Source: a virus. From it: a stretch of 64,000 nt of DNA. A program made the position numbers and the translations under genes. The notes under the pieces were generated by a model. That model made no database searches, was not told the DNA's origin, and saw nothing but the letters and a program-made list of their open reading frames with translations. Where the stretch lies: UHGV virus genome UHGV-0200554. One strand, written 5' to 3'. The stretch's first letter is position 1. The number at the start of each line of letters is the position of its first letter. Shown here in pieces: positions 1 through 64,000 of this stretch.

Positions 1-59
1 GGTTGACCCGCCAATCTCCCCTCCACAACTCTCCCAGTAATTTCCTTAAGTACTCGATC

Positions 60-230
60 TGTTTTTCAAAATCGAAATCGGATTCTGAAAATCTCGACAG
101 CTTTTCTCCTCGGTTCTCGATAGGTTTTTTATTTTCGATTTTGGATTCTGGATCTCGGTCTGGTTCTGGCTAGGCCTGCGCCTGAGGAACGAAAGCACTT
201 TTTTATTTTTGAAAGTGGATTTTGAATTTC
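60..230. repeat. Short-unit direct repeat tract (reiterated TCGAT / GATTCTGG units)
   Basis: Visible reiteration of aatcg, attctg(g), ctcg units over ~170 bp; ORF on minus strand here has no RBS. Confidence 0.3.
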
Positions 231-299
231 TATATAGAAAAAATTTACCCCCTACCATTTTTGGTAGATAGTCACGGTACGTAATTAGCCTGCTAACTA

Positions 300-500
300 A
301 ATTTTAGATAGTTTCATGAGTGATTATCACCGTTACTATAAATTGCCGTAACTATAAATCACCGTGCGTTACTATTTTAATTTCACCATGCAACTATAAA
401 TCACGGGCCGTTATTATTTATATAGAAAACTATTACTAACCGTGCGTTATTACCTCAATTTGCTTAGGTTACTATTAATCACCGTAAGTAACTATTTTTT
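300..500. repeat. Iteron cluster A: about 5 copies of AATCACCGTG..(A/T)ACTAT motif
   Basis: Copies near 325, 357, 399, 439, 477; related copies at 13831-13868. Confidence 0.5.
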
Positions 501-539
501 AAATGATAATCATTCTCAAAATATATTGCGTGCATCCCC

Positions 540-860
540 GGTGATTGTCTCCCGGCCCCTGGTGCCCCGGCTTGATTATATAATAACAGATCCGGCCCCC
601 ATGTCAACAGCTTTTTTAGAAAAATATTAGTTACAACATCCTGGCGCCACCTGGCAGGGCCATCATGACCATGATCCGGTCCGGCGCTTGCGCCCTGGTC
701 CATCCTCCGCACATTAGTTACAGCATTCCAACGACCGATCCCCGATAGTCTGCAACCTGGCGGGGCCGCCTGGTCCACTGGACCGCCTCCCCTGGTCCGG
801 TGGGGAGTCCGGCTTGCAATTCAAAATGTGATCTGTGTCAACCTTTCACCATGTAGCTAT
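540..860. other. GC-rich island with clustered CCTGG motifs
   Basis: Seven CCTGG within ~250 bp in an otherwise AT-rich genome; overlapping ORFs lack RBS. Confidence 0.35.
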
Positions 861-887
861 TGATCAGGTTACGGCCTAGTGTATTCT
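860..887 (+). promoter_or_regulatory. Putative sigma70 promoter (TTGATC / TATTCT)
   Basis: -35 ttgatc, -10 tattct; -10 and leader closely resemble promoter at 6496-6523. Confidence 0.4.
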
Positions 888-955
888 ATAGGTGAAGGGA
901 AACAAAGGGGAAACGGAAAGCAAAACACCAGGCCGCAAGGCAGGAGGAAAATAAA

Positions 956-1132
956 ATGAAAGGCATGGTTAACAACAACAACGTAAAAGAGAGGGAAATT
1001 ATTGTTAATGGTCGTGAGATTGACAATAAACGCCGGAAAGCTATGCGTGATGCCCTGGTCAACTGGTTGGATTATGAAAAAATGATGGTAATGGCAGCGG
1101 GTGCCGCAGCTGGTGAATTTAACCACAGATAA
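956..1132 (+). CDS. hypothetical protein (58 aa)
   Basis: ATG preceded by caggaggaaaataaa RBS; below the 60-aa ORF-track cutoff. Confidence 0.45.
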   Translation: MKGMVNNNNVKEREIIVNGREIDNKRRKAMRDALVNWLDYEKMMVMAAGAAAGEFNHR

Positions 1133-1148
1133 CCACAGGGGGGCAAAG

Positions 1149-1343
1149 GTGTTAGCTTATAATCTTCCAGGCCGTCGCCGTACGGTTGCCGACCAGGTAA
1201 CGGCAAAGGCAGACGTAACAATCAACAACGGGCAGGGCCTTTACAAGTTTAAACGGGGGAACAGCTATACGATCCAGTTTCTTAACCGTTGTGCTTTAAC
1301 ACCTGGTCAGATCAACCATTGGTTTAAAGCTAAAAAATTTTAA
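1149..1343 (+). CDS. hypothetical protein (about 64 aa, GTG start)
   Basis: ORF 1101..1343 trimmed to GTG after G-rich RBS; weak support. Confidence 0.3.
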   Translation: MLAYNLPGRRRTVADQVTAKADVTINNGQGLYKFKRGNSYTIQFLNRCALTPGQINHWFKAKKF

Positions 1344-1351
1344 AAAATTAG

Positions 1352-1380
1352 TTGACACCAGAAAGAAATAAAGTATTATA
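1352..1380 (+). promoter_or_regulatory. sigma70 promoter with upstream A-tract
   Basis: TTGACA, 16-17 bp spacer, TATTAT; A-rich UP-like tract upstream. Confidence 0.65.
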
Positions 1381-1428
1381 GATAGTGAAAGCAGTACACA
1401 AGGTTAACAAAATATAAGGAGTAACATC

Positions 1429-1830
1429 ATGAGCGCTTTTAACACTGATTTCGATTTCTCTGGTCTGGAAGAAGTTCGCGATCTTCGTAACTGCCGCCGC
1501 GAAAACGGTTTTTATAAATCTCTGGACCTGGTGGCACTGGACCACAAAATGGACCTGGAAGAAGTAGCAACGATTCGTTTCTACCAGTCACCGCGCGGTA
1601 ACACTGTTTACTGTGTAGTATGGGTACATGAAGCAGGGCACGAATTTTATGCCACTGCTGGCGGGAAAGCTGGTGGCTATGGTTACGATAAAGAGGAGGC
1701 CGCATTACGGGAAGCTATCGAGGCGATGGGTGTAAAAGCTGGCGATTATGCTCACCCTGAAAAATTTTTAATCCAGCTTGCTCGCTACTTCGGATATGAA
1801 AAAGCTAAAGTGATTGAAGCACACGCATAA
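1429..1830 (+). CDS. hypothetical protein (133 aa)
   Basis: RBS aaggag 8 nt upstream of ATG; promoter at 1352. Confidence 0.7.
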   Translation: MSAFNTDFDFSGLEEVRDLRNCRRENGFYKSLDLVALDHKMDLEEVATIRFYQSPRGNTVYCVVWVHEAGHEFYATAGGKAGGYGYDKEEAALREAIEAMGVKAGDYAHPEKFLIQLARYFGYEKAKVIEAHA

Positions 1831-1836
1831 GCTGCC

Positions 1837-1871
1837 TTTTAGATGGCCCCCTGGTGGGGCCATTGATAAAG
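1837..1871 (+). promoter_or_regulatory. Conserved palindromic intergenic element (TTTTAGATGGCC..GGCCAT..ATAAAG family)
   Basis: 8-bp perfect stem ATGGCCCC/GGGGCCAT; same module recurs at 3855, 4488, 4929, 7538. Confidence 0.45.
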
Positions 1872-1907
1872 GTAACTTGGGGCAACAATAACCGAGAGAA
1901 AGAAAAT

Positions 1908-2342
1908 ATGAAACGTTTACCACGCTGGATCCGCTTTATTAATAAACTTGCCGCAGATGAAAAAATCCAGGCTATGCATAAAGATAACCGCGAACGCCGT
2001 GCTGCCTTACGAGATTATCGCCGCATGTTGGCAAAGTTAGCCAATAAAAATGGCGTTCTTAAACCGTTCCGCAAAGTGATCCACCTGGTCGCTATGGGAG
2101 CGCCTAAGGTGGCAAACGTTCCAAACGTCCATAAGATTGATGACCGCGACGTTGTAAGAGATATTGATAAAGATTTTTCTCCGAAGGCCATCAATCAGCG
2201 GATCAACAGCTGCAAAAATAAGAAAGATCTTGATAATTTGTTAGATAGCCTCGACGCTTTAGGGTGTGATTATGATTTCTTAGATGACAAGATTAATAAA
2301 AAATACCGCGAATTGGCTGGTTATCGCGTCAACCGGATTTAA
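1908..2342 (+). CDS. hypothetical protein (144 aa)
   Basis: Track ORF 1854..2342 trimmed to ATG after gagagaaag RBS. Confidence 0.6.
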   Translation: MKRLPRWIRFINKLAADEKIQAMHKDNRERRAALRDYRRMLAKLANKNGVLKPFRKVIHLVAMGAPKVANVPNVHKIDDRDVVRDIDKDFSPKAINQRINSCKNKKDLDNLLDSLDALGCDYDFLDDKINKKYRELAGYRVNRI

Positions 2343-2629
2343 CATATCAGAATAGTTGGCCCTGGTGGATCCGATCCGTGCACGGTCCAGGGTATGCCCG
2401 AAAACCTCCCCCATTACGCCGCTACGCCTGTTTTGAAGGTGTGGCGGTGTAGTTGCACCTCTTTGCAAAACACCTCGCCATAATACTTATTTGATGCCTT
2501 ATTTTCGATACGCTCAAATAATGACCAATCAATCGCCCCCACCATGATTTTTTTCTTGCAATCCCCCAATGTATGAATACAATAACAATTGAAGGCAGTA
2601 TTAACAAAAACACAAGAAGGGGAAACAAA

Positions 2630-2800
2630 ATGGATAAAATCTATTACGTTGTTTATCGCGGCCTTAATGTTGCCTGGTACGACAATTTGGCTGAGGCAAT
2701 GGAAGAGGCGCACGACCGTTACGACCTGGGGCGTAACCGCCTTGAAGTGGTGGATAGCGACGGCGTGATCTATTGGTGTAGTGAGGATCTGGAATACTGA
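2630..2800 (+). CDS. hypothetical protein (56 aa)
   Basis: Track ORF 2573..2800 trimmed to internal ATG after aggggaaac RBS. Confidence 0.45.
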   Translation: MDKIYYVVYRGLNVAWYDNLAEAMEEAHDRYDLGRNRLEVVDSDGVIYWCSEDLEY

Positions 2801-2811
2801 AAAAAAAATAG

Positions 2812-2842
2812 TTGACACGACCGTTTGAAAGTGTAGTATATA
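2812..2842 (+). promoter_or_regulatory. sigma70 promoter with upstream A-tract
   Basis: TTGACA and gtagtatat extended -10-like region; A9 tract upstream. Confidence 0.6.
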
Positions 2843-2895
2843 AACCGAAGGGGAAAGAAATTTCCCAGAGGTAAAAAACAAAGAGGATAAAAATC

Positions 2896-3171
2896 ATGGC
2901 TATCATCGAAAAAGTAAACGTTCCAGCCACTTATAATAAAGGTTATAACGGTTGGAAAAATTACAATCAGTGGAACGTTGCACTGTGGATCAATAACGAC
3001 GAAAGTTTATACTTCTTTGCCCTGGGCTTGATTAATGAGTGTGGCAATAAAGACGCGGCAGCTGATTTGATGGTTTACCGCTTGAAAGAAGAGGGGATCA
3101 CTCATACGCCTGATGGGGTGCCTTACAATAAAACTAACATCCGCGCCGCTATGGTCGGAATGCCGCACTGA
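2896..3171 (+). CDS. hypothetical protein (91 aa)
   Basis: RBS aagaggat upstream of ATG. Confidence 0.7.
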   Translation: MAIIEKVNVPATYNKGYNGWKNYNQWNVALWINNDESLYFFALGLINECGNKDAAADLMVYRLKEEGITHTPDGVPYNKTNIRAAMVGMPH

Positions 3172-3247
3172 TAGCCGCCTTACCCTGGGGCCGTGGCAGC
3201 GCCCCATGAATAAGGTTACTACCCCCACAATAACAGGAGGTAACATT

Positions 3248-3358
3248 ATGAACATTATCGCGGCAATCATTGTAGGCTATGCCCTCTTTTTGCTGGGCTT
3301 GCACCTGGCGGCAGTTATCAAAGGCCTGATCGATTTCTTTAAAAAAGATGAAAAATAG
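3248..3358 (+). CDS. small hydrophobic membrane peptide (36 aa)
   Basis: RBS aggagg then ATG; single predicted TM (IIAAIIVGYALFLLGLHLAAVI). Confidence 0.4.
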   Translation: MNIIAAIIVGYALFLLGLHLAAVIKGLIDFFKKDEK

Positions 3359-3360
3359 TG

Positions 3361-3388
3361 TTGACAGGTGAGAGAAAATAAATATACT
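3361..3388 (+). promoter_or_regulatory. sigma70 promoter
   Basis: TTGACA, 16 bp spacer, TATACT. Confidence 0.65.
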
Positions 3389-3438
3389 TAACCATGAAAG
3401 CAGTAAACGAGATTAATAAAACACAGGAGAAAAAGATC

Positions 3439-3849
3439 ATGAAAACTACTTTCCGTAATGCAAATGGTTTAACTGCATTCGCTTTAGCTTGTGGATATGT
3501 TCAAATGGTAGAGGGGCGGGATCGTGAAATGGTGGATCTGTTTAAAGCCCACGGTTGCTACCATGTTCGCGCTTTTAATGCTGATGGCGAGCGGCAAGCA
3601 TGGTTTAGTGTGCCATCTTTAACTGATGCCCGTCGCCATTGGAAAGAACTGGTAAAACTGATTTTCGGTGCACGCATTGCACAAGTGAAACGCTGCAAAC
3701 GTTACGAAGTGCGCCACGTCCTGGACCTGAGAGGGGAGGCAGTTTACCAGGTTATCTATCGCTACGATGGGGAGTCTCGCCACGTCGGCTACTGTGAAAA
3801 CGTGGACGCGGCATGGATGATTGCACACCGCGACTATGTAAGCCTATAG
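3439..3849 (+). CDS. hypothetical protein (136 aa)
   Basis: Track ORF 3394..3849 trimmed to ATG after caggag RBS. Confidence 0.6.
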   Translation: MKTTFRNANGLTAFALACGYVQMVEGRDREMVDLFKAHGCYHVRAFNADGERQAWFSVPSLTDARRHWKELVKLIFGARIAQVKRCKRYEVRHVLDLRGEAVYQVIYRYDGESRHVGYCENVDAAWMIAHRDYVSL

Positions 3850-3854
3850 GTTAT

Positions 3855-3895
3855 TTTTCGGTGGCCTGGGTATTGACACCGGGCCATCTATAAAG
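3855..3895 (+). promoter_or_regulatory. Palindromic intergenic element with embedded TTGACA
   Basis: GGCC..TTGACA..GGCCATCTATAAAG; same family as 1837, 4488, 4929, 7538. Confidence 0.45.
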
Positions 3896-3933
3896 TAACC
3901 TAAAGATCCACACAACGAAGGGGGGGAACAATC

Positions 3934-4026
3934 ATGAAAAACTATTCTCACTATTTGATCCGTCGTGATGTTATGATTATGGCCCTGGGCTACCTGGTTA
4001 TGTTTGCTTTTCGTGTAATGCTGTAA
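3934..4026 (+). CDS. small hydrophobic peptide (30 aa)
   Basis: G-rich RBS then ATG; hydrophobic core; not in ORF track (short). Confidence 0.35.
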   Translation: MKNYSHYLIRRDVMIMALGYLVMFAFRVML

Positions 4027-4044
4027 AATAAATTAAAAAATTAG

Positions 4045-4072
4045 TTGACACAGTAGCAAAAATAAGTAAACT
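4045..4072 (+). promoter_or_regulatory. sigma70 promoter with upstream A-tract
   Basis: TTGACA, 16 bp spacer, TAAACT. Confidence 0.6.
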
Positions 4073-4117
4073 TAAAACTGAAAGAAGTAATTAGTAAACC
4101 ACAAAGAGGAAAACATC

Positions 4118-4477
4118 ATGAAACGCATCAATAAGGCTATGGCTAACGCAATCCGTGCTTATGTAGTTGACAGCTTAAACTTTGACGACATGGAACACGA
4201 CAACGACGTTGAGGAACTGAAAGCACGCTTTGAAGCTGAGCATTTTGACGGCTATTATATCCGTCGCTTTAACGGCAACCGTGTAAAAGCAATGGCCGAC
4301 TGGTTAGCAGGACTGCCGAGCGGTGTAGACATTGACTTCTGTAATGATGACATTTTAAACCGCTTGCGTGAGTTCGGAATCATTGACGAAAAAACTAAAG
4401 AAGACACTAAAGATCGCTACATTGACGAATGGTTTGAACTGATGGCGCGGTTTTATGTGGAACTAGCATACAAATAA
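4118..4477 (+). CDS. hypothetical protein (119 aa)
   Basis: RBS aagagga upstream of ATG. Confidence 0.7.
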   Translation: MKRINKAMANAIRAYVVDSLNFDDMEHDNDVEELKARFEAEHFDGYYIRRFNGNRVKAMADWLAGLPSGVDIDFCNDDILNRLREFGIIDEKTKEDTKDRYIDEWFELMARFYVELAYK

Positions 4478-4487
4478 AATAGCTTGC

Positions 4488-4545
4488 TTTTAGATGGCCT
4501 CGAAAAAAAAAAATAGTTGACACGGGGCCATCGATAAAGTAAACT
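4488..4545 (+). promoter_or_regulatory. Palindromic element split by promoter (TTGACA at 4517, TAAACT at 4540)
   Basis: ATGGCCTCG and CGGGGCCAT arms flank A11 tract and TTGACA; 17-bp spacer to TAAACT. Confidence 0.55.
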
Positions 4546-4583
4546 AACACACAGTAAGAAGTAACAACAAAGGAGAAAACATT

Positions 4584-4922
4584 ATGAACGCTAACATTGA
4601 ACTGATTGCACGTCGTGCCGCCCTGGTTGCAGCTATCGAACAATTGAACAATAAAATTGAAAACTTTGAAATTGATCCAGATGACTACGAAAACGACTAC
4701 GATGATTTACTAGACGAAGGCGGTGCGGTAGTGGTAGGCGGTTGCGAATTTCTCCCGTCTAGAATCCTCCGCGAACTGGATCCGATTGCTTATCGTTGCG
4801 GCCTGAATGATTATATAGACAACATTGATGTAAGCGATGACGCAAACTATTGTGATTTGTGTGACGATCTGGCTGACCTTGAGGCAGAACTAGGGGAAGT
4901 CGAGGAAGCGCTACGTAACTAA
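4584..4922 (+). CDS. highly acidic small protein (112 aa), DNA-mimic candidate
   Basis: RBS aaaggag; very high Asp/Glu content over most of the protein, few basic residues. Confidence 0.7.
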   Translation: MNANIELIARRAALVAAIEQLNNKIENFEIDPDDYENDYDDLLDEGGAVVVGGCEFLPSRILRELDPIAYRCGLNDYIDNIDVSDDANYCDLCDDLADLEAELGEVEEALRN

Positions 4923-4928
4923 GTTGCC

Positions 4929-4964
4929 TTTTAGATGGCCTCCCTGGCGGGGCCATCCATAAAG
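4929..4964 (+). promoter_or_regulatory. Conserved palindromic intergenic element
   Basis: TTTTAGATGGCCTCC..GGGGCCATCCATAAAG followed by GATAAT. Confidence 0.45.
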
Positions 4965-5001
4965 ATAATTTAGTGTAACCACAATAAAAAGGAGTTACGC
5001 A

Positions 5002-5250
5002 ATGGCAAAATTAATTAACTTTGCAGCGGTGGACCTGGTAAAAGCTGATTGGTATTATAGCAATGGTCGCGCCGTTTGGTGGCGTGAAGGGGGTGCCGAG
5101 GGCAAAGTAAAAGCGCGTATGATTAAAGGTTACCATTTAGATCGCCCTGTAATTCGTATCAATGGGAAGCTGGTCGCTTTCATGCATATCAAAGCGGTTG
5201 ACGATATTGAAAAAATTTTGAACGTCAACTATTTTAAAATGTTAGGGTGA
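5002..5250 (+). CDS. hypothetical protein (82 aa)
   Basis: RBS aaaggag upstream of ATG. Confidence 0.65.
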   Translation: MAKLINFAAVDLVKADWYYSNGRAVWWREGGAEGKVKARMIKGYHLDRPVIRINGKLVAFMHIKAVDDIEKILNVNYFKMLG

Positions 5251-5339
5251 CATGCCAGGCGGGGGCCGTTAGTCCGGCCCCCTCTATCCAACCAGGAGGA
5301 GGTGACACTATGCCCAGTTAACAACAGAGAGGAAAATAT

Positions 5340-5678
5340 ATGGACCTCATGACGTGCATACTCGCATTTATTGCAATAGGTGTAGTCTGGAACAAAGTAA
5401 AAAACCAGAGTTATTACGCCAGATGCCAGGCTTTTCGGGTGAATCCGTGGGATATTGATCCGGGTGCTGATTATGTTATCAAGTACCAGGACCGACACGG
5501 CAAACAATATGTAACGCCGTCGCCGATACCGGCCTATTGCTTGCTGGAATACACAGACAAGATAAAACAGGCAGGTTTTTTAATTGTTGACCTGTGGGGC
5601 CGCCACGGTGACGCGAAAAAATTTATTAAAGCAGTGGCTGCAAATATTGCAGCACAAGAAAACGACGATGAAGAGTAA
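5340..5678 (+). CDS. hypothetical membrane-anchored protein (112 aa)
   Basis: RBS agagagg; N-terminal hydrophobic segment. Confidence 0.65.
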   Translation: MDLMTCILAFIAIGVVWNKVKNQSYYARCQAFRVNPWDIDPGADYVIKYQDRHGKQYVTPSPIPAYCLLEYTDKIKQAGFLIVDLWGRHGDAKKFIKAVAANIAAQENDDEE

Positions 5679-5692
5679 CAGGAGCGCCGATT

Positions 5693-5914
5693 ATGAACAT
5701 GGTAAACTTTGAAAAAATTACTAAGCGCAATCATTTATCTGACGAACTACCGGAACGCCGCCAGCGTAACAACAAGCTGAATAAACCGCGTCGATTTGGT
5801 AAACTGTGGCGCAACTATTACGACCGTAATTTACGCCGCCTGTTACTTGAACGTGAACGCCAACAAATGAGATACGCAGCACGGCGGGAACGGATGAAAG
5901 CAGACGAAATTTAA
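5693..5914 (+). CDS. arginine-rich small protein (73 aa)
   Basis: RBS ggag; highly basic, Arg-rich, possibly nucleic-acid binding. Confidence 0.6.
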   Translation: MNMVNFEKITKRNHLSDELPERRQRNNKLNKPRRFGKLWRNYYDRNLRRLLLERERQQMRYAARRERMKADEI

Positions 5915-5919
5915 CCGAT

Positions 5920-5950
5920 AGGCCCCCAGGTGGGGGCCTTTCTTCATTTG
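5920..5950 (+). terminator. Intrinsic terminator
   Basis: AGGCCCCC-aggt-GGGGGCCT hairpin followed by T-rich tract. Confidence 0.6.
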
Positions 5951-6154
5951 TAACATAGCGCAATCAATTTTAAGGCCCTTAAAACGCCCTACAACGCAAA
6001 GAAGCCTAAAGGTGAACAATTGCATTACCCGCCCCCAATTAGTAATTTGTGATCAAGATCTCACAAAAATTAATAGGTAAAAACCTTATTTACTTCTTAT
6101 AGGATCTGCATACCATTTTAATTGAAAGAAGAAACACAGCAGGAGGAAAATAAA

Positions 6155-6364
6155 ATGGTCTACTGTGATTATGCCAATGATGCACTGGGCCGCTATGAGA
6201 AAGGCCGTTATTATGACCTGAGCGAAATAATTGATAACGAGGATTATTACATCGATAAGAATGATGATCATCTAGTCGTTATCCATCGCGTAGTCGATCC
6301 GATGTGCTTCGTGGACGTTAGCCCGATTGTGGCACGCTTTGAAATTATGGTATTGGAGGCTTGA
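6155..6364 (+). CDS. hypothetical protein (69 aa)
   Basis: Track ORF 6122..6364 trimmed to ATG after caggaggaaaataaa RBS. Confidence 0.6.
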   Translation: MVYCDYANDALGRYEKGRYYDLSEIIDNEDYYIDKNDDHLVVIHRVVDPMCFVDVSPIVARFEIMVLEA

Positions 6365-6366
6365 TT

Positions 6367-6474
6367 ATGTTACTTGAAATGCTGATGAATCCGATTATTT
6401 CTATGGGCCTGATCTTTGTAGTTGTCTGCCTGGTTGTTGGTTTTATCTTGAGCAATATGCGGAAGTAAAAATTT
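6367..6474 (+). CDS. small hydrophobic peptide (35 aa)
   Basis: ATG 2 nt after upstream stop; hydrophobic core. Confidence 0.35.
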
Positions 6475-6495
6475 TTAAAAAGCTATGAAAAAGTG

Positions 6496-6523
6496 TTGAC
6501 ACGGCCCCCCGGTTTGGTATTCT
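6496..6523 (+). promoter_or_regulatory. Putative sigma70 promoter
   Basis: TTGACA, 16 bp spacer, TATTCT; followed by purine-rich leader. Confidence 0.5.
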
Positions 6524-6670
6524 ATAGCTGAAAGGAAAAGAAAGGGAACAAGAAGGAAAGTTCCGGGAGCGGGAAAAGAAGGGTAAGGGAAAAGCCTTGA
6601 AGCATAGCTAACCGAAGGACCGAGGGAGCCGGGAGCGGCCCTAAAAGATACTCAAAGAAGTAAAAAGAAG

Positions 6671-6698
6671 TTGACAAGGTAACACAAAGCAGTAAAAT
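6671..6698 (+). promoter_or_regulatory. sigma70 promoter
   Basis: TTGACA, 16 bp spacer, TAAAAT. Confidence 0.6.
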
Positions 6699-6777
6699 AA
6701 AGTTGAAAGGGAAGGATGCAGGGAGCAACAAGGACCGGATAAACCGGGGGGAGCTGAAAGAAAACGAGGAAAATAAA

Positions 6778-6864
6778 ATGAAAGACTACTACAAAGCAAA
6801 CGAATATGAAAGGGTAGCAGATTTCATTAAAGAAATGTTAAAAGGTCTGAATAATAAAAAATGA
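6778..6864 (+). CDS. small protein (28 aa)
   Basis: ATG after acgaggaaaataaa RBS; below ORF-track cutoff. Confidence 0.3.
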   Translation: MKDYYKANEYERVADFIKEMLKGLNNKK

Positions 6865-6872
6865 GGTGGGGT

Positions 6873-6986
6873 ATGAAAAACAAGCAAGAAAGGCCCGAAG
6901 ATGACAAATTTACATGGCGTGAGCTTTTAAACATCTGGTACATCATTTACGGGCAACATTATAAACACAGAGGAGGGAGGTTATAA
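6873..6986 (+). CDS. small protein (37 aa)
   Basis: ATG after gaggtgggg RBS; followed by GGAGGGAGG..CCTCCC hairpin. Confidence 0.3.
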   Translation: MKNKQERPEDDKFTWRELLNIWYIIYGQHYKHRGGRL

Positions 6987-7033
6987 ACCTCCCACCACAA
7001 AGAAAGAAACAACAACCAAGCGAGGAAAATAAA

Positions 7034-7261
7034 ATGAGCAACGTTATCAAGTTCCCCATGAATCGTGTAAAACCATCTAAAGGTGTGGTTAATTTCGATA
7101 ATAAGGTTTACCGCATGGCCTGGATCGTTAGAAACAGCGACAATAAGGGCGATATCTGGGTAGAGGCATTCAGGCGGGAGGTTGATGCTATTTTTTCAAG
7201 AAGTGTAAGGGGAGGCCGGATCATTAGAGGATTTTTCAAAGCGGCACCGGAAGAGGTTTAA
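7034..7261 (+). CDS. hypothetical protein (75 aa)
   Basis: RBS gcgaggaaaataaa upstream of ATG. Confidence 0.6.
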   Translation: MSNVIKFPMNRVKPSKGVVNFDNKVYRMAWIVRNSDNKGDIWVEAFRREVDAIFSRSVRGGRIIRGFFKAAPEEV

Positions 7262-7266
7262 AAAGG

Positions 7267-7294
7267 TTGACAAATCATAAAAAACAAGTAGACT
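7267..7294 (+). promoter_or_regulatory. Putative sigma70 promoter
   Basis: TTGACA then TAGACT at 16 bp. Confidence 0.45.
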
Positions 7295-7336
7295 GATAAT
7301 CGAAAGCAGTAAACAATTTAAAAGGAGAACATAATC

Positions 7337-7531
7337 ATGAAACACATCAACATCGTAAACCTGAAAAAAGTTTGCAAAATTGCAATTTTTGTGGAAGGTG
7401 TCGAGGCTTATCGTTGCGACTACGAAGATTATAAAGATGCGTTAGCTTTCCTCCTGGACGTGGCACACCACAACAATCTAGACTATGAAGCCATCGAGGC
7501 AGCCGAAAAAGTTATGGCAATTGCCGCATGA
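7337..7531 (+). CDS. hypothetical protein (64 aa)
   Basis: RBS aaaggag upstream of ATG. Confidence 0.65.
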   Translation: MKHINIVNLKKVCKIAIFVEGVEAYRCDYEDYKDALAFLLDVAHHNNLDYEAIEAAEKVMAIAA

Positions 7532-7537
7532 GTTAGC

Positions 7538-7578
7538 TTTTAGATGGTCCACGATGCGAAAGTGGATCATCAATAAAG
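7538..7578 (+). promoter_or_regulatory. Conserved palindromic intergenic element
   Basis: TTTTAGATGGTCCAC..GTGGATCATCAATAAAG, degenerate copy of the family. Confidence 0.4.
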
Positions 7579-7612
7579 AAAACTCAACCACGAAGCAAGA
7601 AGGAGAAACATC

Positions 7613-7843
7613 ATGGACCTTATGACAGCTGTTGCAACATACGACTATAAAAACTTTTTTGATGTAGTCATGATTAAAAAACCAGCTAACGCCCGGATGC
7701 CTGCAAATGGTTACGGTAAAAAATTACCGACTAACTGGATGATCAATTTCGAGGGCCGTATGCGCCGCGTCTATGTTGATATCTGTGGCAATTCTGGACA
7801 CAGGTACATCATGGTTAAAGGCCGTAAATTTACTATCATGTAA
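7613..7843 (+). CDS. hypothetical protein (76 aa)
   Basis: RBS gaaggag upstream of ATG. Confidence 0.65.
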   Translation: MDLMTAVATYDYKNFFDVVMIKKPANARMPANGYGKKLPTNWMINFEGRMRRVYVDICGNSGHRYIMVKGRKFTIM

Positions 7844-7904
7844 CACGATTTCAACCAGGGCCGGAAGTCCGGCCCTATCATCAACCAACAAAGGGGATCA
7901 AAAA

Positions 7905-8024
7905 ATGAAAGACAAGCCTCGACCTTGCAGCGATACAATTTACCATCTGATAGCATGGTGTGAGATCCTGGCAATTGAAGCCCTTATGGGTGTTGGCATT
8001 TACTTTATAGCGATCTATAATTAA
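7905..8024 (+). CDS. small hydrophobic peptide (39 aa)
   Basis: Track ORF 7773..8024 trimmed to ATG after aaagggga RBS; C-terminal TM. Confidence 0.4.
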   Translation: MKDKPRPCSDTIYHLIAWCEILAIEALMGVGIYFIAIYN

Positions 8025-8057
8025 CGCGAAAGGAAATAGCCATGAGGAATAAAAGCA

Positions 8058-8414
8058 ATGAGAATCATCGACCTGTTAAACCGTATGCCGGACGTCAACG
8101 AGATGGCCCCCGATATGAACGAAATTGATCGAGAAGCTGCCGAAAAAGCGGCCCGTAAAATTAAATGCCGTGGGGCCGCTATCGGTGCGGTGCTTTTTGG
8201 CCTTGCTTATGCTCATATTGATTTGGTCCATAACATTTTCCACAATGCACCGATCAAAATCGTGTTAGCCTGGATTGTCTGCTACGTGTGCGGTGAGTAC
8301 ATTTACCCGGTTGCCAAAAAATTGGCCCCGTGGGCCGTCCTGGGTGCGGTGATCTATTATGTTGCGCCTGTGATTATTGCAATCGTAAAACATTACACAG
8401 CGCAACAAATGTAA
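8058..8414 (+). CDS. hypothetical membrane protein (118 aa)
   Basis: RBS aggaat; two or more hydrophobic segments. Confidence 0.65.
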   Translation: MRIIDLLNRMPDVNEMAPDMNEIDREAAEKAARKIKCRGAAIGAVLFGLAYAHIDLVHNIFHNAPIKIVLAWIVCYVCGEYIYPVAKKLAPWAVLGAVIYYVAPVIIAIVKHYTAQQM

Positions 8415-8424
8415 GAGATTCTAA

Positions 8425-8450
8425 GGGCCGCAAATAAGCGGCCTTTTTTA
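8425..8450 (+). terminator. Intrinsic terminator
   Basis: GGGCCGC-aaataa-GCGGCC hairpin followed by TTTTTTA. Confidence 0.75.
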
Positions 8451-8753
8451 TGGCCCCGCCTCCTGTGTTTAAAATCCTTCCTGTAAGCCCCGCCATTGAG
8501 ATTTACCCGCAAGATAAGCAAGTGTAAAGCCCCACCATTCCAGGCCGTTGCAGGCCCTGCCAGGTGCCTAAAAATCGATTTATACGCTTCCACTATTGCC
8601 AACCTTCAAAGCGATCCAGACTTAAAAGTGTTGCCCCTGCAAAATGAGAATAGTTATCATCTTATAAATTTTTCTTGCAATGTGGTCTGTTGTGTGTATA
8701 CTTATTCTTGAAAGGGGAATACCTCCCCCACCAACAACAAAGGAGTTAAAATT

Positions 8754-9035
8754 ATGTTCCCTAACCTATTCCCTGGTGCGGTTATCAATTTTGAAGCCCG
8801 TTATTTGCAAGCTGGTATGATTATCATTCGAAATGATCGCCCATTGAAATTAACTAGGGTAGAATACAATGAAGGCCAGGCCCCTGGCGAGGAAACTGTA
8901 GACTACTTCTTCATGTATGCAGATGAGGATCCAAATGATAACACTGGCGAATGGTTTAACTTCTTCCTGCCGGACGAAATGATTAAAGTGCTTTATTATC
9001 CTGGTAACCGTTATCCGCTTCATGCGCTTTTCTAA
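8754..9035 (+). CDS. hypothetical protein (93 aa)
   Basis: RBS aaaggag upstream of ATG. Confidence 0.65.
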   Translation: MFPNLFPGAVINFEARYLQAGMIIIRNDRPLKLTRVEYNEGQAPGEETVDYFFMYADEDPNDNTGEWFNFFLPDEMIKVLYYPGNRYPLHALF

Positions 9036-9050
9036 AAAAAATCTTCATAA

Positions 9051-9076
9051 AGGCTTGCAATGTGCAGGCCTTTTTC
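9051..9076 (+). terminator. Putative intrinsic terminator
   Basis: AGGCTTGCA..GCAGGCCT imperfect hairpin followed by TTTTT. Confidence 0.5.
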
Positions 9077-9130
9077 CTACTATAAAGGTGAAGAAAGAAG
9101 TAAGGCCAACAGTTAGAGGAGTAACAAATT

Positions 9131-9340
9131 ATGGGCATGGGAAGAGATAAACGTAAAGCGGCGAAAGCAAGAAAAGCGGCAGCAAAGGCCGCACCTGTTA
9201 AAGCTGTACCGTACCACGTCAATATAAACAACCTGGAAGTAATGAACAATCCGGCCCCTATGGAAGAATTTAACGATGCGGATTGGAGGGCGGTAGCAAG
9301 AATGGTTATCCGGCTTGAACGCCTTGCCAGGGAAGAGTAA
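9131..9340 (+). CDS. hypothetical basic protein (69 aa)
   Basis: RBS agaggag; Lys/Ala-rich N-terminus. Confidence 0.6.
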   Translation: MGMGRDKRKAAKARKAAAKAAPVKAVPYHVNINNLEVMNNPAPMEEFNDADWRAVARMVIRLERLAREE

Positions 9341-9361
9341 AAAAGTTAGAAAAAAAAACGG

Positions 9362-9390
9362 TTGACACAGAATAGAGAAGGCCTATAATT
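9362..9390 (+). promoter_or_regulatory. sigma70 promoter (consensus)
   Basis: TTGACA, 17 bp spacer, TATAAT. Confidence 0.75.
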
Positions 9391-9439
9391 AAAGTGAAAG
9401 AAGTAATTAGAAACAACAAAATAAGAAGAGGTAAGTATC

Positions 9440-9706
9440 ATGAAAATGGTAGACGTTAAAGGCATCAAGAACGTTAAAATGCAAAAAAATACTCCCGCAA
9501 ACGTTCTTAAAAAAGCCCTGAGCATCCTAGAAGCACACAACGCAAAAACGGTGCATCCTGTTAAATTAAATTGCGGTTATGGCTATAAATACAATATTAA
9601 TAAAGACTGGAGGCTGTTAAACCGTGATGGCGAATTTAAAGATTGGTTAATTGTTGAGCACTTGGAGTATAATCGTCTGGTTGGCGTAAAAGGCGCTCAT
9701 AAATAA
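9440..9706 (+). CDS. hypothetical protein (88 aa)
   Basis: RBS aagaagagg upstream of ATG. Confidence 0.65.
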   Translation: MKMVDVKGIKNVKMQKNTPANVLKKALSILEAHNAKTVHPVKLNCGYGYKYNINKDWRLLNRDGEFKDWLIVEHLEYNRLVGVKGAHK

Positions 9707-9751
9707 CGCCAGAACATGAAAACACAGCATAAAACACTAAGAGGGAACGCC

Positions 9752-9931
9752 ATGATTAGAGAATCCCAAATACTTTACGAAAATGGCAACTACTGGATCC
9801 TTGAGGCTAAACCGGGGGTTTACCAGGTGATGGTAAAAGGTTTAACGCATTCGACTTGCGATAGCGCCTACGCAGATTTTGATCTAGCATTGGCCCGGTG
9901 TGAGTACCTGGCACGAAGAGAAAACGCATAA
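9752..9931 (+). CDS. hypothetical protein (59 aa)
   Basis: Track ORF 9716..9931 trimmed to ATG after agaggga RBS. Confidence 0.45.
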   Translation: MIRESQILYENGNYWILEAKPGVYQVMVKGLTHSTCDSAYADFDLALARCEYLARRENA

Positions 9932-9986
9932 AAGAAAGGCCCCACCCAGGGGCCTTAACTTTATGAAAAAAAATCTGAAAAAATAG

Positions 9987-10014
9987 TTGACACCTTGCTG
10001 GGATAGTATATTAT
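9987..10014 (+). promoter_or_regulatory. sigma70 promoter with upstream A-tract
   Basis: TTGACA, 16 bp spacer, TATTAT. Confidence 0.6.
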
Positions 10015-10057
10015 TAAATTGAAAGCAGTACTAAACCACTTGAAAGAGGAAAAGATC

Positions 10058-10540
10058 ATGAAAGCGTTCAAATATGTTTTAGCGGCCCTGGCGATGGTTA
10101 TCGGTGTAAATGTGAATGCTGGCGGTTTTAGAGTCGAGGCCCCCGAGCATATCAATCCGGTTTATGTGAAAGAAATTTTAATGAATTGCGCCGGGGAAAT
10201 GGTTGCACCTGATGCGGTGTTTAATCCTGATGCACCGATCAACGTTAAAAAAGGTTGGCTGGCTAAAGCTGACAAAGAATGTAAAACATTGGTAAATAAT
10301 GTTATCGTTCACGCCCTGATTGTTGACCTGATTATCAAGAAAGGCCCTGAAAATATGAAGGGCATGGACGAAGAGGAGTTTAAAGAGTATTTCTATAACG
10401 AAGAAATGAAAGTGGAGAATTACCATTTTGATGAAAACGGTTATGAAGATGTTAAAGCTAACTTGAAAGATGTTTACAATCTTGCGCTTGAAAATCCTAA
10501 AGCCGCCCATGCTATCAAGGTGCGAATGATGGGAAAATAA
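10058..10540 (+). CDS. secreted/periplasmic protein with signal peptide (160 aa)
   Basis: Track ORF trimmed to ATG after aagagga RBS; N-terminal signal-peptide-like segment. Confidence 0.6.
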   Translation: MKAFKYVLAALAMVIGVNVNAGGFRVEAPEHINPVYVKEILMNCAGEMVAPDAVFNPDAPINVKKGWLAKADKECKTLVNNVIVHALIVDLIIKKGPENMKGMDEEEFKEYFYNEEMKVENYHFDENGYEDVKANLKDVYNLALENPKAAHAIKVRMMGK

Positions 10541-10545
10541 AAGTA

Positions 10546-10573
10546 TTGACAAGCTGCCAGGTTGTTGTAAGAT
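10546..10573 (+). promoter_or_regulatory. Putative sigma70 promoter
   Basis: TTGACA then TAAGAT at 16 bp. Confidence 0.45.
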
Positions 10574-10617
10574 GTAAATAAAAGAAGTACCACACCAAAT
10601 AAGAGGAGTACCAAATC

Positions 10618-10797
10618 ATGAAACGGAATATTAAAAAGGTCAACAACCTGGTAAATGTTGCAATGCGTGAACGTGAAAATGCTCTAGACCTTCTCCCCGA
10701 TGACGATATCGATGAGGAGGTGGCAGAAAAAGCCGTCTACCTGGCTAAAAACCTTGAGAATTTCGACATGCACGAACTGTTAAAAATGGCCCTGTAA
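10618..10797 (+). CDS. hypothetical protein (59 aa)
   Basis: RBS aagaggag then ATG; below ORF-track cutoff. Confidence 0.5.
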   Translation: MKRNIKKVNNLVNVAMRERENALDLLPDDDIDEEVAEKAVYLAKNLENFDMHELLKMAL

Positions 10798-10849
10798 GGC
10801 GGGGCCGATACCCCGCCAGCTATCCACCAAATCGAAAGGAGTGATTATT

Positions 10850-11146
10850 ATGTTTATCCCTGCAAACGGTTTATTCTTCTTTGACGGTATGATCGACAAT
10901 GCCGCCGTAATGGTCGAGATTGCCAACAAAAACGGCGGCCAGGTGATGGCATTCCGTGATGACCATGACCATGATCGATGGTTAGAGGTCGAGATCCAAA
11001 AAGTGGACGAAAAAAGCTATCTAGTGATCTACCGCCTCTTTGAAGACGGTCGCCAGGAGGCAGGGGATCAGGCCATCTTCCCGCGCTACATGGTCCAGGG
11101 TGCGATCATCGCTTTCGTGAACGATGTTTTCCCTGTTGAAGAATAA
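10850..11146 (+). CDS. hypothetical protein (98 aa)
   Basis: RBS aaaggag; ATG at 10850 preferred over GTG at 10841. Confidence 0.6.
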   Translation: MFIPANGLFFFDGMIDNAAVMVEIANKNGGQVMAFRDDHDHDRWLEVEIQKVDEKSYLVIYRLFEDGRQEAGDQAIFPRYMVQGAIIAFVNDVFPVEE

Positions 11147-11216
11147 CCGACTATACTCGAAAGCTGAAAATCAAAAAATAGCCCATCTAATCGCCACACA
11201 GGCGGGATAAACCTGG

Positions 11217-11249
11217 GGAGGCCTTGCAAGTGCATAGCCTCCTTTTTCA
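11217..11249 (+). terminator. Intrinsic terminator
   Basis: GGAGGC..GCCTCC hairpin followed by TTTTT. Confidence 0.6.
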
Positions 11250-11353
11250 TGCCCTTAAAACGCTTCCTGTTGCGTTTCCTGCGATACGGTCCAGGCCGTG
11301 ACGGCGGTCCGGTCCGGTGTAGGGTGTTCAAATGTTGTAACTAAAAATAATCC

Positions 11354-11381
11354 TTGCACCGATTCACAAATAGGCTATAAT
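11354..11381 (+). promoter_or_regulatory. sigma70 promoter
   Basis: TTGCAC, 16 bp spacer, TATAAT. Confidence 0.6.
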
Positions 11382-11425
11382 AAAAATGAAAGAGGTAATT
11401 ACCTCACATAATAAGGGGCAAAATC

Positions 11426-11683
11426 ATGAAAGGCTGGATTAAAAAGGTGACCGAAAAACGTTTTAACGCCATTTGGGATCTTATTGAAAAGGAAGAAGGT
11501 GCCTCAAGCCGCTACCTCAATAATCTTGAATTTCATTACGTGGAAGCGATGAATGCAGAACATGACCACAAAGGCGGCGCGGATGATTTTGCAAAAAGGT
11601 ACGGTTTTAATAATGCCAACGAGATGATCGAGGCGGTTGTACTCCAGGCAGAAGAAGACTACGCAGAAAGGGCGCTTGGTTAA
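11426..11683 (+). CDS. hypothetical protein (85 aa)
   Basis: RBS aagggg upstream of ATG. Confidence 0.65.
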   Translation: MKGWIKKVTEKRFNAIWDLIEKEEGASSRYLNNLEFHYVEAMNAEHDHKGGADDFAKRYGFNNANEMIEAVVLQAEEDYAERALG

Positions 11684-11726
11684 TACACGGGCCGAAAGGC
11701 CCACCACACAAAGAGGAGTAAAAATT

Positions 11727-11921
11727 ATGGCACTTAAAAAATTAACTGAAAAAACTCGTTGGGATATGATCGACGGGGAAGTCTATATTTTCGCCCGTAA
11801 ACCTGGCGATCAAAAATGGGTAAAAGCGTTCACTTGTCACCCTGCTGTTATTGACCTCATTAAAAGTAAAGGCCTACGTGAAGCAGTGGCACGTAGTCTA
11901 TTAATCCCTTGCAAAGAATAA
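11727..11921 (+). CDS. hypothetical protein (64 aa)
   Basis: Track ORF 11637..11921 trimmed to ATG after aagaggag RBS. Confidence 0.6.
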   Translation: MALKKLTEKTRWDMIDGEVYIFARKPGDQKWVKAFTCHPAVIDLIKSKGLREAVARSLLIPCKE

Positions 11922-11943
11922 TATAACTGACGAAATAATAAGA

Positions 11944-11967
11944 GGCCGCAAATAAGCGGCCTTTTTG
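11944..11967 (+). terminator. Intrinsic terminator (end of rightward small-gene block)
   Basis: GGCCGC-aaataa-GCGGCC hairpin followed by TTTTTGTT; near-identical to 8425 terminator. Confidence 0.75.
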
Positions 11968-12469
11968 TTGTCTGTAGTATAGTGAATCCGGTATTCAAAA
12001 CAGCGGATCATTCCGCGAACGCTATGCGTGATGTGTGCATAAAATAAAATGCCTATAAATTAACCACACCACAAAAAAGCTGTATGTGCATACATAGTTT
12101 TTAAGTTTTTTCAGTTTTCAGCTGTCAAATGTGGGGCATTTTGTGAAGTATCTCACACTTTTCGGCTGATGCACATTTTATATAGCTATGTCAACAACTA
12201 TAAATCTTTATAAAACAGTAAGTTACAAAGTCCATTTTTTGAAAAATCGGGTATAACTATAGGCGCGAAATTCTATTTTTCACGTAGCGTCACGATAAGA
12301 TGTATCTGATAGGTATGTTTTAATTATGCAATATTAATGCATAACCAACATGTGATAAATATTCTCAACAACCCGGCAGATGTATTAAATATGGTGACTA
12401 TTCCACCCCACATTATTTCAGACGGCAACTATTCCGATGTGTGATTAATATACTTTCAGGCGGTGATTA

Positions 12470-12620
12470 TTCTGTATCTCAATAATCTATATAATATAAT
12501 ATTAGTAATATAATTAGATTATGAGATACAAGAAAACATCTAAAATAGTAAAATTACAATTAATGAAAATATATAAATTGCATAAAATAAAATAAGACAA
12601 ATAACAATTTGCGAATGCAA
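12470..12620. other. AT-rich tract (candidate DNA unwinding element)
   Basis: About 150 bp of almost pure A/T (aataatctatataatataatattagtaatataatt...). Confidence 0.4.
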
Positions 12621-13060
12621 TGATCACAATATGCAACGATAACATGGCGCGACCGGAGGGAGCGACATAATAACGCTGAGTGACAATAACACCCCCGTGT
12701 TATTATCCAGCATTATTATCTCGCTAATTTATGATTATCTCATAAATTAACATGTAATAATCCTCAGCGTTATTATGTCCTCCAATAACAATAAAAATTG
12801 TTATGGTAACGCTGAGTTATTACTATGTTAATAAAAGGGCATAAAGCCCGGTACTATGTACCATTAAATAATCTAAAACGATTACGTTTTCTCAGCGTTA
12901 TTGTGTCAAATGTTATGATAACAGTATATAATTATCTTGCTAACTTTCAGTATACATATTCCGCGTAGCGTCATGTGGAGCGTGTAGTAAACCTGTAGCA
13001 AGATAAGAATAACGCTGAGGTATTGTACCGTATGCAACGATAACATGGCGCAACTATAAC
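12621..13060. repeat. Dispersed direct and inverted repeats
   Basis: ATGCAACGATAACATGGCGC at 12631 and 13032; ATAACGCTGAG x3 and its complement x2; TTCCGCGTAGCGTCATG at 12957 and 13555. Confidence 0.6.
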
Positions 13061-13216
13061 AGGCCTAAAGAGTAAGATAAACAATAGTTTATGTGTATAA
13101 TCGGCGGGGCCTCCTGGCTGCGCTGTGTGAAACTATCATGTATGGAAACAGTCCAGGATGTTATGATTTCAGCATGGGATTGTGTGTTTTTGAATTGTGT
13201 ACGGGTAAACTGTGTG

Positions 13217-13270
13217 GGGTAAGTATAGGGGAAGTATAGGGGAAGTATAGGGGAAGTATAGGGGAAGTAT
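13217..13270. repeat. Tandem 11-bp iterons (AAGTATAGGGG x4 plus partial)
   Basis: Perfect 11-bp tandem units at 13221, 13232, 13243, 13254; period matches one helical turn. Confidence 0.7.
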
Positions 13271-13578
13271 GCCTAACAAATTTCGTTCTTTTTGTCAACA
13301 ATTTTTCTATGAAAGTGGTCCGACCAGTTATAAGATGCATCTACGGAGCATGTTATGTAGCTGGTATGGTAGTGTGCCAGTGCAATATGATGCCCGGTCA
13401 TAGCTTGTGTGGTGTACCTGTTACACCAGTAAATAGAATTAATAGCAGGCTAACTACTACAATGATTAATCTTTTAGTGCTGTAATAAACCGCAATTATT
13501 CTCCTTTCGATTGTTTTCGTTTCCTTTCGTTTCTTATCGTTTGAGCTGTGTTTTATTCCGCGTAGCGTCATGCTGAGC

Positions 13579-13618
13579 TGTGGATAAGTCTGTGGATAAC
13601 CCTGCCTCCTGTGGATAA
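13579..13618. promoter_or_regulatory. Three tandem DnaA boxes (TGTGGATAA, complement of TTATCCACA)
   Basis: Exact 9-mer consensus at 13579-13587, 13591-13599, 13610-13618, same orientation. Confidence 0.65.
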
Positions 13619-13830
13619 CTGGCCTGCTATGCCTGCTGTGTGGTACTATTGAACTACTGTACAAATGATCATAAGTGCGTATAATCGGTGTTACGTATGA
13701 TGAACAATACGAAGTAATAATTATTCCCACATGAGAAGGCTTATCATTTACTTAAATGTTGCTGTGGAAAACTGTAACGCATGTTATTATTCAACCCCAC
13801 ACAATGAGGGCGTGAACAGTCCCCCCCTAT

Positions 13831-13868
13831 AATCACTGTGTGCAACTATTAATCACTGTGAGTAACTA
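13831..13868. repeat. Iteron cluster B (AATCACTGTG..AACTA x2)
   Basis: Two copies related to iteron cluster A at 300-500. Confidence 0.45.
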
Positions 13869-14419
13869 CCATGCAATAACTAGGCCAATGGTCGCAAGGC
13901 CCCGGCTATCAATTGCGTAAACAGCCTCGATATTTGAGAATCATTCGCATTATGAGAAGGAGTCGCGTTTCGCCTGCCTAATACCTCAGATGTGAGTCTG
14001 GGTGTATCGGCCCCGCACTACCCCTGCTTCAGGACAGGACCTGCGGTCCGGTGACAACAACTTGTTGTGCACCATTGAGGATATTTGCCCCGGTTTGTAT
14101 GAATACCTCTTCAGGCTGTGTACCTCCCCGTAGGGGGGGTATGGTGAGAGGTAGTACGAATAAAAAAAAAATGAAGCCCTCTTCAGGCCTGTGATATTTG
14201 TGTGGCTGATATTTGTGGGGAATCCAGTATTTACGGGACTCCTGGACAGGGCGGGGAGGTATACACAAAGGAGGTATTATGTTAAAGATATGTTAAAATA
14301 TGTGGTGCTCTTTAGGCATTATTCTTCAATGAAATCAAGTGCTTAGGCTATGTGTGGGTATTTTCTGTGAATAATTGGCATGTTAATCGGATCAAAGAGG
14401 ATTAAAGAAGGGAAATGAT

Positions 14420-14448
14420 TTGACTCTTCATGCCACTTGTGGTATATT
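14420..14448 (+). promoter_or_regulatory. Putative sigma70 promoter
   Basis: TTGACT, 17 bp spacer, TATATT. Confidence 0.5.
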
Positions 14449-14481
14449 TTCGATACTGGTAAAGGGGGTTCGGAGGTCAGG

Positions 14482-14856
14482 ATGTTTGAGTTCAAAGCTG
14501 ATGCTCAGGAGTTCTACAACAAAGTTGCTAAGCCTGTTGTGGAGTCTGTTCAGGAACACCCTGCAAGCAGACCTACTTCTGTGGGGATAAAAGGTGTTAG
14601 CAAGTACTACAGAGGTAAACATGTGTATTACAGGGCTTACATCTGGGTAACACGCCACACTGTGAACAAGCAGTTGATCAAAACGTTTAAAACTCTGGAA
14701 GAAGCTGTAGCTCAAAGGCAGGAATGGGAACAGGTGAAGGATATTTTGGACGGGAAAGTAGCGATGGTATTACCTTTTGAATGGGATATGGTGTATGCTT
14801 CTAAATACTGGGAAGTTTATCATGGAATGGCTCAGGAGCAGGATGAAGATTATTAA
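14482..14856 (+). CDS. AP2-domain DNA-binding protein (124 aa)
   Basis: ATG after ggaggtcagg RBS; AP2-like segment GVSKYYRGKHVYYRAYIWV..FKTLEEAVAQRQEW. Confidence 0.6.
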   Translation: MFEFKADAQEFYNKVAKPVVESVQEHPASRPTSVGIKGVSKYYRGKHVYYRAYIWVTRHTVNKQLIKTFKTLEEAVAQRQEWEQVKDILDGKVAMVLPFEWDMVYASKYWEVYHGMAQEQDEDY

Positions 14857-15324
14857 TGGACCGTGAAGGTCCGGCATGTAATGCCAGTTTATGGAATGTA
14901 ATTTGTAGGCATGGAAGCTATTATTTTGCTTAGCTCTGTAATGATTAGCAGGCTGTGTGCTACAACCTTGTTGTACCTGAATCCTTAGGTTTCTAATGAT
15001 TAGTTTGCTAAGTATTTATATGTGCCTAACCCCCTACCCCCGGTTCTAGTCTCCCCAACAACGCTGGTACTTAAACTCTACCGTTATTGTGCCTTACTGC
15101 CCATATTACATCGCAGTTGGCTGGTCACTATAACCGCTCCCGCTCTCCAACCTCGACAAGCTCGTGCGATACTCCATTCATTCGGATGTTCACGCTGTTC
15201 ACTCAGTCGATATTCCCCTATCTCCTTCAATCCGAAGAGAGAGAAACCCAGAATCGTATTCTGGAAAAGAGAGAGAAGATCTAAATTATAGCAGGAGATG
15301 AGAGGAATTGCAATATGGAGGATA

Positions 15325-15342
15325 CCTACCAGAATTGGTAGG
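15325..15342. terminator. Putative bidirectional terminator hairpin between convergent units
   Basis: CCTACCA-gaat-TGGTAGG perfect 7-bp stem; flanking tracts only weakly U-rich. Confidence 0.3.
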
Positions 15343-15371
15343 CATATGTGGACAGCACTTATTGACAAAAA

Positions 15372-15599
15372 CTACTCCGTATCGATATCTACCTCTGTGC
15401 CTTCCTCAGGTACAGATAACATAGCCATCTGTAGAGCTTCCTCCCAGTTAGTGCGCTCAGCCTGAGCCACCAACTCATCCGGGTCTTTACCCAATGCTTC
15501 AGCTAACCGAGATACATAGAGTACACCAGGGAGAAGTTCAGGATCAAATTCAAGATAGAGAATCCCATCCCCATCTTCTGTGAAAAGCTCAAGTCGCAT
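15372..15599 (-). CDS. hypothetical acidic protein (75 aa); last gene of leftward block
   Basis: ORF from track, acidic composition. Confidence 0.45.
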   Translation of the reverse strand: MRLELFTEDGDGILYLEFDPELLPGVLYVSRLAEALGKDPDELVAQAERTNWEEALQMAMLSVPEEGTEVDIDTE

Positions 15600-15854
15600 A
15601 CTGGCTCCTTATGTTGACTTCATACAGGTTGTACGATGCCTAAAGAGTGAAATTACTTTGTCTCTTCAGGCAACAGAGCTTGCGATTGTTGTGGATGTGT
15701 GGGCAGAGAAGCTACATAGTAGTGAATAGCTCCACGACATACTACAACAGTATGCATATCATTGTGACCGCTCCAGCTACACACAATATAGCACTTATGA
15801 TTGCTAATGAGAACAGGCAGTAGCTGATAGCTGTGTCTGTAATATCACTTACCC

Positions 15855-16016
15855 TCATACGCTTCTCCTTGTTGCTCTTGCTACTTCAAAATAGTCTACA
15901 TATCTTGATTCTTGCAGGATACGATAGCCTTCCCTATCTGCGTCTTCGATTGTGTGGAAGCGATCTCCAAGCTCCATACGCTCACCAGATTGTAAAACAA
16001 TTATCAGCTTGTACAT
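15855..16016 (-). CDS. hypothetical protein (53 aa)
   Basis: Track ORF trimmed to ATG after gaaggaggg RBS. Confidence 0.4.
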   Translation of the reverse strand: MYKLIIVLQSGERMELGDRFHTIEDADREGYRILQESRYVDYFEVARATRRSV

Positions 16017-16312
16017 AGACCCTCCTTCATAATGCAAACTGATAATAGCACAGACAGGAGAAGGAGTCAAGCATAAACCGTGAAGAAAATAGATTATTTT
16101 CTGAGCAGTGAAGGTAAGGCTGGAAAAATTTTGGACAGCTCGCCGCTGGCGAGGAAATGTACAGACCCCCCCTAAAACGTAATAAGAGGGCCTGTAATGG
16201 GTTTTTAGGTTAGGGTAGGGTGTTTGCTCAAGTTCTTGCGAAAAATGCGTCAGAATTGCATCTAGGCCCCTTAAATTTGAAATCTGAGGTCTGTTTTTAG
16301 TCTTAGGGTCCT

Positions 16313-16528
16313 CTAAAAGTCCTCCCTTTCACGAAGTATTTTAGTGAACCCTTCAAGCCAGGTAGTGTCTGTGATCATATCAAGATCCTGTGCAAGTGCA
16401 CGTCTGACGTTCCTTTTATGCACCGCAGTTAGTGTTACCCAAAAGTCCAGAGGCATGTTGGCTAGACAAGAATTGTCGAAAGGGTAATTATGCACCTTAC
16501 CTTCAGAGCAGAGCACACTGAAATCCAT
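16313..16528 (-). CDS. hypothetical protein (71 aa)
   Basis: ORF in leftward block. Confidence 0.45.
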   Translation of the reverse strand: MDFSVLCSEGKVHNYPFDNSCLANMPLDFWVTLTAVHKRNVRRALAQDLDMITDTTWLEGFTKILREREDF

Positions 16529-16544
16529 TTGGCATCACCTCCGA

Positions 16545-16835
16545 TCACTTATGATCAGCGTCGTAGTCTTTCCAGGGGAGAAATTCGCAATCAAGGCCGG
16601 GGGCAACAACCTCACCAGTAGTAAGACCTTGCAGGAAGATAGTCTGCCCAGTTTCTGTAACGATGCATTCAAAATTCCTCTGATGGGCATAAAGCACCGT
16701 ATAGATCTCGCCGAGGTACAACCCTTTGATACCGCCTGTTTTTACGCACATGACGCTCATAAGAGGGTATAAACCTTCTTCACAAGTTAGTTTGCTCAGT
16801 TCTCTCATAGTGTATCTCATTGTGTCCTCCATCAT
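16545..16835 (-). CDS. hypothetical protein (96 aa)
   Basis: ORF; 4-nt overlap with upstream gene. Confidence 0.5.
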   Translation of the reverse strand: MMEDTMRYTMRELSKLTCEEGLYPLMSVMCVKTGGIKGLYLGEIYTVLYAHQRNFECIVTETGQTIFLQGLTTGEVVAPGLDCEFLPWKDYDADHK

Positions 16836-17140
16836 CCAAAAATTGTTTCGAGATAGGCAGCTCTGCGGTTTTTCGTGAAATCCTGCAAATCATTGAGATC
16901 GGCATCAGTCCTGGTACACAAAGACTCCCTGCATGTGTTCAGCCAATGCAGATCTATCATAACCTGACAGAAGTCCCTGGGTAGCATATTATCCATAACA
17001 TCCTTCTTGTCAAGGTTTGGGAAGATTTCATCGATAGTGCTATCATCGGGACTAATGATACTGAATGTTCTGTCAATACCTGTGCAGACAGCTACAAGTG
17101 TAGGGCTGTCACCAGGCAACAATTCGTGATCACGAGACAT
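16832..17140 (-). CDS. hypothetical protein (102 aa)
   Basis: ORF in leftward block. Confidence 0.5.
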   Translation of the reverse strand: MSRDHELLPGDSPTLVAVCTGIDRTFSIISPDDSTIDEIFPNLDKKDVMDNMLPRDFCQVMIDLHWLNTCRESLCTRTDADLNDLQDFTKNRRAAYLETIFG

Positions 17141-17184
17141 GTAAACCTCAGATAAAGAAAAAGGGAGCCAAAGCTCCCTTCAGA

Positions 17185-17490
17185 TTATTCTGCTGAACGC
17201 TTGAAGAGGATATCAGTCTCTTCCATTGCGTCAACTTCGGCTTCCAGTTTCGCGCGACGTTTCTCTGATTCATATCTCTTATCGAATTCAGTAGCCACCA
17301 GTGACTTCAGGAATTTAGGAGAAATCAAGTGATCTTCTTTTTCCACCTTGATAATATCCTTCATTGCTTCCTTCATGTCTTTAATTTTCAACTGGAGATC
17401 AACCAGTTCTTCAACTGTTTTACGCAGACGTTCGCGTTCTGCTGGGTCAGCCGGAAGAGAAGTAAACAGTTCAACTTTAGTACGTGCCAT
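17185..17490 (-). CDS. hypothetical charged helical protein (101 aa)
   Basis: ORF; Lys/Glu-rich. Confidence 0.5.
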   Translation of the reverse strand: MARTKVELFTSLPADPAERERLRKTVEELVDLQLKIKDMKEAMKDIIKVEKEDHLISPKFLKSLVATEFDKRYESEKRRAKLEAEVDAMEETDILFKRSAE

Positions 17491-17508
17491 CTTTAGAGGT
17501 CCCCTTTC

Positions 17509-17721
17509 TTAATCTAAAATGTCTACAATTTTGAAGTACTCTGGGCATTCGATTACATTCAGGCAGATGTAACGGCTATCACCATCGTCATCAATCGTAT
17601 AGAAAGCTAACTCACCGTCAACAGCTGGATGGTGGACGACGTAACCATCGTAGATTCCACCTTTAGTGAACCCCCAGTAATCACCGAGGCATTTCACTGC
17701 AAAGCAATCACCGTTTGTCAT
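17509..17721 (-). CDS. hypothetical protein (70 aa)
   Basis: ORF; start overlaps stop of upstream peptide gene. Confidence 0.5.
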   Translation of the reverse strand: MTNGDCFAVKCLGDYWGFTKGGIYDGYVVHHPAVDGELAFYTIDDDGDSRYICLNVIECPEYFKIVDILD

Positions 17722-17843
17722 TTCTTCAACTCCTCACGAATCCGGTCACAAACCACTTTCAGCAGATACGACACCCCAGCAAGTATCCCGCCAAGTACAA
17801 GGGATACACCGAAGATCATCAATAGGACATAGATATCTACCAT
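17718..17843 (-). CDS. small hydrophobic membrane peptide (41 aa)
   Basis: ATG..TGA ORF with single TM (VLLMIFGVSLVLGGILAGVSYLL); not in ORF track. Confidence 0.4.
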   Translation of the reverse strand: MVDIYVLLMIFGVSLVLGGILAGVSYLLKVVCDRIREELKK

Positions 17844-17867
17844 GGAAACGTCCACAAGCCACCCCCC

Positions 17868-18125
17868 CTATCGAATACCTTTCAGGATATCTTCAAGTTT
17901 ATAGCCTTCGTCAATTGCATGGATAACTTCATCAGCTGTGTAGTAGTATTCTTTACACAAGCGGCAGGCTACAAACAGTTCACCACGAAGTTCCAGACGG
18001 CTGATATCAAACTCACTGAAACCCTGTTTACGAAGTTCTATCTTACACCATTCTACGGCAACCTTGCAAACAATAAACAGGATTAAGATTGCCAGAAGAA
18101 TGGCGGTCAAAGTACTGACTACCAC
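17868..18125 (-). CDS. membrane protein (85 aa)
   Basis: ORF with N-terminal TM (VVSTLTAILLAILILFIV). Confidence 0.5.
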   Translation of the reverse strand: MVVSTLTAILLAILILFIVCKVAVEWCKIELRKQGFSEFDISRLELRGELFVACRLCKEYYYTADEVIHAIDEGYKLEDILKGIR

Positions 18126-18134
18126 AGAGTCCCC

Positions 18135-18218
18135 TTAGATTAGAATGATAAGTGCGATGACTGCTGCCGCTGTAATAGTTATTGTTCCTAAAAACAACTT
18201 CAGCATTTCTTTGTTCAT
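18135..18218 (-). CDS. small hydrophobic membrane peptide (27 aa)
   Basis: RBS ggag; hydrophobic core; not in ORF track. Confidence 0.35.
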   Translation of the reverse strand: MNKEMLKLFLGTITITAAAVIALIILI

Positions 18219-18523
18219 GATATAATCTCCAAAATTTCATAACGGTTAGGTTTGAATATGAAGGCTTCTTCTTTTTGGTATTTGCTTTTTATCTTCTTGC
18301 CCCCTTTTTCTTTACGGCAGAAATAACAAATGATAACGTTATCTCTTACCATGTGGAACAGGATATCTTCTTCTGTCAACCCACAGGTAGAAAGGTCCTC
18401 GTAGGAGAGTGCTTTAGCTACAGATTCTTTGGTTGGGGTTTCACCAACAACTTCGTCACCTTCGTGAACCCCGTACTCTGCCAAAGCATCTCCCACACCA
18501 ATCAATCTAACTTTAACCAGCAT
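18215..18523 (-). CDS. hypothetical protein (102 aa)
   Basis: ORF in leftward block. Confidence 0.5.
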   Translation of the reverse strand: MLVKVRLIGVGDALAEYGVHEGDEVVGETPTKESVAKALSYEDLSTCGLTEEDILFHMVRDNVIICYFCRKEKGGKKIKSKYQKEEAFIFKPNRYEILEIIS

Positions 18524-18537
18524 GGGAGAGTCTCCTG

Positions 18538-18810
18538 CTATTCAACGATTTCGTAGCAATCACTGCAAACAATCATCGGGTCTGCTTCGAAGCCAGGGAT
18601 ATTTTCAAGAACGACCGCTTGGTTAAGAGTCAGCATAACCAGGAGAATACCAACATCTTCTTCTGCAACACCTAAGCTAAGCAGTTCTTCTTTATTCGGG
18701 TAGTGTGCATCAAGCACAGCACCTTCTTTGATCATACCAGACGCTTCAACCATTCCTTTCATGTCACTAGGCATCATGCAGTCTTCAACTTTAGTCAGGC
18801 GAATTTTCAT
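18538..18810 (-). CDS. small acidic protein, paralog family member (90 aa)
   Basis: N-term MKIRL, C-term CYEIVE; paralogous to 18810, 19279, 24896 ORFs. Confidence 0.55.
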   Translation of the reverse strand: MKIRLTKVEDCMMPSDMKGMVEASGMIKEGAVLDAHYPNKEELLSLGVAEEDVGILLVMLTLNQAVVLENIPGFEADPMIVCSDCYEIVE

Positions 18811-19103
18811 TATTCGTCCTCCTCTTCTTCAACAACATCCCAGAAATCACCAGGGATAGCCAGACCTTTATCTTCATCACCGTTTGGGAAAATGAAAACA
18901 ACCCCTTCGAGGATCATCATCAGAGTGACCTGCTGTAATGCATCTTCACCAGGATCAGGATCTCCGTGAGAAGTGATCTCTTTCAACACATCTGCCGGAC
19001 TTGGGACAAATGCATCATGAATTTCACCATCTTTGATACCGAAGATTTTTGCTGTTTCTTCGTCTACACCTTTAAGCACTACTTTAAAATCTGGTTGACG
19101 CAT
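18810..19103 (-). CDS. small acidic protein, paralog family member (97 aa)
   Basis: C-term FWDVVEEEEDE; shares core with 18538 and 19279 ORFs. Confidence 0.55.
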   Translation of the reverse strand: MRQPDFKVVLKGVDEETAKIFGIKDGEIHDAFVPSPADVLKEITSHGDPDPGEDALQQVTLMMILEGVVFIFPNGDEDKGLAIPGDFWDVVEEEEDE

Positions 19104-19170
19104 TGTGAGTACCTTTTGTAAAAGGGCACATCCGCTGTGCCGATGAGTTAGGGAGGTAACTGCAAGTTTA

Positions 19171-19275
19171 TCAGAGAAACTCTTTCAAAACTTTAGCTTG
19201 GGTGATCATAAAGACACCGTAAGCAAGAACTACAGGTGCTGTTACGACAGTTAAGAGATAAGCTACTGCCAACAT
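19171..19275 (-). CDS. small hydrophobic membrane peptide (34 aa)
   Basis: RBS gaggag; hydrophobic core; not in ORF track. Confidence 0.35.
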   Translation of the reverse strand: MLAVAYLLTVVTAPVVLAYGVFMITQAKVLKEFL

Positions 19276-19278
19276 GCT

Positions 19279-19551
19279 TTACTCCTCAACTACCTCGTAG
19301 TTTTCAGGTAAAACAATCAGGTTTTCACCACTACCCGGGGCATCAAAAGTAGCCATACCTTCCGGCAGGTGCAGTTCAACCAAAGTGAGCAGAGCTTCAC
19401 GTTCAGCTTCGCCCATACCTTCGAAAGTTTCGTCACCTAGGGCATCGCGAGCTACATCTTCCGGTGTAGGAATTTTAGCTTCTACGATCATACCTTCAGT
19501 CAGGCCGTGGATTGGATCAGCGATTTCAGTGTTCAGTAATTTAATTTTCAT
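19279..19551 (-). CDS. small acidic protein, paralog family member (90 aa)
   Basis: N-term MKIKL, C-term NYEVVEE. Confidence 0.55.
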   Translation of the reverse strand: MKIKLLNTEIADPIHGLTEGMIVEAKIPTPEDVARDALGDETFEGMGEAEREALLTLVELHLPEGMATFDAPGSGENLIVLPENYEVVEE

Positions 19552-19576
19552 TAGAAGGTCCTCTTTTTGGGTAGAA

Positions 19577-19654
19577 TTAATAGCCGTAGCCTAAGAAGTT
19601 AACAACAGCTATCAGGAAAATCATAACTAACAGACAAGCTATCTCTAAACGCAT
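19577..19654 (-). CDS. small hydrophobic peptide (25 aa)
   Basis: Short ORF with hydrophobic core; weak RBS. Confidence 0.25.
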   Translation of the reverse strand: MRLEIACLLVMIFLIAVVNFLGYGY

Positions 19655-19677
19655 TACATGTTCTCTTTAGTTGGTAG

Positions 19678-19791
19678 TTATTTCTCTTGTTTGTAGTGTT
19701 CACGGAGGAGCTGGATTACAAAGTCCAGCCCTCCGATGATACCACAGACAAGGAAAGTATAGATGAGAAACATTAAAATCATGTCGTACAT
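19678..19791 (-). CDS. small hydrophobic membrane peptide (37 aa)
   Basis: ATG ORF with TM (ILMFLIYTFLVCGIIGG). Confidence 0.3.
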   Translation of the reverse strand: MYDMILMFLIYTFLVCGIIGGLDFVIQLLREHYKQEK

Positions 19792-19917
19792 ACTACACCA
19801 CCTTGCTGCTAGTGTCAAGTGCTTATTTGGAAAATAGGTGAATTATTTTTTACCTTTCCCGCCTTTGCCTTTGCCACCTTTTTTGCCACATGCCATACAC
19901 AATCTCCAGTTAGTTAA

Positions 19918-20178
19918 TTAAAAGTGGCCTTGCGCTAGTTTAATGAGCGCATCTGCCATTTGACGAACCGCTTTGGCGTGTTCCAAAGGCGAAAGTCCGT
20001 CTTCAGGATCGAAGCGTAATGCTTCCATTACTGCTTTCAGTTCACCATCTTCCGCATGGATTTCACCACGTACCGGAAGTGCCCCAGGACACGATTGGTC
20101 CATACTTTCTTCAACGTAATCAACACCAGCGATAAGACCAAATGCACCGTTGTTGTCGATAACAAGTTCTTGTTTCAT
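19918..20178 (-). CDS. hypothetical protein (86 aa)
   Basis: Track ORF trimmed to ATG after agaggg RBS. Confidence 0.5.
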   Translation of the reverse strand: MKQELVIDNNGAFGLIAGVDYVEESMDQSCPGALPVRGEIHAEDGELKAVMEALRFDPEDGLSPLEHAKAVRQMADALIKLAQGHF

Positions 20179-20209
20179 CTTGGCACCCTCTTTGTTTCGA
20201 TGTGTGGTA

Positions 20210-20238
20210 ACTATAACAGATTCAAATCGTGTTGTCAA
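20210..20238 (-). promoter_or_regulatory. sigma70 promoter (leftward), extended -10
   Basis: Minus strand TTGACA, 17 bp spacer, TGTTATAGT. Confidence 0.5.
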
Positions 20239-20643
20239 CTACTTTTTAATCTCAATTTTGCCGTATGGAGGCATATCATCAAGATTACTGTTTTTAAGCA
20301 TTGTAGCACAATTTTTATCTGGTGTCCACTGTTTTTTATCATTGTCCCAATAATAAGGAGATCTGCTATCAGGATGTTTAATTATAAACACTTCAGGTGC
20401 TGTTGTCAAGTCAATTTTTTCAAAATCTACGTGGACTTTACCATTAAACCCGCCACGTTGATATCCACGGTCGAAATTTGATCTTGCAAATAAATATCCG
20501 GCTAACCAGCCAGCAGAGACACCATCCCCCGCGATGGCGTAGCCAATTACACGTTTTCTCTTCTGGTGGTCATCCTCAACATCCCAGGCATCTTCCACCA
20601 GAGTAGTTATTTTATACAGATTCACCTCTGTGGGCCTCCTCAT
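20239..20643 (-). CDS. hypothetical protein (134 aa)
   Basis: ORF in leftward block. Confidence 0.5.
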   Translation of the reverse strand: MRRPTEVNLYKITTLVEDAWDVEDDHQKRKRVIGYAIAGDGVSAGWLAGYLFARSNFDRGYQRGGFNGKVHVDFEKIDLTTAPEVFIIKHPDSRSPYYWDNDKKQWTPDKNCATMLKNSNLDDMPPYGKIEIKK

Positions 20644-20974
20644 AGTTCAGAATCATGGCATCTACAAACAACATCCGCATAACGTTGAGGTGTTTGTTCT
20701 TGCGGCTATAATACACGTATGCATCCCCGTTGTCAAACGGAAACTGTGTGTCACCATAAACTTTTTCCAGAGCATTTTCCAGCTCTTCCTGGAGCTGATA
20801 GTACGTCCCTGTATCAAGACCTTGATAAGAGGCATACTCAGCCAGGTTCCCACATAAACCGCGATGATCCTGGAACACAGGATCAGTGTCTTTAGCACCT
20901 CCCCATGCCCAGCTCCTGTACTCCATGTAAAACTGGTACATGAAGTCAGAAGGAATTACTGTCTCAATAACCAT
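20612..20974 (-). CDS. hypothetical protein (120 aa)
   Basis: ORF in leftward block. Confidence 0.5.
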   Translation of the reverse strand: MVIETVIPSDFMYQFYMEYRSWAWGGAKDTDPVFQDHRGLCGNLAEYASYQGLDTGTYYQLQEELENALEKVYGDTQFPFDNGDAYVYYSRKNKHLNVMRMLFVDAMILNYEEAHRGESV

Positions 20975-20983
20975 AACCCACCT

Positions 20984-21283
20984 CTACTCATCTACATATA
21001 TGAGCAGGATACGAGTATCCGGCACCCCAGTTACTTCCCAGTAGCCACCACCTGGATAAACTTTACCAAGCAGTACGCCGATATGGCGACGGATTTTCTC
21101 AACCATCTCTTCCATACGTTGTGCATCTTTGCGTCGGAACATGCGGAATGTGCCGTTTGACAAACGGTATTGGTATTCCATCATCTTATCGACTAATTCA
21201 GCTACACGGTTTACTACCGGATCGTCATCGAGGCCATCAAGTAAACGAACATGACGCATAACTCTCTCCTTACCAGCCTTCAT
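20984..21283 (-). CDS. hypothetical protein (99 aa)
   Basis: ORF in leftward block. Confidence 0.5.
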   Translation of the reverse strand: MKAGKERVMRHVRLLDGLDDDPVVNRVAELVDKMMEYQYRLSNGTFRMFRRKDAQRMEEMVEKIRRHIGVLLGKVYPGGGYWEVTGVPDTRILLIYVDE

Positions 21284-21331
21284 AGCGGATAATTGGTTGT
21301 GGGGGTTCAGGTGGACGTGGTTTATCGTCCT

Positions 21332-21595
21332 TTACAGCTTTTTTGGCGGTGCTGCCTTAGGCATATGAGCTTTAGTATGGATCTGGTCAGCAGTGTAATA
21401 CTGTGCACCCTGCTCTGTTAAAGCTCGGTCTTTCACATAGCAATCAGCAGCCCAAACGGCCTGTTCTTCACTATGCCATTTACGCTGACCATTTAGCCAA
21501 ATATCATGCCACATTGGGATAAAGCCAAGGTGAACTTTCTTCACCTGTGCCCTCCACCATACACCATCAAAGAAGATTTTAAATTCCACTTCCAT
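21332..21595 (-). CDS. hypothetical protein (87 aa)
   Basis: ORF; Trp-rich. Confidence 0.5.
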   Translation of the reverse strand: MEVEFKIFFDGVWWRAQVKKVHLGFIPMWHDIWLNGQRKWHSEEQAVWAADCYVKDRALTEQGAQYYTADQIHTKAHMPKAAPPKKL

Positions 21596-21867
21596 CAGTC
21601 ATCCTCCACCAGCTGTGCACCTGCCGGATAAATACCTGTTTCAACCCAAAGCTCACACTGAGCGTACCCTGGGATACGAGACAGCGAGCAAGGTTTAGAT
21701 GTAGTGTAGAAACGGCGTTCACCGTAACCGTTCTCCTGGAGGATCCAGAAACCTACGTCACCATCTCCAGGTATTTTCATGCCGTTCTCATCGAGCCACT
21801 CTATACTCCAGCGGCGATAAGCTACTGTGTGGAATTTACGTTTCTGCCACCAGTTAAAGAGCCACAT
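21595..21867 (-). CDS. hypothetical protein (90 aa)
   Basis: ORF; start-stop coupling. Confidence 0.5.
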   Translation of the reverse strand: MWLFNWWQKRKFHTVAYRRWSIEWLDENGMKIPGDGDVGFWILQENGYGERRFYTTSKPCSLSRIPGYAQCELWVETGIYPAGAQLVEDD

Positions 21868-22048
21868 CTGTAACCTCCTCCAGCTTCACATAACGCCACG
21901 TACGGCTGTAGAGGGCACCAGCGTCATCAAGAGTATCACGGATGTACTCAGGAGTCGTGCCTTCTTTAAAAACGAGAACCCTGACCAGATGCCAGTCTTC
22001 GTCAATAGACATACGACCAGATATGATGAAAGTTGTTTCTGTAGGCAT
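21854..22048 (-). CDS. hypothetical protein (64 aa)
   Basis: ORF in leftward block. Confidence 0.45.
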   Translation of the reverse strand: MPTETTFIISGRMSIDEDWHLVRVLVFKEGTTPEYIRDTLDDAGALYSRTWRYVKLEEVTDVAL

Positions 22049-22245
22049 CAGAAGATCTCCTCTTCAAAAATACCTCTCTCAATAGCTTTTATCATAAGCT
22101 CTTTAGTGAAAGCAGAACCTTTCCCCTTACTTATATTTTCAGACCTACACACCATTACAATGTTTGGAGTGTCTGAGTGCACGATGTAATACAAACCATT
22201 CTGTTTGTTGAAGTAATAAGTGTCGTATTTAAATTTGTTAGCCAT
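22048..22245 (-). CDS. hypothetical protein (65 aa)
   Basis: ORF; start-stop coupling. Confidence 0.45.
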   Translation of the reverse strand: MANKFKYDTYYFNKQNGLYYIVHSDTPNIVMVCRSENISKGKGSAFTKELMIKAIERGIFEEEIF

Positions 22246-22553
22246 TAGCGTCTACCTCTACCTTTTCTTTTTACTGCTTTCTTAGGTTTCTCAGCTTCAT
22301 CGTCTGCATTAAACATCTGCATGAGATGTGCCTGAGAATTCTTACCAAGGCCGGGTTTCTTCAAAGGATTATCATGTTCTTCAATGTCAATCTCTACTGA
22401 CTCAACCTCTCCGACCTTGTATGGCAATTCTAACAGAAGTTTACCATCCTTGTCAAATGTTTTTATAATAATTGTTTTCCCTTTTTCTTCTACCTCATAA
22501 CGGACACCCGCCGTATAGAAAAGTGTACCGTCATTATGATGGATCCACAGCAT
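22245..22553 (-). CDS. hypothetical protein (102 aa)
   Basis: ORF; basic C-terminal tail. Confidence 0.5.
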   Translation of the reverse strand: MLWIHHNDGTLFYTAGVRYEVEEKGKTIIIKTFDKDGKLLLELPYKVGEVESVEIDIEEHDNPLKKPGLGKNSQAHLMQMFNADDEAEKPKKAVKRKGRGRR

Positions 22554-22737
22554 CGCCTTCCTCCTTCAACATCTGGTGGTAGATATCCATAATGGCATCG
22601 TATGCAACATCAAAACCTTGCTGACGCAGCATATCTTCCAGAGGAGACTCCATTGTTGGGTTGTAGTGACGAGCTACGATATCCCGATCCAGTTCGTCAA
22701 AAATGCGTTGGAATACCTCAAATTGCTCTTTTGTCAT
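22534..22737 (-). CDS. hypothetical protein (67 aa)
   Basis: ORF in leftward block. Confidence 0.45.
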   Translation of the reverse strand: MTKEQFEVFQRIFDELDRDIVARHYNPTMESPLEDMLRQQGFDVAYDAIMDIYHQMLKEEGDAVDPS

Positions 22738-23123
22738 ATACGAACCCCATCTGCTGGCCCAGAGTATCGCTCAGGTTCCGTTACCGGATCACTGGCTGCT
22801 GGAGCTTCCATTCGCATCTGAGCCTGATCTCCATCCATATAAAGCCAGAACTCTATCTCTTCACCAGAAGAAAGGATAGCATAACCGTGGAAGAAATCTT
22901 TGTTCTTAGTCAACTTTTCGTCAATTGTTGCTTCGACACAAACTTCTTCATAGCCACTTTTTTGTAGCGTGTACGTTGCAACCTGGCAAGCATAAGCCTC
23001 TTGATCTCTGTAATCTTCACCCAGTGAATGAATGATGAAACCCAAGCCTAATCCGCAAAACAGGATAATGCCTAAAGCAAGCATACACTTGGCGAAAGCA
23101 ACACTGAACAGAAAATTTTTCAT
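22734..23123 (-). CDS. exported or membrane-anchored protein (129 aa)
   Basis: N-terminal signal or anchor (AFAKCMLALGIILFCGLGLGFII). Confidence 0.5.
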   Translation of the reverse strand: MKNFLFSVAFAKCMLALGIILFCGLGLGFIIHSLGEDYRDQEAYACQVATYTLQKSGYEEVCVEATIDEKLTKNKDFFHGYAILSSGEEIEFWLYMDGDQAQMRMEAPAASDPVTEPERYSGPADGVRI

Positions 23124-23221
23124 ACAATGAACCTCATAGCTTCAACAAACAGAAGACCTAATGCTGCACCGAACGCAAACCAGCACACCCCATCAATTAA
23201 CTCCTTAATGAACTTTTTCAT
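23120..23221 (-). CDS. small hydrophobic membrane peptide (33 aa)
   Basis: RBS agagaggg; ATGA overlap with downstream gene; not in ORF track. Confidence 0.4.
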   Translation of the reverse strand: MKKFIKELIDGVCWFAFGAALGLLFVEAMRFIV

Positions 23222-23253
23222 GTTGCCCTCTCTTACACATCCTTGTGTAACAT

Positions 23254-23709
23254 TTATTCAAAAAGTAGCTCTACGTGGTGTAAAATAAGCATTAATTGCA
23301 TTAACACAATGACAAGAACTACCCAGTTGGCTTTATTATTAACAATTTTACGAATCTTTTCAGAACGTGATTCAGGTAGAGATCTCAGGATACGCTCTAC
23401 TGAACGATTCATATCACGGATAGCCATTTTAAAACTGTCCGATCCTTCATCTTGCTCCGTAACCACGTCGAAAGCACAGTCTTTAGCGTTACCTCCAGAA
23501 CCACGAGTCACAATGAGTCGATACATTGACACAGAATAATGTGTATTCGACTCAGCGTCATAGATGCTGAGAACTTCTTTGGTATGGTCAATTGCTGATG
23601 AAAGTTTAATCGCACCAGCTGTCGTCTCAATTTTACCAGCCTCAAGGAGCATTAACCAATGCTTTTTATCCAGATTCTCAAGACTAGATCTGACGTACTT
23701 CACAAACAT
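23254..23709 (-). CDS. hypothetical protein with C-terminal TM (151 aa)
   Basis: ORF; C-terminal hydrophobic segment. Confidence 0.5.
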   Translation of the reverse strand: MFVKYVRSSLENLDKKHWLMLLEAGKIETTAGAIKLSSAIDHTKEVLSIYDAESNTHYSVSMYRLIVTRGSGGNAKDCAFDVVTEQDEGSDSFKMAIRDMNRSVERILRSLPESRSEKIRKIVNNKANWVVLVIVLMQLMLILHHVELLFE

Positions 23710-23922
23710 TTAATCCTCCTTGCCGAAAGTTAAAAAGAAGTTAAAATCATCAATCCAGTCCCAATTAGAGCGGATCATAGGCCACGATTTATCACCATGC
23801 TCAACATTGTGGGCGCGATAGTCCATCTCCCACACATCAATTAGCTGGTGCATATACTCTTTAGCCTGCTCAAGAGACATGTTGTCAGGATCAATTTTTG
23901 TAATGTCAATCATCTTCATCAT
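23710..23922 (-). CDS. hypothetical protein (70 aa)
   Basis: ORF in leftward block. Confidence 0.45.
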   Translation of the reverse strand: MMKMIDITKIDPDNMSLEQAKEYMHQLIDVWEMDYRAHNVEHGDKSWPMIRSNWDWIDDFNFFLTFGKED

Positions 23923-24019
23923 CCTCTTTTAGTTTGTGATAAAGGATAATTGCACCCGCTAAGATAACAAAAAACAGGCACACCCCAGTCAACATCTCAA
24001 CCAACATTGCTTGGCCCAT
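23906..24019 (-). CDS. small hydrophobic membrane peptide (37 aa)
   Basis: RBS gaagagg; TM core; not in ORF track. Confidence 0.35.
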   Translation of the reverse strand: MGQAMLVEMLTGVCLFFVILAGAIILYHKLKEDDEDD

Positions 24020-24153
24020 GATCAACCTCTTCAATTAGCTCAACAACTTCATGTAGCAAGTTTTGCAACAAAATTTGATCAGCCAATGTTTTAGCATTGT
24101 TTCTGTGGTCTTTTATGATGTGGAGCACTTGCCACAACAATTGGGCATGAATA

Positions 24154-24372
24154 TCATCTTCCATCACCACCTCCTCTCAGCTTACGCATATTCTTAACCC
24201 AATCGATTACACCGATCAGCAAGCCCAGGAACAGGAAAGGCCACAATCCTGCCAACCCAAGGATATTATGAACATCATCACCATCAATCCGACGTTTAGT
24301 CTTCATACACAGGATTGCCAGAACAATCATCAACAATCCTGCTACACCGAAATATAGTTCAACAATGCCCAT
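24154..24372 (-). CDS. two-TM small membrane protein (72 aa), holin-like topology
   Basis: Two hydrophobic segments and charged C-terminus; function not established. Confidence 0.45.
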   Translation of the reverse strand: MGIVELYFGVAGLLMIVLAILCMKTKRRIDGDDVHNILGLAGLWPFLFLGLLIGVIDWVKNMRKLRGGGDGR

Positions 24373-24383
24373 TGTGTCAACTC

Positions 24384-24899
24384 CTATTTAAATTCTGCCA
24401 TACTGCGGATCATCCGATCACGAGCTTTTCTGTGATGAGTACGCATACATTCTTCAAACACTCCAGAGATAAATCTTGAAATGTAATCTCTTTCAGCTTT
24501 AGTTAGGAGTTCTTCCTCTTCTATTTCGACAGTTTTGTAAGCATATAGACCACATTCGTTGTAGCCTTCATAATAATTCACAGCAATTTTAACAGGAAGA
24601 TCATGACCTTCAAGGGTGAACGGTGTTAACCGACGCTCTGGGTGGCCTGTTTCCTCACCTTCAACAAAATAAAGCGTATTATCATCGAACGCTTTGTCCA
24701 TGCAAGCCACAAAAGCAGCTACTGCCTCAGAAACACCAGCGATAAAGTAAGCATATTTAGCTTTAGCCATCATGATTTGATGACGTTTTACATCTGCTTC
24801 AGTGTGCTTTCCTGAAGCATAGTAATAATATGTGTGGATCTTATCCGGCGATACGTAAAAGTCTTCCCAAGTGTACAGTAGCTTGCTCATAGTGGTCAC
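24384..24899 (-). CDS. hypothetical protein (171 aa)
   Basis: ORF in leftward block. Confidence 0.5.
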   Translation of the reverse strand: MTTMSKLLYTWEDFYVSPDKIHTYYYYASGKHTEADVKRHQIMMAKAKYAYFIAGVSEAVAAFVACMDKAFDDNTLYFVEGEETGHPERRLTPFTLEGHDLPVKIAVNYYEGYNECGLYAYKTVEIEEEELLTKAERDYISRFISGVFEECMRTHHRKARDRMIRSMAEFK

Positions 24900-25129
24900 T
24901 CCTCAACTATTTCGAACCCTAAACCGCCATGCTCTGGGAGCGGCAGAAGGGACATGTAGTAGGTATATCCGGGGGATATTCTTCCCTCTTTTGCACCTGC
25001 CTCTAATAAATCAACACCACGAATTATAACAATTGTCGGATCGGTTGTCAAGCGTTTACAGGGAACAATTTTGCCAACACAATCACAGAGGGATGGGTAA
25101 CCGTGGTCGGTAAGGAATTTGACTTTCAT
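24896..25129 (-). CDS. small protein, paralog family member (77 aa)
   Basis: N-term MKVKF, C-term GFEIVEE. Confidence 0.5.
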   Translation of the reverse strand: MKVKFLTDHGYPSLCDCVGKIVPCKRLTTDPTIVIIRGVDLLEAGAKEGRISPGYTYYMSLLPLPEHGGLGFEIVEE

Positions 25130-25170
25130 TTAAACCTCCTGAAAGGCCATCCCTGGCAGGCTAAAGAAAC

Positions 25171-25581
25171 TTACTGAACTGTTTTTGGAGCTACCATTGA
25201 CAATTCTTCAATAGCGAAGAGTTCGTTACCCACAATGATATCTTCTTTTTCGCAGTTTTCAGGGTCTTCCGCGTAAATCAGAGCTACTTCATCAAATTTA
25301 CAACCGATGCGATTGCCCTTATTGTCTTCCATCTGCATACGAGGATGTTCAGTCATGCAGATGTATCCGTCTGTACCGACAGTACCTTCCATAGGTTCCT
25401 GACCTGCTACTAGGATCAGGATTGTTGCACCTTTAGGTACAAAACCCATCACCTGAACAGTGTCACCAACAATACTTTCACCGAAATGAGTTTTCTCAAA
25501 CATTGTGTCTTTCACCACTGTGGCGAATTCACCGTTCACTTCTTTCTTGCCGCTCTCACCTGTTACGATTTCGATTTTCAT
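25171..25581 (-). CDS. hypothetical protein (136 aa), N-terminus resembles the small acidic paralog family
   Basis: N-term MKIEIV like paralog family; acidic. Confidence 0.5.
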   Translation of the reverse strand: MKIEIVTGESGKKEVNGEFATVVKDTMFEKTHFGESIVGDTVQVMGFVPKGATILILVAGQEPMEGTVGTDGYICMTEHPRMQMEDNKGNRIGCKFDEVALIYAEDPENCEKEDIIVGNELFAIEELSMVAPKTVQ

Positions 25582-25593
25582 CGTGGACTCCTG

Positions 25594-25854
25594 TTATTTC
25601 CAAGTGTTCATGTATTTTATTAAATCTAACATATCCCTGCCATGATCCAGATCATAAATTTCATCAGCCGGAATCATGCCAGTCAGTCTTTTGAAGTGCT
25701 CATCCTTACGCAGCATCTCACGGCACCACCAACCGCTACCTTCAGGTTTTTCACCTTGTGTGATGAATAGCTCTGTATAGTGTTTGTTTTTGCGGAACCA
25801 GATGTTGAATTTAACGTAAGCCATAAGCACCTCCGATGTTTTGAATAGTAACAC
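25594..25854 (-). CDS. hypothetical protein (86 aa)
   Basis: ORF in leftward block. Confidence 0.45.
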   Translation of the reverse strand: MLLFKTSEVLMAYVKFNIWFRKNKHYTELFITQGEKPEGSGWWCREMLRKDEHFKRLTGMIPADEIYDLDHGRDMLDLIKYMNTWK

Positions 25855-25861
25855 ACATCTA

Positions 25862-26140
25862 TTACCATGTCAACATCAAAAACACAAATACAGCATCTTT
25901 TTCTGGATTCATCCCGATCACATCCACAGATATACCACCAGATCTTAGGTCAGCTATCATGTGAGGAATGTAATCTGACAGATGCTCAGGTATTTTCAGC
26001 GTGAATGAGCAGCCAAAGAAGCCTGCAACTGCCTTTTCTTTGGCTGTAGCCACAACTGCATCATAAAGCTCGTTCATCTCTTTAGGAAGCGTTACAGGAG
26101 CTTTCATGGCCAGGTTGTGTAGCGTATCTCTTGCGTTCAT
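25862..26140 (-). CDS. hypothetical protein (about 92 aa)
   Basis: Track ORF trimmed to second ATG with start-stop overlap. Confidence 0.4.
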   Translation of the reverse strand: MNARDTLHNLAMKAPVTLPKEMNELYDAVVATAKEKAVAGFFGCSFTLKIPEHLSDYIPHMIADLRSGGISVDVIGMNPEKDAVFVFLMLTW

Positions 26141-26658
26141 TATTCTGGTCCTATCCACATGAATGGTGGAAGTTTCAGCAGGTCCTGTTTATCCCACACA
26201 AAGAAGGCATACGCCTGACCATCAGTTCTGCCGTTCTCCTGGAAGGATGGACGCTTGGCAATGGTGATTATCGTTGTGGGTTGGTGGGTTTGCCACCACT
26301 CATAACGTGTCTTTGACTCAAGAAAATTCAGACGAAGTAGCATGATCACCACATCAGCATCACTCAGACCTTTCTCAATAAACTCTTGAGCTTTAGAGAA
26401 GGGCGGGTTGGTCACAATGCAGTTAACATGTGGGTAATCTGTTTTCAGATAGTCCACACCTTCCTGAATTTCACCCCAGGCTGAACCTAACGGCATATTG
26501 CTGTAGAACGGCCCTGTTGCACTGTTTCTGCACGGCTCCATGAACGTGAAGTGGTCAGGGAAGTCAATCAGTTCGAATAGTGCATCCGCTAAATATTGTG
26601 GGGTGACATATTCATCATAGGGTTTACGTTCACTATCTGGCTTGCGAGCACAGGTCAT
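26140..26658 (-). CDS. Putative phage Dam-type DNA N6-adenine methyltransferase (172 aa)
   Basis: NPPF motif (IVTNPPFSKAQEF) in a small protein typical of phage Dam family. Confidence 0.55.
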   Translation of the reverse strand: MTCARKPDSERKPYDEYVTPQYLADALFELIDFPDHFTFMEPCRNSATGPFYSNMPLGSAWGEIQEGVDYLKTDYPHVNCIVTNPPFSKAQEFIEKGLSDADVVIMLLRLNFLESKTRYEWWQTHQPTTIITIAKRPSFQENGRTDGQAYAFFVWDKQDLLKLPPFMWIGPE

Positions 26659-26675
26659 AAATAAATCTCCAGATC

Positions 26676-26698
26676 AAAAAAGCCCTCCGAAGAGGGCT
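26676..26698 (-). terminator. Intrinsic terminator with UUCG tetraloop (leftward)
   Basis: Minus strand AGCCCTC-UUCG-GAGGGCT followed by TTTTTT. Confidence 0.6.
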
Positions 26699-26712
26699 TA
26701 GCGTTATGTTAA

Positions 26713-27768
26713 TCAGCCCAGCAATTTATCATGAAGATCTTTGCCAGCTTTGATGATTTTTTTAACCAGACGACCACGGTTGTTGTCTTTAACTTCAATT
26801 TCTTCACCAGTTAAAGCACCGTGTAACTGAACCAGAATCTCACGGAGTTCTGCAACAGTGAAGTCTTTCAGCTCTTCTTCACTTAACGTTGCAACGTTCA
26901 GTTTAAAGTTACGACCATCGTCCATCAGCAGATTCAGATAAACATCTTTCGGTTTATCTTCTTCCTTGTCTTTAGCTTTCGCTTCATGGATAGCTTTTAC
27001 CAGTTCTTCCATAGAATTGCATTGACGAACTTCCGGTAAACCTTCTTCACCTAACAAGCCACGGTCTTTGTTGAAAGGCAGAGCCTGCTGACCAGCCTGA
27101 ATACGTGCAATATTCTCTTCGTCAAGGATGATTGCACCAGTGCGTTCAGCCATGTCTTCTTCGTTCAACCAGACCTGACCACCACCTTTAATTTTCGCAA
27201 TCTCTTCTTCAGTCAGAACACCAGTGTACATTTTATCAATCAAGCGATCAAAATGACGTTTGAAGAAAGTTACCTGATCGTGCATGTTAGCACCGTCACC
27301 ATAAGTCCCGCCCTGGTAGTTATGGAACATGAATTCACAGTTCGGAGACAAAGTACGTTCTTTTGCACCTAACCACAGAATAGTACCAGCAGAGCAGACC
27401 ATACCTTCAGCGTGAGTAACTACATGGCCCTGAGATTCACGCATTGCTTGGAGATAAGCCATAGCAATGTTAACGCAACCCCCTGGGCTATTGATGATAA
27501 TTCTAATAGAATCATCAGGTTGCAGCATACGAATCAGTTGTAAACGAGATAGATGGTCCTGAAGGTCTTCTAAGTCATCAATATAGATGACATGATCCAT
27601 AACCGGAGCAGGATAGCTGTATGTTTCCATGATGCCACCAGGCATACCGAACATTTTGTTCTGCATCGGTTCTACTGCTTTCTCGTTGCGTTCAGGCTGA
27701 CGACGATTGTTATAAAATTTGTTCATGATAGCGATCCTTATGTGAGGGTAGACTTGTTGTAGCGTCAC
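26713..27768 (-). CDS. ClpP-like serine peptidase with ~130-aa C-terminal extension (351 aa)
   Basis: INSPGG, GMVCSAG (Ser) and MFHNYQGG (His) motifs align with E. coli ClpP blocks. Confidence 0.7.
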   Translation of the reverse strand: MTLQQVYPHIRIAIMNKFYNNRRQPERNEKAVEPMQNKMFGMPGGIMETYSYPAPVMDHVIYIDDLEDLQDHLSRLQLIRMLQPDDSIRIIINSPGGCVNIAMAYLQAMRESQGHVVTHAEGMVCSAGTILWLGAKERTLSPNCEFMFHNYQGGTYGDGANMHDQVTFFKRHFDRLIDKMYTGVLTEEEIAKIKGGGQVWLNEEDMAERTGAIILDEENIARIQAGQQALPFNKDRGLLGEEGLPEVRQCNSMEELVKAIHEAKAKDKEEDKPKDVYLNLLMDDGRNFKLNVATLSEEELKDFTVAELREILVQLHGALTGEEIEVKDNNRGRLVKKIIKAGKDLHDKLLG

Positions 27769-27780
27769 TGCATCACCACC

Positions 27781-28098
27781 TTATCTTGCTACAACGTATT
27801 TGTAAGTGTTGTCGTTCTCTGGAATTCCTGCAATGTCAACAATGTACCAGATTACACCGTCTATGTCAACCTTTTCTCCAACAAATTTTACTTCACTTGT
27901 GAAATACTCCATAGACTCTGTGAACATCTTGTAAGACGAATTTGTCAAGATTGCCACACTTTCTACAGAACCGTCAGGATTCTTAATCCATGCATTACGT
28001 GTTCCCTTATTGGCTACGATATAACCTTCACCTTTAGGGACAAGGCAATACACTTTGTTTAGTCTTTCTTGCAATGATAGGAATCTCTTTTCTGCCAT
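27781..28098 (-). CDS. hypothetical protein (105 aa)
   Basis: ORF; promoter at 28125-28153. Confidence 0.5.
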   Translation of the reverse strand: MAEKRFLSLQERLNKVYCLVPKGEGYIVANKGTRNAWIKNPDGSVESVAILTNSSYKMFTESMEYFTSEVKFVGEKVDIDGVIWYIVDIAGIPENDNTYKYVVAR

Positions 28099-28124
28099 AC
28101 TTCGTTCTCCTCTTTATGGGACTA

Positions 28125-28153
28125 ACTATAACAGAAACGATGAGGGTTGTCAA
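28125..28153 (-). promoter_or_regulatory. sigma70 promoter (leftward), extended -10
   Basis: Minus strand TTGACA, 17 bp spacer, TGTTATAGT. Confidence 0.5.
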
Positions 28154-28221
28154 CAGTTTTCTTTCAATAAATTTTAAAATACTACCCACAAAGGGGGCCG
28201 AAGCCCCCGTGTTGTGAGTGA

Positions 28222-29010
28222 TTATTCAGATACCGGAGTCCAGATTTTATTTTTACGGTCTTCAATAAGGTTAAGAGCAATCTGGCGACCAATACCAGAA
28301 CGGACTACATCATCTGGACTATCGAAGTCTACCATACCAACTTCTTCGTCCGGGTGACGAGTGAAGAAGTCAGTAACCCATGCAAGGCCAGAACGACCTG
28401 CAATATCGCGTTGCGAGTTATCACCCATGATTACCAGCGTTGCCTGGTCTGAAACACGAGTGATGATCGACAACATTTCTTCCGGTGAAGTTTGCTGTGC
28501 TTCGTCAATCAGTACAAAGCAGCGTTCGTCGAAAGAACGACCACGAATTGATTCAACTTCGCAAATCTCAATGCGGCTGTTCTGACCATCACCAAGCATA
28601 GCTGCAAATGCACCACCACCAACCTGACGGCGAATAGTGTCCATCATGCTACGCAAATAAGGCCAAAGTTTCTGCATCGCATTACCAGGTTTAAACCCTG
28701 AAGTTTTACCAGTCTGAACATATGGACGTGCAACAATGATTTTATCAATCTCATTTTTGCGTAACTGTTGACCAGCAAAAGCTGAAGCCATGAACGTTTT
28801 ACCGCTACCGAACACACCGTTTACGATAACAATCTTCTTAGTTTGTAAGAAGTGCAGATATAACCCTTGTTTTTTGTTGAGAGGACGGATAGCAGGAGCA
28901 TTATACTCACGTTCTTCAGCAAATTTTTCCGCTGCGTGTCTCATACGCTCGTTTTTACGAGCTTCTTTAGCATCTTCACGCATACGACGAGTTTCGCGAC
29001 TTCTACCCAT
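28222..29010 (-). CDS. phoH: PhoH-like ATPase (262 aa)
   Basis: Walker A GVFGSGKTF, Walker B VLIDEAQ, PhoH-family length and layout. Confidence 0.85.
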   Translation of the reverse strand: MGRSRETRRMREDAKEARKNERMRHAAEKFAEEREYNAPAIRPLNKKQGLYLHFLQTKKIVIVNGVFGSGKTFMASAFAGQQLRKNEIDKIIVARPYVQTGKTSGFKPGNAMQKLWPYLRSMMDTIRRQVGGGAFAAMLGDGQNSRIEICEVESIRGRSFDERCFVLIDEAQQTSPEEMLSIITRVSDQATLVIMGDNSQRDIAGRSGLAWVTDFFTRHPDEEVGMVDFDSPDDVVRSGIGRQIALNLIEDRKNKIWTPVSE

Positions 29011-29104
29011 TTTGGGACTCCTTAGTTGAGGATAATTGGGGAATATTGTTTCAGACCGCTACACTTCAGCACCGCACGGCCTAATCAACGGCTGTTTTCT
29101 TGAA

Positions 29105-29464
29105 TCATCCCAGGAGTTCAGTTAAAGATTGATCAAGTCCGGCTGCTACGCCTTGTACACGAATGTTGAGTTTCTCTGTGTGGATCAGTTCCTCCAGCTC
29201 TTTCACGGAGAACTCTTTCGCCATTGCATCCACCATAATCTCCCGCACTTTGGCCTGAGTTTTAGCTAACAATGCTTTTTCAAGTTGTTTAGCTTTTGCT
29301 TCCAGGTCTTTCATTAGGCGAGGATCGGTAGATTTCTGTAGTAACAGGCGAATACCTTCCAATTCAAATTGAATACTTTCAGCATGGCCTGCCATCATAC
29401 GTGGAAATACTAAATCCACAAATTCTTGAGCCAAAGCTCTGCGTTTGTCTACATTAATCGGCAT
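29105..29464 (-). CDS. hypothetical helical protein (119 aa)
   Basis: ORF in leftward block. Confidence 0.5.
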   Translation of the reverse strand: MPINVDKRRALAQEFVDLVFPRMMAGHAESIQFELEGIRLLLQKSTDPRLMKDLEAKAKQLEKALLAKTQAKVREIMVDAMAKEFSVKELEELIHTEKLNIRVQGVAAGLDQSLTELLG

Positions 29465-29465
29465 T

Positions 29466-29588
29466 ATTCTTCTTCCTCTTCTTTTGCTTTACGTTTTGCC
29501 CTTTCCATTTCTTCATGTTTACGCCGACGTTTAAGCTCCAGTGCCATTTCTTTCTTCAGAGCTTTTTTCAGCATTTTCTTAGCCATCT
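29466..29588 (-). CDS. small Lys/Glu-rich protein (40 aa)
   Basis: RBS gaggagggg; not in ORF track. Confidence 0.35.
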
Positions 29589-29617
29589 CAAGGCCCCTCC
29601 TCTGTTTTGTTGAGCTA

Positions 29618-29647
29618 AGTATAACAAAGTTTACTGAGCTTTGTCAA
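29618..29647 (-). promoter_or_regulatory. Putative sigma70 promoter (leftward)
   Basis: Minus strand TTGACA, 18 bp spacer, TATACT. Confidence 0.45.
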
Positions 29648-29684
29648 CCAATCTTTTAAGTATCATGTATTGTTTGCTTGCTTT

Positions 29685-30170
29685 TCAATCAACCTTGTGC
29701 CAGATACCATCTTTCTTAACATAAAAGCACTGATTATCAGAGCCACGGAAAGGTTTCTTTGTTGGCAGGTCTTTCTCATATCTGCCATCGATAAGCATGT
29801 CAGCAAGGCATTCTACCTGGGCACGTACCCAAATCGGTAGTTCTTCCAATACGTAGCCAGTATACACTAAAATGGTCTTCTTGTCACCAAATTTTTTGCG
29901 GATTTCTCGCATTACTGAAAGAATGCCTTCCACGTTATAAGGTGCAAGAGGTTCACCACCGAGGAAACTGATTCCGTCGATGTAGTTATTATCCAGATCT
30001 TGAAGTATTTTGTCAAGATGTTTTTCTGAAAATGGTGTACCTTTATCTGGGTCGAAATAGGAAGCGTTAAAACACCCCTTGCAGTGATGTATGCAACCAG
30101 ACACCCACACAGCAACCCTGATACCTGGCCCCTCTGTATAAGAGGCCGAATCATAACCAACTATGTTCAT
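29685..30170 (-). CDS. nrdG: Anaerobic ribonucleotide reductase activating protein (radical SAM), 162 aa
   Basis: Trimmed to MNIVGYD start after ggagggagg RBS; CxxxCxxC-type cluster CIHHCKGCFN. Confidence 0.85.
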   Translation of the reverse strand: MNIVGYDSASYTEGPGIRVAVWVSGCIHHCKGCFNASYFDPDKGTPFSEKHLDKILQDLDNNYIDGISFLGGEPLAPYNVEGILSVMREIRKKFGDKKTILVYTGYVLEELPIWVRAQVECLADMLIDGRYEKDLPTKKPFRGSDNQCFYVKKDGIWHKVD

Positions 30171-30228
30171 CTTCCTCCCTCCAAAAAGATGCACATCCTT
30201 GTGCATCATTAGTAAATTACTCATCATC

Positions 30229-32364
30229 TCACAACATGCAGTGATCACCGCCTACATGTTTAACCCTCTCTATAACTTCCTGCTGTTTACCAACGTTGAA
30301 CGGACGAGCGTTTGGTGCACTCAAGTAACCAGATACACGCCGGATTACAGAGAGTGTTGCAGGATCATGGTTACCACATTCTGGGCATTCGAAACCTTTT
30401 GCTGTTGCCTTAGCTTCGCCTTTAAAGCCACATTTCATACAAAAATCAACAGGTTGGTTTACCCCGTAGTACATAATATGCTTGTAACCAAAATCAATAA
30501 GGGCTTCTAAAGCACCGAGGTTATTTCTCAGGTTTGGTGTCTCAATGTAACCAATGTTACCTCCGTTGGAGATCGTGGCAAAACCTTCCTCGTATAACCA
30601 TTTGTCAAAAGGTGTTGTATATAACCACACAGGTTGGTGGAAGCTGTTAGTCAGGTATTCACGTTCATGTTCCAGCACCCCAGGATACGCTCTGTCTAAG
30701 CAAGTAGCTGATTTATAGCATAAACTTTCGCTCGGCGTGCCGTACAAGCTAAAACCTAATCTGCTGCGTTCTTTGAACTCAACGCATTTATCCTTCATGT
30801 GCTGGAGGATACCCAGAGCAAGGTTTTTGTCGCCTTCCCTACCGAGGATTTGGCATGTTTCATAAACACCAATGTAGCCGATACTAATCGAAGCATAGCC
30901 ATCAAAAAACAAACTGTCTATGGTTTCTTCGGGGTCAAGACGGGCAAGAACACCCTCACACCACATGATCGGGTTCTGCCCCGCTTTTGTCCCTTTCAGG
31001 CGGTTGACACGAACCATGTGGGCATCGTATGCCAGTTCAAGATATTCATCAAGAACAGCGTAGAAGTCCGTACCCTCTGTCTTAGCTTTCGCTGCAATCA
31101 TAGGCAGGTTAAGGCTAACAACACCTAGATTGAAGCGCCCCAGATATTTCTCTTCACCTGTTTGTTGGTCGATATATTTAGAGAGGTAGCTTCTACATCC
31201 CATGCTTGTAACATCACCAGCAGTAGAACCTGTAACTTTTCTGTTCAAAGGCACAGAAACAAAGTCTGGGTAAATTCGTTCTGCTGAGCATTCCAAAGCC
31301 AGGCGTTTCAGGTCATAATTTGGGTCACCTGGGTTAAGGTTCACACCTTCTTCAAGGAAGAACAAAACTTTAGGGAATACCGGGGTTATATGATCCTCCC
31401 CAATACCACCTTTGTGAACCATAAGATAGTTTTTAGTAATCATCCTCCCAAATTTAGAAGTATCTAGACCTAAACTGATAGTCAAAAACGGAGTTTGGCC
31501 GTTGGTGCTGGTTAATGTGTTGATTTGATAGAGAAAACATTGCATACTATCGTACACATCTTTCTCTGTCATTTCATCGGCGACGCTTTCCGGCAAACCG
31601 TGTTTTTTACAGAAAGATAAGTTTTTATTATGTGTTTTTTCTACATAAGGTACAAGATAGCGGTCTATGTGGCTGTACGTCTGCCCACCATATTGCCCAC
31701 CAGAAACAGCAGCTGAAATTTGTGAAAGAACTGTTGCAGCTACATTAATAGAATTGGGTGTTCCTATAGTTGCGTTACCTATTGTAAATCCATGCTCCAG
31801 CATGTCTGGGTAATTTACAAGACAACAGTTTGTTAATGAACTGATAATATAGTCAAGATCGTGCACATGTATAAAACCATCGGTATGTGCCTTCGAAATA
31901 TGTTCCGGTAGGATCTGTGTCACAGCTAAGTGCTTGCTTAGAATCCCAGCCAGTAAATCACGATGAGTGTGCACATGCTTGGTGGGTTTGTTAGCATTCT
32001 CCTTGGTGAATTCATCACAGGATTGGTCAAGGAAACCATTAACATCTGCCAGTAGTTTACCACCAGCTTCACGATTGTTGTCACGGGTTTTACGGTACTC
32101 AATGTAAGCACGGGCAGCATCCAGATAACCATAGCGCATCAAAGCGTTTTCCACCATTGTGTGGATTTCAGGTACTGTAATCTCCTCTTCATGCTGAGCA
32201 TAACTTTCCAGCTCAGAAACAATCTCGTCAGCAACAAAGTGTGCTGCATGGAACGCTCTTACCACATCAGCCCCAGATGCCTCCAGGGCTTTTTGTGCAG
32301 CTACCACTATTTTACGAGCATCAAAAGGTTCTGTTGTCAGATCTCTCTTGATTACGTTTAACAC
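30229..32364 (-). CDS. nrdD: Anaerobic ribonucleoside-triphosphate reductase (711 aa)
   Basis: Length and multiple blocks match E. coli NrdD (NANK, RDLLAGI, HDLDY, NGQTPF, GDPNYD); C-terminal glycyl-radical motif RVSGYLS. Confidence 0.95.
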   Translation of the reverse strand: MLNVIKRDLTTEPFDARKIVVAAQKALEASGADVVRAFHAAHFVADEIVSELESYAQHEEEITVPEIHTMVENALMRYGYLDAARAYIEYRKTRDNNREAGGKLLADVNGFLDQSCDEFTKENANKPTKHVHTHRDLLAGILSKHLAVTQILPEHISKAHTDGFIHVHDLDYIISSLTNCCLVNYPDMLEHGFTIGNATIGTPNSINVAATVLSQISAAVSGGQYGGQTYSHIDRYLVPYVEKTHNKNLSFCKKHGLPESVADEMTEKDVYDSMQCFLYQINTLTSTNGQTPFLTISLGLDTSKFGRMITKNYLMVHKGGIGEDHITPVFPKVLFFLEEGVNLNPGDPNYDLKRLALECSAERIYPDFVSVPLNRKVTGSTAGDVTSMGCRSYLSKYIDQQTGEEKYLGRFNLGVVSLNLPMIAAKAKTEGTDFYAVLDEYLELAYDAHMVRVNRLKGTKAGQNPIMWCEGVLARLDPEETIDSLFFDGYASISIGYIGVYETCQILGREGDKNLALGILQHMKDKCVEFKERSRLGFSLYGTPSESLCYKSATCLDRAYPGVLEHEREYLTNSFHQPVWLYTTPFDKWLYEEGFATISNGGNIGYIETPNLRNNLGALEALIDFGYKHIMYYGVNQPVDFCMKCGFKGEAKATAKGFECPECGNHDPATLSVIRRVSGYLSAPNARPFNVGKQQEVIERVKHVGGDHCML

Positions 32365-32386
32365 AGCAAAACTCCTCTAATTTTTA

Positions 32387-32632
32387 TCATTGATAATCTT
32401 TTGGATCACCAATGCCGAACTCTTTTTCAGCAATATCTACATCGGTGTCCCGTATTTGAGCTTCCATCTCTTGTCTGTCAAGTTCTTCCATTATGTTGAT
32501 GACTTTTCCTTTAAATTCATCAAAATAAACATCATCGCGTAGTCGGTTATCATCTGTGAGGCCATTGAACCACAACCATCCAACATATTCTGCACGACTA
32601 CCAAAACCTCTTTCTTCCCATTTTTTACTCAT
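32387..32632 (-). CDS. hypothetical protein (81 aa)
   Basis: Track ORF trimmed to ATG after gaggg RBS. Confidence 0.5.
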   Translation of the reverse strand: MSKKWEERGFGSRAEYVGWLWFNGLTDDNRLRDDVYFDEFKGKVINIMEELDRQEMEAQIRDTDVDIAEKEFGIGDPKDYQ

Positions 32633-32645
32633 TTTGCCCTCTGTA

Positions 32646-33110
32646 TTATGCTTCAAGTCCAAACAATTTTTCAAGACGTTTGAAATCGTCAATGTCGAAA
32701 GGTTCATCTTCGCCTATAGACATTTGTTGCTCTTTGTCCTGGCGTTTTGTGTACTTACGAACGTTCACGCGGTCTTCAACCGGAATATCATACGGCAGAT
32801 CAGAAACCAGTAATGCATCTTCCGGTACTTCTTCTACGTCAAGAATATCCACACCATGATAAATTTCTGGATACAGGAAATCTTTCCGCATTGTGCCAGC
32901 GAAGATATCTGCTTTACGATAATGTGTGGTTTTGTTTTTACAACGGACGTTCTTGCCTTTCATCACATCTATGTTCTTGAGGTCAAAACCTACAGCATAG
33001 AGTGCAGCCCGTAGCCCGTTTCTTGTCTTAAGATTAACACCTGGCAACTGTGCCAGAAAATCAAGGGTCACAGAGATAAATACTTTCTTAGGTGTCATCA
33101 TATCGCTCAT
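32646..33110 (-). CDS. hypothetical protein (154 aa)
   Basis: ORF in leftward block. Confidence 0.5.
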   Translation of the reverse strand: MSDMMTPKKVFISVTLDFLAQLPGVNLKTRNGLRAALYAVGFDLKNIDVMKGKNVRCKNKTTHYRKADIFAGTMRKDFLYPEIYHGVDILDVEEVPEDALLVSDLPYDIPVEDRVNVRKYTKRQDKEQQMSIGEDEPFDIDDFKRLEKLFGLEA

Positions 33111-33216
33111 TTCTGTCTCTCCTTGAAGCCGTCCTTTGGGCGAGACGAACTTCTATTTTACACTATATCTTGCGGTTGATCAATTACAAATTATCTATCG
33201 TTGGGCAAGGTTTTGC

Positions 33217-33423
33217 CTATCGGCACCTCCTTACCCTAAGATGATACTCTTTCTCTTTTGCTATGTCAATGTCTGCTTTAAACACCAAGTAACGATTGAG
33301 CATTTCTTGACACATATCGTGATTGATCCTGTTGGCAAAGACCAACTTTCCGTCCTTATCCTGCACTTCCAGCCAGTCACCTTCATGCACTACAGGATCA
33401 CCACCTTTAGCACACCGACTCAT
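33217..33423 (-). CDS. hypothetical protein (68 aa)
   Basis: ORF in leftward block. Confidence 0.45.
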   Translation of the reverse strand: MSRCAKGGDPVVHEGDWLEVQDKDGKLVFANRINHDMCQEMLNRYLVFKADIDIAKEKEYHLRVRRCR

Positions 33424-33425
33424 GG

Positions 33426-34028
33426 CTACTCCAGAATAGTATCCATGAAGTCTTCGATATCATACCAGTCATCTGCCAAGCAGTCAACCGGATTAGTCAG
33501 CTCATAGAACTGTTCGTACGGAGTTTTCATTTTAATCAGGATCGTTTTAGCTGGATCAAACTGATTAAAGAACTCATTACGGTCGTCTATCATCACATCA
33601 CAATTGATGTTACCTTTGAAATGTGTAGCATAGAAACCGTGGCCCTGTGAGTGATCATCAAGGTCCATGAAATCTTGAGTCCAACGCTTCAGGAAGCGAA
33701 CTTTTGAAGCCTGATGGCCTTTGTGGCACATTGAGATAAACGCAATCTGATGACCCTGTTTAACCCATTTCTTAAGAACATCCATTGCATGACCATACGG
33801 ACGAAGACGATCATACAAGTATGGATCCTCCCAGAAATCTTTAGGTTTCAGCATATGCTTACTCGGTTCAGGGAAGTATTTACCCAGGTCGTAGAACAAT
33901 CTACCATTCTTAGGATGCTCTTCTGGCAGAGTGAAATCACCATTCACTCTGTACATCGCTTCCATCCAGTTCCACCATGCACTATCTGTAGGAACAAGTG
34001 TGAGATCAACATCAACGCCGATTAACAT
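33426..34028 (-). CDS. HAD-superfamily phosphatase, 5'-deoxyribonucleotidase-like (200 aa)
   Basis: N-terminal HAD motif I DxDxT (GVDVDLTL); size fits phage 5'-nucleotidases. Confidence 0.5.
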   Translation of the reverse strand: MLIGVDVDLTLVPTDSAWWNWMEAMYRVNGDFTLPEEHPKNGRLFYDLGKYFPEPSKHMLKPKDFWEDPYLYDRLRPYGHAMDVLKKWVKQGHQIAFISMCHKGHQASKVRFLKRWTQDFMDLDDHSQGHGFYATHFKGNINCDVMIDDRNEFFNQFDPAKTILIKMKTPYEQFYELTNPVDCLADDWYDIEDFMDTILE

Positions 34029-34032
34029 ACTG

Positions 34033-35091
34033 CTACTCCTTTAAACTGTACACCCAGGGTTTAAGTATCGTTTTTTCTATCTCTTTTACAGCTTCCTTGA
34101 CACTACCGTTGTTACTTACAGTATAGTGCTCGGCACAGGTATTTGTCAAGGGTTTTCGTGAATCGTTTTCCCAGGTACAACCTTGTCTTTCGAGATGTAT
34201 AACAATAACTCTGAACCCCGCGTCTATAAGGACCTGCGCCTCTTCTTCAAAACCTGAATCAGAGCACAACACCAGGTTGCACTTATCTAAACGTATAGAG
34301 TTAAGGGTAAACCTACCGAACCAATCTTTTCCGTATTTTGGTTTAACATACTCCTCACTTAAGAACTTGAACCACTCCCTGTTGGTATATAATTTACCAC
34401 AAAACTCTATGTGTGGGATCCTCTCTTTGAAATCCCTGTTGTCATAAAAAGTTTCAAGCCTTTTATACATTTCCTTAGACAACAGTTTGCGGCTCCAGTA
34501 CCATAAACCTGATTTAAAACTGGCCTTGAAATGGTGCAGCCTGAATGCGTTACATATAAAATCCTTGCCAGAGCCTGGAGGTCCATTTAGCAATACGACG
34601 GTTTTTATCTTAAGAGCATCCTCTGCAAAATCTCTAGCAAAAGCGGCTTCCTCAAAAGTATCATAGTTCCCTAGAAATATAGACCTGTTGCTGCCGTCAC
34701 CTATTCTAGCACACCATTTGCTATTATGTTTGCTAAAAGTTACTCCAGTTTTACCGCTTGTGTTGTTCGAATACTTATTGCACCGTTTAGCAGCGCTGTT
34801 GTTAAATGTTTTACTCGTGCATTCAAGATTCCACACATAGTCCCCTACGTGGACTCCGTGCTTGTGGTTTATTACCATATCTTCTGACAAGGGATAGTAA
34901 AACATTTCCCAGATAATCCTATGCCTTTTATATCTTTTACCATTGTACCAAATTCTCCAGTAACCCTTTTTTCCCTCTGGGCCTCCTGCAAGATCACCTG
35001 CGTTATGACTAAACCTCCCTTTTTTTCCTTCAGTTGCCTCTTTCCAGTACAGCTTGCCTTTATCATATGTGAAAATATTATTCCAATCCAT
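34033..35091 (-). CDS. HNH-AP2 homing-endonuclease module fused in frame to P-loop kinase-like domain (352 aa)
   Basis: HNH-like VINHKHG, AP2-like GVTFSKHNSKWCARI..FEEAAFARD, then Walker A GPPGSGKD. Confidence 0.6.
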   Translation of the reverse strand: MDWNNIFTYDKGKLYWKEATEGKKGRFSHNAGDLAGGPEGKKGYWRIWYNGKRYKRHRIIWEMFYYPLSEDMVINHKHGVHVGDYVWNLECTSKTFNNSAAKRCNKYSNNTSGKTGVTFSKHNSKWCARIGDGSNRSIFLGNYDTFEEAAFARDFAEDALKIKTVVLLNGPPGSGKDFICNAFRLHHFKASFKSGLWYWSRKLLSKEMYKRLETFYDNRDFKERIPHIEFCGKLYTNREWFKFLSEEYVKPKYGKDWFGRFTLNSIRLDKCNLVLCSDSGFEEEAQVLIDAGFRVIVIHLERQGCTWENDSRKPLTNTCAEHYTVSNNGSVKEAVKEIEKTILKPWVYSLKE

Positions 35092-35100
35092 AATAATCTC

Positions 35101-35268
35101 CTACTGTTGAACAACACCAAACCACGATGCTGGAAACATACCGAGGTATCTGTTCATACCGTGTGGGAGATATACCAGCACATCGCAACCGACCTGCTCA
35201 ACCAGGTAGACACAACCGATCTGCAAAGTTTTATCAGCATCTTCTTTGAGGCATTTTGCTTTTAACAT
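35101..35268 (-). CDS. hypothetical protein (55 aa)
   Basis: RBS aggagtgg then ATG; preceded by GGGGC-UUCG-GCCCC hairpin. Confidence 0.4.
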   Translation of the reverse strand: MLKAKCLKEDADKTLQIGCVYLVEQVGCDVLVYLPHGMNRYLGMFPASWFGVVQQ

Positions 35269-35306
35269 TATCCACTCCTGAGGGGCCGAAGCCCCTCCAG
35301 CTTCTG

Positions 35307-36290
35307 TTAGATGATCTGAATTAATGTTTCTTTCATTTCTTCGCGTGTACGGATGTTGCGACGATCACGAGCGATTGAACCACAGTCATCACAGCGATAC
35401 ACCTCGAACTTACTTACCTGGGTGTAAGCATGAACACCATCTTGCTTGGTCAGGTGTACACCACCACAGCGTGGGCAACGCAGAACAGGTTCTTCGTCCT
35501 GATAATACAGCGACATGTTCGGATGCTGTTTTGCAAACGGACGTGCAAGCAGGTATAAACCTTCCAAAGAGAGGATATCTCCTACATTATATTCACGCAT
35601 TTTAGCAAATGCATTCAAGTCCCCATGCACACAGGATACCCACATTTGGAACGTGTGGTCCATAAGTTTTTGATTTTCAAGTTGAAAATACTTACAGGCA
35701 TACTCCAACGTATTCGCATTTAAGTGGAATGCTTTCTTAATCATCTTCAAAGTATCCACTTCTTTATACGGAGATACTGGTGGCATATTGTGAAACGCGA
35801 ACCGCATGTTGCTCCAGTTATCATCAAAAGGGGCGTTATGGGCTATTGCTATATCGCAAGTATCCAAGTAATACCACAAATCTTCAATCAAATCATGGTC
35901 GTTGTGGATATCCTGTTGCCACATAGGGTAGTCAGGTAGACCACAGTCAACAACGGTTGGGCTATCGAGCCATTTACCAGCAAACGTCAGCATGTATGGG
36001 AAAATTTCAATCCCAGCAGGTTGGATGTTGGTTTTATAATGACCAAAAAACCACCCACAGGTTGGAGAGGTTTCTGTATCATATATCCAGATTTTAGCAC
36101 CACGGTTCTCTTCCATGAAACGCTCAGCAGCTTCGCCAGCAATCTCATTGAAGTTAGCCTGGGCTTTTTTCAGCTGTAGACGAACCCAACTTTCACGGGA
36201 TTCTTTACCTAATAACTCACGAGCTATCTGCCTATTGGTCCAACCCTGAGTCTTAAGCTCTACGATTTTTTCTACTGTTAAATCAGCCAT
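35307..36290 (-). CDS. DEDD-type 3'-5' exonuclease with N-terminal HTH and C-terminal zinc ribbon (327 aa)
   Basis: HTH-like WTNRQIARELL; exo motifs YDTETS, HNAPFD; CPRCGG..CDDCG. Confidence 0.5.
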   Translation of the reverse strand: MADLTVEKIVELKTQGWTNRQIARELLGKESRESWVRLQLKKAQANFNEIAGEAAERFMEENRGAKIWIYDTETSPTCGWFFGHYKTNIQPAGIEIFPYMLTFAGKWLDSPTVVDCGLPDYPMWQQDIHNDHDLIEDLWYYLDTCDIAIAHNAPFDDNWSNMRFAFHNMPPVSPYKEVDTLKMIKKAFHLNANTLEYACKYFQLENQKLMDHTFQMWVSCVHGDLNAFAKMREYNVGDILSLEGLYLLARPFAKQHPNMSLYYQDEEPVLRCPRCGGVHLTKQDGVHAYTQVSKFEVYRCDDCGSIARDRRNIRTREEMKETLIQII

Positions 36291-36300
36291 TTCATTATCC

Positions 36301-36531
36301 TTAGTAGAATCGTACGATATCCTGAACTTTGAAGTCTCGATACTCGCCTTTCTCTATGTCAAAAGCGTGCATCAGATAACAATCTTCAGGATGCCATTCT
36401 GTATGTCCGAACCAGATCTGTGGCTCTGTGACTATCCGATCAGAGTATTTACCTTTGTAGTTACGATAAAGAAATCTTAGTACAACTGCTTCACATGGTT
36501 TAAACACGGGTTTCTCTCTGATCTCCGACAT
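36301..36531 (-). CDS. hypothetical protein (76 aa)
   Basis: ORF in leftward block. Confidence 0.45.
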   Translation of the reverse strand: MSEIREKPVFKPCEAVVLRFLYRNYKGKYSDRIVTEPQIWFGHTEWHPEDCYLMHAFDIEKGEYRDFKVQDIVRFY

Positions 36532-37081
36532 AAAAGTCTCTCTCCTCTGTGTACTTAATAAATTCCTGCATGTAAGCCTCTATGGCTTCATGTTTGGTTA
36601 AGCCTTCAGGTATGTCCAGATTAAGGTCTTTCTTCGCTCTGGCGATGATTGTGGCCTTAGAACAGCGCCTTAGGAACTTAGTCATGTCATCTCTGTAATT
36701 TTTGTGGAACGGGAGATCACTATAGTCATTTTCAAGATAGTCAGCCATCCGGCGCAACGCCTCTGATAGACTGCAATCTGTGTACTCTGCAACGTATTTC
36801 ATCCAGTATTTCGTGATATACCCCTCCCAGGTATTCACACACTGTGATAAAACACCTCTACAGTGTCCGTCTGCATGGTCATGGTCGAGTACTGGTTTGC
36901 GAAGTGGCTCGCCAAGTACAGGATCCAGACCACCCTGTTCCTCAGACATTTCTTCACGTAAAGCTGCAATTTCTTTTGAATCCTTTAACCACTTGCGCGT
37001 TACAGGTGCTTTCACAGCCTTGCGTCTCGCTTTTACCTTGCGCTTCCTGATATCCCCTCCCACCAACAATAACCTATCCAC
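36500..37081 (-). CDS. Endonuclease VII-like nuclease (193 aa)
   Basis: LDHDHADGHCRGVLSQCVN matches the T4 endonuclease VII catalytic motif. Confidence 0.6.
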   Translation of the reverse strand: MDRLLLVGGDIRKRKVKARRKAVKAPVTRKWLKDSKEIAALREEMSEEQGGLDPVLGEPLRKPVLDHDHADGHCRGVLSQCVNTWEGYITKYWMKYVAEYTDCSLSEALRRMADYLENDYSDLPFHKNYRDDMTKFLRRCSKATIIARAKKDLNLDIPEGLTKHEAIEAYMQEFIKYTEERDFYVGDQRETRV

Positions 37082-37650
37082 AAAGCATCTGCTACGTCAG
37101 CCTTACCCATAGTCAAGTTCATACCGTCAAGAAACCCAGGCCACTTCCTTTCAGCAGCAGCGATCATAAGTTTCTTGTCCATTTTCACTTGCTTCGTAAT
37201 AGTATGCTCCTTGCCGGAACGTTTGTCAACCTTTATTTCTTCATAAAAGGCAAGTTCTGGTGGTAAAAAGCTATGAGCCTGCTTTTTAGCAGCCGTTACG
37301 TTCACTGTGTGGATTTTCGATATGTCTCCGAGCGTCTTCAACATGGTAAGCTCAATAGCATAGAACAGACCTGCCAAATCCTTGCCAGCGTTACCACGGG
37401 CAAGGTTGAAAGGCAAGTCTTCCATCACAAAGTGGTCTATCTTCCACTCTTCAGCGAGTGAGGCTATTTGTTCGCATAACCACTGTATACGTTCAACGGT
37501 AAAATGGGCTTGATAAGCCCCCTTTTTCACCTCTTTGGCACAACTGTCTGCTGTCTTAAAGACGGCTTTGTGTACCGGAACACCGTCCTGCCATATGCAA
37601 CAGGCCGAATGTGTTAATGATTGGTCAACAGAAAGTAAAATCACTGTCAA
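37033..37650 (-). CDS. RuvC-like Holliday junction resolvase (205 aa)
   Basis: ILLSVDQS, FVMEDLPF and C-terminal ADALWIG segments resemble RuvC acidic blocks. Confidence 0.5.
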   Translation of the reverse strand: MTVILLSVDQSLTHSACCIWQDGVPVHKAVFKTADSCAKEVKKGAYQAHFTVERIQWLCEQIASLAEEWKIDHFVMEDLPFNLARGNAGKDLAGLFYAIELTMLKTLGDISKIHTVNVTAAKKQAHSFLPPELAFYEEIKVDKRSGKEHTITKQVKMDKKLMIAAAERKWPGFLDGMNLTMGKADVADALWIGYCWWEGISGSAR

Positions 37651-37654
37651 CTCC

Positions 37655-38092
37655 TTATACCACAGGATCGAAATCCCTCAGCAAATTGATAATTATTTTC
37701 ATCTGATCTTCGTAGAATCGAGGGTGTACGGCCCCGTCATCATACAAATTCTTTCCCAGACCAATCTCAGATTCTTCTGTGAGACAGAAGCCTTGTTGTG
37801 TAAGCACCATAGCACCTTTATTCACCAGGTGCTGAAAGGCCAGCACAATGTTGTTGGCAATCTTTGAACGACTCCAACCCATCCGGTGGAGGATCGTCTC
37901 CAGAGGAATAAGTTGTGGATCTGGTTCTTTATATAGCTCCTCCTCCCGAAGCAGGATTTGAGGAAGATTGTAAGCCTGCTGCACTCTACACAGCAGGTCT
38001 ACCCTCTGCTCTTCATCAAGTTCGAGGATATCAGAAGCCCCCTTCACAAATAGCAAAGCATCCTCAAGGCTCGCCATATCTTGTGGGTTCAT
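37655..38092 (-). CDS. hypothetical protein (145 aa)
   Basis: ORF in leftward block. Confidence 0.5.
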   Translation of the reverse strand: MNPQDMASLEDALLFVKGASDILELDEEQRVDLLCRVQQAYNLPQILLREEELYKEPDPQLIPLETILHRMGWSRSKIANNIVLAFQHLVNKGAMVLTQQGFCLTEESEIGLGKNLYDDGAVHPRFYEDQMKIIINLLRDFDPVV

Positions 38093-38143
38093 ATCCCGCT
38101 CCTGTTTATTAGCCAGAGTGATGTATACGTGACTGACCGTCTT

Positions 38144-38365
38144 CTACTGGTCAACCAGCTTAACCATGCAGTGGCCTTCTTTCCACTTAGAAATCGACTT
38201 CTCACCGTTAGAATAGTAGACTTCCAGTTTAGCACGGTTATTTTTGATCTGTATGACTTTTGCTGTCTCCAGAGCACCATAACCGTAATACACTGCAACA
38301 GTATCACCTACGTACACTGCACTGCCACGGTAGTCATGGATGTAATCAGTACCTTCTGAAACCAT
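38144..38365 (-). CDS. hypothetical protein (73 aa)
   Basis: Track ORF trimmed to ATG after aaggtgg RBS. Confidence 0.45.
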   Translation of the reverse strand: MVSEGTDYIHDYRGSAVYVGDTVAVYYGYGALETAKVIQIKNNRAKLEVYYSNGEKSISKWKEGHCMVKLVDQ

Positions 38366-38375
38366 ACTATCCACC

Positions 38376-38579
38376 TTATTCGAAGAAGTGAGTTCGAGGA
38401 CAAGATCCTGCCTCACCTTGTTTCACCAGCTCGTACACTTCGCCTTGGCTCGTTTCATAGATACAAACTTTCTGCCCGTTGCCACGATAAGTGTCCACAA
38501 GGTAAGCTGTGTCACCTGCCAATGCAAAACCTGAAGCAAACACCACAGCAGAAATAAAGACAGCCCACAGTGTTTTCAT
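38376..38579 (-). CDS. small secreted protein with signal peptide (67 aa)
   Basis: N-terminal MKTLWAVFISAVVFASGFALA. Confidence 0.5.
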   Translation of the reverse strand: MKTLWAVFISAVVFASGFALAGDTAYLVDTYRGNGQKVCIYETSQGEVYELVKQGEAGSCPRTHFFE

Positions 38580-38641
38580 AGTGCCCTCCTCCTTATCAAC
38601 AAGTGAAGTATACCAGAAACAAAGCAGGCTGTCAAATAAAC

Positions 38642-39121
38642 TTAATCTGTAACCACACCTCCAGCATTACGGAAAACCCTCAGCATTTTTTCAATATCCT
38701 CAACCCGCTGATCATAAAGTTTACCAGAACCTGGAGGTGGTGGGAAACTCGCCCAGCGGCTACGGCATTTATAGATAGCTGAACGGATCCTCCCTTCATA
38801 AATGTCATCAAGGGCTTTACATTCACGGATCAGTTGTTTTGCTATAGCATCCTGACTTGCTGGGCCGAAATCTCTTAAGCCGAGCTGTTTCATATAATGT
38901 TTGGCATATTTCTCCAAGATCTGATATCTGCCGAATGCTGATGACGTTAAGCCCGGACGTAGTTTGACATAAATACCTGGGTGTTTACTAAGATCTTCTA
39001 TATACCTCCCGCCACACAAGATGTGATACGAAGCAGCTTCGCTACCGTAACGGTCAGTTCCTTCACTGAACGAAATCAACGAAAAAAATGCTCTCAATTG
39101 CTTATCCTTATTTAATTTCAT
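38642..39121 (-). CDS. Endolysin, lambda R-like lytic transglycosylase (159 aa)
   Basis: SEGTD and GRYQ blocks as in lambda R; same length class. Confidence 0.8.
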   Translation of the reverse strand: MKLNKDKQLRAFFSLISFSEGTDRYGSEAASYHILCGGRYIEDLSKHPGIYVKLRPGLTSSAFGRYQILEKYAKHYMKQLGLRDFGPASQDAIAKQLIRECKALDDIYEGRIRSAIYKCRSRWASFPPPPGSGKLYDQRVEDIEKMLRVFRNAGGVVTD

Positions 39122-39843
39122 TTGAACCTCCGATTAAACCACTCTTCCAACAAACCGTTATGCTTTGCATACTCTGCGGATTTTCTGACACATACAGCAT
39201 CCCACCACTCTGCATATTGCCCTAGGTGATACCTTTTACTATTTTCAGAAATCTGAACTTGCCACTTTTCAGCATCATGTCTCCATTTAACACCTGTGCA
39301 CCCCGACGTGTTATTAAGTTTAAGTGTTCTGCCTTTGTAAGTACCTAAAATTAGCTGTTTTCTTGCCTCTACAGCCTCGTCTTTGGTTCTAAAGTACCCA
39401 GCAAAAAGCGCCCCGCCTGTGATAGTGTTATATTCTGCATACCATAAACCGTTCTCACGTTTCTTATGAACGCCTGCGTGACCGTGTAAATTATTTTTCT
39501 GTAGTAAATTATTTCTTATACGATCCTTGTTATTCTCACTATATGTTCCCATAGCAAGATTTTCTATATTATCCTGACCTTTTATGTCATTTAAATGCCT
39601 GACAAGAAAGTTTTTTGTTAGGGAGTTATAAAACATATCATAAACTATTCTATGACGTTTCCTCTCACGAACCTCCGAGGATTTAATACCGATGTACCCT
39701 TGCCTATCTTTACAACCCGCTTTTGTGCCAGCCTTTATAAAGAGTTGACTTTTGCCTCTACCTCTGTAATGATTCTTTGTCCAAATTAGCTCCCCATCTT
39801 TGTACCAGAATGGGAAATTATCATTAAAGAAGAAATTAATCAT
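39118..39843 (-). CDS. HNH homing endonuclease with AP2 domains (241 aa)
   Basis: HNH-like LVRHLNDIKGQDNIENL; two AP2-like segments. Confidence 0.7.
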   Translation of the reverse strand: MINFFFNDNFPFWYKDGELIWTKNHYRGRGKSQLFIKAGTKAGCKDRQGYIGIKSSEVRERKRHRIVYDMFYNSLTKNFLVRHLNDIKGQDNIENLAMGTYSENNKDRIRNNLLQKNNLHGHAGVHKKRENGLWYAEYNTITGGALFAGYFRTKDEAVEARKQLILGTYKGRTLKLNNTSGCTGVKWRHDAEKWQVQISENSKRYHLGQYAEWWDAVCVRKSAEYAKHNGLLEEWFNRRFK

Positions 39844-39852
39844 TTGTTCTCC

Positions 39853-40407
39853 TTAACAATGTTTATTCCATACCGGAAGTGCGCCTGTCATATTGTAGGC
39901 CTCCTCCAGCGTTAACAATCTGCCCCACAGATCCCAACCGCAATCCATCTGCCTGCCGTAGCACTCTGTCCCAGTACCGTGATCATGCCCATACAGCTGC
40001 CTTGCACCGTAGCGTTTCTTGTTCCACGTAGCAAACTGGTAGTGGCTCATGCAGATTAGATCTTCAAAGTCTCGACATTCGTAGTAGTCAACCACTTCAT
40101 GACCAAACTCTTTCATGATTCGCACTGTGGTTTCAGTATCGTGATTCCCTCGGACAAGAATAATATGACCGTTCATAATATCCAAAAAGTATTGCAGATC
40201 ATGTGCAATATCTTTGTCCTTAGCACAACAAATGTCTCCCAGAAGGAACACAGTATCATCTGGAGACACTTGATCATTCCACGCAGTGATAATCCCCCTG
40301 TGCATGGAGTCCAGATTACCTTTGTACAAACCTCTGTGTTTTTGAGATGAATCAAATTTCAGGATGTTTTTATGCAATAAGTGCAGGTCTGCTGTTACGA
40401 ATTTCAT
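39853..40407 (-). CDS. Ser/Thr protein phosphatase, calcineurin-like metallophosphoesterase (about 184 aa)
   Basis: DxH (ADLHL), GD (LGDICC), GNHD (VRGNHD), GHDHG motifs; start trimmed to MKFVTADLH. Confidence 0.7.
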   Translation of the reverse strand: MKFVTADLHLLHKNILKFDSSQKHRGLYKGNLDSMHRGIITAWNDQVSPDDTVFLLGDICCAKDKDIAHDLQYFLDIMNGHIILVRGNHDTETTVRIMKEFGHEVVDYYECRDFEDLICMSHYQFATWNKKRYGARQLYGHDHGTGTECYGRQMDCGWDLWGRLLTLEEAYNMTGALPVWNKHC

Positions 40408-40736
40408 TCTTCGGGAACCTCCTCCCCATCCCACGCTTTATTTTTGAAAAGTACCAGAGAGTATGCCGGACCAGTCGCATCTTCCTGCACACTGGTGAAC
40501 ACACATAGTTTTTCACCCTCAATTATCTCACAATCTCTGTTCAGAGTCAATGCGAAAACACGATCACTTGCAAAATCATCTGTGCAAAGAATGAAAGCAT
40601 AATCATTTTCATCGTACAAGCGCCACATCCCTGTGGCTACGATGAACGTCGGCTTAAGCTGTGTTACACCAACTTTATGCTCGTCTTTGAACACTGCTGC
40701 CATGATTGCTAAATCACCGCCATCGATTTTATTCAT
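40404..40736 (-). CDS. hypothetical protein (110 aa)
   Basis: ORF; start-stop coupling on both sides. Confidence 0.5.
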   Translation of the reverse strand: MNKIDGGDLAIMAAVFKDEHKVGVTQLKPTFIVATGMWRLYDENDYAFILCTDDFASDRVFALTLNRDCEIIEGEKLCVFTSVQEDATGPAYSLVLFKNKAWDGEEVPEE

Positions 40737-41872
40737 TTTATAATCCCCACCCTACGTAAAGTAGAAGATAAAGAAGTTTTGTCATTGAAAACACGCTTCA
40801 TGTAAACAGCATCGAAAATAACGCCCATCCACTGACCAACCGAAATGTCCCGATCAATGCCGTTGAAGTCGGTGTATTTCACCCGCCCATCTGGGAACCA
40901 CTCTTTGTACTGCTGGATCGTTGCTTCCCACAGCTCCAGCTCACTCTCGCATACAGACAACAACTGGAATGCAGAAGCATCACCGAAGCGGCCTTTAGCA
41001 ATCAACCCCTGATAAGGTTTGATGTTATCAGCAGTATCCCCACACAACATTTGGTAGTGGAAGAACATCTGGCCCCAGCCACCAACATCTCCATTCGGCT
41101 TCATGAAAATGTGGCCTATAGAGTCATCGATCAGCATCGGTGTTTCACGAACAAAATCGCCTTTGTCGTTACGCATCGGATCGAACAGCAGACCAGGGGT
41201 CTGGCGTTGATCTTTATCAATACTGATCACCAGTTTGTCGAATTTACCTGTCTGTTGGTAATGTAGCCAACCGGAGTATTGCTGGATTGCCAACCAATCA
41301 TCAGCTTCCATACCATCGATCACCTGTGCGTTGAAGTGTTCCCGCAGGTATCTACGTGCATCCGGTAACATCAGGGGTCGCAACATGTCAGCCCTGTTGG
41401 CCTTGTACTGTTCAGGCATAGGGAGATCCAGACGGAAGTTACCTTCCCCACCGAGCACGCCAATGCATCTTTCAACCGGGATACCCAAGTGGTTGAGCAC
41501 AGCGTTAGCCTTGCATTTCAGTGTGTGGAGGCAATTCTCAACAGGCTCCGGTGTCTGTATATCCAGCACATCAAAATCGTCACGGGTCCAGGGTGTAAAC
41601 TCTTTACCAGCTTTTTTGCAACGTGCTTCACGGTTAGCATTCTCGGCTTTCAGCCAACCACCTACAGCTTTTTTCTGTCTTCCCCAAAACTCTGTTCTAG
41701 TTTTGAACTCTTTCTTGCGGCCTGACGCTTTGTGAGTGACCTCAATGGTTCGTTTCTCACAGCTTGCAGCAGCTTGATAAGCTACCTGATCAAAGTCGTA
41801 GTAGACCTTAGCATCAGGTTCAAGAAGATCTTTTAACTCCTCAATGGAGGTAAGTAATGGGTAGTCTCTCAA
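40733..41872 (-). CDS. FEN / RNase H-like 5'-3' exonuclease (379 aa)
   Basis: GMEADDWLA and ISIDKD motifs typical of phage flap endonucleases. Confidence 0.6.
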   Translation of the reverse strand: MRDYPLLTSIEELKDLLEPDAKVYYDFDQVAYQAAASCEKRTIEVTHKASGRKKEFKTRTEFWGRQKKAVGGWLKAENANREARCKKAGKEFTPWTRDDFDVLDIQTPEPVENCLHTLKCKANAVLNHLGIPVERCIGVLGGEGNFRLDLPMPEQYKANRADMLRPLMLPDARRYLREHFNAQVIDGMEADDWLAIQQYSGWLHYQQTGKFDKLVISIDKDQRQTPGLLFDPMRNDKGDFVRETPMLIDDSIGHIFMKPNGDVGGWGQMFFHYQMLCGDTADNIKPYQGLIAKGRFGDASAFQLLSVCESELELWEATIQQYKEWFPDGRVKYTDFNGIDRDISVGQWMGVIFDAVYMKRVFNDKTSLSSTLRRVGIIK

Positions 41873-41884
41873 AGTATCCTCCTG

Positions 41885-42448
41885 TTATTTGCCGCTATAA
41901 ATTTTATTGAACAGCACATCATCCCCGTTACCGAGCATTTCACCGTAAGCATCACCAAACCTTCCAGCAATAGCTTCAAGCGGGTACAGTATTGTTTTAT
42001 CCAGTTCAACCAAAGCCATACCGTAGCGCTCTGCGTAATGTTTTAGTGCACGGTGCAATGAGTCATCATCGTATTGAGATTTCTTAACATCACAAACTTT
42101 TCTGATGGCCTGCATATCAAAGAAACCTTTCTGATACCATTGTAGCATCAGTTGTCTGCGCTCATCAACAATAGTTTCTACCTCATGCAACACCTCATCA
42201 AGAGCATAGCCCTCTTTATGTGTGGAGGATTTACCACATTTAATGTAGTTACCATCTTTGCGTGGGGAAATTGTTTCGTGTTTCTTCTCCTCCTCCTGTG
42301 CAGGGGGTTTCAACCACAGGTCGGGGTGTTTACGGTCCTTAATATCAGAGTGATTTCTCTGATAACCATGTGTCCATGTGAACGTTTTACCAGGAATTTC
42401 GTATTTTTTGGCAAGTTCTTCACGATCTTTATCGTCTGTCACTTTCAT
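41885..42448 (-). CDS. hypothetical protein (187 aa)
   Basis: Track ORF trimmed to MKVTDDKD after ggaga RBS. Confidence 0.5.
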   Translation of the reverse strand: MKVTDDKDREELAKKYEIPGKTFTWTHGYQRNHSDIKDRKHPDLWLKPPAQEEEKKHETISPRKDGNYIKCGKSSTHKEGYALDEVLHEVETIVDERRQLMLQWYQKGFFDMQAIRKVCDVKKSQYDDDSLHRALKHYAERYGMALVELDKTILYPLEAIAGRFGDAYGEMLGNGDDVLFNKIYSGK

Positions 42449-42507
42449 AGTAGTCTCCATGTGCAATTTCAACGATCAAAGCCAGGGACTAGCCCTGGCG
42501 ATTGTTG

Positions 42508-43212
42508 TTACAGTTCGTCAACATCTACAAAGCTCGAAGGCTTCATGATCTTTCCTTTTCCATCAAGGAAGATGAAGCGTTTTTCACCTCTGTAGTATAT
42601 TTCTGAGCAAGTGAAACCAGTATAACGCCCTTCGAATCGGTTTGTCAACTCTTTTAGCTCCAAACCTACCAGTGACGGAATATCTACCTGCACAGCAGGG
42701 ACACCGTGTGCTGCACGAAGGTTCTGCAATGTGGCAAATTTACTGTCGTTTGATTCCAGAACTTTTTTCATCATACCTTCAGTATCGCCACGGAGCTGGA
42801 ACAGCAGAGCAGTTGACATACGGCAAAGTTTAGCAACGTTCATCGACTGATGATCACCAACCATCGCACGACTTAGGAGATGCATAAACGTTCCAATTTC
42901 AAACTTACTTTCTGTGTCACGCTCGAATAATTCCTTCCAGACTAGTGTCTCACGGAGCAAGTATCCGGCGTAGCTTGTCACTACGAAGAGATCACAAGCC
43001 TCTTTCATCAAATGATCAATATCACCTTTGTCAATTGCTTCCAGTACCTCATTGAACTCTTCTTCTACAAAATTTAGTTGCAGATCCAGAGGTGTAAACT
43101 TACCGCCTTTGGCTTGTGTGGCAGCAAGGTTCCATTCCCGTACATGATCAGCGGCCCATGTGAAATTATCGCTAAGTGAAAGTTCTTCCAGTTTACGGTA
43201 CAGTTTAATCAT
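42508..43212 (-). CDS. MazG-like nucleotide pyrophosphohydrolase domain protein (234 aa)
   Basis: EEEFNEVLEA..KEACDLF resembles the MazG EExxE..DLL core. Confidence 0.45.
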   Translation of the reverse strand: MIKLYRKLEELSLSDNFTWAADHVREWNLAATQAKGGKFTPLDLQLNFVEEEFNEVLEAIDKGDIDHLMKEACDLFVVTSYAGYLLRETLVWKELFERDTESKFEIGTFMHLLSRAMVGDHQSMNVAKLCRMSTALLFQLRGDTEGMMKKVLESNDSKFATLQNLRAAHGVPAVQVDIPSLVGLELKELTNRFEGRYTGFTCSEIYYRGEKRFIFLDGKGKIMKPSSFVDVDEL

Positions 43213-43706
43213 TGTTGTGAAGCCCCTTTTCGTTCAAGTTTAGCAATCAATATCCCCACCAACACAACCGCAATGCATTTTACCCCAAACTGCATAGCCA
43301 TAACACCTGGCATAATCTCAAGGAATGCAACCGGACTGAATATTAATGCATCCACAGCAGCAGTGCAGATATTTACAACCACTATGTTATCTGTGAATCT
43401 ATAAAGTATGTTGGCAGCACCGCAGCTTGCTACAACAGCTACAAAGCAACCTATCGCGGCCTGTGTGGCAACAGGAGATACAGCAGCTGTAACCATACCA
43501 GCTATTGCCACCATGCTTATAGACCAGAATGCTCCATACTGGTGGATCACGTTGTCACGCAGAAACATGTTTGCAGCAACACAACAAGAAGTCGTGATCG
43601 GGATAACCATCCATCCCCAAACACCAACTGCAATGTTACACAGTGTGAAGATCAGTATGTATAGTAATGCTTTTTGCAGCATTGGCATCCGATCTATGAT
43701 CGCCAT
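43209..43706 (-). CDS. Multi-pass inner-membrane protein, transporter-like (165 aa)
   Basis: Four or more hydrophobic helices; family not assignable by eye. Confidence 0.5.
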   Translation of the reverse strand: MAIIDRMPMLQKALLYILIFTLCNIAVGVWGWMVIPITTSCCVAANMFLRDNVIHQYGAFWSISMVAIAGMVTAAVSPVATQAAIGCFVAVVASCGAANILYRFTDNIVVVNICTAAVDALIFSPVAFLEIMPGVMAMQFGVKCIAVVLVGILIAKLERKGASQQ

Positions 43707-43710
43707 TTGA

Positions 43711-44355
43711 CTACCCCCTTATAAGATCTTCAGCTATCTCTACCCGTCGTGAGACTATCCTTTGATCATAGTCGAGATAACCATCCTTCACTTTACTCAA
43801 GATTCTTTCAGCTTTTAATTTATTTTTAACAGCTATGGCTTCCTCCAATGTGTTACAGCTTTTGCTTTTACCACGACCATCACGAACTTCATATTTTTTA
43901 CAAGGAGTTATACGTATACCTGGTGGATAGTCTGAAGCCTTTTTACCTCTCCTGGTCAACAACATATTATTTACATCCAAAGGAACAAAACAGCAGGTGT
44001 CTCTACTATACTCCTTTCTACCACTCTTATTAAGAATGTCTTTATCTAAAGCATAGTTTCTACCATACTTATCCTTCATGTGATACCCCGGGGCTGTTTG
44101 GCAAAAATCACAAAAATCTTGAAAATCCTTAAAACAATTTTTTACTCCAGCATAAGTGGGCTTATTTTTCTGGTAAGCCGACCCCAACCTTGTTCTCTGT
44201 TTAATATTAAACCATATCATACCTGCTTTTGTTACAACTTTGTAAGATTTATCACCTACAACAACTTCAACACAGTGGCACCATGTACCGTCTCTAAATT
44301 TAAAGTCAAAATCTAACAAATACCACTCTACAGGTTTTCTATTTCTCTTTTTCAT
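43711..44355 (-). CDS. Putative homing endonuclease-like protein (214 aa)
   Basis: Basic, Cys-rich; flanked by 4-nt overlaps between ligase and membrane-protein genes; weak motif support. Confidence 0.3.
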   Translation of the reverse strand: MKKRNRKPVEWYLLDFDFKFRDGTWCHCVEVVVGDKSYKVVTKAGMIWFNIKQRTRLGSAYQKNKPTYAGVKNCFKDFQDFCDFCQTAPGYHMKDKYGRNYALDKDILNKSGRKEYSRDTCCFVPLDVNNMLLTRRGKKASDYPPGIRITPCKKYEVRDGRGKSKSCNTLEEAIAVKNKLKAERILSKVKDGYLDYDQRIVSRRVEIAEDLIRG

Positions 44356-45653
44356 TCTAAAACCCCCCAGGTAATTGGGTCTACATCCCGTGTTGCTATA
44401 CCTGTAGGGAAACTGGGTATACCATCTTCTGTGAGAGCCTGGTACTTAAACGTAATAAATTTTCCTTTCAGGTTAGCCATCCTCCAGTACAACCGTTCAC
44501 CATGTGTGCCTTTCATTTTACACTTAAATACTTTACCATTTTTTAGCTGGCAAATCAAGACACCTTCACCGTTTTTATCCTCTTCAGCACCGATGACTTT
44601 GGCCTCATCTGTGTTAAATTTCTTCCATTTCAAAGCGTTACATGAACGTTGACCGTATTCATATTCACCGCAGAAATTACGCAGTACTGTACCTTCATAA
44701 CCTTCAGCCATGTAACGGCCTACAGATTCTTCACATTCTTCAACTGTGTGGAACAGTTCCGGTTCAGCAGTGAAGATGTGGTCAAGATCTTCAATGAAAT
44801 CTTTGATGCCGAGAAGATCTGCACAACGTCCATGCTCTGTTTCAGGATCCCACCACACTTTGTTACTTGGAATATCAAAAATGTGGTATTGCAGATCGTA
44901 GCTTGAGTAACCACCGTAACGCATGTCATCACGCACAGGTTCGACTTCAACAGGAAACTCTTCTTTGTTGAAGTTCAGATATGTCTGTTTTCCTGCCTTA
45001 ATCGCAGCCTGACGACGTTTTATGTCGGCAGCATAGTCTTTATCGATCTCGGCTTGAATCTCTTCCTGTGTGCGCCAGCGTTTCGCCAGAGACACTATTT
45101 TCTGCAACGGCAGACCATGAATGTAAATCTCACCATCAAAACGGCTGAAGCCTGTGCGGATACGGAGCTGTTTCAGCTGTTTGATAATGTCACCTTCGAT
45201 AGGGTACGATTTGTTACCGCGTGAGATAAACACTGGAGTATCCCCTTCGAAGTTTACCAGCAGTCGCAGACCATCCAGTTTGTGCGATCCCCAGCACGGT
45301 AGAATAAGCGATTTACCACGTTTCAGGTAGTCATGTACCAGCATAGGAATCAGGTTTTCTTCCACCACAAGGCTGCTTTCGTCTTCAACGTATCCCAGGC
45401 GAACTTGCTTCTCCCACTTGCTGGTTGCTTCCAGAACGGCCTGTTGTTCTGGGGTAGTCTCGTTGGCACGACCTACGTTTTTAGCTTTGCAGATCGTCTC
45501 TTTGTACTGCATTTTACCATCTTTCTTGCCGAACTCAACTATTACTTTTTCACCCTCTGTAAACACTTTCCACTGCTGTACGCTTCCGTCGCGGTTAAGT
45601 GCATAGAGGGTTGTTTTTACTTGATTCATGTATGGTGCTCCTGTTAATACCAA
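44352..45653 (-). CDS. ATP-dependent DNA ligase (433 aa)
   Basis: Motif I KLDGLR, motif III RFDGEIYI, motif IV EGYEGTVL, motif V LKWKKF. Confidence 0.8.
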   Translation of the reverse strand: MVLTGAPYMNQVKTTLYALNRDGSVQQWKVFTEGEKVIVEFGKKDGKMQYKETICKAKNVGRANETTPEQQAVLEATSKWEKQVRLGYVEDESSLVVEENLIPMLVHDYLKRGKSLILPCWGSHKLDGLRLLVNFEGDTPVFISRGNKSYPIEGDIIKQLKQLRIRTGFSRFDGEIYIHGLPLQKIVSLAKRWRTQEEIQAEIDKDYAADIKRRQAAIKAGKQTYLNFNKEEFPVEVEPVRDDMRYGGYSSYDLQYHIFDIPSNKVWWDPETEHGRCADLLGIKDFIEDLDHIFTAEPELFHTVEECEESVGRYMAEGYEGTVLRNFCGEYEYGQRSCNALKWKKFNTDEAKVIGAEEDKNGEGVLICQLKNGKVFKCKMKGTHGERLYWRMANLKGKFITFKYQALTEDGIPSFPTGIATRDVDPITWGVLE

Positions 45654-45928
45654 AATTCTGTCACTGTGTAGTACAACGCATCTTCACTTGTTGCACACAA
45701 GAAAACTACGTTCCATTTACTTCCTTTTACAAATCTTTTCTGATCCACACCTACTACCTGGTTCACCTTCACCCCTTCCATATCACCCAGCTGGAGAACA
45801 TCGTTCGGCTGGATGTAAACCTCATGCAGACCTTTCTTGCGCTTCAAAGCTATTACCATAGTGTTTAGGCCATGAGAAATCTCTTTAATATCATCAGGTT
45901 CAAGGTGGTGAACTCTATACGTGTACAT
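45644..45928 (-). CDS. hypothetical protein (94 aa)
   Basis: Track ORF trimmed to MYTYRV after aaggagag RBS. Confidence 0.5.
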   Translation of the reverse strand: MYTYRVHHLEPDDIKEISHGLNTMVIALKRKKGLHEVYIQPNDVLQLGDMEGVKVNQVVGVDQKRFVKGSKWNVVFLCATSEDALYYTVTEFWY

Positions 45929-45957
45929 ACTACTCTCCTTATTCTGTGTGATTATCA

Positions 45958-45987
45958 ATTATACCCAAAACACCAACGTATTGTCAA
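45958..45987 (-). promoter_or_regulatory. sigma70 promoter (leftward)
   Basis: Minus strand TTGACA, 18 bp spacer, TATAAT. Confidence 0.5.
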
Positions 45988-46006
45988 GTAGAAATAGCCC
46001 AGAGGA

Positions 46007-46204
46007 TTACTCCTCCAGGCAAGCTGCACCGTTTTCTTCCTCGAACTCATATCCGGCGACCACAAGATCTATCAGCCGGATCGCCAGACCACCATTAGGT
46101 GAATCCACCATTAAGTCCCAACCTTCAAGGTAGGCGTAGTAAACACCACCTGTTGAGAACAGGTAATCACCTATTGCTGGTGTTTTCGTACATTTTACAA
46201 ACAT
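46007..46204 (-). CDS. hypothetical protein (65 aa)
   Basis: ORF in leftward block. Confidence 0.45.
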   Translation of the reverse strand: MFVKCTKTPAIGDYLFSTGGVYYAYLEGWDLMVDSPNGGLAIRLIDLVVAGYEFEEENGAACLEE

Positions 46205-46308
46205 CTCTACACCTTTTATTCGCCTTCAAAAGATTTCTTTTGCAATTCATCAATAGCGTAGCTAACGATGAGATCTATCTGTTTTTAAGTAATTTCATCT
46301 TAAGCCCT

Positions 46309-46602
46309 CTATTTTGCAGATTTCCTTGCTACTTTCTTCGTAGCTCTGCGGCGTTTGTGGTAGATATCAAGAACAGCGTTCTCCTGGGCACATGTTTTGA
46401 CTGTTTTCAGGTTGTAGGCTTGCGCTATCGGAAGATTCAGTTCCCACCAGCCAAGCCAGTATAGCTCACTCTCTGTGAGCTTCTCCTCCTTTGCTTTTCG
46501 GTACAGCTTCTGCATACCCGCGATAATATCATCGAGCGGGGTATCAAACACAAAAGCTGTTTTATCAAAAGGTGCTTTCTTCGGCTGTTTTGCCTTAGGC
46601 AT
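46309..46602 (-). CDS. hypothetical protein (97 aa)
   Basis: Track ORF trimmed to MPKAKQ after aaggaggtgg RBS. Confidence 0.5.
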   Translation of the reverse strand: MPKAKQPKKAPFDKTAFVFDTPLDDIIAGMQKLYRKAKEEKLTESELYWLGWWELNLPIAQAYNLKTVKTCAQENAVLDIYHKRRRATKKVARKSAK

Positions 46603-46864
46603 CTTCCACCTCCTTAAATATCTGGTGCATCGATTCATCACTCATCACCAGAAAATCCCCAAAGAAGTCCACCAGCCAATCACCACGATGGAGAACATAC
46701 CCACCAAAATCATCATCGATGAGGGCTTGTGGTCGGAAATCTCTCGTCCGTACAGCATGACGAACAAACACCCCAGTATCGTGCCAGTGTTGCAATTCAG
46801 ACACGCTTGTGCTTGAGCCATCAAACTGGTGTGCTTCAATCGGTTTAATCAGTTCAAATTTCAT
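46595..46864 (-). CDS. hypothetical protein (89 aa)
   Basis: ORF in leftward block. Confidence 0.5.
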   Translation of the reverse strand: MKFELIKPIEAHQFDGSSTSVSELQHWHDTGVFVRHAVRTRDFRPQALIDDDFGGYVLHRGDWLVDFFGDFLVMSDESMHQIFKEVEDA

Positions 46865-47139
46865 TCCGGTAACTCCTCAACAGGGTAAACTAACAGGTGG
46901 CAATCATCATAACGCACATTCATATGTTGCCAGCAGATAAATCGGATCGCTACAAGGTTGATCAAGTTACGATCACCGTGCAGGCCGACACAGACATTAC
47001 GCCAGTTACTACCATTCACCACACAGGTGTCAAAGTACAATTTTTCATCAAACTTGTGTTCAATATCCTGAACAATACCTTTCAGAGCGGCAAATTGTCC
47101 ACCGAACACGAAGTCTCCTTCGAGATCTTTCAGTTTCAT
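46861..47139 (-). CDS. hypothetical protein (92 aa)
   Basis: ORF; start-stop coupling. Confidence 0.5.
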   Translation of the reverse strand: MKLKDLEGDFVFGGQFAALKGIVQDIEHKFDEKLYFDTCVVNGSNWRNVCVGLHGDRNLINLVAIRFICWQHMNVRYDDCHLLVYPVEELPE

Positions 47140-47140
47140 C

Positions 47141-47614
47141 TTAGTTACCTTTTGCGTAATTCTCCAACCACGAAAAATCAGTTTCCCAGACCTTGATCTT
47201 GCTTAGTTCTCTCCACTCTTCGAAGCACGCTTCATAATACTCCTGTGCCTGCTGTTCTGTCAACCAGTTTACGTCAGCAAAATGTTTTCTTGCACGGAGA
47301 TAAACATCCCTGCCGAGGCAATTGCAGCGGCCAGGATGCACACTCATATGGCAGTCTGGGCACAATGCGATCAGACCCACACAGGTGATCTTGTGATCTT
47401 CGAACAGGTACAACTCGTGGGCTTCCACAGGATGTTTAGGTCCTTTACCACCACAGACTTCGCATCTGTACTCTGCTTCTTTGTAACAGCGTTTACGGGC
47501 TTTATCCCACAAGCCACGACCGATAGCTTCACGTCCTGCTACCCCCCACAGCGGTTTAGGGATAAGCTGAACGATCAGCATTTTCTCTTCACGCATTTTA
47601 CGACCGTCTTGCAT
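47141..47614 (-). CDS. Zinc-binding HNH-like protein; first gene of leftward block (157 aa)
   Basis: CEVCGG..HPVEAHELY..CPDCH arrangement resembles HNH nucleases; RBS agaggtg. Confidence 0.45.
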   Translation of the reverse strand: MQDGRKMREEKMLIVQLIPKPLWGVAGREAIGRGLWDKARKRCYKEAEYRCEVCGGKGPKHPVEAHELYLFEDHKITCVGLIALCPDCHMSVHPGRCNCLGRDVYLRARKHFADVNWLTEQQAQEYYEACFEEWRELSKIKVWETDFSWLENYAKGN

Positions 47615-47655
47615 GTAGCACCTCTCTTCTTATGCATACTCTTACCAGTAGGCGA

Positions 47656-47684
47656 ACCATAACATAATTTTCATTTGCTGTCAA
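47656..47684 (-). promoter_or_regulatory. sigma70 promoter for the long leftward block
   Basis: Minus strand TTGACA, 17 bp spacer, TATGGT, upstream of 47614 start. Confidence 0.5.
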
Positions 47685-47759
47685 TACTGATTTAAACGCT
47701 CTCAAACGCTCTGTAACGCTGTTGGTAGTTTAGTAATGCAACTGTAGCACTTAGTCACT

Positions 47760-47930
47760 ATTAGCTCACCACAGAAGCTACCAGAGGCCTCAAAGCCGAT
47801 TTCTGGTGTTGGGATAAGGTTGAAGCGGCGGCGCAGACTTTCGACGGCTCCTCCCGGCAGCTTCGCTTTTCGCCGTCATCCCACATTAGCACCTCCCTCA
47901 CGGTCGGTGATCTTCCCACACAACTCAGGC
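47760..47930. other. GC-rich unannotated segment (possible ncRNA or gene remnant)
   Basis: Locally GC-rich with no ORF of 60 aa or more in six frames. Confidence 0.25.
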
Positions 47931-47978
47931 AGCTCTGTTGTCACAGACCTGCTATGTACCCACATACATCTTCTGGAT
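47931..47978. repeat. 12-bp inverted repeat flanking AT-rich loop
   Basis: TTCTGGATTGTT..24 nt A/T..AACAATCCAGAA perfect arms. Confidence 0.5.
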
Positions 47979-48288
47979 TGTTGATAATATAATATAAAAT
48001 TTATTAAAACAATCCAGAAAAATAACCACCCACAGCCTGATCATCTGCTACAAAGCACTGCTTTGTCACTCCAGTGCTGTTGTCAGTGGATCATGATAAT
48101 AATTATCATTAAGAAAGAGATCATTGATCAATTTGTAACATGCATAAAAAGTATGTTGAAGAGAGATCATGGAGGTGGTGGTAAATACCACAGAACTACC
48201 ATCAAACAGACAGCGGAGGGTGTGCTTGGTATTAGCACCCACCTCCTAGTCTATTTTCTTTCTTTAGAAAGAAGAAAATAGTTAGGTG

Positions 48289-48403
48289 GGCCATTATTTG
48301 GCCCTTAGAATTCAGTTTAAGGGCCATTATTTGGCCCTTGGAAGCGTTTTAAGGGCCATTATTTGGCCCTTGGATTGACTTTTATGGGCCATTATTTGGC
48401 CCT
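48289..48403. repeat. Four copies of 17-bp palindrome GGGCCATTATTTGGCCC at ~33-bp period
   Basis: Perfect copies at 48289, 48322, 48354, 48387; arms GGGCCA/TGGCCC. Confidence 0.8.
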
Positions 48404-48594
48404 TAGAATCACTCATATTGGTGGGATTTATGGTATTTTCTGTTTATTGTCAAACAGTTATAACAGTATTTCATTCTGTTGGTATCTTTATATAGACCGA
48501 TCAGTCTATTACAACTATTTAACAAATGCCGACACTGTACAAAATTTCTGAGTTTTCATGTTTGACATTTCGTTAACAAATCACCAATACAGTA

Positions 48595-49269
48595 TTATTT
48601 TCTTCTTTGAGGGAAGGGTATGTGGTCATATCCTTTCCCTGCATTATCATTCACCCATTTCAGGAAGTCTATTCTGTCTTCGAACACGTATTTCAGGTCA
48701 CAACCCTCTGTACGGTACAGCATCAGGTAGTTCACCTGATTGGCATCTGGTAATTCATTCACCATTGCCAGGCGACGTGCTGGTACTCTCGTGCACAGAT
48801 TTTTACCATCTTGTGGTTGCCTGCTGATCACAAGGCCAATTGACTCCAGGAACTTGATACTTTCTGCTACCTTCCGGTTCCTGTTGTGGTTCTTGTCATA
48901 TGGCAATCCTGCTTCCATAGCGATTACATGTGTGGAATCCCCGCACCAGTTGTTCCTGTGCATATCTTCATAGCTTGTCTGCTTACGAATCTGGTAGCAT
49001 TTGAACTGGATTCTGTTCTGATCAGCAAGATGACTCAACACTGCCTTGTCAATATTGGTCAGAAACAGGCAGCTTTTCTCTGCCCACACACTACCAGCCT
49101 CAGGGATTCTTCGCTTATCGAAATCTTTCCTGTTGGTCACATCTGCCGGATTTTTCACCCACACAGCAAACAGGTTGTCAACCTTCCGATGACAATCGTC
49201 GTTGCCAAAGCAGATGTTTTTGTTGAACCAGTTCTCCAGTACGCTTGATTTGATCTCTTGTTCTGCCAT
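48595..49269 (-). CDS. hypothetical protein (224 aa)
   Basis: ORF from track; no motif recognised. Confidence 0.55.
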   Translation of the reverse strand: MAEQEIKSSVLENWFNKNICFGNDDCHRKVDNLFAVWVKNPADVTNRKDFDKRRIPEAGSVWAEKSCLFLTNIDKAVLSHLADQNRIQFKCYQIRKQTSYEDMHRNNWCGDSTHVIAMEAGLPYDKNHNRNRKVAESIKFLESIGLVISRQPQDGKNLCTRVPARRLAMVNELPDANQVNYLMLYRTEGCDLKYVFEDRIDFLKWVNDNAGKGYDHIPFPQRRK

Positions 49270-49329
49270 CTCTGTTACCTTCTTCTGTTTTTAACAGAGT
49301 ATAGCAGGCACAAGGCCTGCTGTCAATGT

Positions 49330-49449
49330 TCACTCGTCACGTAATGCTTTGATCATCTGTTCGAAGAATCTCCTTGCATCGTCGTAGTGCTTGTTCAGGA
49401 GTGCTTCTTTATAGTAGTAACGATAAACAACGTATTCAACGCCACGCAT
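49330..49449 (-). CDS. small protein (39 aa)
   Basis: RBS gtgaggtgg then ATG; not in ORF track. Confidence 0.4.
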   Translation of the reverse strand: MRGVEYVVYRYYYKEALLNKHYDDARRFFEQMIKALRDE

Positions 49450-49457
49450 ATGCCACC

Positions 49458-49616
49458 TCACTTGTTGTCAGCTTCAATCATCAGGAGTAATGCATCTTTG
49501 AACCCCATAAAAAGAACGCCACAGCGAATTTGCGGGTACGCCCTCAGGATTGGGAGCATGTACACCTTCTCTTCGTCACAGAACGTTTGAACGCTGTAGA
49601 ATACGATTCTTCTCAT
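49458..49616 (-). CDS. small protein (52 aa)
   Basis: RBS ataggaggaaacc then ATG; first gene of short leftward unit. Confidence 0.45.
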   Translation of the reverse strand: MRRIVFYSVQTFCDEEKVYMLPILRAYPQIRCGVLFMGFKDALLLMIEADNK

Positions 49617-49630
49617 GGTGGTTTCCTCCT

Positions 49631-49659
49631 ATGTGTGCAAAACATATCACACCTTGTTG
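49631..49659 (-). promoter_or_regulatory. Putative leftward promoter in divergent control region
   Basis: Minus strand TTGACT, 17 bp spacer, TGTGATATGTT extended -10. Confidence 0.45.
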
Positions 49660-49672
49660 TGGAAGTCAAGAA

Positions 49673-49701
49673 TAAAATCATGTTGACAACGAGATCAGGA
49701 T
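49673..49701 (+). promoter_or_regulatory. Putative rightward promoter in divergent control region
   Basis: TTGACA present; -10 weak (TGTTAT / TATCGT). Confidence 0.3.
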
Positions 49702-49746
49702 GTGTTATCGTTCGCCAACAAGCGGATAAATGGAGGACTCATAACA

Positions 49747-50045
49747 TGATTAGTCAAGAAACAGTACACGATATGGCACTGGCATTCATCCGTGAGGGGT
49801 GTGATGTGTGTTACATACCAAACCCTCGCCATCAGAATGACCCTGAAGACCCATCTATTTATCTTTCTGTATCTGGCAGAGGAATGGACCATCTTATCTA
49901 TCTCGGACTGAGTAGTAAGAGAAGGGATGAATATATTGAAAAATACCAGCAGGCAATTGATCAGGCAAAAGAAGACGCACATGGTGAACAGATGTACAAT
50001 TTTATTCCTGGTTTGGACGATTGTAAGGATGGAGGTGCTTTATGA
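49747..50045 (+). CDS. hypothetical protein (99 aa)
   Basis: Track ORF 49530..50045 trimmed to ATG after ggagg RBS. Confidence 0.55.
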
Positions 50046-50767
50046 AGAAGGTTTTAGAGTTTCAATTTGAAATTGCTGAAATAGGTGGAGAAAGACGGAG
50101 GCTTGTTAATGCAAGAGATTTGCATAAACAGTTAGGCATTCGTACACGCTTTAGTGACTGGATTAAAAGGTCATTAATTAATCAAAATTTCTTGCAAGAT
50201 GTTGATTTTATCGTGGTTCTCAAAAATGAGTATGACGCAAGTAAGTTTGGTGGCATACGTAAGCAAGAGGAATATTTATGCACTGTTGAGACAGCTAAAC
50301 ACCTTGCTATGATGGCGAAGACACCGAAAGGTAAAGAGGTTCGTAATTACTTTATCGAAATTGAAAGAAAGTACCGCGAGTACATGATTGAGCAACGGAG
50401 GTTGGCAAGGAAGATGCTTAACATGGAAAGCTCAACAGATATGGTCTGCATAACTGTTTCGGCGAAGAAAATCGCTAAAGTGCTTGGGATAACCATGTCT
50501 GTGTTTGACCTGAATGGATTCTTGAGGACGGATGGTTACAAGCATAAACATTGGTATAACGCAACTCTTGCTGGTCAGGAGGTGTGGAATGATTGGGTTA
50601 TGAAAAGCAAATATGGGGGTCATAGGTTTACAAGCCAGAACAGTATTAACATTGTGCAATGCCTGCTTTATGAAAAAGGTATTAGTAAGCTGGAGGATGA
50701 CATTTGGCAAGAACTTGTTTGGATTGTGTTCATGAAGAATTGGGTTGATTATCTTGCCAACAGATGA
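50042..50767 (+). CDS. Rha / antirepressor-like phage regulatory protein (241 aa)
   Basis: N-terminal segment ..LHKQLGIRTRFSDWIKR.. resembles Rha/Bro-N type domains; from memory only. Confidence 0.4.
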   Translation: MKKVLEFQFEIAEIGGERRRLVNARDLHKQLGIRTRFSDWIKRSLINQNFLQDVDFIVVLKNEYDASKFGGIRKQEEYLCTVETAKHLAMMAKTPKGKEVRNYFIEIERKYREYMIEQRRLARKMLNMESSTDMVCITVSAKKIAKVLGITMSVFDLNGFLRTDGYKHKHWYNATLAGQEVWNDWVMKSKYGGHRFTSQNSINIVQCLLYEKGISKLEDDIWQELVWIVFMKNWVDYLANR

Positions 50768-50821
50768 TTGACAAACACAACCAAACATGCTAAGATTCTT
50801 CTTATCGAAAGGAGGTACACC

Positions 50822-51022
50822 ATGGATAATCCTGTTGCTAAAAACTGCAACAAGTTTAACAAAGCTGCAACTCATGCTGATCGGAAGAAAGGTTGGTGTC
50901 CAGATTTAGACGAAGGACTTGAAGAGTACTTCGAAGATGAACTGGAAGACCTAGCAGACAATGCTCAAGAGATTGCAATCAGGGAATATGCAGAAAGAGC
51001 GAAAGCTGCAAGAATTTGTTGA
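50822..51022 (+). CDS. hypothetical protein (66 aa)
   Basis: Track ORF trimmed to ATG after aaaggagg RBS. Confidence 0.5.
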   Translation: MDNPVAKNCNKFNKAATHADRKKGWCPDLDEGLEEYFEDELEDLADNAQEIAIREYAERAKAARIC

Positions 51023-51101
51023 CAATACCCTGTTTGTTTGGTAATATTAAAGCATGAGGTGAGGTAAACGATTTTAGTTTGAGAGGTCTACAGGAAATGC
51101 T

Positions 51102-51344
51102 ATGTTTAAGGTTAAGCTCGTTTTCAGATCCTTAGAAGGAGACTATTTAGAACACGAATCTGAACACAGATTCTTTGATGATGCTTTTGAAGTTGCAAAC
51201 GATATTGCCTGCGAGAACACAGGTTACGGACTGGAGTTCTGGGAAGGAGGTGCACAAATAGATAAAAGCAAAATCTTCTATTTTTACCCGGATCCAGAAT
51301 GCAGACATGTGAAATATGTGTTGTTCTTCTGTGTATTGCAATAA
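51102..51344 (+). CDS. hypothetical protein (80 aa)
   Basis: ORF from track; weak RBS. Confidence 0.45.
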   Translation: MFKVKLVFRSLEGDYLEHESEHRFFDDAFEVANDIACENTGYGLEFWEGGAQIDKSKIFYFYPDPECRHVKYVLFFCVLQ

Positions 51345-51380
51345 GGAGAGACATGAAAGACGAATTTGATGGCTTTTAGC

Positions 51381-51410
51381 TTGACAATGTTGAGTTAAAA
51401 CGCTATACTT
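51381..51410 (+). promoter_or_regulatory. sigma70 promoter
   Basis: TTGACA, 18 bp spacer, TATACT; ~230-nt leader with three GAGGGCT repeats. Confidence 0.5.
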
Positions 51411-51641
51411 ACAGTGTTCCCCATAGAGGGCTTGATAGTGCACCACACTGAAAAATGGTAGGAACGTAGAGGGCTACGGACGCGTAGGGTTCCAGCAACC
51501 TGTAATAAGGTCGAGTCCAAGTACGGTAATGGCTTCCCCTTTCCCTTCGAGGGCTTGAAAATGCCAGAGACGGACTGGCAATCTATTGACAATCTCCAGA
51601 GTACGTGATAAACTCAGCTTATTAACTATTCTGGAGGTTAT

Positions 51642-51989
51642 ATGGTGGACAAAAAAGAGAAAGCGAAAAAACGTCGTCGCAGGGGCAGACCCCTGAAAGA
51701 GGAATCAAACGCTATTCAACTTGATAAAAATCTTATTGAGATGAAAGAAGCGTTCATTGCAATGGTTCCAGAGGCACACAAAGTTCTCCGCGATATGATG
51801 AATAACCCCAAAACGAAAGAAAACATTCGTCAGGGCATAGCAACATACGTTCTGGAGAAAGCTGCTGCCATGCAGGAAGAGTACGACGAAATGTTCGGGG
51901 AAGAGGAAGAAGAATCTACTGTTGTAGATGCGACCCCAACACCGTTCTCTCCGTTTACTACAGAGATTATCCCGATCAACGATCAGTAA
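51642..51989 (+). CDS. DNA-binding protein with AT-hook-like N-terminus (115 aa); terminase small subunit candidate
   Basis: RBS ggagg; KRRRRGRPLKEE basic N-terminus, acidic C-terminus. Confidence 0.5.
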   Translation: MVDKKEKAKKRRRRGRPLKEESNAIQLDKNLIEMKEAFIAMVPEAHKVLRDMMNNPKTKENIRQGIATYVLEKAAAMQEEYDEMFGEEEEESTVVDATPTPFSPFTTEIIPINDQ

Positions 51990-52058
51990 TCATTGTTGTG
52001 TAGCCTTGGAGAGAGAAGAGTGCTTGGGCGGTAAGCACTGGAAACACCGCTCAGTAGT

Positions 52059-52134
52059 GCCCCGTTAGTTCAAATGGAAGAACAGTGGCCTTCTAAGCCA
52101 TAGGTTACAGGTTCGAGTCCTGTACGGGGTGCCA
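52059..52134 (+). tRNA. tRNA-Arg (anticodon UCU)
   Basis: Hand-folded cloverleaf: 7-bp acceptor, GTTC/GAAC D-stem, anticodon loop CTTCTAA, T-loop TTCGAGT, encoded CCA. Confidence 0.85.
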
Positions 52135-52178
52135 ACACTTTTAACCAAAACACTAATCATTTAAAGGAACTTAGTAAT

Positions 52179-52445
52179 ATGTATACATTAAAAATCGTAG
52201 AACGTGTAATGCCAGAAGGTGAACCGGAAGATACCAACATTCCATCTAAACCGTATCTTCGTGAGTCATACTATGACATGAATAAAAACACAGATGTTAT
52301 CTTCTATGAACCAAATCAGGAAGGTATCATCGCTGTGGTAATGGATGGTGAACAGAAGGTCTACATTTATGATGACACTTCTGCTTACCTGATGAATGAA
52401 AACGCTGTTACAGTACGTATCATTCATCGTGTTCAGTTCAACTAA
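52179..52445 (+). CDS. hypothetical protein (88 aa)
   Basis: RBS aaagga upstream of ATG. Confidence 0.55.
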   Translation: MYTLKIVERVMPEGEPEDTNIPSKPYLRESYYDMNKNTDVIFYEPNQEGIIAVVMDGEQKVYIYDDTSAYLMNENAVTVRIIHRVQFN

Positions 52446-52566
52446 GGTGGTTTCAGTTCATAATCAGTTTCATTGATACATCTCCTTTCATTGGTTTATA
52501 AGTTTTAACCCGCCCCGTTGACTGAAATGGTCACGGGGTTTTTTATTTGTATGTTCTGGAGGTTTC

Positions 52567-52968
52567 GTGCCAGCAGTACTTGCATTCCTGATAAAATATA
52601 AGCGCGTGATAAAATGGACTATCGCGGCTGTCTTACTGGTTGTAGCCTGCGCTGGAGTGCACAGTTGGTACAACACCCAGATACAAAATGCCTACAACGA
52701 AGGGGTCGCTGTAACAGAGCAGAAATGGGATAAACTGATGATGCAGCAGAAGCTACAGGCCAACCAGACGAAGTTGGAACACGCTTACGAAGTCAGAGAG
52801 CTTGAGCAAAAGCTGGCTAACATGCAGAACGCCATGAACGCTCCTGGAGCTTTTGGTGGGGCTACACAACAGCAGTTCCAGTCATCTCCAGAAGGGCAAC
52901 AGAACCGGATCCCAGATAAAGTGATCGATATCTACAACGAAAGTATTAACTCGGAGGTGCAGCAATGA
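52567..52968 (+). CDS. i-spanin-like protein (Rz-like; 133 aa)
   Basis: GTG start after ggagg; N-terminal TM then Gln/Glu-rich helical region; overlaps next gene by 4 nt. Confidence 0.5.
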   Translation: MPAVLAFLIKYKRVIKWTIAAVLLVVACAGVHSWYNTQIQNAYNEGVAVTEQKWDKLMMQQKLQANQTKLEHAYEVRELEQKLANMQNAMNAPGAFGGATQQQFQSSPEGQQNRIPDKVIDIYNESINSEVQQ

Positions 52969-53261
52969 GGTGGTTACTTGCATTAGCGATTGCACTCACG
53001 TTTTCTATGGCCCTGGTAGGTTGTAGCTCACCTAAAAGTACGCCAGTTACAGTTGCACCGCAGAAAGTTGAACAACTTGCTGTAGAGCCTCCTGCGGCAG
53101 CTATGATCCCACCAGCAATAGCTATCCCCTTGGTGAAAGGTGCACCAGATGCGGATAACTCTGCAATTATGAGGCAGAACAATCTCTCCTGTAGCAATGA
53201 TCGTGCCAAATTAATCATCTTGCAGGATTATGTAAAATCTTTATTCAATAAGGAGAATTAA
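52965..53261 (+). CDS. o-spanin-like lipoprotein (Rz1-like; 98 aa)
   Basis: Signal peptide with lipobox LVGC; proline-rich mature part. Confidence 0.5.
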   Translation: MRWLLALAIALTFSMALVGCSSPKSTPVTVAPQKVEQLAVEPPAAAMIPPAIAIPLVKGAPDADNSAIMRQNNLSCSNDRAKLIILQDYVKSLFNKEN

Positions 53262-54374
53262 TGGCTAAAATGTATGGCCCATGCTCCCGTAAACAACAAA
53301 TGATTCTGGAAAATGATGCCGACTTCCTGATCATTGGTGGGGCAGCGGGTTGTTTGTCAATGCGACATGAGGTGATGACACCTAACGGGTGGATCAGAAT
53401 ATCGGAATGGGATGGTCAAGATATCCTCCAGTTTGATAAAGAAACTGGTAAGGCCATGTTTATCCAGCCTGAAGAGTTTGTTAAGCTGGAATGCGACAAA
53501 CTAACCAGGATTGTGCAGGATGGTATTTGTCAGGAATTATCCGACGAGCACACAGTTCTGTACGTCCCAGAAGACGGAACAGCTTACGGTACACTTAATT
53601 TCGGAGAAGTGGCTGAACAGTATGCTAACGGTGAGTTGGCAATGCGTATGCAGACCACGTTTGTGAACATGGGTGGTACTGGCCTTGGCATTTCTGACGA
53701 AGAGCTGAAAGAAAGGGCAAGATATTACAAATTCACAGATGAGTGGTATAATTGTGATCGTCGTCAGTTGTTGCAGATCTGGTATGAGATTTACCTGAAC
53801 GGTAATGATCCCCATGCCTACGTTGTTCCAACGAAAGAACAGGCTGATTTCTTGCAATACCTCGGATCATCTTTAGGTTTCAACGCACAGATCTTCTTCG
53901 AAGAAGGTTACAAAGTTGTGTTCTCTAATGAACGTGCAGGTACGATTGCTCTTAATAACGATGCAACGTTCGAAGAGTTTGAGCCGGAAGATGGTTACAA
54001 ATATTGTTTTGCTACCACAACAGGCTATTTTATCACCAGACTGGAAAACTGCATTGCAGTGACTGGTAACAGTGGTAAATCCTTTCTTCTACAGCTTCTC
54101 CCACTAAAGATGATAGATGACCCCAACACTTCTGTGGTGATGTTCCGTAGGACAACTCCACAACTGGAAGGTGAAGGTGGTCTGTGGCCTAAAGCACTGA
54201 GTGTGTATCTGGATCTTCCTGAGTACATGAGGCCGAAATTCAGAGAGAAAGACCATAAGTTTACTTTTCCATATTATGATGCAAAGACGGGCAAATGGAA
54301 TAAGAAAAGAGACGGAGCAGTAATCAAATACTGCCATATGGAATACGTCCAAGATAAGCTGAATCATCAAGGGT
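53261..54374 (+). CDS. Terminase large subunit, exon 1 (contains in-frame intein)
   Basis: Walker A GGAAG..SGKS split by intein; ORF ends at TAA at proposed 5' splice site. Confidence 0.7.
53351..54070 (+). mobile_element. Intein (240 aa) inserted in terminase P-loop
   Basis: Starts CLSMRH (Cys1), block-B-like DEHTV, ends TGN followed by Ser; removal restores GGAAGSGKS. Confidence 0.65.
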
Positions 54375-54901
54375 AAACAAACCTGCCCTTCGTGCCTAAT
54401 TCGGTGAAACTCCTTGACAAAAGGACAATACCGAGCTACGGTTAAAGGATTAGTTGAAACCGAGTGTAACGACTATCCCCGATGAGTGTAGGGGAGTAGA
54501 ATCACAAGCGATTGGTGATCCAAACGGCACGCCAAGGAGGGAAGAGCTAGTCTGTTCCACATGGTAACATGTGGCGGGTGTCTTAGCACACCGCGTCGGA
54601 GTAGCGATCCGGCGGGACAAAAGTGGAATATACTTTAATATGTTTTGATGAGGGTTAACTGGTAGCTCTCGTAAAACCTCCCTAATTGCGGGGAAATCTT
54701 TACTATTGACACCACCAACCTATTATGGTAACATAATATTGGCTTCGGAGAAATACCGAAGGTATGGTAATAGCGTGTTGATTTAGATAATCCGCAGCGA
54801 AGCATCCTGATAGGATGTGTGCTCAACGACTATCGCTTACGGGCGTTAGGGCCAAGCGGCTGGGGAAACCCACAGTCTTTTAAGACTGCCGAAACGGGAG
54901 G

Positions 54902-55195
54902 ATGGGAATGTGTAAAACTAAAAAATGTGTAGATTGCCAGAGAGTCCTACCTCTTGAGGATTTCTTTTTATCTTCTAAGAGTAATGATGGGTACTCTGGT
55001 ACATGCAAGGAATGCTATATGTACTACAGAAAGAATGGATCTCGTAGAAACAAGGATATGGTTAAGAGAGATGATGCAGCAGCGTTTATTCAAGATTTGC
55101 TAGAGAAAGGTGAGCTTTTTGAATGCAAATCTTGTCATAAAAGTATGCTCGCTGACAATTTTACACAAAACGTGATTATGGTAGGGTATATCTAG
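54902..55195 (+). CDS. Intron-encoded homing endonuclease, N-terminal zinc-finger part
   Basis: CxxC pairs (CVDCQ, CKEC, CKSC); ends 18 nt before catalytic ORF in another frame. Confidence 0.55.
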   Translation: MGMCKTKKCVDCQRVLPLEDFFLSSKSNDGYSGTCKECYMYYRKNGSRRNKDMVKRDDAAAFIQDLLEKGELFECKSCHKSMLADNFTQNVIMVGYI

Positions 55196-55212
55196 TCACG
55201 GGCAGGTGTAAA

Positions 55213-55497
55213 ATGTGTGAGAAGTTCTATCAGCTTGAGAAGAAATTTCACATAACAAAAGACGAATATTTTCGTCTACTCTCAGATCAAGATTATAAAT
55301 GTGCCATTTGCGGGATATCACTTGATGAGTATAGGTCGCAAGGGTACAGAGATTTCTTTAGTGTTGATCATGACCATAAGACTGGCGCTGTAAGAGGTTT
55401 GCTTTGTGATAAGTGTAACAGAGCTTTAGGTTTTTTCCAGGAGGATGAGGAAACTCTTCTTAAAGCGGCAGAGTATTTACACACTCATAAGATATAG
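55213..55497 (+). CDS. Intron-encoded Endonuclease VII-type homing endonuclease, catalytic part
   Basis: VDHDHKTGAVRGLLCDKCNRALG matches Endo VII motif; stop overlaps intron S element. Confidence 0.7.
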   Translation: MCEKFYQLEKKFHITKDEYFRLLSDQDYKCAICGISLDEYRSQGYRDFFSVDHDHKTGAVRGLLCDKCNRALGFFQEDEETLLKAAEYLHTHKI

Positions 55498-55581
55498 TCT
55501 GGTCTGCATGGAGACATGCAGCTGCCACATGGTGGCGGGGCAAGAGTAGCGACCTTGCCCGAACACAAACGACACAGTTCG

Positions 55582-56693
55582 ATTGGGAGCAAATCGACTA
55601 CCTGATTTCTCGTATGAGGTCGAAATCGAAATACTCTTCACGGATGGTGATCAGCTGTAACCCGGATTCTGAACACTATTTAGCCAAACTGGTTCGTTGG
55701 TGGCTTGACGACGAGGGCTACCCAGATGAAAGCAAGTGTGGCGTTAAGCGCTATTTCATCCGTAGGGATGGGGAATTTATCTTCGGCGATACGCCAGAAG
55801 AGTTGATCGAGAAGTATACCTATGTTAACGGCAAAGGTGTTGAGATAATCCCAAAACCACTCTCTATCGCTTTTATCGGTGCAACAATCCACGATAACCC
55901 CATCTGCTTGCGTGATAACCCAGAATATCTTGCATTCCTGGAAGGTCTGCCAGAGCTGGAAAAAGCACAACTCCTCTACGGTAACTGGTTCGCTAAGCCT
56001 GAAGGTGCAAACTATTTCAGTCGCACATTCTTGAAAGATGCGGATCATGTCCCCCTCGGAGCAGTTTCTGTAAGAGCATGGGATAAAGCTGGTACAGAAC
56101 GTACCTCTGGCAACAAATTCCCCGACTATACAGCCAGTATCAAGGTCAGTAAGGATAGTGATGGTTACTACTACATCTCCGGTGACTATTGCCCTGAAAA
56201 CGTAGATGATGGCAGATATTCTACGGGCTTGCACGGTAAGTTCTGCAAGAAAGCTGGGGAACGTGATGTTATTATCAAGAAACAGGCAGAGTTTGATGGT
56301 GAGGACTGCGTAATTGTCTTCTCTGTGGACCCCGGTCAGGCAGGTAAGAGTGAGTTTCTTACTTCATCTCGTAAACTTCTTGCCGGAGGGTTCAGGGTAG
56401 AAGAAGACCCAATGCCGTCTAACAAATCAAAACTCACCCGTTTCTCCCCGTTTGCCAACCTTGCCCAACAAGGGATGGTGCGGCTTGTCCGGTCAAGTTT
56501 CGACCCGGATACACTGGAAGCATTTTTGACAGAGCTGGAGAAATTTAACGGCGAACGGTCAACCTTTAGCCGTAAAGATGATTGGGCTGACTCCATTGCT
56601 TCTGCAATTAACTACCTTGAAAAAGAGGAAGTTGCTATGCCATGTGTTATTCCGAAGATTGTTTCACCCTCTATGTATAAGAGGATGATTTAA
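55582..56693 (+). CDS. Terminase large subunit, exon 2 (nuclease domain)
   Basis: In-frame continuation from proposed 3' splice site; followed by UUCG-hairpin terminator. Confidence 0.6.
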
Positions 56694-56744
56694 GTAGTTG
56701 CCAATCTTAGATGAATGTGTTACAATAATCTATAGAGCATAACT

Positions 56745-56772
56745 AAGCCCTCTTCGGAGGGCTATTTCTTTT
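56745..56772 (+). terminator. Intrinsic terminator with UUCG tetraloop
   Basis: AGCCCTC-TTCG-GAGGGCT followed by ATTTCTTTTG. Confidence 0.65.
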
Positions 56773-56793
56773 GTCTAACTTGAGGGTAATCTT

Positions 56794-58353
56794 GTGTCCA
56801 AGAAAAGCCGTAGGAAAAACAACGCAGCAGCCAAAGCGAGGGCTGTGAAAAAAGCTGGAAATCAAGATGCCCAGGTGCACAATGTTCGTCTGGGAGAGAT
56901 TGGTTCCGGTGCACTGGCTCAGATCCAATTTGAATCTCAGCAGATGATGGTTGAGGAGTTGCGTTGGCCCAACCTTATCGCTACCGTAGAGACGATGAAA
57001 TGCGACTCAACAGTAGCTACCGCTCTGGATTCTAAATATGTACTGATCACCAAAGCCTTCAACGATTTCAAAATTCTCTGTAATGAAGAGAGTGAAGAAT
57101 CTAAGAAAGCAGCAGCATTTATCGACTATGCCCTGCGTAATCTCTCTAATCAGCAAACACTTCGTGATATTGCAAGAAGTGCAGCCACCTTTAATGAATA
57201 CGGCTTCTCAATATTTGAGAAAGTTTACCGTCGTGAACAGGAAGGGGAGTACGCTGGTAAATTAGTTATTGACAAGTTTGCATTCAGACCTCAAGCGAGC
57301 CTGTCCCGCAGTAACCCGTTCCAGTTTGATAAAAATAGTCGTAAACTTGAAGGTATATGGCAGTCACCGAATGCGTTTGTTAATTTCAAACGTAATTCAT
57401 ACGCTGGCCCACTACTTTCTGCTCCGGCAAACTTCAACGGTGAGGAGATTTTCATTCCGGCTAAGAAAATCATGATCATGACTCTTTCCGGTACAGAGTC
57501 CAATCCGGCAGGTGTTTCACCTATGATTGGTTGTTACAGATCCTTCCGTGAGAAAGTGCTGATCGAAAACCTGGAAGTGGTTGGTTGCTCCAAAGATCTT
57601 GGTGGTGTGCTTGAGCTGAAAATACCGTCCAACATTCTGAATAAAGCAAGTATCGACCCCACCTCAATGGAAGGTCAGATGGTTGCTAACCTGATGGCAG
57701 ATGCTGCAAATGCCCACTCCGGTGAACAGAGTTTCTTTATTCTCCCATCGGATCGTGATAAATCAGGTAAAGAACAGTATTCCATGGACCTGAAAGGGAT
57801 CAATGGTGCTGGTAAACAATACTCCACCAAAGATCTTGTTGATGCACGTAAGAAAGCTATCCTTGATAGATTTGGTGCTGGTTTTATTAACTTAGGTAAC
57901 GACAACGTTGGTTCTTACTCGTTGTCCGAGTCCAAACAGTCTTTACATGGTCACTTCGTTAACCGTGATATTGACATTATTGTTGAGGCTTTCAACAAAG
58001 ACTTCATTCCCCAGATGCTGGCGCTGAACGGTATCTACCTCTCCAATGAGGATATGCCGAAACTCAAACCAGGGTTGACTGAAAAAGTTGACATGGAAGA
58101 GTTCTCCAAATTCGTACAGCGTATTGGTGCAGTTGGTTATCTGCCTAAAACTCCGGGTGTTATCAATAAAATCCTTGAAGTTGGTGGTTTTGACTACCGC
58201 GTTGATGAGGATATTGACACTGAAGAGTTAATGCAAATACTGGGTCAGGATGTAAGTCGGTCAGGTGACGGTATGGCGGCGGGGACCAACGGTAATGGCA
58301 CGTCCAGAATGTCATCCACACGCGATAATTCTGTATCAAATATGGAAAATTAA
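56794..58353 (+). CDS. Putative portal protein (519 aa)
   Basis: GTG start after gaggg RBS; size and position directly after terminase. Confidence 0.55.
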   Translation: MSKKSRRKNNAAAKARAVKKAGNQDAQVHNVRLGEIGSGALAQIQFESQQMMVEELRWPNLIATVETMKCDSTVATALDSKYVLITKAFNDFKILCNEESEESKKAAAFIDYALRNLSNQQTLRDIARSAATFNEYGFSIFEKVYRREQEGEYAGKLVIDKFAFRPQASLSRSNPFQFDKNSRKLEGIWQSPNAFVNFKRNSYAGPLLSAPANFNGEEIFIPAKKIMIMTLSGTESNPAGVSPMIGCYRSFREKVLIENLEVVGCSKDLGGVLELKIPSNILNKASIDPTSMEGQMVANLMADAANAHSGEQSFFILPSDRDKSGKEQYSMDLKGINGAGKQYSTKDLVDARKKAILDRFGAGFINLGNDNVGSYSLSESKQSLHGHFVNRDIDIIVEAFNKDFIPQMLALNGIYLSNEDMPKLKPGLTEKVDMEEFSKFVQRIGAVGYLPKTPGVINKILEVGGFDYRVDEDIDTEELMQILGQDVSRSGDGMAAGTNGNGTSRMSSTRDNSVSNMEN

Positions 58354-58373
58354 AAAAATTTTCATAAACAGGG

Positions 58374-58402
58374 TTGCATTTTAATTTGCAGTGTGGTAGA
58401 AT
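58374..58402 (+). promoter_or_regulatory. Promoter with extended -10
   Basis: TTGCAT, 17 bp spacer, TGGTAGAAT. Confidence 0.5.
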
Positions 58403-58420
58403 AGTTTACATGAGGTAAAA

Positions 58421-58849
58421 ATGTCTACAACTGAAGAGATGATTTCATACGAGATCATCTACGAACCAAACACTAAAGATGCTCACGGCGAGTGGATGTC
58501 CGAAGAAACTCTTCGCAAAGCGAAAGAAAGCTGGGACATGGCATACGCCGCTGGCATCGCCAGAGAAAACCTTTTCCATCTCACCTCCACTGAAGCATTC
58601 ACTATCGAAAAAACCTGGATTCAGGAAGAACTTGATGTGGTTGTTGCAGAAACCGGACAACCTATCAAGGCTGGATCATGGGTAGCTAAAGTGAAATACA
58701 ATAACGAAGCCTTGTGGGAAGCTAAGAAAGCTGGCATTGTCGGTGGACTAAGCATCCAGTGCACAGGCCATGTTAACGAAGAGACAGGTGAGATTACAGA
58801 TATCAATTTCGGGGCCACAATCGTGGAAAATGAAGAGGGCGATGAATAA
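58421..58849 (+). CDS. head-module protein, function unknown (142 aa)
   Basis: RBS gaggt; between portal and scaffold-like gene. Confidence 0.55.
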   Translation: MSTTEEMISYEIIYEPNTKDAHGEWMSEETLRKAKESWDMAYAAGIARENLFHLTSTEAFTIEKTWIQEELDVVVAETGQPIKAGSWVAKVKYNNEALWEAKKAGIVGGLSIQCTGHVNEETGEITDINFGATIVENEEGDE

Positions 58850-59904
58850 TGGCAGACACCATCAAAATTCAAGAGAAGGGCATTGCACTGTGCCATGAAG
58901 CACAAGGTTTCAGTGCCAATAACCGTCCGATCTCTTTGCTGATGAAAAGTGATCTTGAACCAGAACAGTTGACAGCTGATATTGTCAAAGCTCTGCGTCA
59001 GGTCACGGTGGATCTTAGTTTTGAAGAATACCTCATGAGATTCTTCGGTTTGTGGGCCTATGATGCTAAAAAATTAGCCGCACTTCTGGGGTTTGAAATC
59101 GAAGAGGAAGCCTTCGCTAGAGAACACCCAGACAATGATTGGGCGCAAGCCGACGCTGAAATGGTTCGTGAATGGCTGGAAGAAGTAAACTCCACAGTAA
59201 CGATCCACAAAGCTGCTCAGGAAGGTAAAGACCTTTCTTTAGTCGAACAATATGAACTTCTGAAAGCACAGCAGAAGTTCGAGGAAGTAACCGCTGATCT
59301 CTTCGATGCAGAAGGGAACCTTATTAAAGCGGTCGAAGACCCAGTAGAACCTGAGGTGAAACATGAACCTCAACCGGAGCCGAAACCGGAACCTGTACCT
59401 GAAGAAGTAGTTCCAGTTAAGCCTGTGAAAGAAGTTCCTGAAAAAACCCCAGCTAATACTGATAACAATGAACCCGCAAATATCGAGGGGAATACGGTGG
59501 AAGATGTAACCAAATCTCAAGAGTACATTGACCTGTTGAAACAGTTTGAAGCATTGCAGGCTAAACAAGCAGAAGCCGATGCAATCATCAAAGCTCAGGT
59601 TGAACTCAAAAAAGCAGAAATGCTTGAAAAAGCTAAAGCTCTTAGCTTCGTAACTGAAGAAGATCATGAAATGCTGGTTGACTTCATGTTAGAAAAAGCT
59701 AATGAAGCAGTTGTCGCACTTCTTGAAAAAGCTCAGGCACGTATTGCTGAACTTGAAGCGGAAGTTAAAAAAACCAAAGAAGAATTCGCAACCGCCGAAC
59801 ACGGTAAAGACGGCGAACCTATTGTGGATGATGTTCAAAAATCCGCAGAAGAAATCCTTGCAGAAAACGTAGCGAAAGCTCTCGCTGCAAAAGCTAACAA
59901 ATAA
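58849..59904 (+). CDS. Putative scaffolding protein (351 aa)
   Basis: Pro/Glu-rich linker (EPQPEPKPEPVPEE) and long Ala/Lys/Glu helical C-terminal half. Confidence 0.45.
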   Translation: MADTIKIQEKGIALCHEAQGFSANNRPISLLMKSDLEPEQLTADIVKALRQVTVDLSFEEYLMRFFGLWAYDAKKLAALLGFEIEEEAFAREHPDNDWAQADAEMVREWLEEVNSTVTIHKAAQEGKDLSLVEQYELLKAQQKFEEVTADLFDAEGNLIKAVEDPVEPEVKHEPQPEPKPEPVPEEVVPVKPVKEVPEKTPANTDNNEPANIEGNTVEDVTKSQEYIDLLKQFEALQAKQAEADAIIKAQVELKKAEMLEKAKALSFVTEEDHEMLVDFMLEKANEAVVALLEKAQARIAELEAEVKKTKEEFATAEHGKDGEPIVDDVQKSAEEILAENVAKALAAKANK

Positions 59905-59916
59905 TTCAAGGGGAAA

Positions 59917-60294
59917 ATGATGATCACCACTCAATATTCTGATATCGTGCTCGGCAAAGTAGACGCAAGCGATGCTGGCTTCAACTTTAAAGAGATCGAA
60001 ATCACTCTGACTGATGACCATGTAGCAGGTGCTGTAGTTACCGCTACTGGTACTCTGGCTAACGCAGATGGTTCTGATACATTCGGTGTTCTGGTAGACC
60101 GTGCCTTACTGCCTGATTCTGCTGGTCGTGTAAACCTGGCTGAACCGCTGACTATTGGTCAGACCTATAAACTGGTTGTTGCTGTTCGCGGCGTTACCTT
60201 TGCAAAAGAACATCTGGTTATCGCTGACGGTGCAGAAGCTCCTGAAGCTGTTCTGAAAGCTCTGGAAGCTCGTGGTAACAAAGTTCAAGAATAA
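59917..60294 (+). CDS. Putative head decoration protein (lambda D-like position; 125 aa)
   Basis: Small Gly/Ala/Val-rich protein directly upstream of major capsid candidate. Confidence 0.4.
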   Translation: MMITTQYSDIVLGKVDASDAGFNFKEIEITLTDDHVAGAVVTATGTLANADGSDTFGVLVDRALLPDSAGRVNLAEPLTIGQTYKLVVAVRGVTFAKEHLVIADGAEAPEAVLKALEARGNKVQE

Positions 60295-60317
60295 TTGATT
60301 GATAACTGGAGAAAATA

Positions 60318-61322
60318 ATGATCACTCGTAAAGATGATTTTGGTATTGTTGACCTGGGTGCAACTCTTGAGCTGGTTCCACGCCAATTCCGTCTGATCAC
60401 TGGCATGAACCTTTTTGAAACCCACCTGGGTACTTCTACCATCGCACAAATCGAACGTGTTGACGAAATCGTAGCAGATATCCCTGCTCGTCGTCGTGGT
60501 GGTGAACGTAACTACGTAGGTAGCGAACGTGCTCAGATCAAAAACCTGAACATCCCGTTCTTCCCATTGGATAAAGGGATTACAGCAGCTGACGTTCAAA
60601 ACTTCCGTCGCTACTTTACTCCTGATGCTCCGAAAACTGTGGAAGATGTTGTAACTCGTGTAGTTCGCCGCATCCGTATCTCCCATGAAGCTCTGCGTGA
60701 AAAAGCACTGTTTGCTGCTGTCATGGGTAAATCCTATGCTCCTGGTGATGCAACCTGCAAATATGACTATTACACCCTGTGGGGCGTAACTCAGAAATCC
60801 ATCGAAATCGATCCGGCTGATGCTGCTCAGGACCCGATGGAAGTTATCGAAGAAGGTCGTCTGCACATTGCTCTGCAAGCTGGTGACAATGCTGGTGCAT
60901 ACCGCATTATTTGCCTGTGCTCTCCTGAATTCTTCAGTGCACTGGTTCATCATCCGCTGGTAGAACTGGCTTACACCTACTACAGCTCACAACAGGAACC
61001 TCTGCGTCGTCGTCTGGGTGCTGGCGGTGAAAATTCAGTCTATCGCGTATTTGAACACAAAGGCATGACCTTCATCGAAGATATCTCCGGCAACATCCCG
61101 GCAAAAGAAGCACGTTTAGTACCGATGGGTATTGATGCTATGTTCCAGCTGCACTTTGCTCCGGCAGATGACCTGGCAGAAGCAAATACTCCGGCACAAG
61201 AACTGTACATGTGGTACAAACACTCAGCTTATCTGCGTGAAGAAAAAGTTGAGTCTGAAACCTCTATGCTGGCTGTTAACACCCGTCCTGAACTGGTTGT
61301 TAAAGTCACTCTTCATGAATAA
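60318..61322 (+). CDS. Putative major capsid protein (334 aa)
   Basis: Strong RBS; size and synteny (portal, scaffold, decoration, capsid) as in lambda-like head modules. Confidence 0.55.
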   Translation: MITRKDDFGIVDLGATLELVPRQFRLITGMNLFETHLGTSTIAQIERVDEIVADIPARRRGGERNYVGSERAQIKNLNIPFFPLDKGITAADVQNFRRYFTPDAPKTVEDVVTRVVRRIRISHEALREKALFAAVMGKSYAPGDATCKYDYYTLWGVTQKSIEIDPADAAQDPMEVIEEGRLHIALQAGDNAGAYRIICLCSPEFFSALVHHPLVELAYTYYSSQQEPLRRRLGAGGENSVYRVFEHKGMTFIEDISGNIPAKEARLVPMGIDAMFQLHFAPADDLAEANTPAQELYMWYKHSAYLREEKVESETSMLAVNTRPELVVKVTLHE

Positions 61323-61346
61323 TCGTCACCTCGGTGACTAACCTCG

Positions 61347-61380
61347 AAGGGGGGAGGGGGAACCCTCTCCCCTTTCTTGT
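61347..61380 (+). terminator. Intrinsic terminator after capsid gene
   Basis: GGGGAGGGGG..CCCTCTCCCC hairpin followed by TTTCTTGTTTT. Confidence 0.55.
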
Positions 61381-61404
61381 TTTAGGGCTGTAAAGGAGAC
61401 TCTT

Positions 61405-62829
61405 GTGTTCTATCCAGTTGAATATGATCCGAAATTACGGATTTTCAATAACCAGGTAGACTTCTACGAATTTCTGGCAGAAGCTAATCCAGAAATCAAC
61501 GTAGGTCTGTCTGCGTTATTACCACCAACCGAATTTGTTGTTGGTGAAAAACACTTCCCATGCAGAACGATTGTGGATTTCTTCGAACAGATTGCAGAAC
61601 AGACTGGATTGCCAATCGACACGGAAGCCTCCACTATCCGTATGGGTGTAATTCTTTTGTTCTTCACAGAAGACTTGGGTGAGAGCATCTTAACACTTCA
61701 AAGCGGTGATGCTCATATTACGCTTACCCCTTCCGTGTTTAAAGAGGTAGATGCTGCTTCCAAGGTTTCAGTGGCAAAAGGTCATCTGTGGTATCCTGAA
61801 GAAATGCCCAGCAAGGTTACCATAAATGATGAGCAATGTGATGTTGTTTATGCAGAGGGTACTCAAACTTTCACCATTGGGTGGCCTAAGAAACGTTCTC
61901 AGGTTGTAAATCCAGGTCTGACTTCCGAACCGATTGTAAGAGAAGAGTGGGAAGAGAGTCCTAATACGCTACCAAATGAAAGAGCACTTAAAGAAGACGG
62001 TACTTTAAAAATGGGAACGGGTGTAAAAGGCACTTATGCTACAGTTACCAGTGATGGGGTAATTGAATTAGCACTCATTCCAATGATACCTGGTCGTAAA
62101 GTATTAGGTCCTGCTGGCGATGATGGTATTTTTACTAAAACAGAAAAAGGCGACGTTTCTTGTTTCTTTGGTGTGACTAGTTTGAAATATCCGTTAAAAG
62201 ATGTAATTGGTTTATATGATTCCATTACTTTAGATGTAATTAGTGATGGTACACCTATACAAAAAATGGACTTACAATTACATAATGGCGGTTGGTATGA
62301 CAAAAACGGAGAAATGTTAGAGGGTACTTACCTTGACGAATATACTATTCAAGAAGCCACTCGTGTATCATTCTATGCAGAAAGGGGTAGAGAACATAAG
62401 TTTGTTTTAAGTGCTACCTCTGGAGAAAACACGGAGAGCATAGAAGTTACCGTTATTGATGAGTACGTAGAACCGGATCCTGAACCAGAGCTGGAACCAG
62501 AGCCGGACCCGGATACAGGAGTTGACCCAGGACCTGATCCAGAATCATTACCTGAGCCAGGACCCACTGTGGGAGACAACGGTGAAACTACAGGGCCTGC
62601 TGAATCACAGGGTGCGGAGCCAGCTATAATGACAATGAGTATGGAAGAAGCTGCTCCCGATAGCGTCGATGCCATCCTACAGCAGGCTGCTGTTTTAGAA
62701 GACGAAGCAGACAAGAGTGGCTCTAAAGTGGCTCTTGAAGCATTCGCCAAACAATACGGTGTGAGCTTAGCTCGAAATAAAACTTTCGCCAATATGATGA
62801 AAGATTTCGAAGCAGCTCTTAGAGCATAA
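61405..62829 (+). CDS. Structural protein with Ig-like segment and acidic Pro-rich repeat (474 aa)
   Basis: GTG start after aaggagac; EPDPEPELEPEPDPD repeat. Confidence 0.5.
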   Translation: MFYPVEYDPKLRIFNNQVDFYEFLAEANPEINVGLSALLPPTEFVVGEKHFPCRTIVDFFEQIAEQTGLPIDTEASTIRMGVILLFFTEDLGESILTLQSGDAHITLTPSVFKEVDAASKVSVAKGHLWYPEEMPSKVTINDEQCDVVYAEGTQTFTIGWPKKRSQVVNPGLTSEPIVREEWEESPNTLPNERALKEDGTLKMGTGVKGTYATVTSDGVIELALIPMIPGRKVLGPAGDDGIFTKTEKGDVSCFFGVTSLKYPLKDVIGLYDSITLDVISDGTPIQKMDLQLHNGGWYDKNGEMLEGTYLDEYTIQEATRVSFYAERGREHKFVLSATSGENTESIEVTVIDEYVEPDPEPELEPEPDPDTGVDPGPDPESLPEPGPTVGDNGETTGPAESQGAEPAIMTMSMEEAAPDSVDAILQQAAVLEDEADKSGSKVALEAFAKQYGVSLARNKTFANMMKDFEAALRA

Positions 62830-62851
62830 AATTAAAAATTACACCACTACT

Positions 62852-62886
62852 GGCCCCACACCATTCCCGGTCTGGGGCTTTATTTT
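62852..62886 (+). terminator. Putative intrinsic terminator
   Basis: Imperfect GC hairpin followed by TTTATTTTTAT. Confidence 0.45.
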
Positions 62887-62940
62887 TATCAGCTTACATG
62901 TTATAATAATTAAGTGTTCATAATCCTCAAAGGAGATAGA

Positions 62941-63615
62941 ATGGCGTGGTATGAAGAAGAAGAGGTAGTCCCTACTCCTGGTGGGGGAGAGCCTGAAAAT
63001 CCAGATCCTGTAGGGCCAGATGTTGGTGAAGGCGAGGAACCCACAGATCCTGTGCCTGAGGAACCGGAACTGCCGACTGTACCAGATGAAGATATTGATC
63101 CAGATTTTAGTCAAGAAGATTCATTGTCAGCATTCGTTCGTATTCTGCTTGGTAATGTATCACCTGAAGTACTTCCACCGGAAACACTGGCTCTGTTTGT
63201 AGAAATGGCAGTAATGAAATACGATCTGGAAAACCATCCAGAAAGGTTGCCGAATGTCAAATATGATGCAATGGTCCAGGCTGTACGCTGGCTGATGGTT
63301 CAGGAAGTTGCGAGCGGTGAGTCCAGCATCAGTTCTCGTCTGGAAAAAGTTGGTGATGAAACTATCGAAGTCCGTATAGGTCAGACTACATGGCAAGGCT
63401 GGAAAGACTTCCTTGACTGGCTGGTTGCCAATCCAGATTATGTTGACTCTGAACTGGATTCCTGTGGCAGACTGGTTATCATCGGTGGTGTGCGTGAAGA
63501 TGAGTTCCAGAGAGTCAAACGTAATAGAAACAGTGTTTGTGGCTTTGATGTTTCTGGTATCACACCTATGAGTGGTTTACATGGACAACCAAAAAGATAC
63601 CCATCTCGCAGGTAA
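62941..63615 (+). CDS. hypothetical structural protein with acidic Pro-rich N-terminus (224 aa)
   Basis: Track ORF trimmed to MAWYEEEE after aaaggagat RBS. Confidence 0.5.
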   Translation: MAWYEEEEVVPTPGGGEPENPDPVGPDVGEGEEPTDPVPEEPELPTVPDEDIDPDFSQEDSLSAFVRILLGNVSPEVLPPETLALFVEMAVMKYDLENHPERLPNVKYDAMVQAVRWLMVQEVASGESSISSRLEKVGDETIEVRIGQTTWQGWKDFLDWLVANPDYVDSELDSCGRLVIIGGVREDEFQRVKRNRNSVCGFDVSGITPMSGLHGQPKRYPSRR

Positions 63616-63630
63616 TTTGCTAAATTAGTA

Positions 63631-63659
63631 TTGAAAATTGTTGCAGCCTGTGGTATAAT
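63631..63659 (+). promoter_or_regulatory. Promoter with extended -10
   Basis: TTGAAA, 17 bp spacer, TGGTATAAT. Confidence 0.6.
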
Positions 63660-63677
63660 TTATCTATTGGGGGCAAA

Positions 63678-64000
63678 GTGCTTAGAGTAAAATGCACTTC
63701 TAAAACCAATTTTAAGCCGCTTGAAAGGTTCCACAGGGAACTTATTAAGTTGGAAAGTAAAACAATCTCCTATGGATTCTACGACGAAGAACATTACTCC
63801 GGCCTGAATATGGCAACACTGGCTGCAATTCATAACTTTGGCTGGAATGGTCTTCCGGTTCGTAACTTCATGGAAACTGCTTTCGTATTTTATAATGCGG
63901 AACTCTCCAAGCAGATGGAACGACTGCTCCGCGCGATGGCGCGTGGGGCAAGTCCAGATACTATCCTGAAGCAAATCGGTAAAGGCGGGGCTGAGGCCAT
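63678..64000 (+). CDS. hypothetical protein, 5' partial at window end
   Basis: GTG after gggggcaaa RBS; frame open to end of window; minus ORF 63660..63974 judged antisense artefact. Confidence 0.4.
   Translation, partial: MLRVKCTSKTNFKPLERFHRELIKLESKTISYGFYDEEHYSGLNMATLAAIHNFGWNGLPVRNFMETAFVFYNAELSKQMERLLRAMARGASPDTILKQIGKGGAEA

Follow-up and report, generated by a model that had tools for sequence, protein, structure and literature searches.

Which process is served by two clusters of one short repeat that lie about 13.4 kb apart, in the non-coding DNA upstream and downstream of a block of small early genes on the + strand? The question was raised by a sequence-only reading of 64,000 nucleotides of the UHGV virus genome UHGV-0200554 (the whole of this stretch is called the window, and coordinates refer to it unless stated otherwise), in which a shared DNA-binding protein was proposed, for instance a replication initiator or a boundary or packaging factor.

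The window opens with the + strand small-gene block (approximately 0.95-11.9 kb, all early ORFs <175 aa), followed by a 2.5-kb non-coding region. A - strand block with genes for NrdD, ligase, exonuclease and a Clp-like protease lies 3' of this region (15.3-49 kb), and the late genes, including a split large terminase and the portal, are on the + strand. The portal was 83% identical to that of rV5, with no closer relative in the phage collection, and no near DNA match was found for the first 3 kb of the window; on these two grounds, the window is classified as a new genus-level relative, and a new clade, within the Vequintavirinae (rV5 relatives). Four sister genomes were compared: IMG/VR contigs 140627, 159287 and 157310, and ENA contig OLOT01000016. 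The GC content was approximately 43% in the window versus 40-41% in phage Jab and Septuagintavirus, and GC skew tracked the direction of transcription, giving no independent origin signal. Nothing marked position 1 of the window as a physical genome end: relatives carry homologous sequence further upstream, and no record has the same start.

Other features of the window were recorded. Among the products of the early block are a small basic protein resembling T7 gp1.1 and a protein with a ParE-like toxin domain (5693-5914 and 9440-9706). A 66-nt segment (2935-3000) was 92% identical to 'Campylobacter phage' records (A142 and others); because these records also have an rV5-type portal, they look like misfiled sequences of rV5-like E. 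coli phages. Endonuclease VII/HNH-like ORFs separate the two ORFs into which the large terminase gene is divided (53261-54376, 54902-55497, 55614-56693), a layout that resembles an intervening mobile element.

Both strands of the 64 kb were searched for the motif. The strict pattern AATCAC.{7,9}ACTA gave five matches, at 357(+), 477(+), 13831(+), 13851(+) and 309(-), where roughly 0.2-0.4 would be expected by chance (rough arithmetic). All of these strict-core matches (AATCAC-N7/8-ACTA, 5/5) fell in the two clusters flanking the early block, as the sequence-only reading had claimed for this motif family. The degenerate form AATCACYGTNNGNWACTA, with up to 3 mismatches, gave 17 matches, seven of them inside the clusters, against 6.07 ± 2.44 in dinucleotide shuffles (0 of 100 shuffles reached 17); occurrence of the motif at background frequency throughout the genome, which would have spoken against a special element, was therefore not what the 64-kb search returned. 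The two clusters constitute one genuine cis-element family, specific to the two non-coding regions flanking the early block. The unit of approximately 20 bp has partial dyad symmetry (AATCAC-N5-GTAACT) and is present in both orientations, as expected of a site bound by a dimer, and the repeats are probably the docking site for one putative sequence-specific DNA-binding protein. The coordinates of all these elements and of their neighbours are collected in Table 1.

Table 1. Repeats and associated sequence features in the window.
Feature	Coordinates	Strand	Basis or remark
Degenerate inverted iteron unit AATTACGTACCGTGACTAT	266..288	-	PWM, 16.6 bits; 100% conserved in three clade genomes
Inverted iteron unit, N7 type, TAATCACTCATGAAACTAT	306..326	-	Strict pattern match
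Direct iteron array (cluster 1), nine contiguous units	325..495	+	Pattern and position weight matrix (PWM)
AT-rich, easily melted tract adjoining the last iteron unit	485..525		Fourth least stable 40-mer of the 64 kb
Predicted sigma-70-like promoter site, TTGACA-16-TATTAT with TG	580..607	-	Consensus 11/12
Weak inverted pair of iteron-like units, TAATCACCGCCTGAAAGTAT and TTAATCACACATC	12436..12470	-	Conserved in contig 159287; family membership uncertain
Three consensus DnaA boxes TTATCCACA, one orientation	13579..13618	-	Only perfect boxes in the 64 kb
Fur-box-like palindrome TGAGAAGGCTTATCA	13732..13746		Family pattern
Cluster 2: two full iteron units (13830-13849, 13850-13869) and a partial third, CCATGCAATAACTAG	13830..13883	+	25-28 bits for the full units
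Homology to the first 58 bases of Gotham virion DNA	13921..13978	-	BLAST, 76% identity over 58 nt
Palindrome TGAGAATCATTCGCA	13935..13949		Box-family pattern with one mismatch; the predicted terminal-repeat boundary is 29 bp away

Several other origins of the similarity were considered and rejected. When the two regions were aligned locally, only the iteron itself scored (40), the next best alignment (30) lying within the shuffle range (maximum 32), so that no wider similarity between the regions was accepted. A structured RNA was discarded (no Rfam match at the gathering score; folding z-scores of +1.6 and -0.8), as was an origin in a captured plasmid replicon (neither cluster matched a plasmid), and none of the host transcription-factor motifs considered (IHF, LexA, CRP, FNR, ArcA, CpxR, NrdR) matched the iteron. 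A scan of IMG/VR with the iteron pattern returned 44 matches, all single and taken as chance, except two from contigs of relatives. No iteron-type words common to the two regions were found in Vequintavirus at k=10.

The units of the upstream array (cluster 1) measure, in order, 15, 16, 20, 22, 20, 16, 20, 22 and 20 nt, and end in ACTAT, ATTAT or ATTAC. Only 356-375 and 476-495 are full-strength (27-30 bits) and two others, 398-417 and 434-453, are medium (21-23 bits), the strong units being 42 bp apart; 4 of the 9 direct units thus score at least 21 bits, and the remainder are degenerate, level with the scattered background matches in the window. With two full-strength and two medium units among degenerate ones, the previous count of about five copies at 300-500 is a fair description. 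Tandem Repeats Finder reported 326-365 with period 16. The degenerate inverted unit upstream of the array adjoins the palindrome TTAGCCTGCTAA (285-296), and a homologous element is present in DrSchubert.

The reverse complement of this palindrome occurs at 13443-13454, near the possible inner edge of the terminal repeat discussed below, and the related TTAGC-NN-GCTAA is conserved in the upstream control region (region 1) of DrSchubert and Gotham.

The array was present at the upstream locus in 4/4 clade genomes examined. Contig 159287 and OLOT01000016 retain it with strong units almost unchanged and weak units drifting; in contig 140627, the distal part is inverted and shortened and recognisable units persist, which fits selection on the sites of a symmetric protein. 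Among the clade genomes, conservation of the array region does not exceed that of the flanking DNA, and no array was found at the upstream position in Vequintavirus or Mydovirus. By this comparison, the array was inserted, in this clade only, into a control region that the subfamily as a whole has conserved. The description of matching iterons at both ends of the early block therefore holds for the window and does not extend to the ancestral arrangement, since the array is confined to the window's clade.

The control region that received the array has a fixed order of elements, shared with DrSchubert and DP: it starts with the 38-nt repeats (three copies, 50-224), continues with one or more palindromic boxes and a C-rich block, and finishes with a leftward sigma-70-like promoter site. 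By synteny with DrSchubert, it lies just downstream of the replication-gene module. The AT-rich tract contains the Fur-box-like palindrome TGATAATCATTCTCA (504-518), and the promoter-like site 607-580 aims leftward through the C-rich block into this tract and the iterons; its hexamers are conserved in the clade genomes, and analogous sites were read by eye in DrSchubert and DP. A second promoter-like site (498-527, +) has a palindromic box in its spacer, and cluster 1 lies at about -10 to -200 relative to it.

Additional observations were made in this region. The 38-nt repeat GTACTCGATCTGTTTTTCAAAATCGAAATCGGATTCTG occurs at 50-87, 113-150 and 187-224; its core matches at 91-94% identity in the Vequintavirinae of Salmonella and Cronobacter, and three copies were found in Mydovirus DP, a cross-genus conservation unusually strong for non-coding DNA. 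The promoter-like sites 498-527(+) and 607-580(-) face each other across the C-rich block 535-572, which is conserved across genera, in an arrangement resembling a switch of convergent promoters or an origin primed by transcription. Two relatives have mobile-looking genes here: an HNH-like insertion within the GC-rich segment of region 1 in OLOT01000016 (L053 1136-1890, between the equivalents of window positions 695 and 819), and a 215-aa AP2-like ORF just upstream of region 1 in contig 159287 (L003 2922-3569).

Cluster 2 was detected independently by Tandem Repeats Finder (13830-13868, period 20), and the two related copies noticed earlier at 13831-13868 proved to be full units. Both are kept in contig 140627, and only the second in contigs 159287 and 157310. 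The cluster was then placed relative to the mapped ends of related phages, which have direct terminal repeats of 459 bp in Gotham (PMC7471380, also annotated in the record), 514 bp in KPP-1 (PMC9862379) and 475 bp in Jab (PMC13538427); for Mydovirus DP, a repeat of 514 bp is annotated at both record ends. Position 1 of Gotham corresponds to window 13978 (reversed), from where the Gotham repeat extends toward the early block. Window 13978 is predicted to be the right boundary of the terminal repeat, and the alignment with Gotham base 1 puts cluster 2 110-147 bp inside the predicted repeat. By homology to Gotham, KPP-1 and DP, cluster 2 is predicted to lie in the core of a direct terminal repeat of approximately 0.5 kb, and the sequence-only reading was apt in pointing to genome termini. 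The ends of contigs gave no usable clue: contig 140627 starts at approximately 12509, in the most AT-rich DNA and without terminal overlap, which was read as an assembly break.

The inverted unit 306-326 is identical at 20/21 positions to a site in about 34 Mydovirus genomes. In DP, which has the orientation of the window (order and strand of the genes for the Clp-like and PhoH-like proteins and their neighbours), the annotated 514-bp repeat contains this site, at 153-173 counted from the left end; two palindromic boxes precede it, and a degenerate unit and then a ACCATGCAAT tail, as in cluster 2, follow it. Base-level alignment of the terminal repeats of the window and DP was impossible. By motif order, the Gotham-type and DP-type repeats were judged to have shifted boundaries and a common box-plus-iteron core. 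Vequintavirus retains only the vestigial unit CCACTGTGTGAAC. As far as these genomes allow the motif to be traced, the terminal-repeat core is its ancestral home.

The DnaA boxes near cluster 2 have start-to-start spacings of 12 and 19 (a 3-bp gap separates the first two) and lie 210 bp from the cluster. They are invariant in four genomes, with variable flanks and spacers, and no perfect DnaA box was found in the terminal repeats of DP or Gotham. Among the genomes examined, the boxes and the upstream array co-occur in the window's clade only; this clade has gained three DnaA boxes and amplified the motif at the head of the early operon.

Beside both clusters, a family of 15-bp Fur-box-like palindromes was found (TGA[TG]AA-N3-TT[AC]TCA), with further members at 8645-8659 (an early-block intergenic gap), 12353-12367 (the downstream non-coding region) and 48094-48108. 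Palindromes occupy corresponding places in Gotham and DP, namely the terminal repeat, the region upstream of the early operon and intergenic gaps. Compared with the Fur box TGATAAT-N-ATTATCA, the copy at 504-518 has one mismatch and those at 48094 and DP 134,916 are perfect, while most copies have TTCTCA for TTATCA. These palindromes could be sites for Fur or for a phage regulator, and in the genomes compared it is this palindrome family, not the iteron, that forms the subfamily-wide conserved link between the two regions. Members recorded in related sequences lie at L049 11-161 and 11167 and at L057 10917 and 20562-21102, and three genera carry the family.

The weak inverted pair in the downstream non-coding region adjoins the two least stable segments of the window (12482-12595). 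The DNA between the early block and the predicted terminal repeat (12000-13550) is dense with other repeat families: 4.9 copies of GGGGAAGTATA at 13217-13270, TTTCG-type 10-mers at 13502-13542, and inverted, weakly iteron-like copies of CTCAGCGTTATTATGTC at 12664-13020.

Candidate binding proteins were sought among the neighbouring ORFs. The AP2 protein at 14482-14856, which had been put forward as a candidate, had no Pfam match and weakly matched only the AP2-like tails of HNH endonucleases. At the same place, contig 140627 encodes an intact 236-aa HNH-AP2 enzyme (L051 1818-2528) whose N- and C-termini are shared with the window ORF, the latter carrying an internal deletion of about 112 aa that includes the HNH motif. 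The ORF is 51-52% identical over the compared region in genomes with the same iterons. It was rejected as a stand-alone AP2 protein maintained with the iterons and, as a deletion remnant of a homing endonuclease, is a poor candidate for the binder. No Rep, HTH or initiator family match was obtained among the scanned ORFs flanking either cluster (a subset of the window's ORFs); an initiator gene may also lie beyond the window. A small terminase subunit was looked for without success: the ORFs that precede the large subunit are spanins, and the 235-aa N-terminal part of the large-subunit ORF had no family match and no recognisable DNA-binding domain.

Our tentative preference, held at rather less than even probability, is that the repeats are sites of one, probably dimeric, phage protein and form, with host DnaA, an iteron-type replication origin or origin-control system. 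This explanation was ranked first because the set of features (iterons with a distant partner cluster, DnaA boxes and a melting tract) is most specific to replication systems, and because the DnaA boxes and the array co-occur in this clade only. The ancestral copy would belong to the core of the short direct terminal repeat, flanked in the window's clade by three DnaA boxes; nine direct and two inverted units would have been inserted at the head of the early operon, beside the AT-rich tract and with the leftward promoter-like site aimed in. The protein bound to the large array may then open or prime the DNA there, assisted by transcription; alternatively, looping or handcuffing might bring it together with the sites in the far-off terminal repeat. 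The binding of the repeats by a protein, the choice of a phage protein as binder, and the initiation or control of replication as the outcome are inferred from the sequence features. Consistent with an origin are the head-to-tail units of approximately 20 bp with partial dyad symmetry, nine of them contiguous; the position of cluster 1 against the fourth least stable 40-mer (and of the weak pair 12436-12470 against the least stable); and the three perfect DnaA boxes, which occur nowhere but at 13579-13618 (a distance of 210 bp to cluster 2) and are unchanged in four genomes. The joint gain of boxes and array in this clade alone among the genomes examined, the 11/12 sigma-70-like site aimed into the AT tract and conserved in relatives, the retention of strong units while weak ones drift, the survival of units through the inversion in contig 140627, and the location just downstream of the replication-gene module (DrSchubert synteny) point the same way. 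Distant partner clusters of iterons also have precedents, in R6K (gamma with the alpha and beta origins), P4 (ori/crr) and P1 (incC/incA). Against an origin, no initiator-like gene was found beside either cluster among the scanned ORFs, cluster 1 has no DnaA box and cluster 2 no AT-rich tract, one cluster 2 unit is lost in two genomes, the array is no better conserved than its flanks, GC skew is uninformative and similarity to plasmid replicons is absent. The ancestral position within the terminal repeat would moreover predict a packaging signal rather than an origin.

This last point leads to a different explanation, possible if rather unlikely, in which the repeats serve the recognition of genome ends: the copy in the terminal repeat would be a cosB- or pacB-like loading site for terminase or an end-processing complex, and the upstream array an accessory or decoy site synapsed by the same protein, much as T4 gp16 synapses its two pac-like sites. 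It best explains the conserved terminal-repeat position (cluster 2 at 110-147 bp from the position matching the Gotham virion end; in Mydovirus DP, a near-identical unit in the annotated repeat, 153-173 bp away from the mapped left end; by motif order, an iteron-plus-palindrome core in the repeats of both genera despite shifted boundaries), and the 20/21 cross-genus conservation would suit a partner that evolves slowly, as terminase does. Left unexplained are the distant array, which is the larger and stronger one and sits 13.5 kb from the predicted end with no obvious use in packaging, the DnaA boxes and the AT-rich tract; in addition, Vequintavirus has only the vestige CCACTGTGTGAAC, the scanned ORFs held no recognisable small terminase subunit, and the termini of this phage are placed by homology only. 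We consider it unlikely that the repeats form an operator or roadblock array of a phage transcription regulator, controlling or insulating the early block with the clusters looped together. Dimeric repressors typically bind a pseudo-palindromic core such as the 17-bp one seen here, cluster 1 is immediately upstream of the promoter-like site 498-527(+) and downstream of the opposing 607-580(-), the clusters stand at both ends of the early transcription block, and Fur-box-like palindromes are also common to both regions and to intergenic sites of the early block; nevertheless, nine contiguous sites upstream of one promoter would be unusual, many internal promoters of the early block (Gotham annotation) are out of the array's reach, the ancestral site in the terminal repeat is not at a known promoter, and no regulator gene was found. 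Quite improbable, in our judgement, is that the upstream array is a functionless product of slippage or duplication, with only the terminal-repeat unit functional: most units are degenerate, array conservation is below that of the flanks, and the array is rearranged in contig 140627 and absent from sister genera, but the two best units are nearly intact in three genomes, units persist after inversion, and all 4/4 clade genomes keep the array at the upstream locus. It is very improbable that the array is a second genome-end recognition module, the 13.5-kb early block being handled as a unit; the block would then be duplicated as a long terminal repeat, or delivered and held as a first-step segment. 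Long terminal repeats are known from T5, SPO1 and Twort-like phages. Least probable of all, and in our view very unlikely, is that repeats and DnaA boxes form a T5-like entry or anchoring signal that holds or pauses the DNA during entry and thereby lets the 13.5-kb early block be delivered or expressed first. We know of no report of two-step DNA entry in Vequintavirinae. In T5, related repeat clusters flank the pre-early genes, and the terminal repeat holds DnaA boxes paired at a 3-bp distance (Davison, bioRxiv 10.1101/866236). Flanking repeat clusters, a 3-bp gap between the first two DnaA boxes here, and an early block of roughly 10% of a genome of approximately 140 kb speak for such a signal. 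The T5 model is, however, itself a proposal, the DnaA boxes here are near the predicted physical end and not after the early genes, and the repeats are direct, not T5-type inverted pairs; a search for the T5 injection-stop layout (IRC/IRD) found no inverted 131-bp pair, one box pair 3 bp apart, and direct repeats.

Iteron-type origins, the preferred explanation here, are a well-known kind of element, and this instance is new to the literature searched: nothing was found there on these repeats, and a limited search gave no report of a replication origin or a packaging signal for rV5-like phages. The Vequintavirinae are under development for therapy. The search is now narrowed to a few hundred bases, namely a motif core shared across genera in the short terminal repeat and a subfamily-conserved region at the head of the early operon. 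The clade is also a natural experiment, in which three DnaA boxes were gained and the same motif was amplified 13.5 kb away. The identity of the binder would give a handle on replication start, end recognition or early-gene shut-off; should the repeats turn out to be ordinary operators, the result would be routine, and if the array is a second end module, a recent transition from a short-repeat to a long-repeat genome would have been caught in progress.

Finally, the layout was compared with known systems. With T5, it shares repeat-rich non-coding regions flanking the first-expressed genes, related repeats at two distant places, and consensus DnaA boxes spaced by 3 bp in a terminal repeat, which is a predicted one in the window (Davison, bioRxiv 10.1101/866236, for T5). 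T5 differs in its 10-kb terminal repeat carrying the pre-early genes, its inverted repeat pairs and its eight boxes, whereas the repeat in the window is probably approximately 0.5 kb, with the early genes outside. The lambda operators OL and OR, looped by CI, likewise form two clusters of 17-bp pseudo-palindromic sites flanking a gene block, but with three promoter-overlapping sites per cluster, 2.3 kb between clusters, and the repressor gene in between. Terminase sites (the lambda cosB R sites, T7 pacB, SPP1 pacL/pacR and the T4 pac-like sites) resemble cluster 2 in having short repeated units approximately 100-200 bp from the predicted end, at a position conserved across related genera, and differ in that the window has a second, larger array far from the end. 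Compared with the iteron origins of R6K, P4, P1, SPP1 (oriL/oriR) and lambda (ori), the window has no initiator gene among the scanned ORFs beside the repeats, a separation of 13.4 kb in place of the 1-4.5 kb of the plasmid and P4 cases, and one cluster within a predicted terminal repeat; in common with them, it has head-to-tail, partially dyad-symmetric repeats of approximately 20 bp, an AT-rich tract next to cluster 1, DnaA boxes near cluster 2, and a large array accompanied by a small, distant cluster of the same motif.

Follow-up and report, generated by a model that had tools for sequence, protein, structure and literature searches.

What are the palindromic sequences that this rV5-like phage repeats between its early genes, and do they act as DNA or as RNA? 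Phages of this type, which have approximately 70 small early genes, are widely used for biocontrol of Escherichia coli and are included in the BASEL collection. The stretch of DNA analyzed here, hereafter the window, is 64,000 nucleotides long. A preliminary description had proposed that five of its intergenic sites share a module serving as an operator for the shut-off of some early promoters, as an RNA processing site, or as a hotspot for cassette shuffling. All five were found, on the + strand: the sequence TTTTAGATGGCC is exact at positions 1837, 4488, and 4929 and differs by one base at 7538 and by two at 3855. When up to two mismatches were allowed, the window contained 17 matches to it, versus 6.3 ± 2.6 in shuffled sequences.

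We built a covariance model (CM) of the module from 31 copies. Scanning the 64 kb with this model recovered the five sites at 56 to 70 bits (E values of 6e-11 to 2e-14) and added a diverged sixth copy at 3164 to 3233 (34.3 bits, E = 2e-5); there was no other match in the 64 kb. The six copies are all on the + strand and span 5.8 kb of the early block. Similarly, the whole genome of rV5 holds four copies, each of which lies in the early block and has the gene-sense orientation. By blastn, the module was present in 121 Vequintavirus-type records and its matches were confined to them, with T4-like records absent. No copy was found in E. coli chromosomes, and an Rfam scan of window positions 1 to 13000 gave no relevant match at E ≤ 1. 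A high-scoring copy was detected in an unrelated viral contig, L003, for which PHROGs and tblastx searches returned no informative match. A looser pattern scan of viral contigs yielded 36 loci, and all 23 non-rV5 loci tested with the CM besides L003 failed and were regarded as chance matches; the CM matches of loci L018 (37 bits) and L031 (23.5 bits) are doubtful. The module sites do not appear in the promoter and terminator tables of the rV5 genome paper, a full-text literature search with the motif strings found no relevant paper, and a search for Vequintavirus transcriptomics found nothing usable. In many GenBank records, a hypothetical protein is annotated over the module, probably in error.

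Folding confirmed the palindrome and revealed that it is part of a larger structure than had been described. The module is a hairpin of approximately 60 to 75 nt, with a GC-rich upper stem of 9 to 10 bp topped by an apical loop that varies from 4 to about 20 nt. Pairing extends through a 2 × 3 internal loop into an AU-rich lower stem, which begins at the upstream stop codon and comprises 11 to 14 bp in the five main copies. The internal loop, with U followed by A or C on the 5′ side and N-A-U on the 3′ side, is present in all 29 copies scored, and the rV5 copies have upper and lower stems of 10 and 10 to 13 bp, respectively. The five main copies share one fold (ΔG of −24 to −32, z-scores of −3.8 to −6.3), and their antisense strands are less stable by 1.2 to 10.5 kcal/mol. 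The position relative to the genes is regular as well: each of the six window copies begins on a stop codon or no more than 3 nt away from one and lies 37 to 48 nt before the next ATG, on the gene strand. In five of the six, the upstream stop codon falls inside the lower stem, which also includes a −10-like hexamer. The sequence N-A-U-A-A-A-G follows the stem in all 31 copies, none of which has a U-tract.

The first copy (1825 to 1883; ΔG −30.1, z −3.75, 56.3 bits) has an upper stem of GAUGGCCCC/GGGGCCAUU with a 5-nt loop, a UAA stop codon (1828 to 1830) inside its lower stem, and the next ATG at 1908. The copy at 4918 to 4974 (ΔG −25.6, z −4.34, 58.2 bits) has a 6-nt loop, with UAA at 4920 to 4922 in the lower stem and the next ATG at 5002. 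The upper stems at 1837 and 4929 are 9 bp with arms 5 to 6 nt apart, rather than the 8-bp stems with adjacent arms initially reported. The copy at 7529 to 7586 (ΔG −24.6, z −6.28, 60.8 bits), with UGA at 7529 to 7531 in the lower stem and the next ATG at 7613, shows compensatory changes in its upper stem (GAUGGUCCAC/GUGGAUCAUC), and an A:U pair is replaced by G:C in its L011 orthologue. The diverged copy (3172 to 3221, the 3176 variant) reads CCUUA..UGGGGC/GCCCCA..UAAGG, is preceded by a stop codon at 3169 to 3171, and is followed by an ATG at 3248. Its fold is weak, and the variant is kept after the homologous gene in rV5_ev168 and L010.

The two remaining copies bear a TTGACA sequence in the apical part of the hairpin. 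In the copy at 4480 to 4546 (ΔG −24.4, z −6.11, 70.2 bits), the 20-nt loop contains an A11 tract (4503 to 4513) and TTGACA (4517 to 4522), followed after a 17-nt spacer by a −10 sequence, TAAACT (4540 to 4545), within the 3′ lower stem, and the next ATG follows at 4584. This loop matches, by alignment, the upstream half of the class-1 early promoters described below. The copy at 3844 to 3905 (ΔG −32.0, z −5.46, 65.9 bits) has an apical TTGACA (3873 to 3878), a 17-nt spacer, and a −10-like TAACCT (3896 to 3901) that matches at three of six positions, with UAG (3847 to 3849) inside the lower stem and the next ATG at 3934. The arrangement of arms flanking both an A-tract and TTGACA, which had been reported for both sites, therefore holds at 4488; at 3855, TTGACA is present and the A-tract is absent.

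The pattern of substitutions among copies indicates on which strand the structure is maintained. Paired cells amounted to 90.2% of the alignment, versus 36 to 52% when the partners were slid, and changes on both sides occurred at 12 pairs, with a covariation score of 0.35 versus at most 0.10. G:U combinations outnumber A:C combinations by 79 to 18 overall and by 37 to 0 in the upper stem, and they arose from C-to-U as well as from A-to-G changes. This large excess of G:U over A:C argues for selection acting on the sense-strand RNA rather than on duplex DNA. It weighs against an operator in which the inverted repeat GATGGCC/GGCCATC would be the binding site of a dimeric phage protein that shuts off some early promoters. 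In favor of this model, the sequence of the inverted repeat is conserved, and in some copies it flanks a −35 element. However, G:U pairs are meaningless in duplex DNA, the half-sites are 4 to approximately 20 nt apart with no fixed phase, a −35 element is missing from four of the six window copies, and the covarying pairing runs 11 to 14 bp further outward. We thus regard an operator as extremely improbable.

We then considered how the module relates to transcription units. A class-1 early promoter outside the module, at 1352 to 1379 on the + strand (A-tract, TTGACA, 16 nt, TATTAT), was identified by a promoter scan and by alignment of conserved cassettes, and the scan found equivalent promoters at 2812 to 2839, 3361 to 3388, 4045 to 4072, and 7267 to 7294. 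The promoter at 1352 opens a unit of promoter, gene, module, and gene, a layout that occurs five times. Only one of the six window copies passes the promoter scan, that at 4488 (4517 to 4545, score of 10/12); the copy at 3844 to 3905 is not among the promoters listed. The copies at 1837, 3176, 4929, and 7538 lack a −35 element, and inspection by eye of these promoter-less copies showed none at the correct distance. Given the layout, the genes that follow them depend on read-through.

This dependence bears on the possibility that the module is an attenuator, or a terminator-plus-promoter cassette, in which the hairpin would stop or curb read-through and the nested promoter would restart transcription, so that each gene is insulated. 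Such a role has been put forward for the PeSLs (promoter-early stem-loops) of T4-type phages and for promoter-coupled terminators. The location after the stop codon, with a −35 element in the stem-loop and a −10 element downstream, is the layout of promoter-coupled terminators (10.64898/2026.08.19.745784), and three of the four rV5 copies bear a −35. Moreover, the hairpin of the RB49 PeSL 211/210, which is followed by UAUACU and has no U run, was reported to cut expression of a downstream lacZ like a strong terminator (PMC2839356). Against this model, the U-tract is missing from all 31 copies, a terminator scan lists none of them, and the operon ends of both the window phage and rV5 have ordinary hairpins of 8 to 9 bp with U-tracts. 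Termination at the four promoter-less copies would silence the downstream gene, and a terminator has no need of an 11- to 14-bp AU-rich lower stem, yet covariation shows that this stem is maintained. On balance, an attenuator appears unlikely.

Among the three functions first proposed, an RNA processing site is the best supported, the size of the hairpin, with the helix of about two turns (approximately 20 bp) typical of such signals, its interrupted helix, and its post-stop position being as in the early RNase III sites of phage T7. RNase III-type processing is our best guess, to which we assign a little under an even chance; the broader explanation, that the module works in the sense-strand RNA as an intercistronic hairpin and most likely as an RNase III signal, we hold to be about evenly balanced. 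In such a mechanism, early transcripts from an upstream promoter would read through into the module, and host RNase III would cut the polycistronic RNA at the internal loop. The hairpin would then stay on the upstream message and protect its 3′ end, and the cut would free the downstream message. Where the variable apical loop includes a sigma-70 −35 element, in some cases together with an A-tract (at 4488, in weaker form at 3855, and in three of four rV5 copies), this element may work together with the −10-like TAAACT of the 3′ lower stem, so that transcription would start just past the hairpin. E. coli RNase III cuts preferentially in intergenic regions within transcripts (PMC6212723), and an asymmetric internal loop limits its cleavage to one strand (PMC1540722).

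The module conforms only in part to the proximal- and distal-box rules of RNase III, which include the absence of G-C at the proximal-box site (PMC1540722). Of the 29 copies, 23 have A-U and 5 have G:U at position 2 of the proximal box, in an 11-position register counted from the loop. A G-C pair adjoins the internal loop, and the distal UA/UG pair, which the rV5-type copies have, is missing at 1837, at 7538, and in others. Also counted against RNase III are lower-stem mismatches, including A:C, in some copies, and the fold of the 3176 variant, which is no better than those of shuffled sequences (z −0.43), as is the strong reduction of downstream expression reported for the RB49 PeSL hairpin (PMC2839356). 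Furthermore, GAUGG/CCAUC and the internal-loop bases are nearly invariant while the other pairs covary; this exceeds the known needs of RNase III and could reflect a different sequence-specific partner. As RNA, the module might accordingly be the target of another factor, for example an RNA-binding protein or a nuclease of the phage, or RNase E at the AU-rich flanks, or it might couple translation by bringing the upstream stop codon next to the downstream leader. Base-specific recognition would fit the invariant positions, the base of the hairpin brings the stop codon to a point 37 to 42 nt ahead of the next ATG, and the copy in contig L003 would be expected if a shared factor read the signal. 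Nevertheless, the invariance may merely reflect recent common descent of the copies, and sequence alone does not separate such a factor from RNase III. We consider it decidedly unlikely.

Comparison with relatives supported the proposal that the modules mark sites of cassette shuffling, the mechanism itself being inferred. Homology between the window phage and its relatives ends at modules. Past the module at 1837, L011 has an additional 1.19 kb and L007 an additional 0.72 kb. In L006, the module at 4918 to 4974 and its downstream gene are located at another position, this module-plus-gene unit (B) being inserted after the homologue of g2630. In a separate megablast search, the matches were at window positions 2935 to 3221 and 5750 to 5862. 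The breakpoints and the displaced unit support a role of the modules as joints for gene-cassette swaps among related phages, because the copies are nearly identical to each other over 30 to 40 nt and lie exactly at gene borders; recombination would then occur at the module. The same breakpoints, displaced unit, and near-identity could be explained by a selfish or neutral repeat whose sole role is to provide a homology patch, with an incidental hairpin. We find this very improbable, as compensatory changes and the one-sided tolerance of G:U show selection for pairing within one strand, and the orientation and placement relative to stop codons are constant.

A processing hairpin that also serves as a joint raises the rather doubtful but possible prospect that the DNA is read twice. 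As RNA it would form the RNase III-type processing hairpin, setting early messages apart and stabilizing them. As DNA, its apical loop would be a slot that gains or loses a complete sigma-70 upstream half, an A-tract plus a −35 element, placing a read-through cut and new starts within the same 70 nt. The hairpin and its downstream gene would make up a portable unit that may even reach unrelated phages, as in contig L003. Should the module prove to be a signal for RNase III, rV5-like phages would be the second group of coliphages, after the T7 relatives, with early messages shaped by host RNase III, and the module would offer an easy way to dissect early gene expression. The copies with nested promoters form a natural series on how the same sequence can accommodate both a promoter and an RNA processing site.

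For comparison with T7, we folded the regions in which R0.3, R0.5, R1, R1.1, and R1.3 lie. They fold like the module, into a GC-rich upper stem of approximately 10 bp and a lower stem, separated by an asymmetric loop that has A-U on its 3′ side. The T7 early sites directly follow the upstream stop codon, which R0.5 includes, and R0.5, R1, and R1.3 are placed like the module. In both cases, the hairpin recurs between early genes that are transcribed together, and the coliphage employs the host polymerase. The T7 record places the minor E. coli promoters B and C at or within these hairpins, reminiscent of the putative promoters of the module. The rV5-type copies have U:G and U:A beside the loop-closing pair, as in the distal box of R1.1, and A-U at position 2 of the proximal box, also as in R1.1 (PMC1540722). 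In contrast to the T7 sites, the internal loop of the module is smaller (2 × 3), and its apical loop extends up to 20 nt and can hold a −35 element and an A-tract. Matches of the CM in the T7 early region are suggestive by position and not significant (E values of 0.55 to 10); any long hairpin would attract such matches. The module and the T7 sites have no significant sequence similarity either.

The module also resembles the PeSLs of the T4-type phages RB49/phi1, PST, and nt-1 (PMC2839356, PMC4122927). Both are conserved intergenic elements in which a stem-loop is joined to a sigma-70 promoter, are concentrated in plastic regions of small orphan early genes, and are found at the joints of insertions, deletions, or replacements that distinguish related genomes. 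The hairpin of the RB49 PeSLs is short (7 to 8 bp, GGGGATC..GATCCCC) and lies inside the spacer, between −35 and −10 elements recognized by eye, in 8 of 10 intergenic spacers examined. Unlike a PeSL, the module has a hairpin of at least 20 bp that wraps the −35 element and mostly lacks any −35; a PeSL is expected to include a sigma-70 early promoter, whereas only the copy at 4488 passes the promoter scan. The CM gave no match across 35 kb scanned in the plastic region of RB49, and the module has no sequence relation to PeSLs. Gene units bounded by modules would nonetheless extend the idea, known from PeSLs, that regulatory cassettes act as shuffling joints to phages other than those of the T4 type. 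Finally, in promoter-coupled intrinsic terminators (bioRxiv 10.64898/2026.08.19.745784), a stem-loop between tandem genes doubles as the −35 region, with the −10 element just downstream, as in the module. These terminators have a T-tract between hairpin and −10, where the module has N-A-T-A-A-A-G and a far longer stem.

The window covers the left part of the genome of a myovirus, a distant relative of the Escherichia coli rV5-like phages (Vequintavirus), with 72-83% nucleotide identity in conserved genes. A gene-free stretch of ~900 bases is followed by a long array of small genes on the + strand, a layout shared by the rV5 early block. At 50-224 and 320-500, this stretch carries a 38-nt repeat present three times and a 31-nt repeat (GTAACTATAAATCACCGTGCGTTACTATTTT) present four times at a spacing of 36-42 nt; these repeats look like iterons, and the equivalent region of rV5 is a CDS-free one at 104.0-106.6 kb. 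Long purine-rich untranslated stretches (GAAAGG and GGGAGC repeats) are found at 880-955 and 6525-6777, downstream of promoters sharing GTATTCTATAG; the latter, of ~250 nt, is located between two promoters.

The early block consists of a repeated unit, ordinary promoter (P), gene (g), module (M) and gene, in which the module is an intercistronic hairpin. Named by position and all on the + strand, the units are P1352-g1429-M1837-g1908, P2812-g2896-M3176-g3248, P3361-g3439-M3855-g3934, P4045-g4118-M4488-g4584-M4929-g5002 and P7267-g7337-M7538-g7613. Promoters, genes and modules alternate similarly in rV5 around ORFs 194-190. The ordinary early promoters (1352, 2812, 3361, 4045, 7267, 9362 and 9987) are conserved cassettes of ~95 nt made up of an A-tract, TAGTTGACAC, 16 nt, TAnnnT, 6 nt, TGAAAGCAGTA, AAGGAG and ATCATG, and they are similar over their whole length, UP element and start codon included.

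The five sites of the preliminary description (1837, 3855, 4488, 4929 and 7538) all exist as described. A covariance model was built from 31 aligned copies taken from the window, three relatives, rV5 and other rV5-like sequences. In the 64-kb window, it gave 56-70 bits for these main copies, revealed a diverged sixth one at 3164-3233 (the 3176 copy; 34 bits) and identified no further module; all six fall within a 5.8-kb segment of the gene strand. The complete rV5 genome contains four copies by this model, all in the early block and on the gene-sense strand, with scores of 72-77 bits in the sense orientation; read in antisense, they score 25-31 bits. When one rV5 copy was used as a blastn query, it matched 121 phage records, all of the Vequintavirus type, at about three places each. 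No copy was found in the E. coli chromosomes searched, and an Rfam scan of window positions 1-13000 yielded no matching family. A 59.6-bit copy is present directly after a stop codon at 4961-5032 of L003, an apparently unrelated viral contig of 107 kb; tblastx detected no similarity of this locus to either the window or whole rV5. Many Vequintavirus GenBank records, e.g., PP925834.1 and NC_011041.1 (115190-115245), have a hypothetical protein spanning the module; such annotations are probably spurious.

The palindrome noted initially forms just the central part of a more extensive hairpin. The lower stem comprises 11-14 AU-rich pairs; its 5′ strand starts at the upstream gene's stop codon, which is inside the stem in five of the six window copies, and its 3′ strand carries ATAAAG and a -10-like TAAACT. 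Next come a 2 × 3 internal loop (U then A/C opposite N-A-U; 29/29 scored copies), an upper stem of 9-10 pairs (GAUGGCC.. / ..GGCCAUC) and an apical loop of 4 to 20 nt. Folding of the five main copies gave ΔG values of -24 to -32 kcal/mol (z -3.8 to -6.3), and their antisense strands were less stable by 1.2 to 10.5 kcal/mol; the 3176 variant folds weakly (z -0.43). Further GC-rich hairpins devoid of a U-tract and outside the module family are found just after stop codons at 5261-5282 and 7857-7876.

Pairing in the hairpin is conserved. In the module alignment, 90.2% of the cells are paired, a figure that drops to 36-52% once the pairing partners are shifted by 1-3 columns, and changes affect both sides in 12 of 22 pairs (covariation score, 0.35 versus ≤0.10). 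The counterpart of the 7538 copy in the 89% relative differs by a clean A:U to G:C swap. Over 21 pairs and 29 copies, we counted 491 Watson-Crick pairs, 79 G:U, 18 A:C and 21 others. The upper stem has 37 G:U and no A:C, across seven positions, and these G:U arise from both C-to-U and A-to-G changes. Such a pattern is meaningless for duplex DNA and is not explained by a one-directional mutation bias. We conclude that the form under selection is the sense-strand transcript, although single-stranded DNA of the same strand is a formal alternative. An RNA-level role of some kind is highly probable. The same G:U pattern, together with the variable spacing of the arms and the copies lacking a promoter, rules out a duplex-DNA operator; the initial proposal that the module shuts off a subset of early promoters is not supported.

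The module had also been described as sometimes wrapped around a promoter. This is the case for the 4488 copy, the only one to pass the promoter scan (TTGACA at 4517-4522, 17 nt, TAAACT at 4540-4545; 10/12), whose loop (A11-TAG-TTGACAC) reproduces exactly the upstream half of the ordinary early promoters. The 3855 copy combines a perfect TTGACA (3873-3878) with a poor -10 (TAACCT), and inspection by eye of the 1837, 3176, 4929 and 7538 copies revealed nothing -35-like at the correct distance. Three of the four rV5 copies have the sequence GATGGCC-TTGACN-CCAGGGCCATC-AATAAAG-TAAACT, with a spacer of 18, and the other is without a -35. Among close relatives, the loop of the 4488 orthologue carries A11, A7 or no A-tract, with unchanged arms. 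Hence, the hairpin is the invariable part, and the promoter is an insert that a copy may or may not have. Transcripts from a nested promoter would start past the hairpin, so that only read-through RNA would bear the structure; the genes behind promoter-less modules must presumably be expressed by such read-through.

That the hairpin serves as an intrinsic terminator is unlikely. N-A-U-A-A-A-G, never a U-tract, follows every copy, and none of them was retrieved in the terminator scan, whereas the true terminators of the window phage (5920-5939 and 8423-8446) and of rV5 are 8-9-bp hairpins with U-tracts. Termination would also silence the genes downstream of the promoter-less copies and leave the maintained lower stem unexplained.

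Among the readings weighed, an RNA processing site, as proposed initially, fits best, and we tentatively put it forward as one of the RNase III type. We folded five T7 intergenic regions that we take to contain the early RNase III signals R0.3, R0.5, R1, R1.1 and R1.3; these signals are unannotated in the T7 record used. At these presumed positions, the regions share the design of the module, with an upper stem that is rich in GC and ~10 bp long, then an internal loop that is asymmetric and, in T7, has A-U on its 3′ side, and finally a lower stem where the upstream gene ends; in the presumed R0.5, the stop codon of gene 0.4 is within the lower stem. In rV5-type copies, the pairs U:A and U:G come directly below the one that closes the loop, as in the distal box of T7 R1.1, and the equivalent of proximal-box position 2 is A-U; the other module copies fit the RNase III box rules only partially. 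Matches of the covariance model to the T7 R1.1, R0.3 and R1 regions were not significant. RNase III substrates span about two helical turns, with internal loops limiting cleavage to one strand and leaving a protective 3′ hairpin (PMC1540722), and the E. coli enzyme shows a preference for intergenic regions inside transcripts (PMC6212723). In promoter-less copies, 37-42 nt separate the AAAG that follows the internal loop from the next ATG, and in ordinary promoter cassettes, the conserved GAAAGCAGTA leader starts 35-43 nt ahead of the ATG (counted by eye on the alignment); these near-equal leader lengths are a weak hint of RNase III-type processing.

The remaining proposal, a recombination hotspot, was addressed with three metagenomic comparators, L011 (~89% identity), L007/L010 (~88%) and L004/L006 (~70%). 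L011 and L007 are homologous to the window through gene 1429 and module 1837, and this homology breaks off at 1892-1898, near the ribosome-binding site. Past this break, L011 has 1.19 kb with three extra genes, and L007 has a 0.72-kb gene and then a variant module (2140-2180). In the latter, TTGACA is enclosed by another upper stem (AAGCCCCC / GGGGGGCTT), but the TTTTT .. TATAAAG-TATGAT frame and the lower stem are retained, which suggests that the module design can be rebuilt around another stem sequence. The slot before promoter 2812 is occupied by gene 2630 in the window and by a gene 5002 homologue instead in L010, where the joint is within a short shared string (AAGGCAGT). In L006, it contains a gene 2630 homologue, a module right after its stop codon and a gene 5002 homologue; gene 5002 of the window also follows a module (4929). 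Homology thus ends near a module, and a module-gene unit occurs in another slot; recombination at the module itself is what we infer from these arrangements. They are like the cassette exchange described for the promoter-early stem-loops (PeSLs) of T4-type phages (PMC2839356; PMC4122927). For the early rV5 ORFs 167, 205, 206, 209 and 210, the annotation gives a similarity to RB49 orphan genes, which hints at early-gene exchange between rV5-type phages and the RB49 group.

RB49 is reportedly the phage in which PeSLs were defined. Its PeSLs are short hairpins, located between -35 and -10 elements assigned by eye in 8 of the 10 intergenic spacers examined. The covariance model found no module in 35 kb of RB49; by this measure the module is therefore outside the PeSL family, yet it seems PeSL-like in its behavior at the genome level. 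It also differs from promoter-coupled terminators, which have a T-tract. The module sites are absent from the rV5 genome paper and its tables, and our literature search for the motif found no paper mentioning it.

Follow-up and report, generated by a model that had tools for sequence, protein, structure and literature searches.

The question raised by this locus is what a very acidic protein of 112 amino acids does for the phage that encodes it and, in particular, whether it is a DNA mimic, as the original prediction proposed from its composition. Small acidic early proteins are a classic phage way of blinding DNA-targeting defences and, to our knowledge, each mimic characterised so far has proved active against several systems and has set off back-up defences. 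The EVADES database lists 11 DNA mimics, and about a dozen have been characterised. The gene lies within a cluster of small early genes in the genome UHGV-0200554, the whole 64,000-nucleotide stretch of which is called the window here. The window belongs to an uncultured relative of the rV5-like (Vequintavirinae) coliphages; it is 72-77% identical to Vequintavirus genomes in the replication genes only, and no match to the locus turned up when 50,697 phage records were searched by megablast. Neighbouring genes match PHROGs without assigned function, and a single tRNA-Arg gene (anticodon TCT) is found on the plus strand at 52059-52134.

The gene (4584..4922, plus strand; ATG start, TAA stop included) encodes a member of PHROG 9294 that contains 17 Asp and 13 Glu, that is, 30 acidic residues (27%), and only six Arg, one Lys and no His. 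Computed net charge is −23 and pI is ~3.5, making this the second most acidic of 134 non-overlapping open reading frames of the window by net charge per residue (z = −2.7). These figures, 30 Asp/Glu against 7 Lys/Arg, bear out the claim of a very high acidic content with hardly any basic residues, and the two peptides cited for it, DDYENDYDDLLDEGG and DVSDDANYCDLCDDLADLEAELGEVEEA, indeed correspond to residues 33-47 and 82-109. The claim that the protein is acidic through most of its length calls for a qualification. The charge is uneven along the chain and is concentrated in two stretches (residues 26-45 and 76-110), whereas residues 1-25 and 46-65 are roughly neutral. Four other small acidic open reading frames, all on the minus strand, are equally plausible DNA-mimic candidates: 15372-15599 (net −16 in 75 residues), 18810-19103 (net −18 in 97 residues) and 19279-19551 (net −16 in 90 residues), each nearly as acidic as the protein and matching a PHROG without function, and 22534-22737 (net −10 in 67 residues), which matches no PHROG or Pfam family.

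Upstream of the gene is a sigma-70-type promoter-like site (4517..4545, plus strand; TTGACA, a 17-nt spacer and TAAACT) with 10 of 12 matches in a consensus scan, preceded by an A-tract (4505-4515, plus strand). A ribosome-binding site, AAGGAG (4571..4576, plus strand), can be read off the sequence 7-8 nt 5′ of the ATG. About 12 similar plus-strand promoter-like sites are spread over 1350-10570, and the scan as a whole returned 43 such sites versus 22.9±5.0 in shuffled sequences. The A-tract with TTGACAC occurs as a cassette in six copies within positions 1-12000 (repeat family D4), and the context from ribosome-binding site to start codon recurs at adjacent genes (families D2, D3 and D7). The gene had been described as promoter-proximal and early; the promoter-like site, the ribosome-binding site and the repeated cassettes agree with this, the early timing being judged solely from consensus matches. 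On that consensus, early transcription of the gene by the host RNA polymerase is probable.

The promoter-like site overlaps an inverted-repeat stem, CUUUU-AGAUGGCCUC ... GGGGCCAUC-AUAAAG (4484..4540, plus strand), which carries within its 20-nt loop the A-tract and the −35 box of the promoter. It has a predicted RNA fold of −22.2 kcal/mol (z = −6.6 versus shuffles), its arms recur elsewhere in the early region (families D5 and D14), and from its sequence we assign it as a predicted promoter-in-stem-loop cassette. A short-loop copy of the same stem, TAGATGGCCTC-CCTGGC-GGGGCCATC (4932..4957, plus strand), begins 10 nt past the stop codon and has no T-run behind it. A pattern search for it gave one match versus 0 expected, the fold of 4925-4966 is −17.3 kcal/mol (z = −2.05), and a terminator scan did not call this stem as a terminator. 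We noted that the intergenic stem, TTTTAGATGGCC ... GGGGCCATCnATAAAG, is repeated after stop codons (1828-1872, 3879-3895, 4479-4540, 4920-4964, 7529-7552 and 8435-8458), with a short loop at 4925-4966 and 1833-1872. Promoter-early-stem-loop cassettes have been described for T4-type phages, and the stem repeated here, resembling them, could mediate modular shuffling of early genes. Short direct repeats are also present near the start of the window, one set of three 32-nt copies at 63-74 nt spacing (62-230) and one of four 28-nt copies (AACTATAAATCACCGTGCGTTACTATTT-like) at 36-42 nt spacing (350-497); these may represent iterons, an origin or an array with a regulatory role, upstream of the early gene cluster.

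The acidity of the protein is not due to chance, because it is kept across its family: among 187 relatives the net charge is −27 at the median, with an Asp/Glu content of 30%, and certain exposed columns of the family alignment are 60-90% acidic. The match to PHROG 9294 (E = 2.9e-28) places residues 16-109 on profile positions 25-118 of 127, and the central part of the protein also matches PHROG 37123 and PHROG 9396; all three are phage families without an assigned function in any member. By tblastn, a homologue was present in 132 phage records, mostly rV5-like, with ~55-61% identity over residues 20-84. A word-indexed search returned 39 close relatives, and the exhaustive comparison of a profile with 1.84 billion cluster representatives gave 3,182 at E <= 0.001, including 918 at E <= 1e-10; the family thus comprises, as a lower bound, at least 3,182 clusters at 50% identity.

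The family occurs in phages of very different hosts and environments and is essentially confined to phage genomes. A tblastn search of 72,556 plasmids gave one match, to CP057073.1, a non-mobilizable 137.6-kb E. coli record of phage-genome size, and a scan of 185,579 bacterial and archaeal species genomes with one strict pattern of limited sensitivity gave two contigs only, both from metagenome-assembled genomes. About 17-20 'Campylobacter phage' records (MG0656xx, for example A14x; 128-143 kb) share their homologue with E. coli rV5-like phages and also match the replication genes of the window. These records and the plasmid CP057073.1 are probably mislabelled rV5-like phage genomes. Some GenBank members, such as those of Proteus phage RS8pmA (L003, 3367-3582) and Escherichia phage JLBYU08 (H15), are named 'phosphonoacetylaldehyde hydrolase'. 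We rejected this name, as an acidic protein of 71 or 116 residues cannot be that enzyme, and it looks like a propagated mis-annotation; 'SbcCD ATPase subunit' and 'chromosome segregation ATPase', also found on members, look like propagated or coiled-coil artefacts.

When the protein and its relatives were scanned against Pfam, NCBIfam and PADLOC, chance or coiled-coil noise and no family came up, and the matches to LmuB, JetC, Rad50 and SMC arms were rejected as compositional. A second large protein search, with the profile of the conserved domain described below, found only hypothetical proteins and automated coiled-coil names. A literature search found no study of this acidic family; Silas et al., in their accessory-gene screen, make no mention of rV5-like phages. 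The family is, then, already catalogued as PHROG 9294 but without a function or a Pfam entry, and its fold matches no solved structure.

The AlphaFold2 model of the protein is confident (pLDDT 94.4, pTM 0.75) and predicts a conserved alpha/beta head of ~55 residues on an intramolecular antiparallel two-helix coiled coil. According to DSSP on the model, the N-terminal helix (residues 3-26; 4590..4661, plus strand), about neutral and Ala-rich in the clade, would form the first strand of the coiled coil, and the C-terminal helix (residues 87-111; 4842..4916, plus strand), with Asp or Glu at nearly all non-core positions, the second. Between them lies the head (residues 27-86; 4662..4841, plus strand), made up of an acidic helix (32-46), a beta-hairpin (49-56) and two further helices (58-65 and 67-79); modelled alone (residues 27-88), it adopted the same fold, at pLDDT 88.5. 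The exposed positions of the stalk are nearly all Asp/Glu in the model. Heptad a/d positions 7, 11, 14, 18, 21, 25 and 28 of the N-terminal helix are hydrophobic and conserved in the family, and so are hydrophobic a/d positions 89, 92, 96, 99, 103, 106 and 110 found in the C-terminal helix, the other columns of which are 55-80% acidic across the family.

The head carries the motif L43-D44-E45 ... P58-S59 ... L62 ... D66-P67-x-A69-Y70-R71-C72-G73-L74-x-D76-Y77-x-D79 (in short, LDE...PS..L..DP.AYRCG..DY.D). Its residues D44, D66, P67, A69, Y70, R71, C72, G73 and D76 are invariant in close relatives and 75-98% kept across 155 diverse members. Four cysteines are present in the clade of the window protein, Cys54 (4743-4745), Cys72 (4797-4799), Cys90 (4851-4853) and Cys93 (4860-4862). 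Cys72 alone is widely kept (81%), and the CDLC (CxxC) of the C-terminal helix is missing from most of the family; from the sequences, a metal site or disulfide specific to this clade is possible.

In shape alone the protein resembles prefoldin beta subunits, the Rad50 zinc hook and SMC coiled-coil apices. Foldseek against the PDB gave prefoldin as its best match (E = 1.4; prefoldin matches at E = 1.4-5.3, TM 0.24-0.46), and these non-significant matches share the helix/beta-hairpin/helix layout of the protein. We rejected a prefoldin fold, as E exceeded 1 and TM was below 0.5. A PDB sequence search with the family profile found only coiled-coil proteins at E > 0.1.

How close is the protein, then, to the mimics with which it was compared? 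T7 Ocr (gp0.3) is a DNA-mimic inhibitor of type I restriction-modification (RM), BREX and RNA polymerase; we take its family to be Pfam PF08684 and its structure to be PDB 1S7Z, an elongated helical monomer that pairs into a homodimer with carboxylates placed like the phosphates, and following the shape, of bent B-DNA. ArdA, presumably PF07275, is ~166 residues long. T7 Ocr counts 34 acidic residues and 6 basic ones among its 116 amino acids (PMC4872106). The protein and Ocr are alike in length (~115 residues), Asp/Glu content (~27-29%), scarcity of basic residues, pI (<4) and mostly helical structure (PMC4872106). A homologue of Ocr is encoded by the phiKMV-like Proteus phage 309 (L002, 3796-4140; 114 residues, net −23; motif AVPHYY..IFSVMAS.GIDLEF), and its charge and size are matched by the 112-residue protein. 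The Ocr gene is among the first read from host promoters; by its strong consensus promoter and the repeated promoter cassettes, our gene may be as well. With ArdA the protein shares a high acidity and, probably, expression early after entry into a new cell. In contrast, ArdA is longer than the 112-residue protein and belongs to conjugative elements, whereas the present family is absent from the plasmids searched.

These likenesses do not extend to descent. The original prediction saw no sequence identity to a known mimic, and this holds: a Pfam scan at E <= 10 gave three chance-level matches, neither to Ocr nor to ArdA, hhalign of the family profile with the Ocr homologue of Proteus phage 309 gave a probability of 0.4%, and the PDB sequence search was also without such a match. 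Comparison of structures with known DNA mimics went against the proposal, as the model, though confident, matched neither the Ocr fold, the ArdA fold nor any other solved DNA mimic above noise. Ocr is a helical bundle, whereas the protein is predicted to have a beta-hairpin-containing head on a two-helix stalk. The protein is unrelated to the Ocr and ArdA families. Of the reading as an Ocr/ArdA-type mimic, the Ocr-like size, the charge and the probable early expression remain, and the relation by family or fold and an occurrence on plasmids do not. Moreover, Proteus phage 309 encodes a head-only member of the family together with its true Ocr, suggesting that the two are probably not redundant.

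The rV5-like phages of the BASEL collection carry the family, and their published plating data bear on a role against type I restriction. DrSchubert (Bas50), an rV5-like phage with the homologue bas50_0107 and with 10 EcoKI and 4 EcoCFT_I sites, all unmodified, plates with an efficiency (EOP) of 0.08-1.08 on EcoKI and 0.6-1.08 on EcoCFT_I (PMC8594841, S1 Data and S5 Table), against ~5e-4 on EcoRI and values at or below detection on EcoRV and EcoCFT_II (PMC8594841). Bas51 and Bas52 plate like it (PMC8594841). The rV5-like carriers, which have 10-17 unmodified EcoKI sites and nevertheless plate with an EOP of 0.1-1 on type I RM, must therefore encode some means of type I evasion. However, the phi92-like PaulScherrer, with 12 EcoKI sites, has an EOP of 0.72 (PMC8594841), and no family member was found in bases 1-148,999 of its 150,425 (99% of the genome), so that type I escape does not track the family gene. 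The authors of the collection called Vequintavirinae 'exceptionally susceptible' to RM and judged them to be without effective RM protection (PMC8594841). We dropped this wording as evidence against an anti-restriction role, since in the raw data it is type II and III systems, not type I, to which these phages are susceptible.

The plating data show the same escape more widely: the large myoviruses Bas50-52 and Bas60-63 (rV5-, phi92- and Felix O1-like), with 9-17 unmodified EcoKI sites, have EOPs of 0.1-1.4 on type I RM (PMC8594841). Weak type I effects were attributed to rare sites (PMC8594841). However, the EOP of the siphovirus Bas01, which has just 3 EcoKI sites, falls to ~1e-4 (PMC8594841), and, since many-site myoviruses escape while a three-site siphovirus is restricted 10^4-fold, some evasion mechanism seems to exist. 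The window itself has 4 EcoKI sites versus 7.8±2.7 expected, a depletion that is not significant.

The family is modular. The head occurs without the stalk in 71-residue proteins of phiKMV-like Proteus phages (net −11, counted by hand), whose gene precedes those for primase and helicase in the early region and is 1.1 kb upstream of the true Ocr homologue. It also occurs in tandem copies (P0115 and P0159). One relative, P0082, is fused to Kyano_Gp96 (PF23790, mildly basic), the acidic part having a net charge of −40 and the Gp96 part of +9, and another, P0187, is fused to DUF7222. In 4 of 71 diverse IMG/VR loci a same-strand Kyano_Gp96 gene is no more than ~1 kb away, and in one locus the same holds for a DUF7222 gene. 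The links to these two families, both without function, are thus recurrent but rare (P0082 and P0187; loci L013, L050, L056 and L071). In the window, a local profile search of the whole sequence found no Kyano_Gp96, and a scan of 19 window proteins was likewise negative for DUF7222. Across the 71 loci there was no conserved neighbour, the commonest cluster occurring in just 6, and a Pfam scan of 105 flanking proteins gave scattered matches only. The lack of a conserved neighbour fits a self-sufficient, host-directed factor.

Our best guess, to which we give a probability of about 40%, is that the protein inhibits, as a stand-alone polyanion, a protein that binds nucleic acids. It would act alone shortly after infection, binding one to one to a positively charged nucleic-acid-binding surface on a protein of the host or of a competing element. 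Once bound, it would compete with DNA or RNA and would thus be a nucleic-acid mimic in a broad functional sense; the head may provide specificity and the acidic stalk electrostatic affinity. Binding, mimicry and target are what we infer, and the target need not be a restriction enzyme. The composition equals that of Ocr, and the charge appears to be selected, as acidic columns are kept through exchange of Asp and Glu and the buried heptad positions stay hydrophobic. The confident models of the whole protein and of the head, the strong host-type promoter-like site among many small early genes, the short relative in the Proteus early region, the phage-confined distribution, the absence of a conserved neighbour and the type I evasion of rV5-like carriers all argue in the same direction. 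On the other side are the lack of homology or fold likeness to solved mimics, the coexistence with a true Ocr and the existence of other acidic window proteins that are equally good candidates. The type I evasion is as good in PaulScherrer, and the BASEL authors judged RM protection ineffective. The conserved DP.AYRCG..DY.D motif, too, is more suggestive of a specific protein contact or of a structural core than of generic phosphate mimicry. The same motif is the main argument for a host-takeover factor, in which the head would bind one conserved bacterial protein and the acidity would serve solubility or stalk stability and not mimicry. The near-invariance of the motif residues, and the existence of the head without a stalk and in tandem, which points to the head as the minimal unit, agree with this, and the occurrence of the family in phages with such varied hosts and environments hints at a target that is universally conserved. 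We consider such a factor rather unlikely, as even the stalkless head is strongly acidic, the stalk columns stay acidic, which is hard to explain were charge irrelevant, and the conserved polar residues could equally form a buried structural network.

The more specific reading originally proposed, an Ocr-like role against type I restriction, is improbable in our view. Size, charge and early position are Ocr-like, the rV5-like carriers escape EcoKI and EcoCFT_I yet suffer heavy restriction from type II and III systems, and the EcoKI sites of the window are not significantly depleted. However, the protein is unrelated to Ocr and ArdA by sequence and fold, PaulScherrer escapes with no family member in the 99% of its genome searched, a Proteus phage keeps a family member alongside its true Ocr, and conjugative plasmids, a common home of type I inhibitors, lack the family. 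A role within the phage, serving a basic phage protein (for example Kyano_Gp96-like or DUF7222) as its acidic partner, chaperone or regulator, or acting as a prefoldin-like assembly chaperone, seems similarly doubtful. The two fusions, the near neighbours in a few loci and the layout shared with prefoldin subunits, the best Foldseek matches though not significant, are consistent with it. Against it, the association is seen in only ~6% of loci, the window has no detected copy of either partner within the searches made, the prefoldin matches are below significance, and the gene sits among early and not morphogenesis genes. That the open reading frame is a chance or compositional artefact has a negligible probability, being refuted by the conservation of the family (thousands of homologues under purifying selection), by the promoter-like site and ribosome-binding site and by the confident predicted fold: it is a real gene.

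In a bolder reading, the family would be a new structural class of DNA mimics, an acidic coiled-coil stalk with a small conserved head, disarming type I RM, BREX or another DNA-binding defence in thousands of virulent phage lineages. We regard this reading as unlikely; if true, it would explain why rV5-like phages, with their 10-17 unmodified sites, escape EcoKI and EcoCFT_I. At present the protein is well described, with a putative role as an inhibitor. The family, large, phage-specific and confidently modelled, is present in tractable BASEL rV5-like phages (bas50_0107), which makes it a cheap and well-defined candidate for anti-defence screening. Were the protein a mimic, the DNA-mimic class would gain a new fold, and a widespread counter-defence gene would be identified; were it instead a specific binder of a host protein, it would reveal a conserved target of phage takeover.
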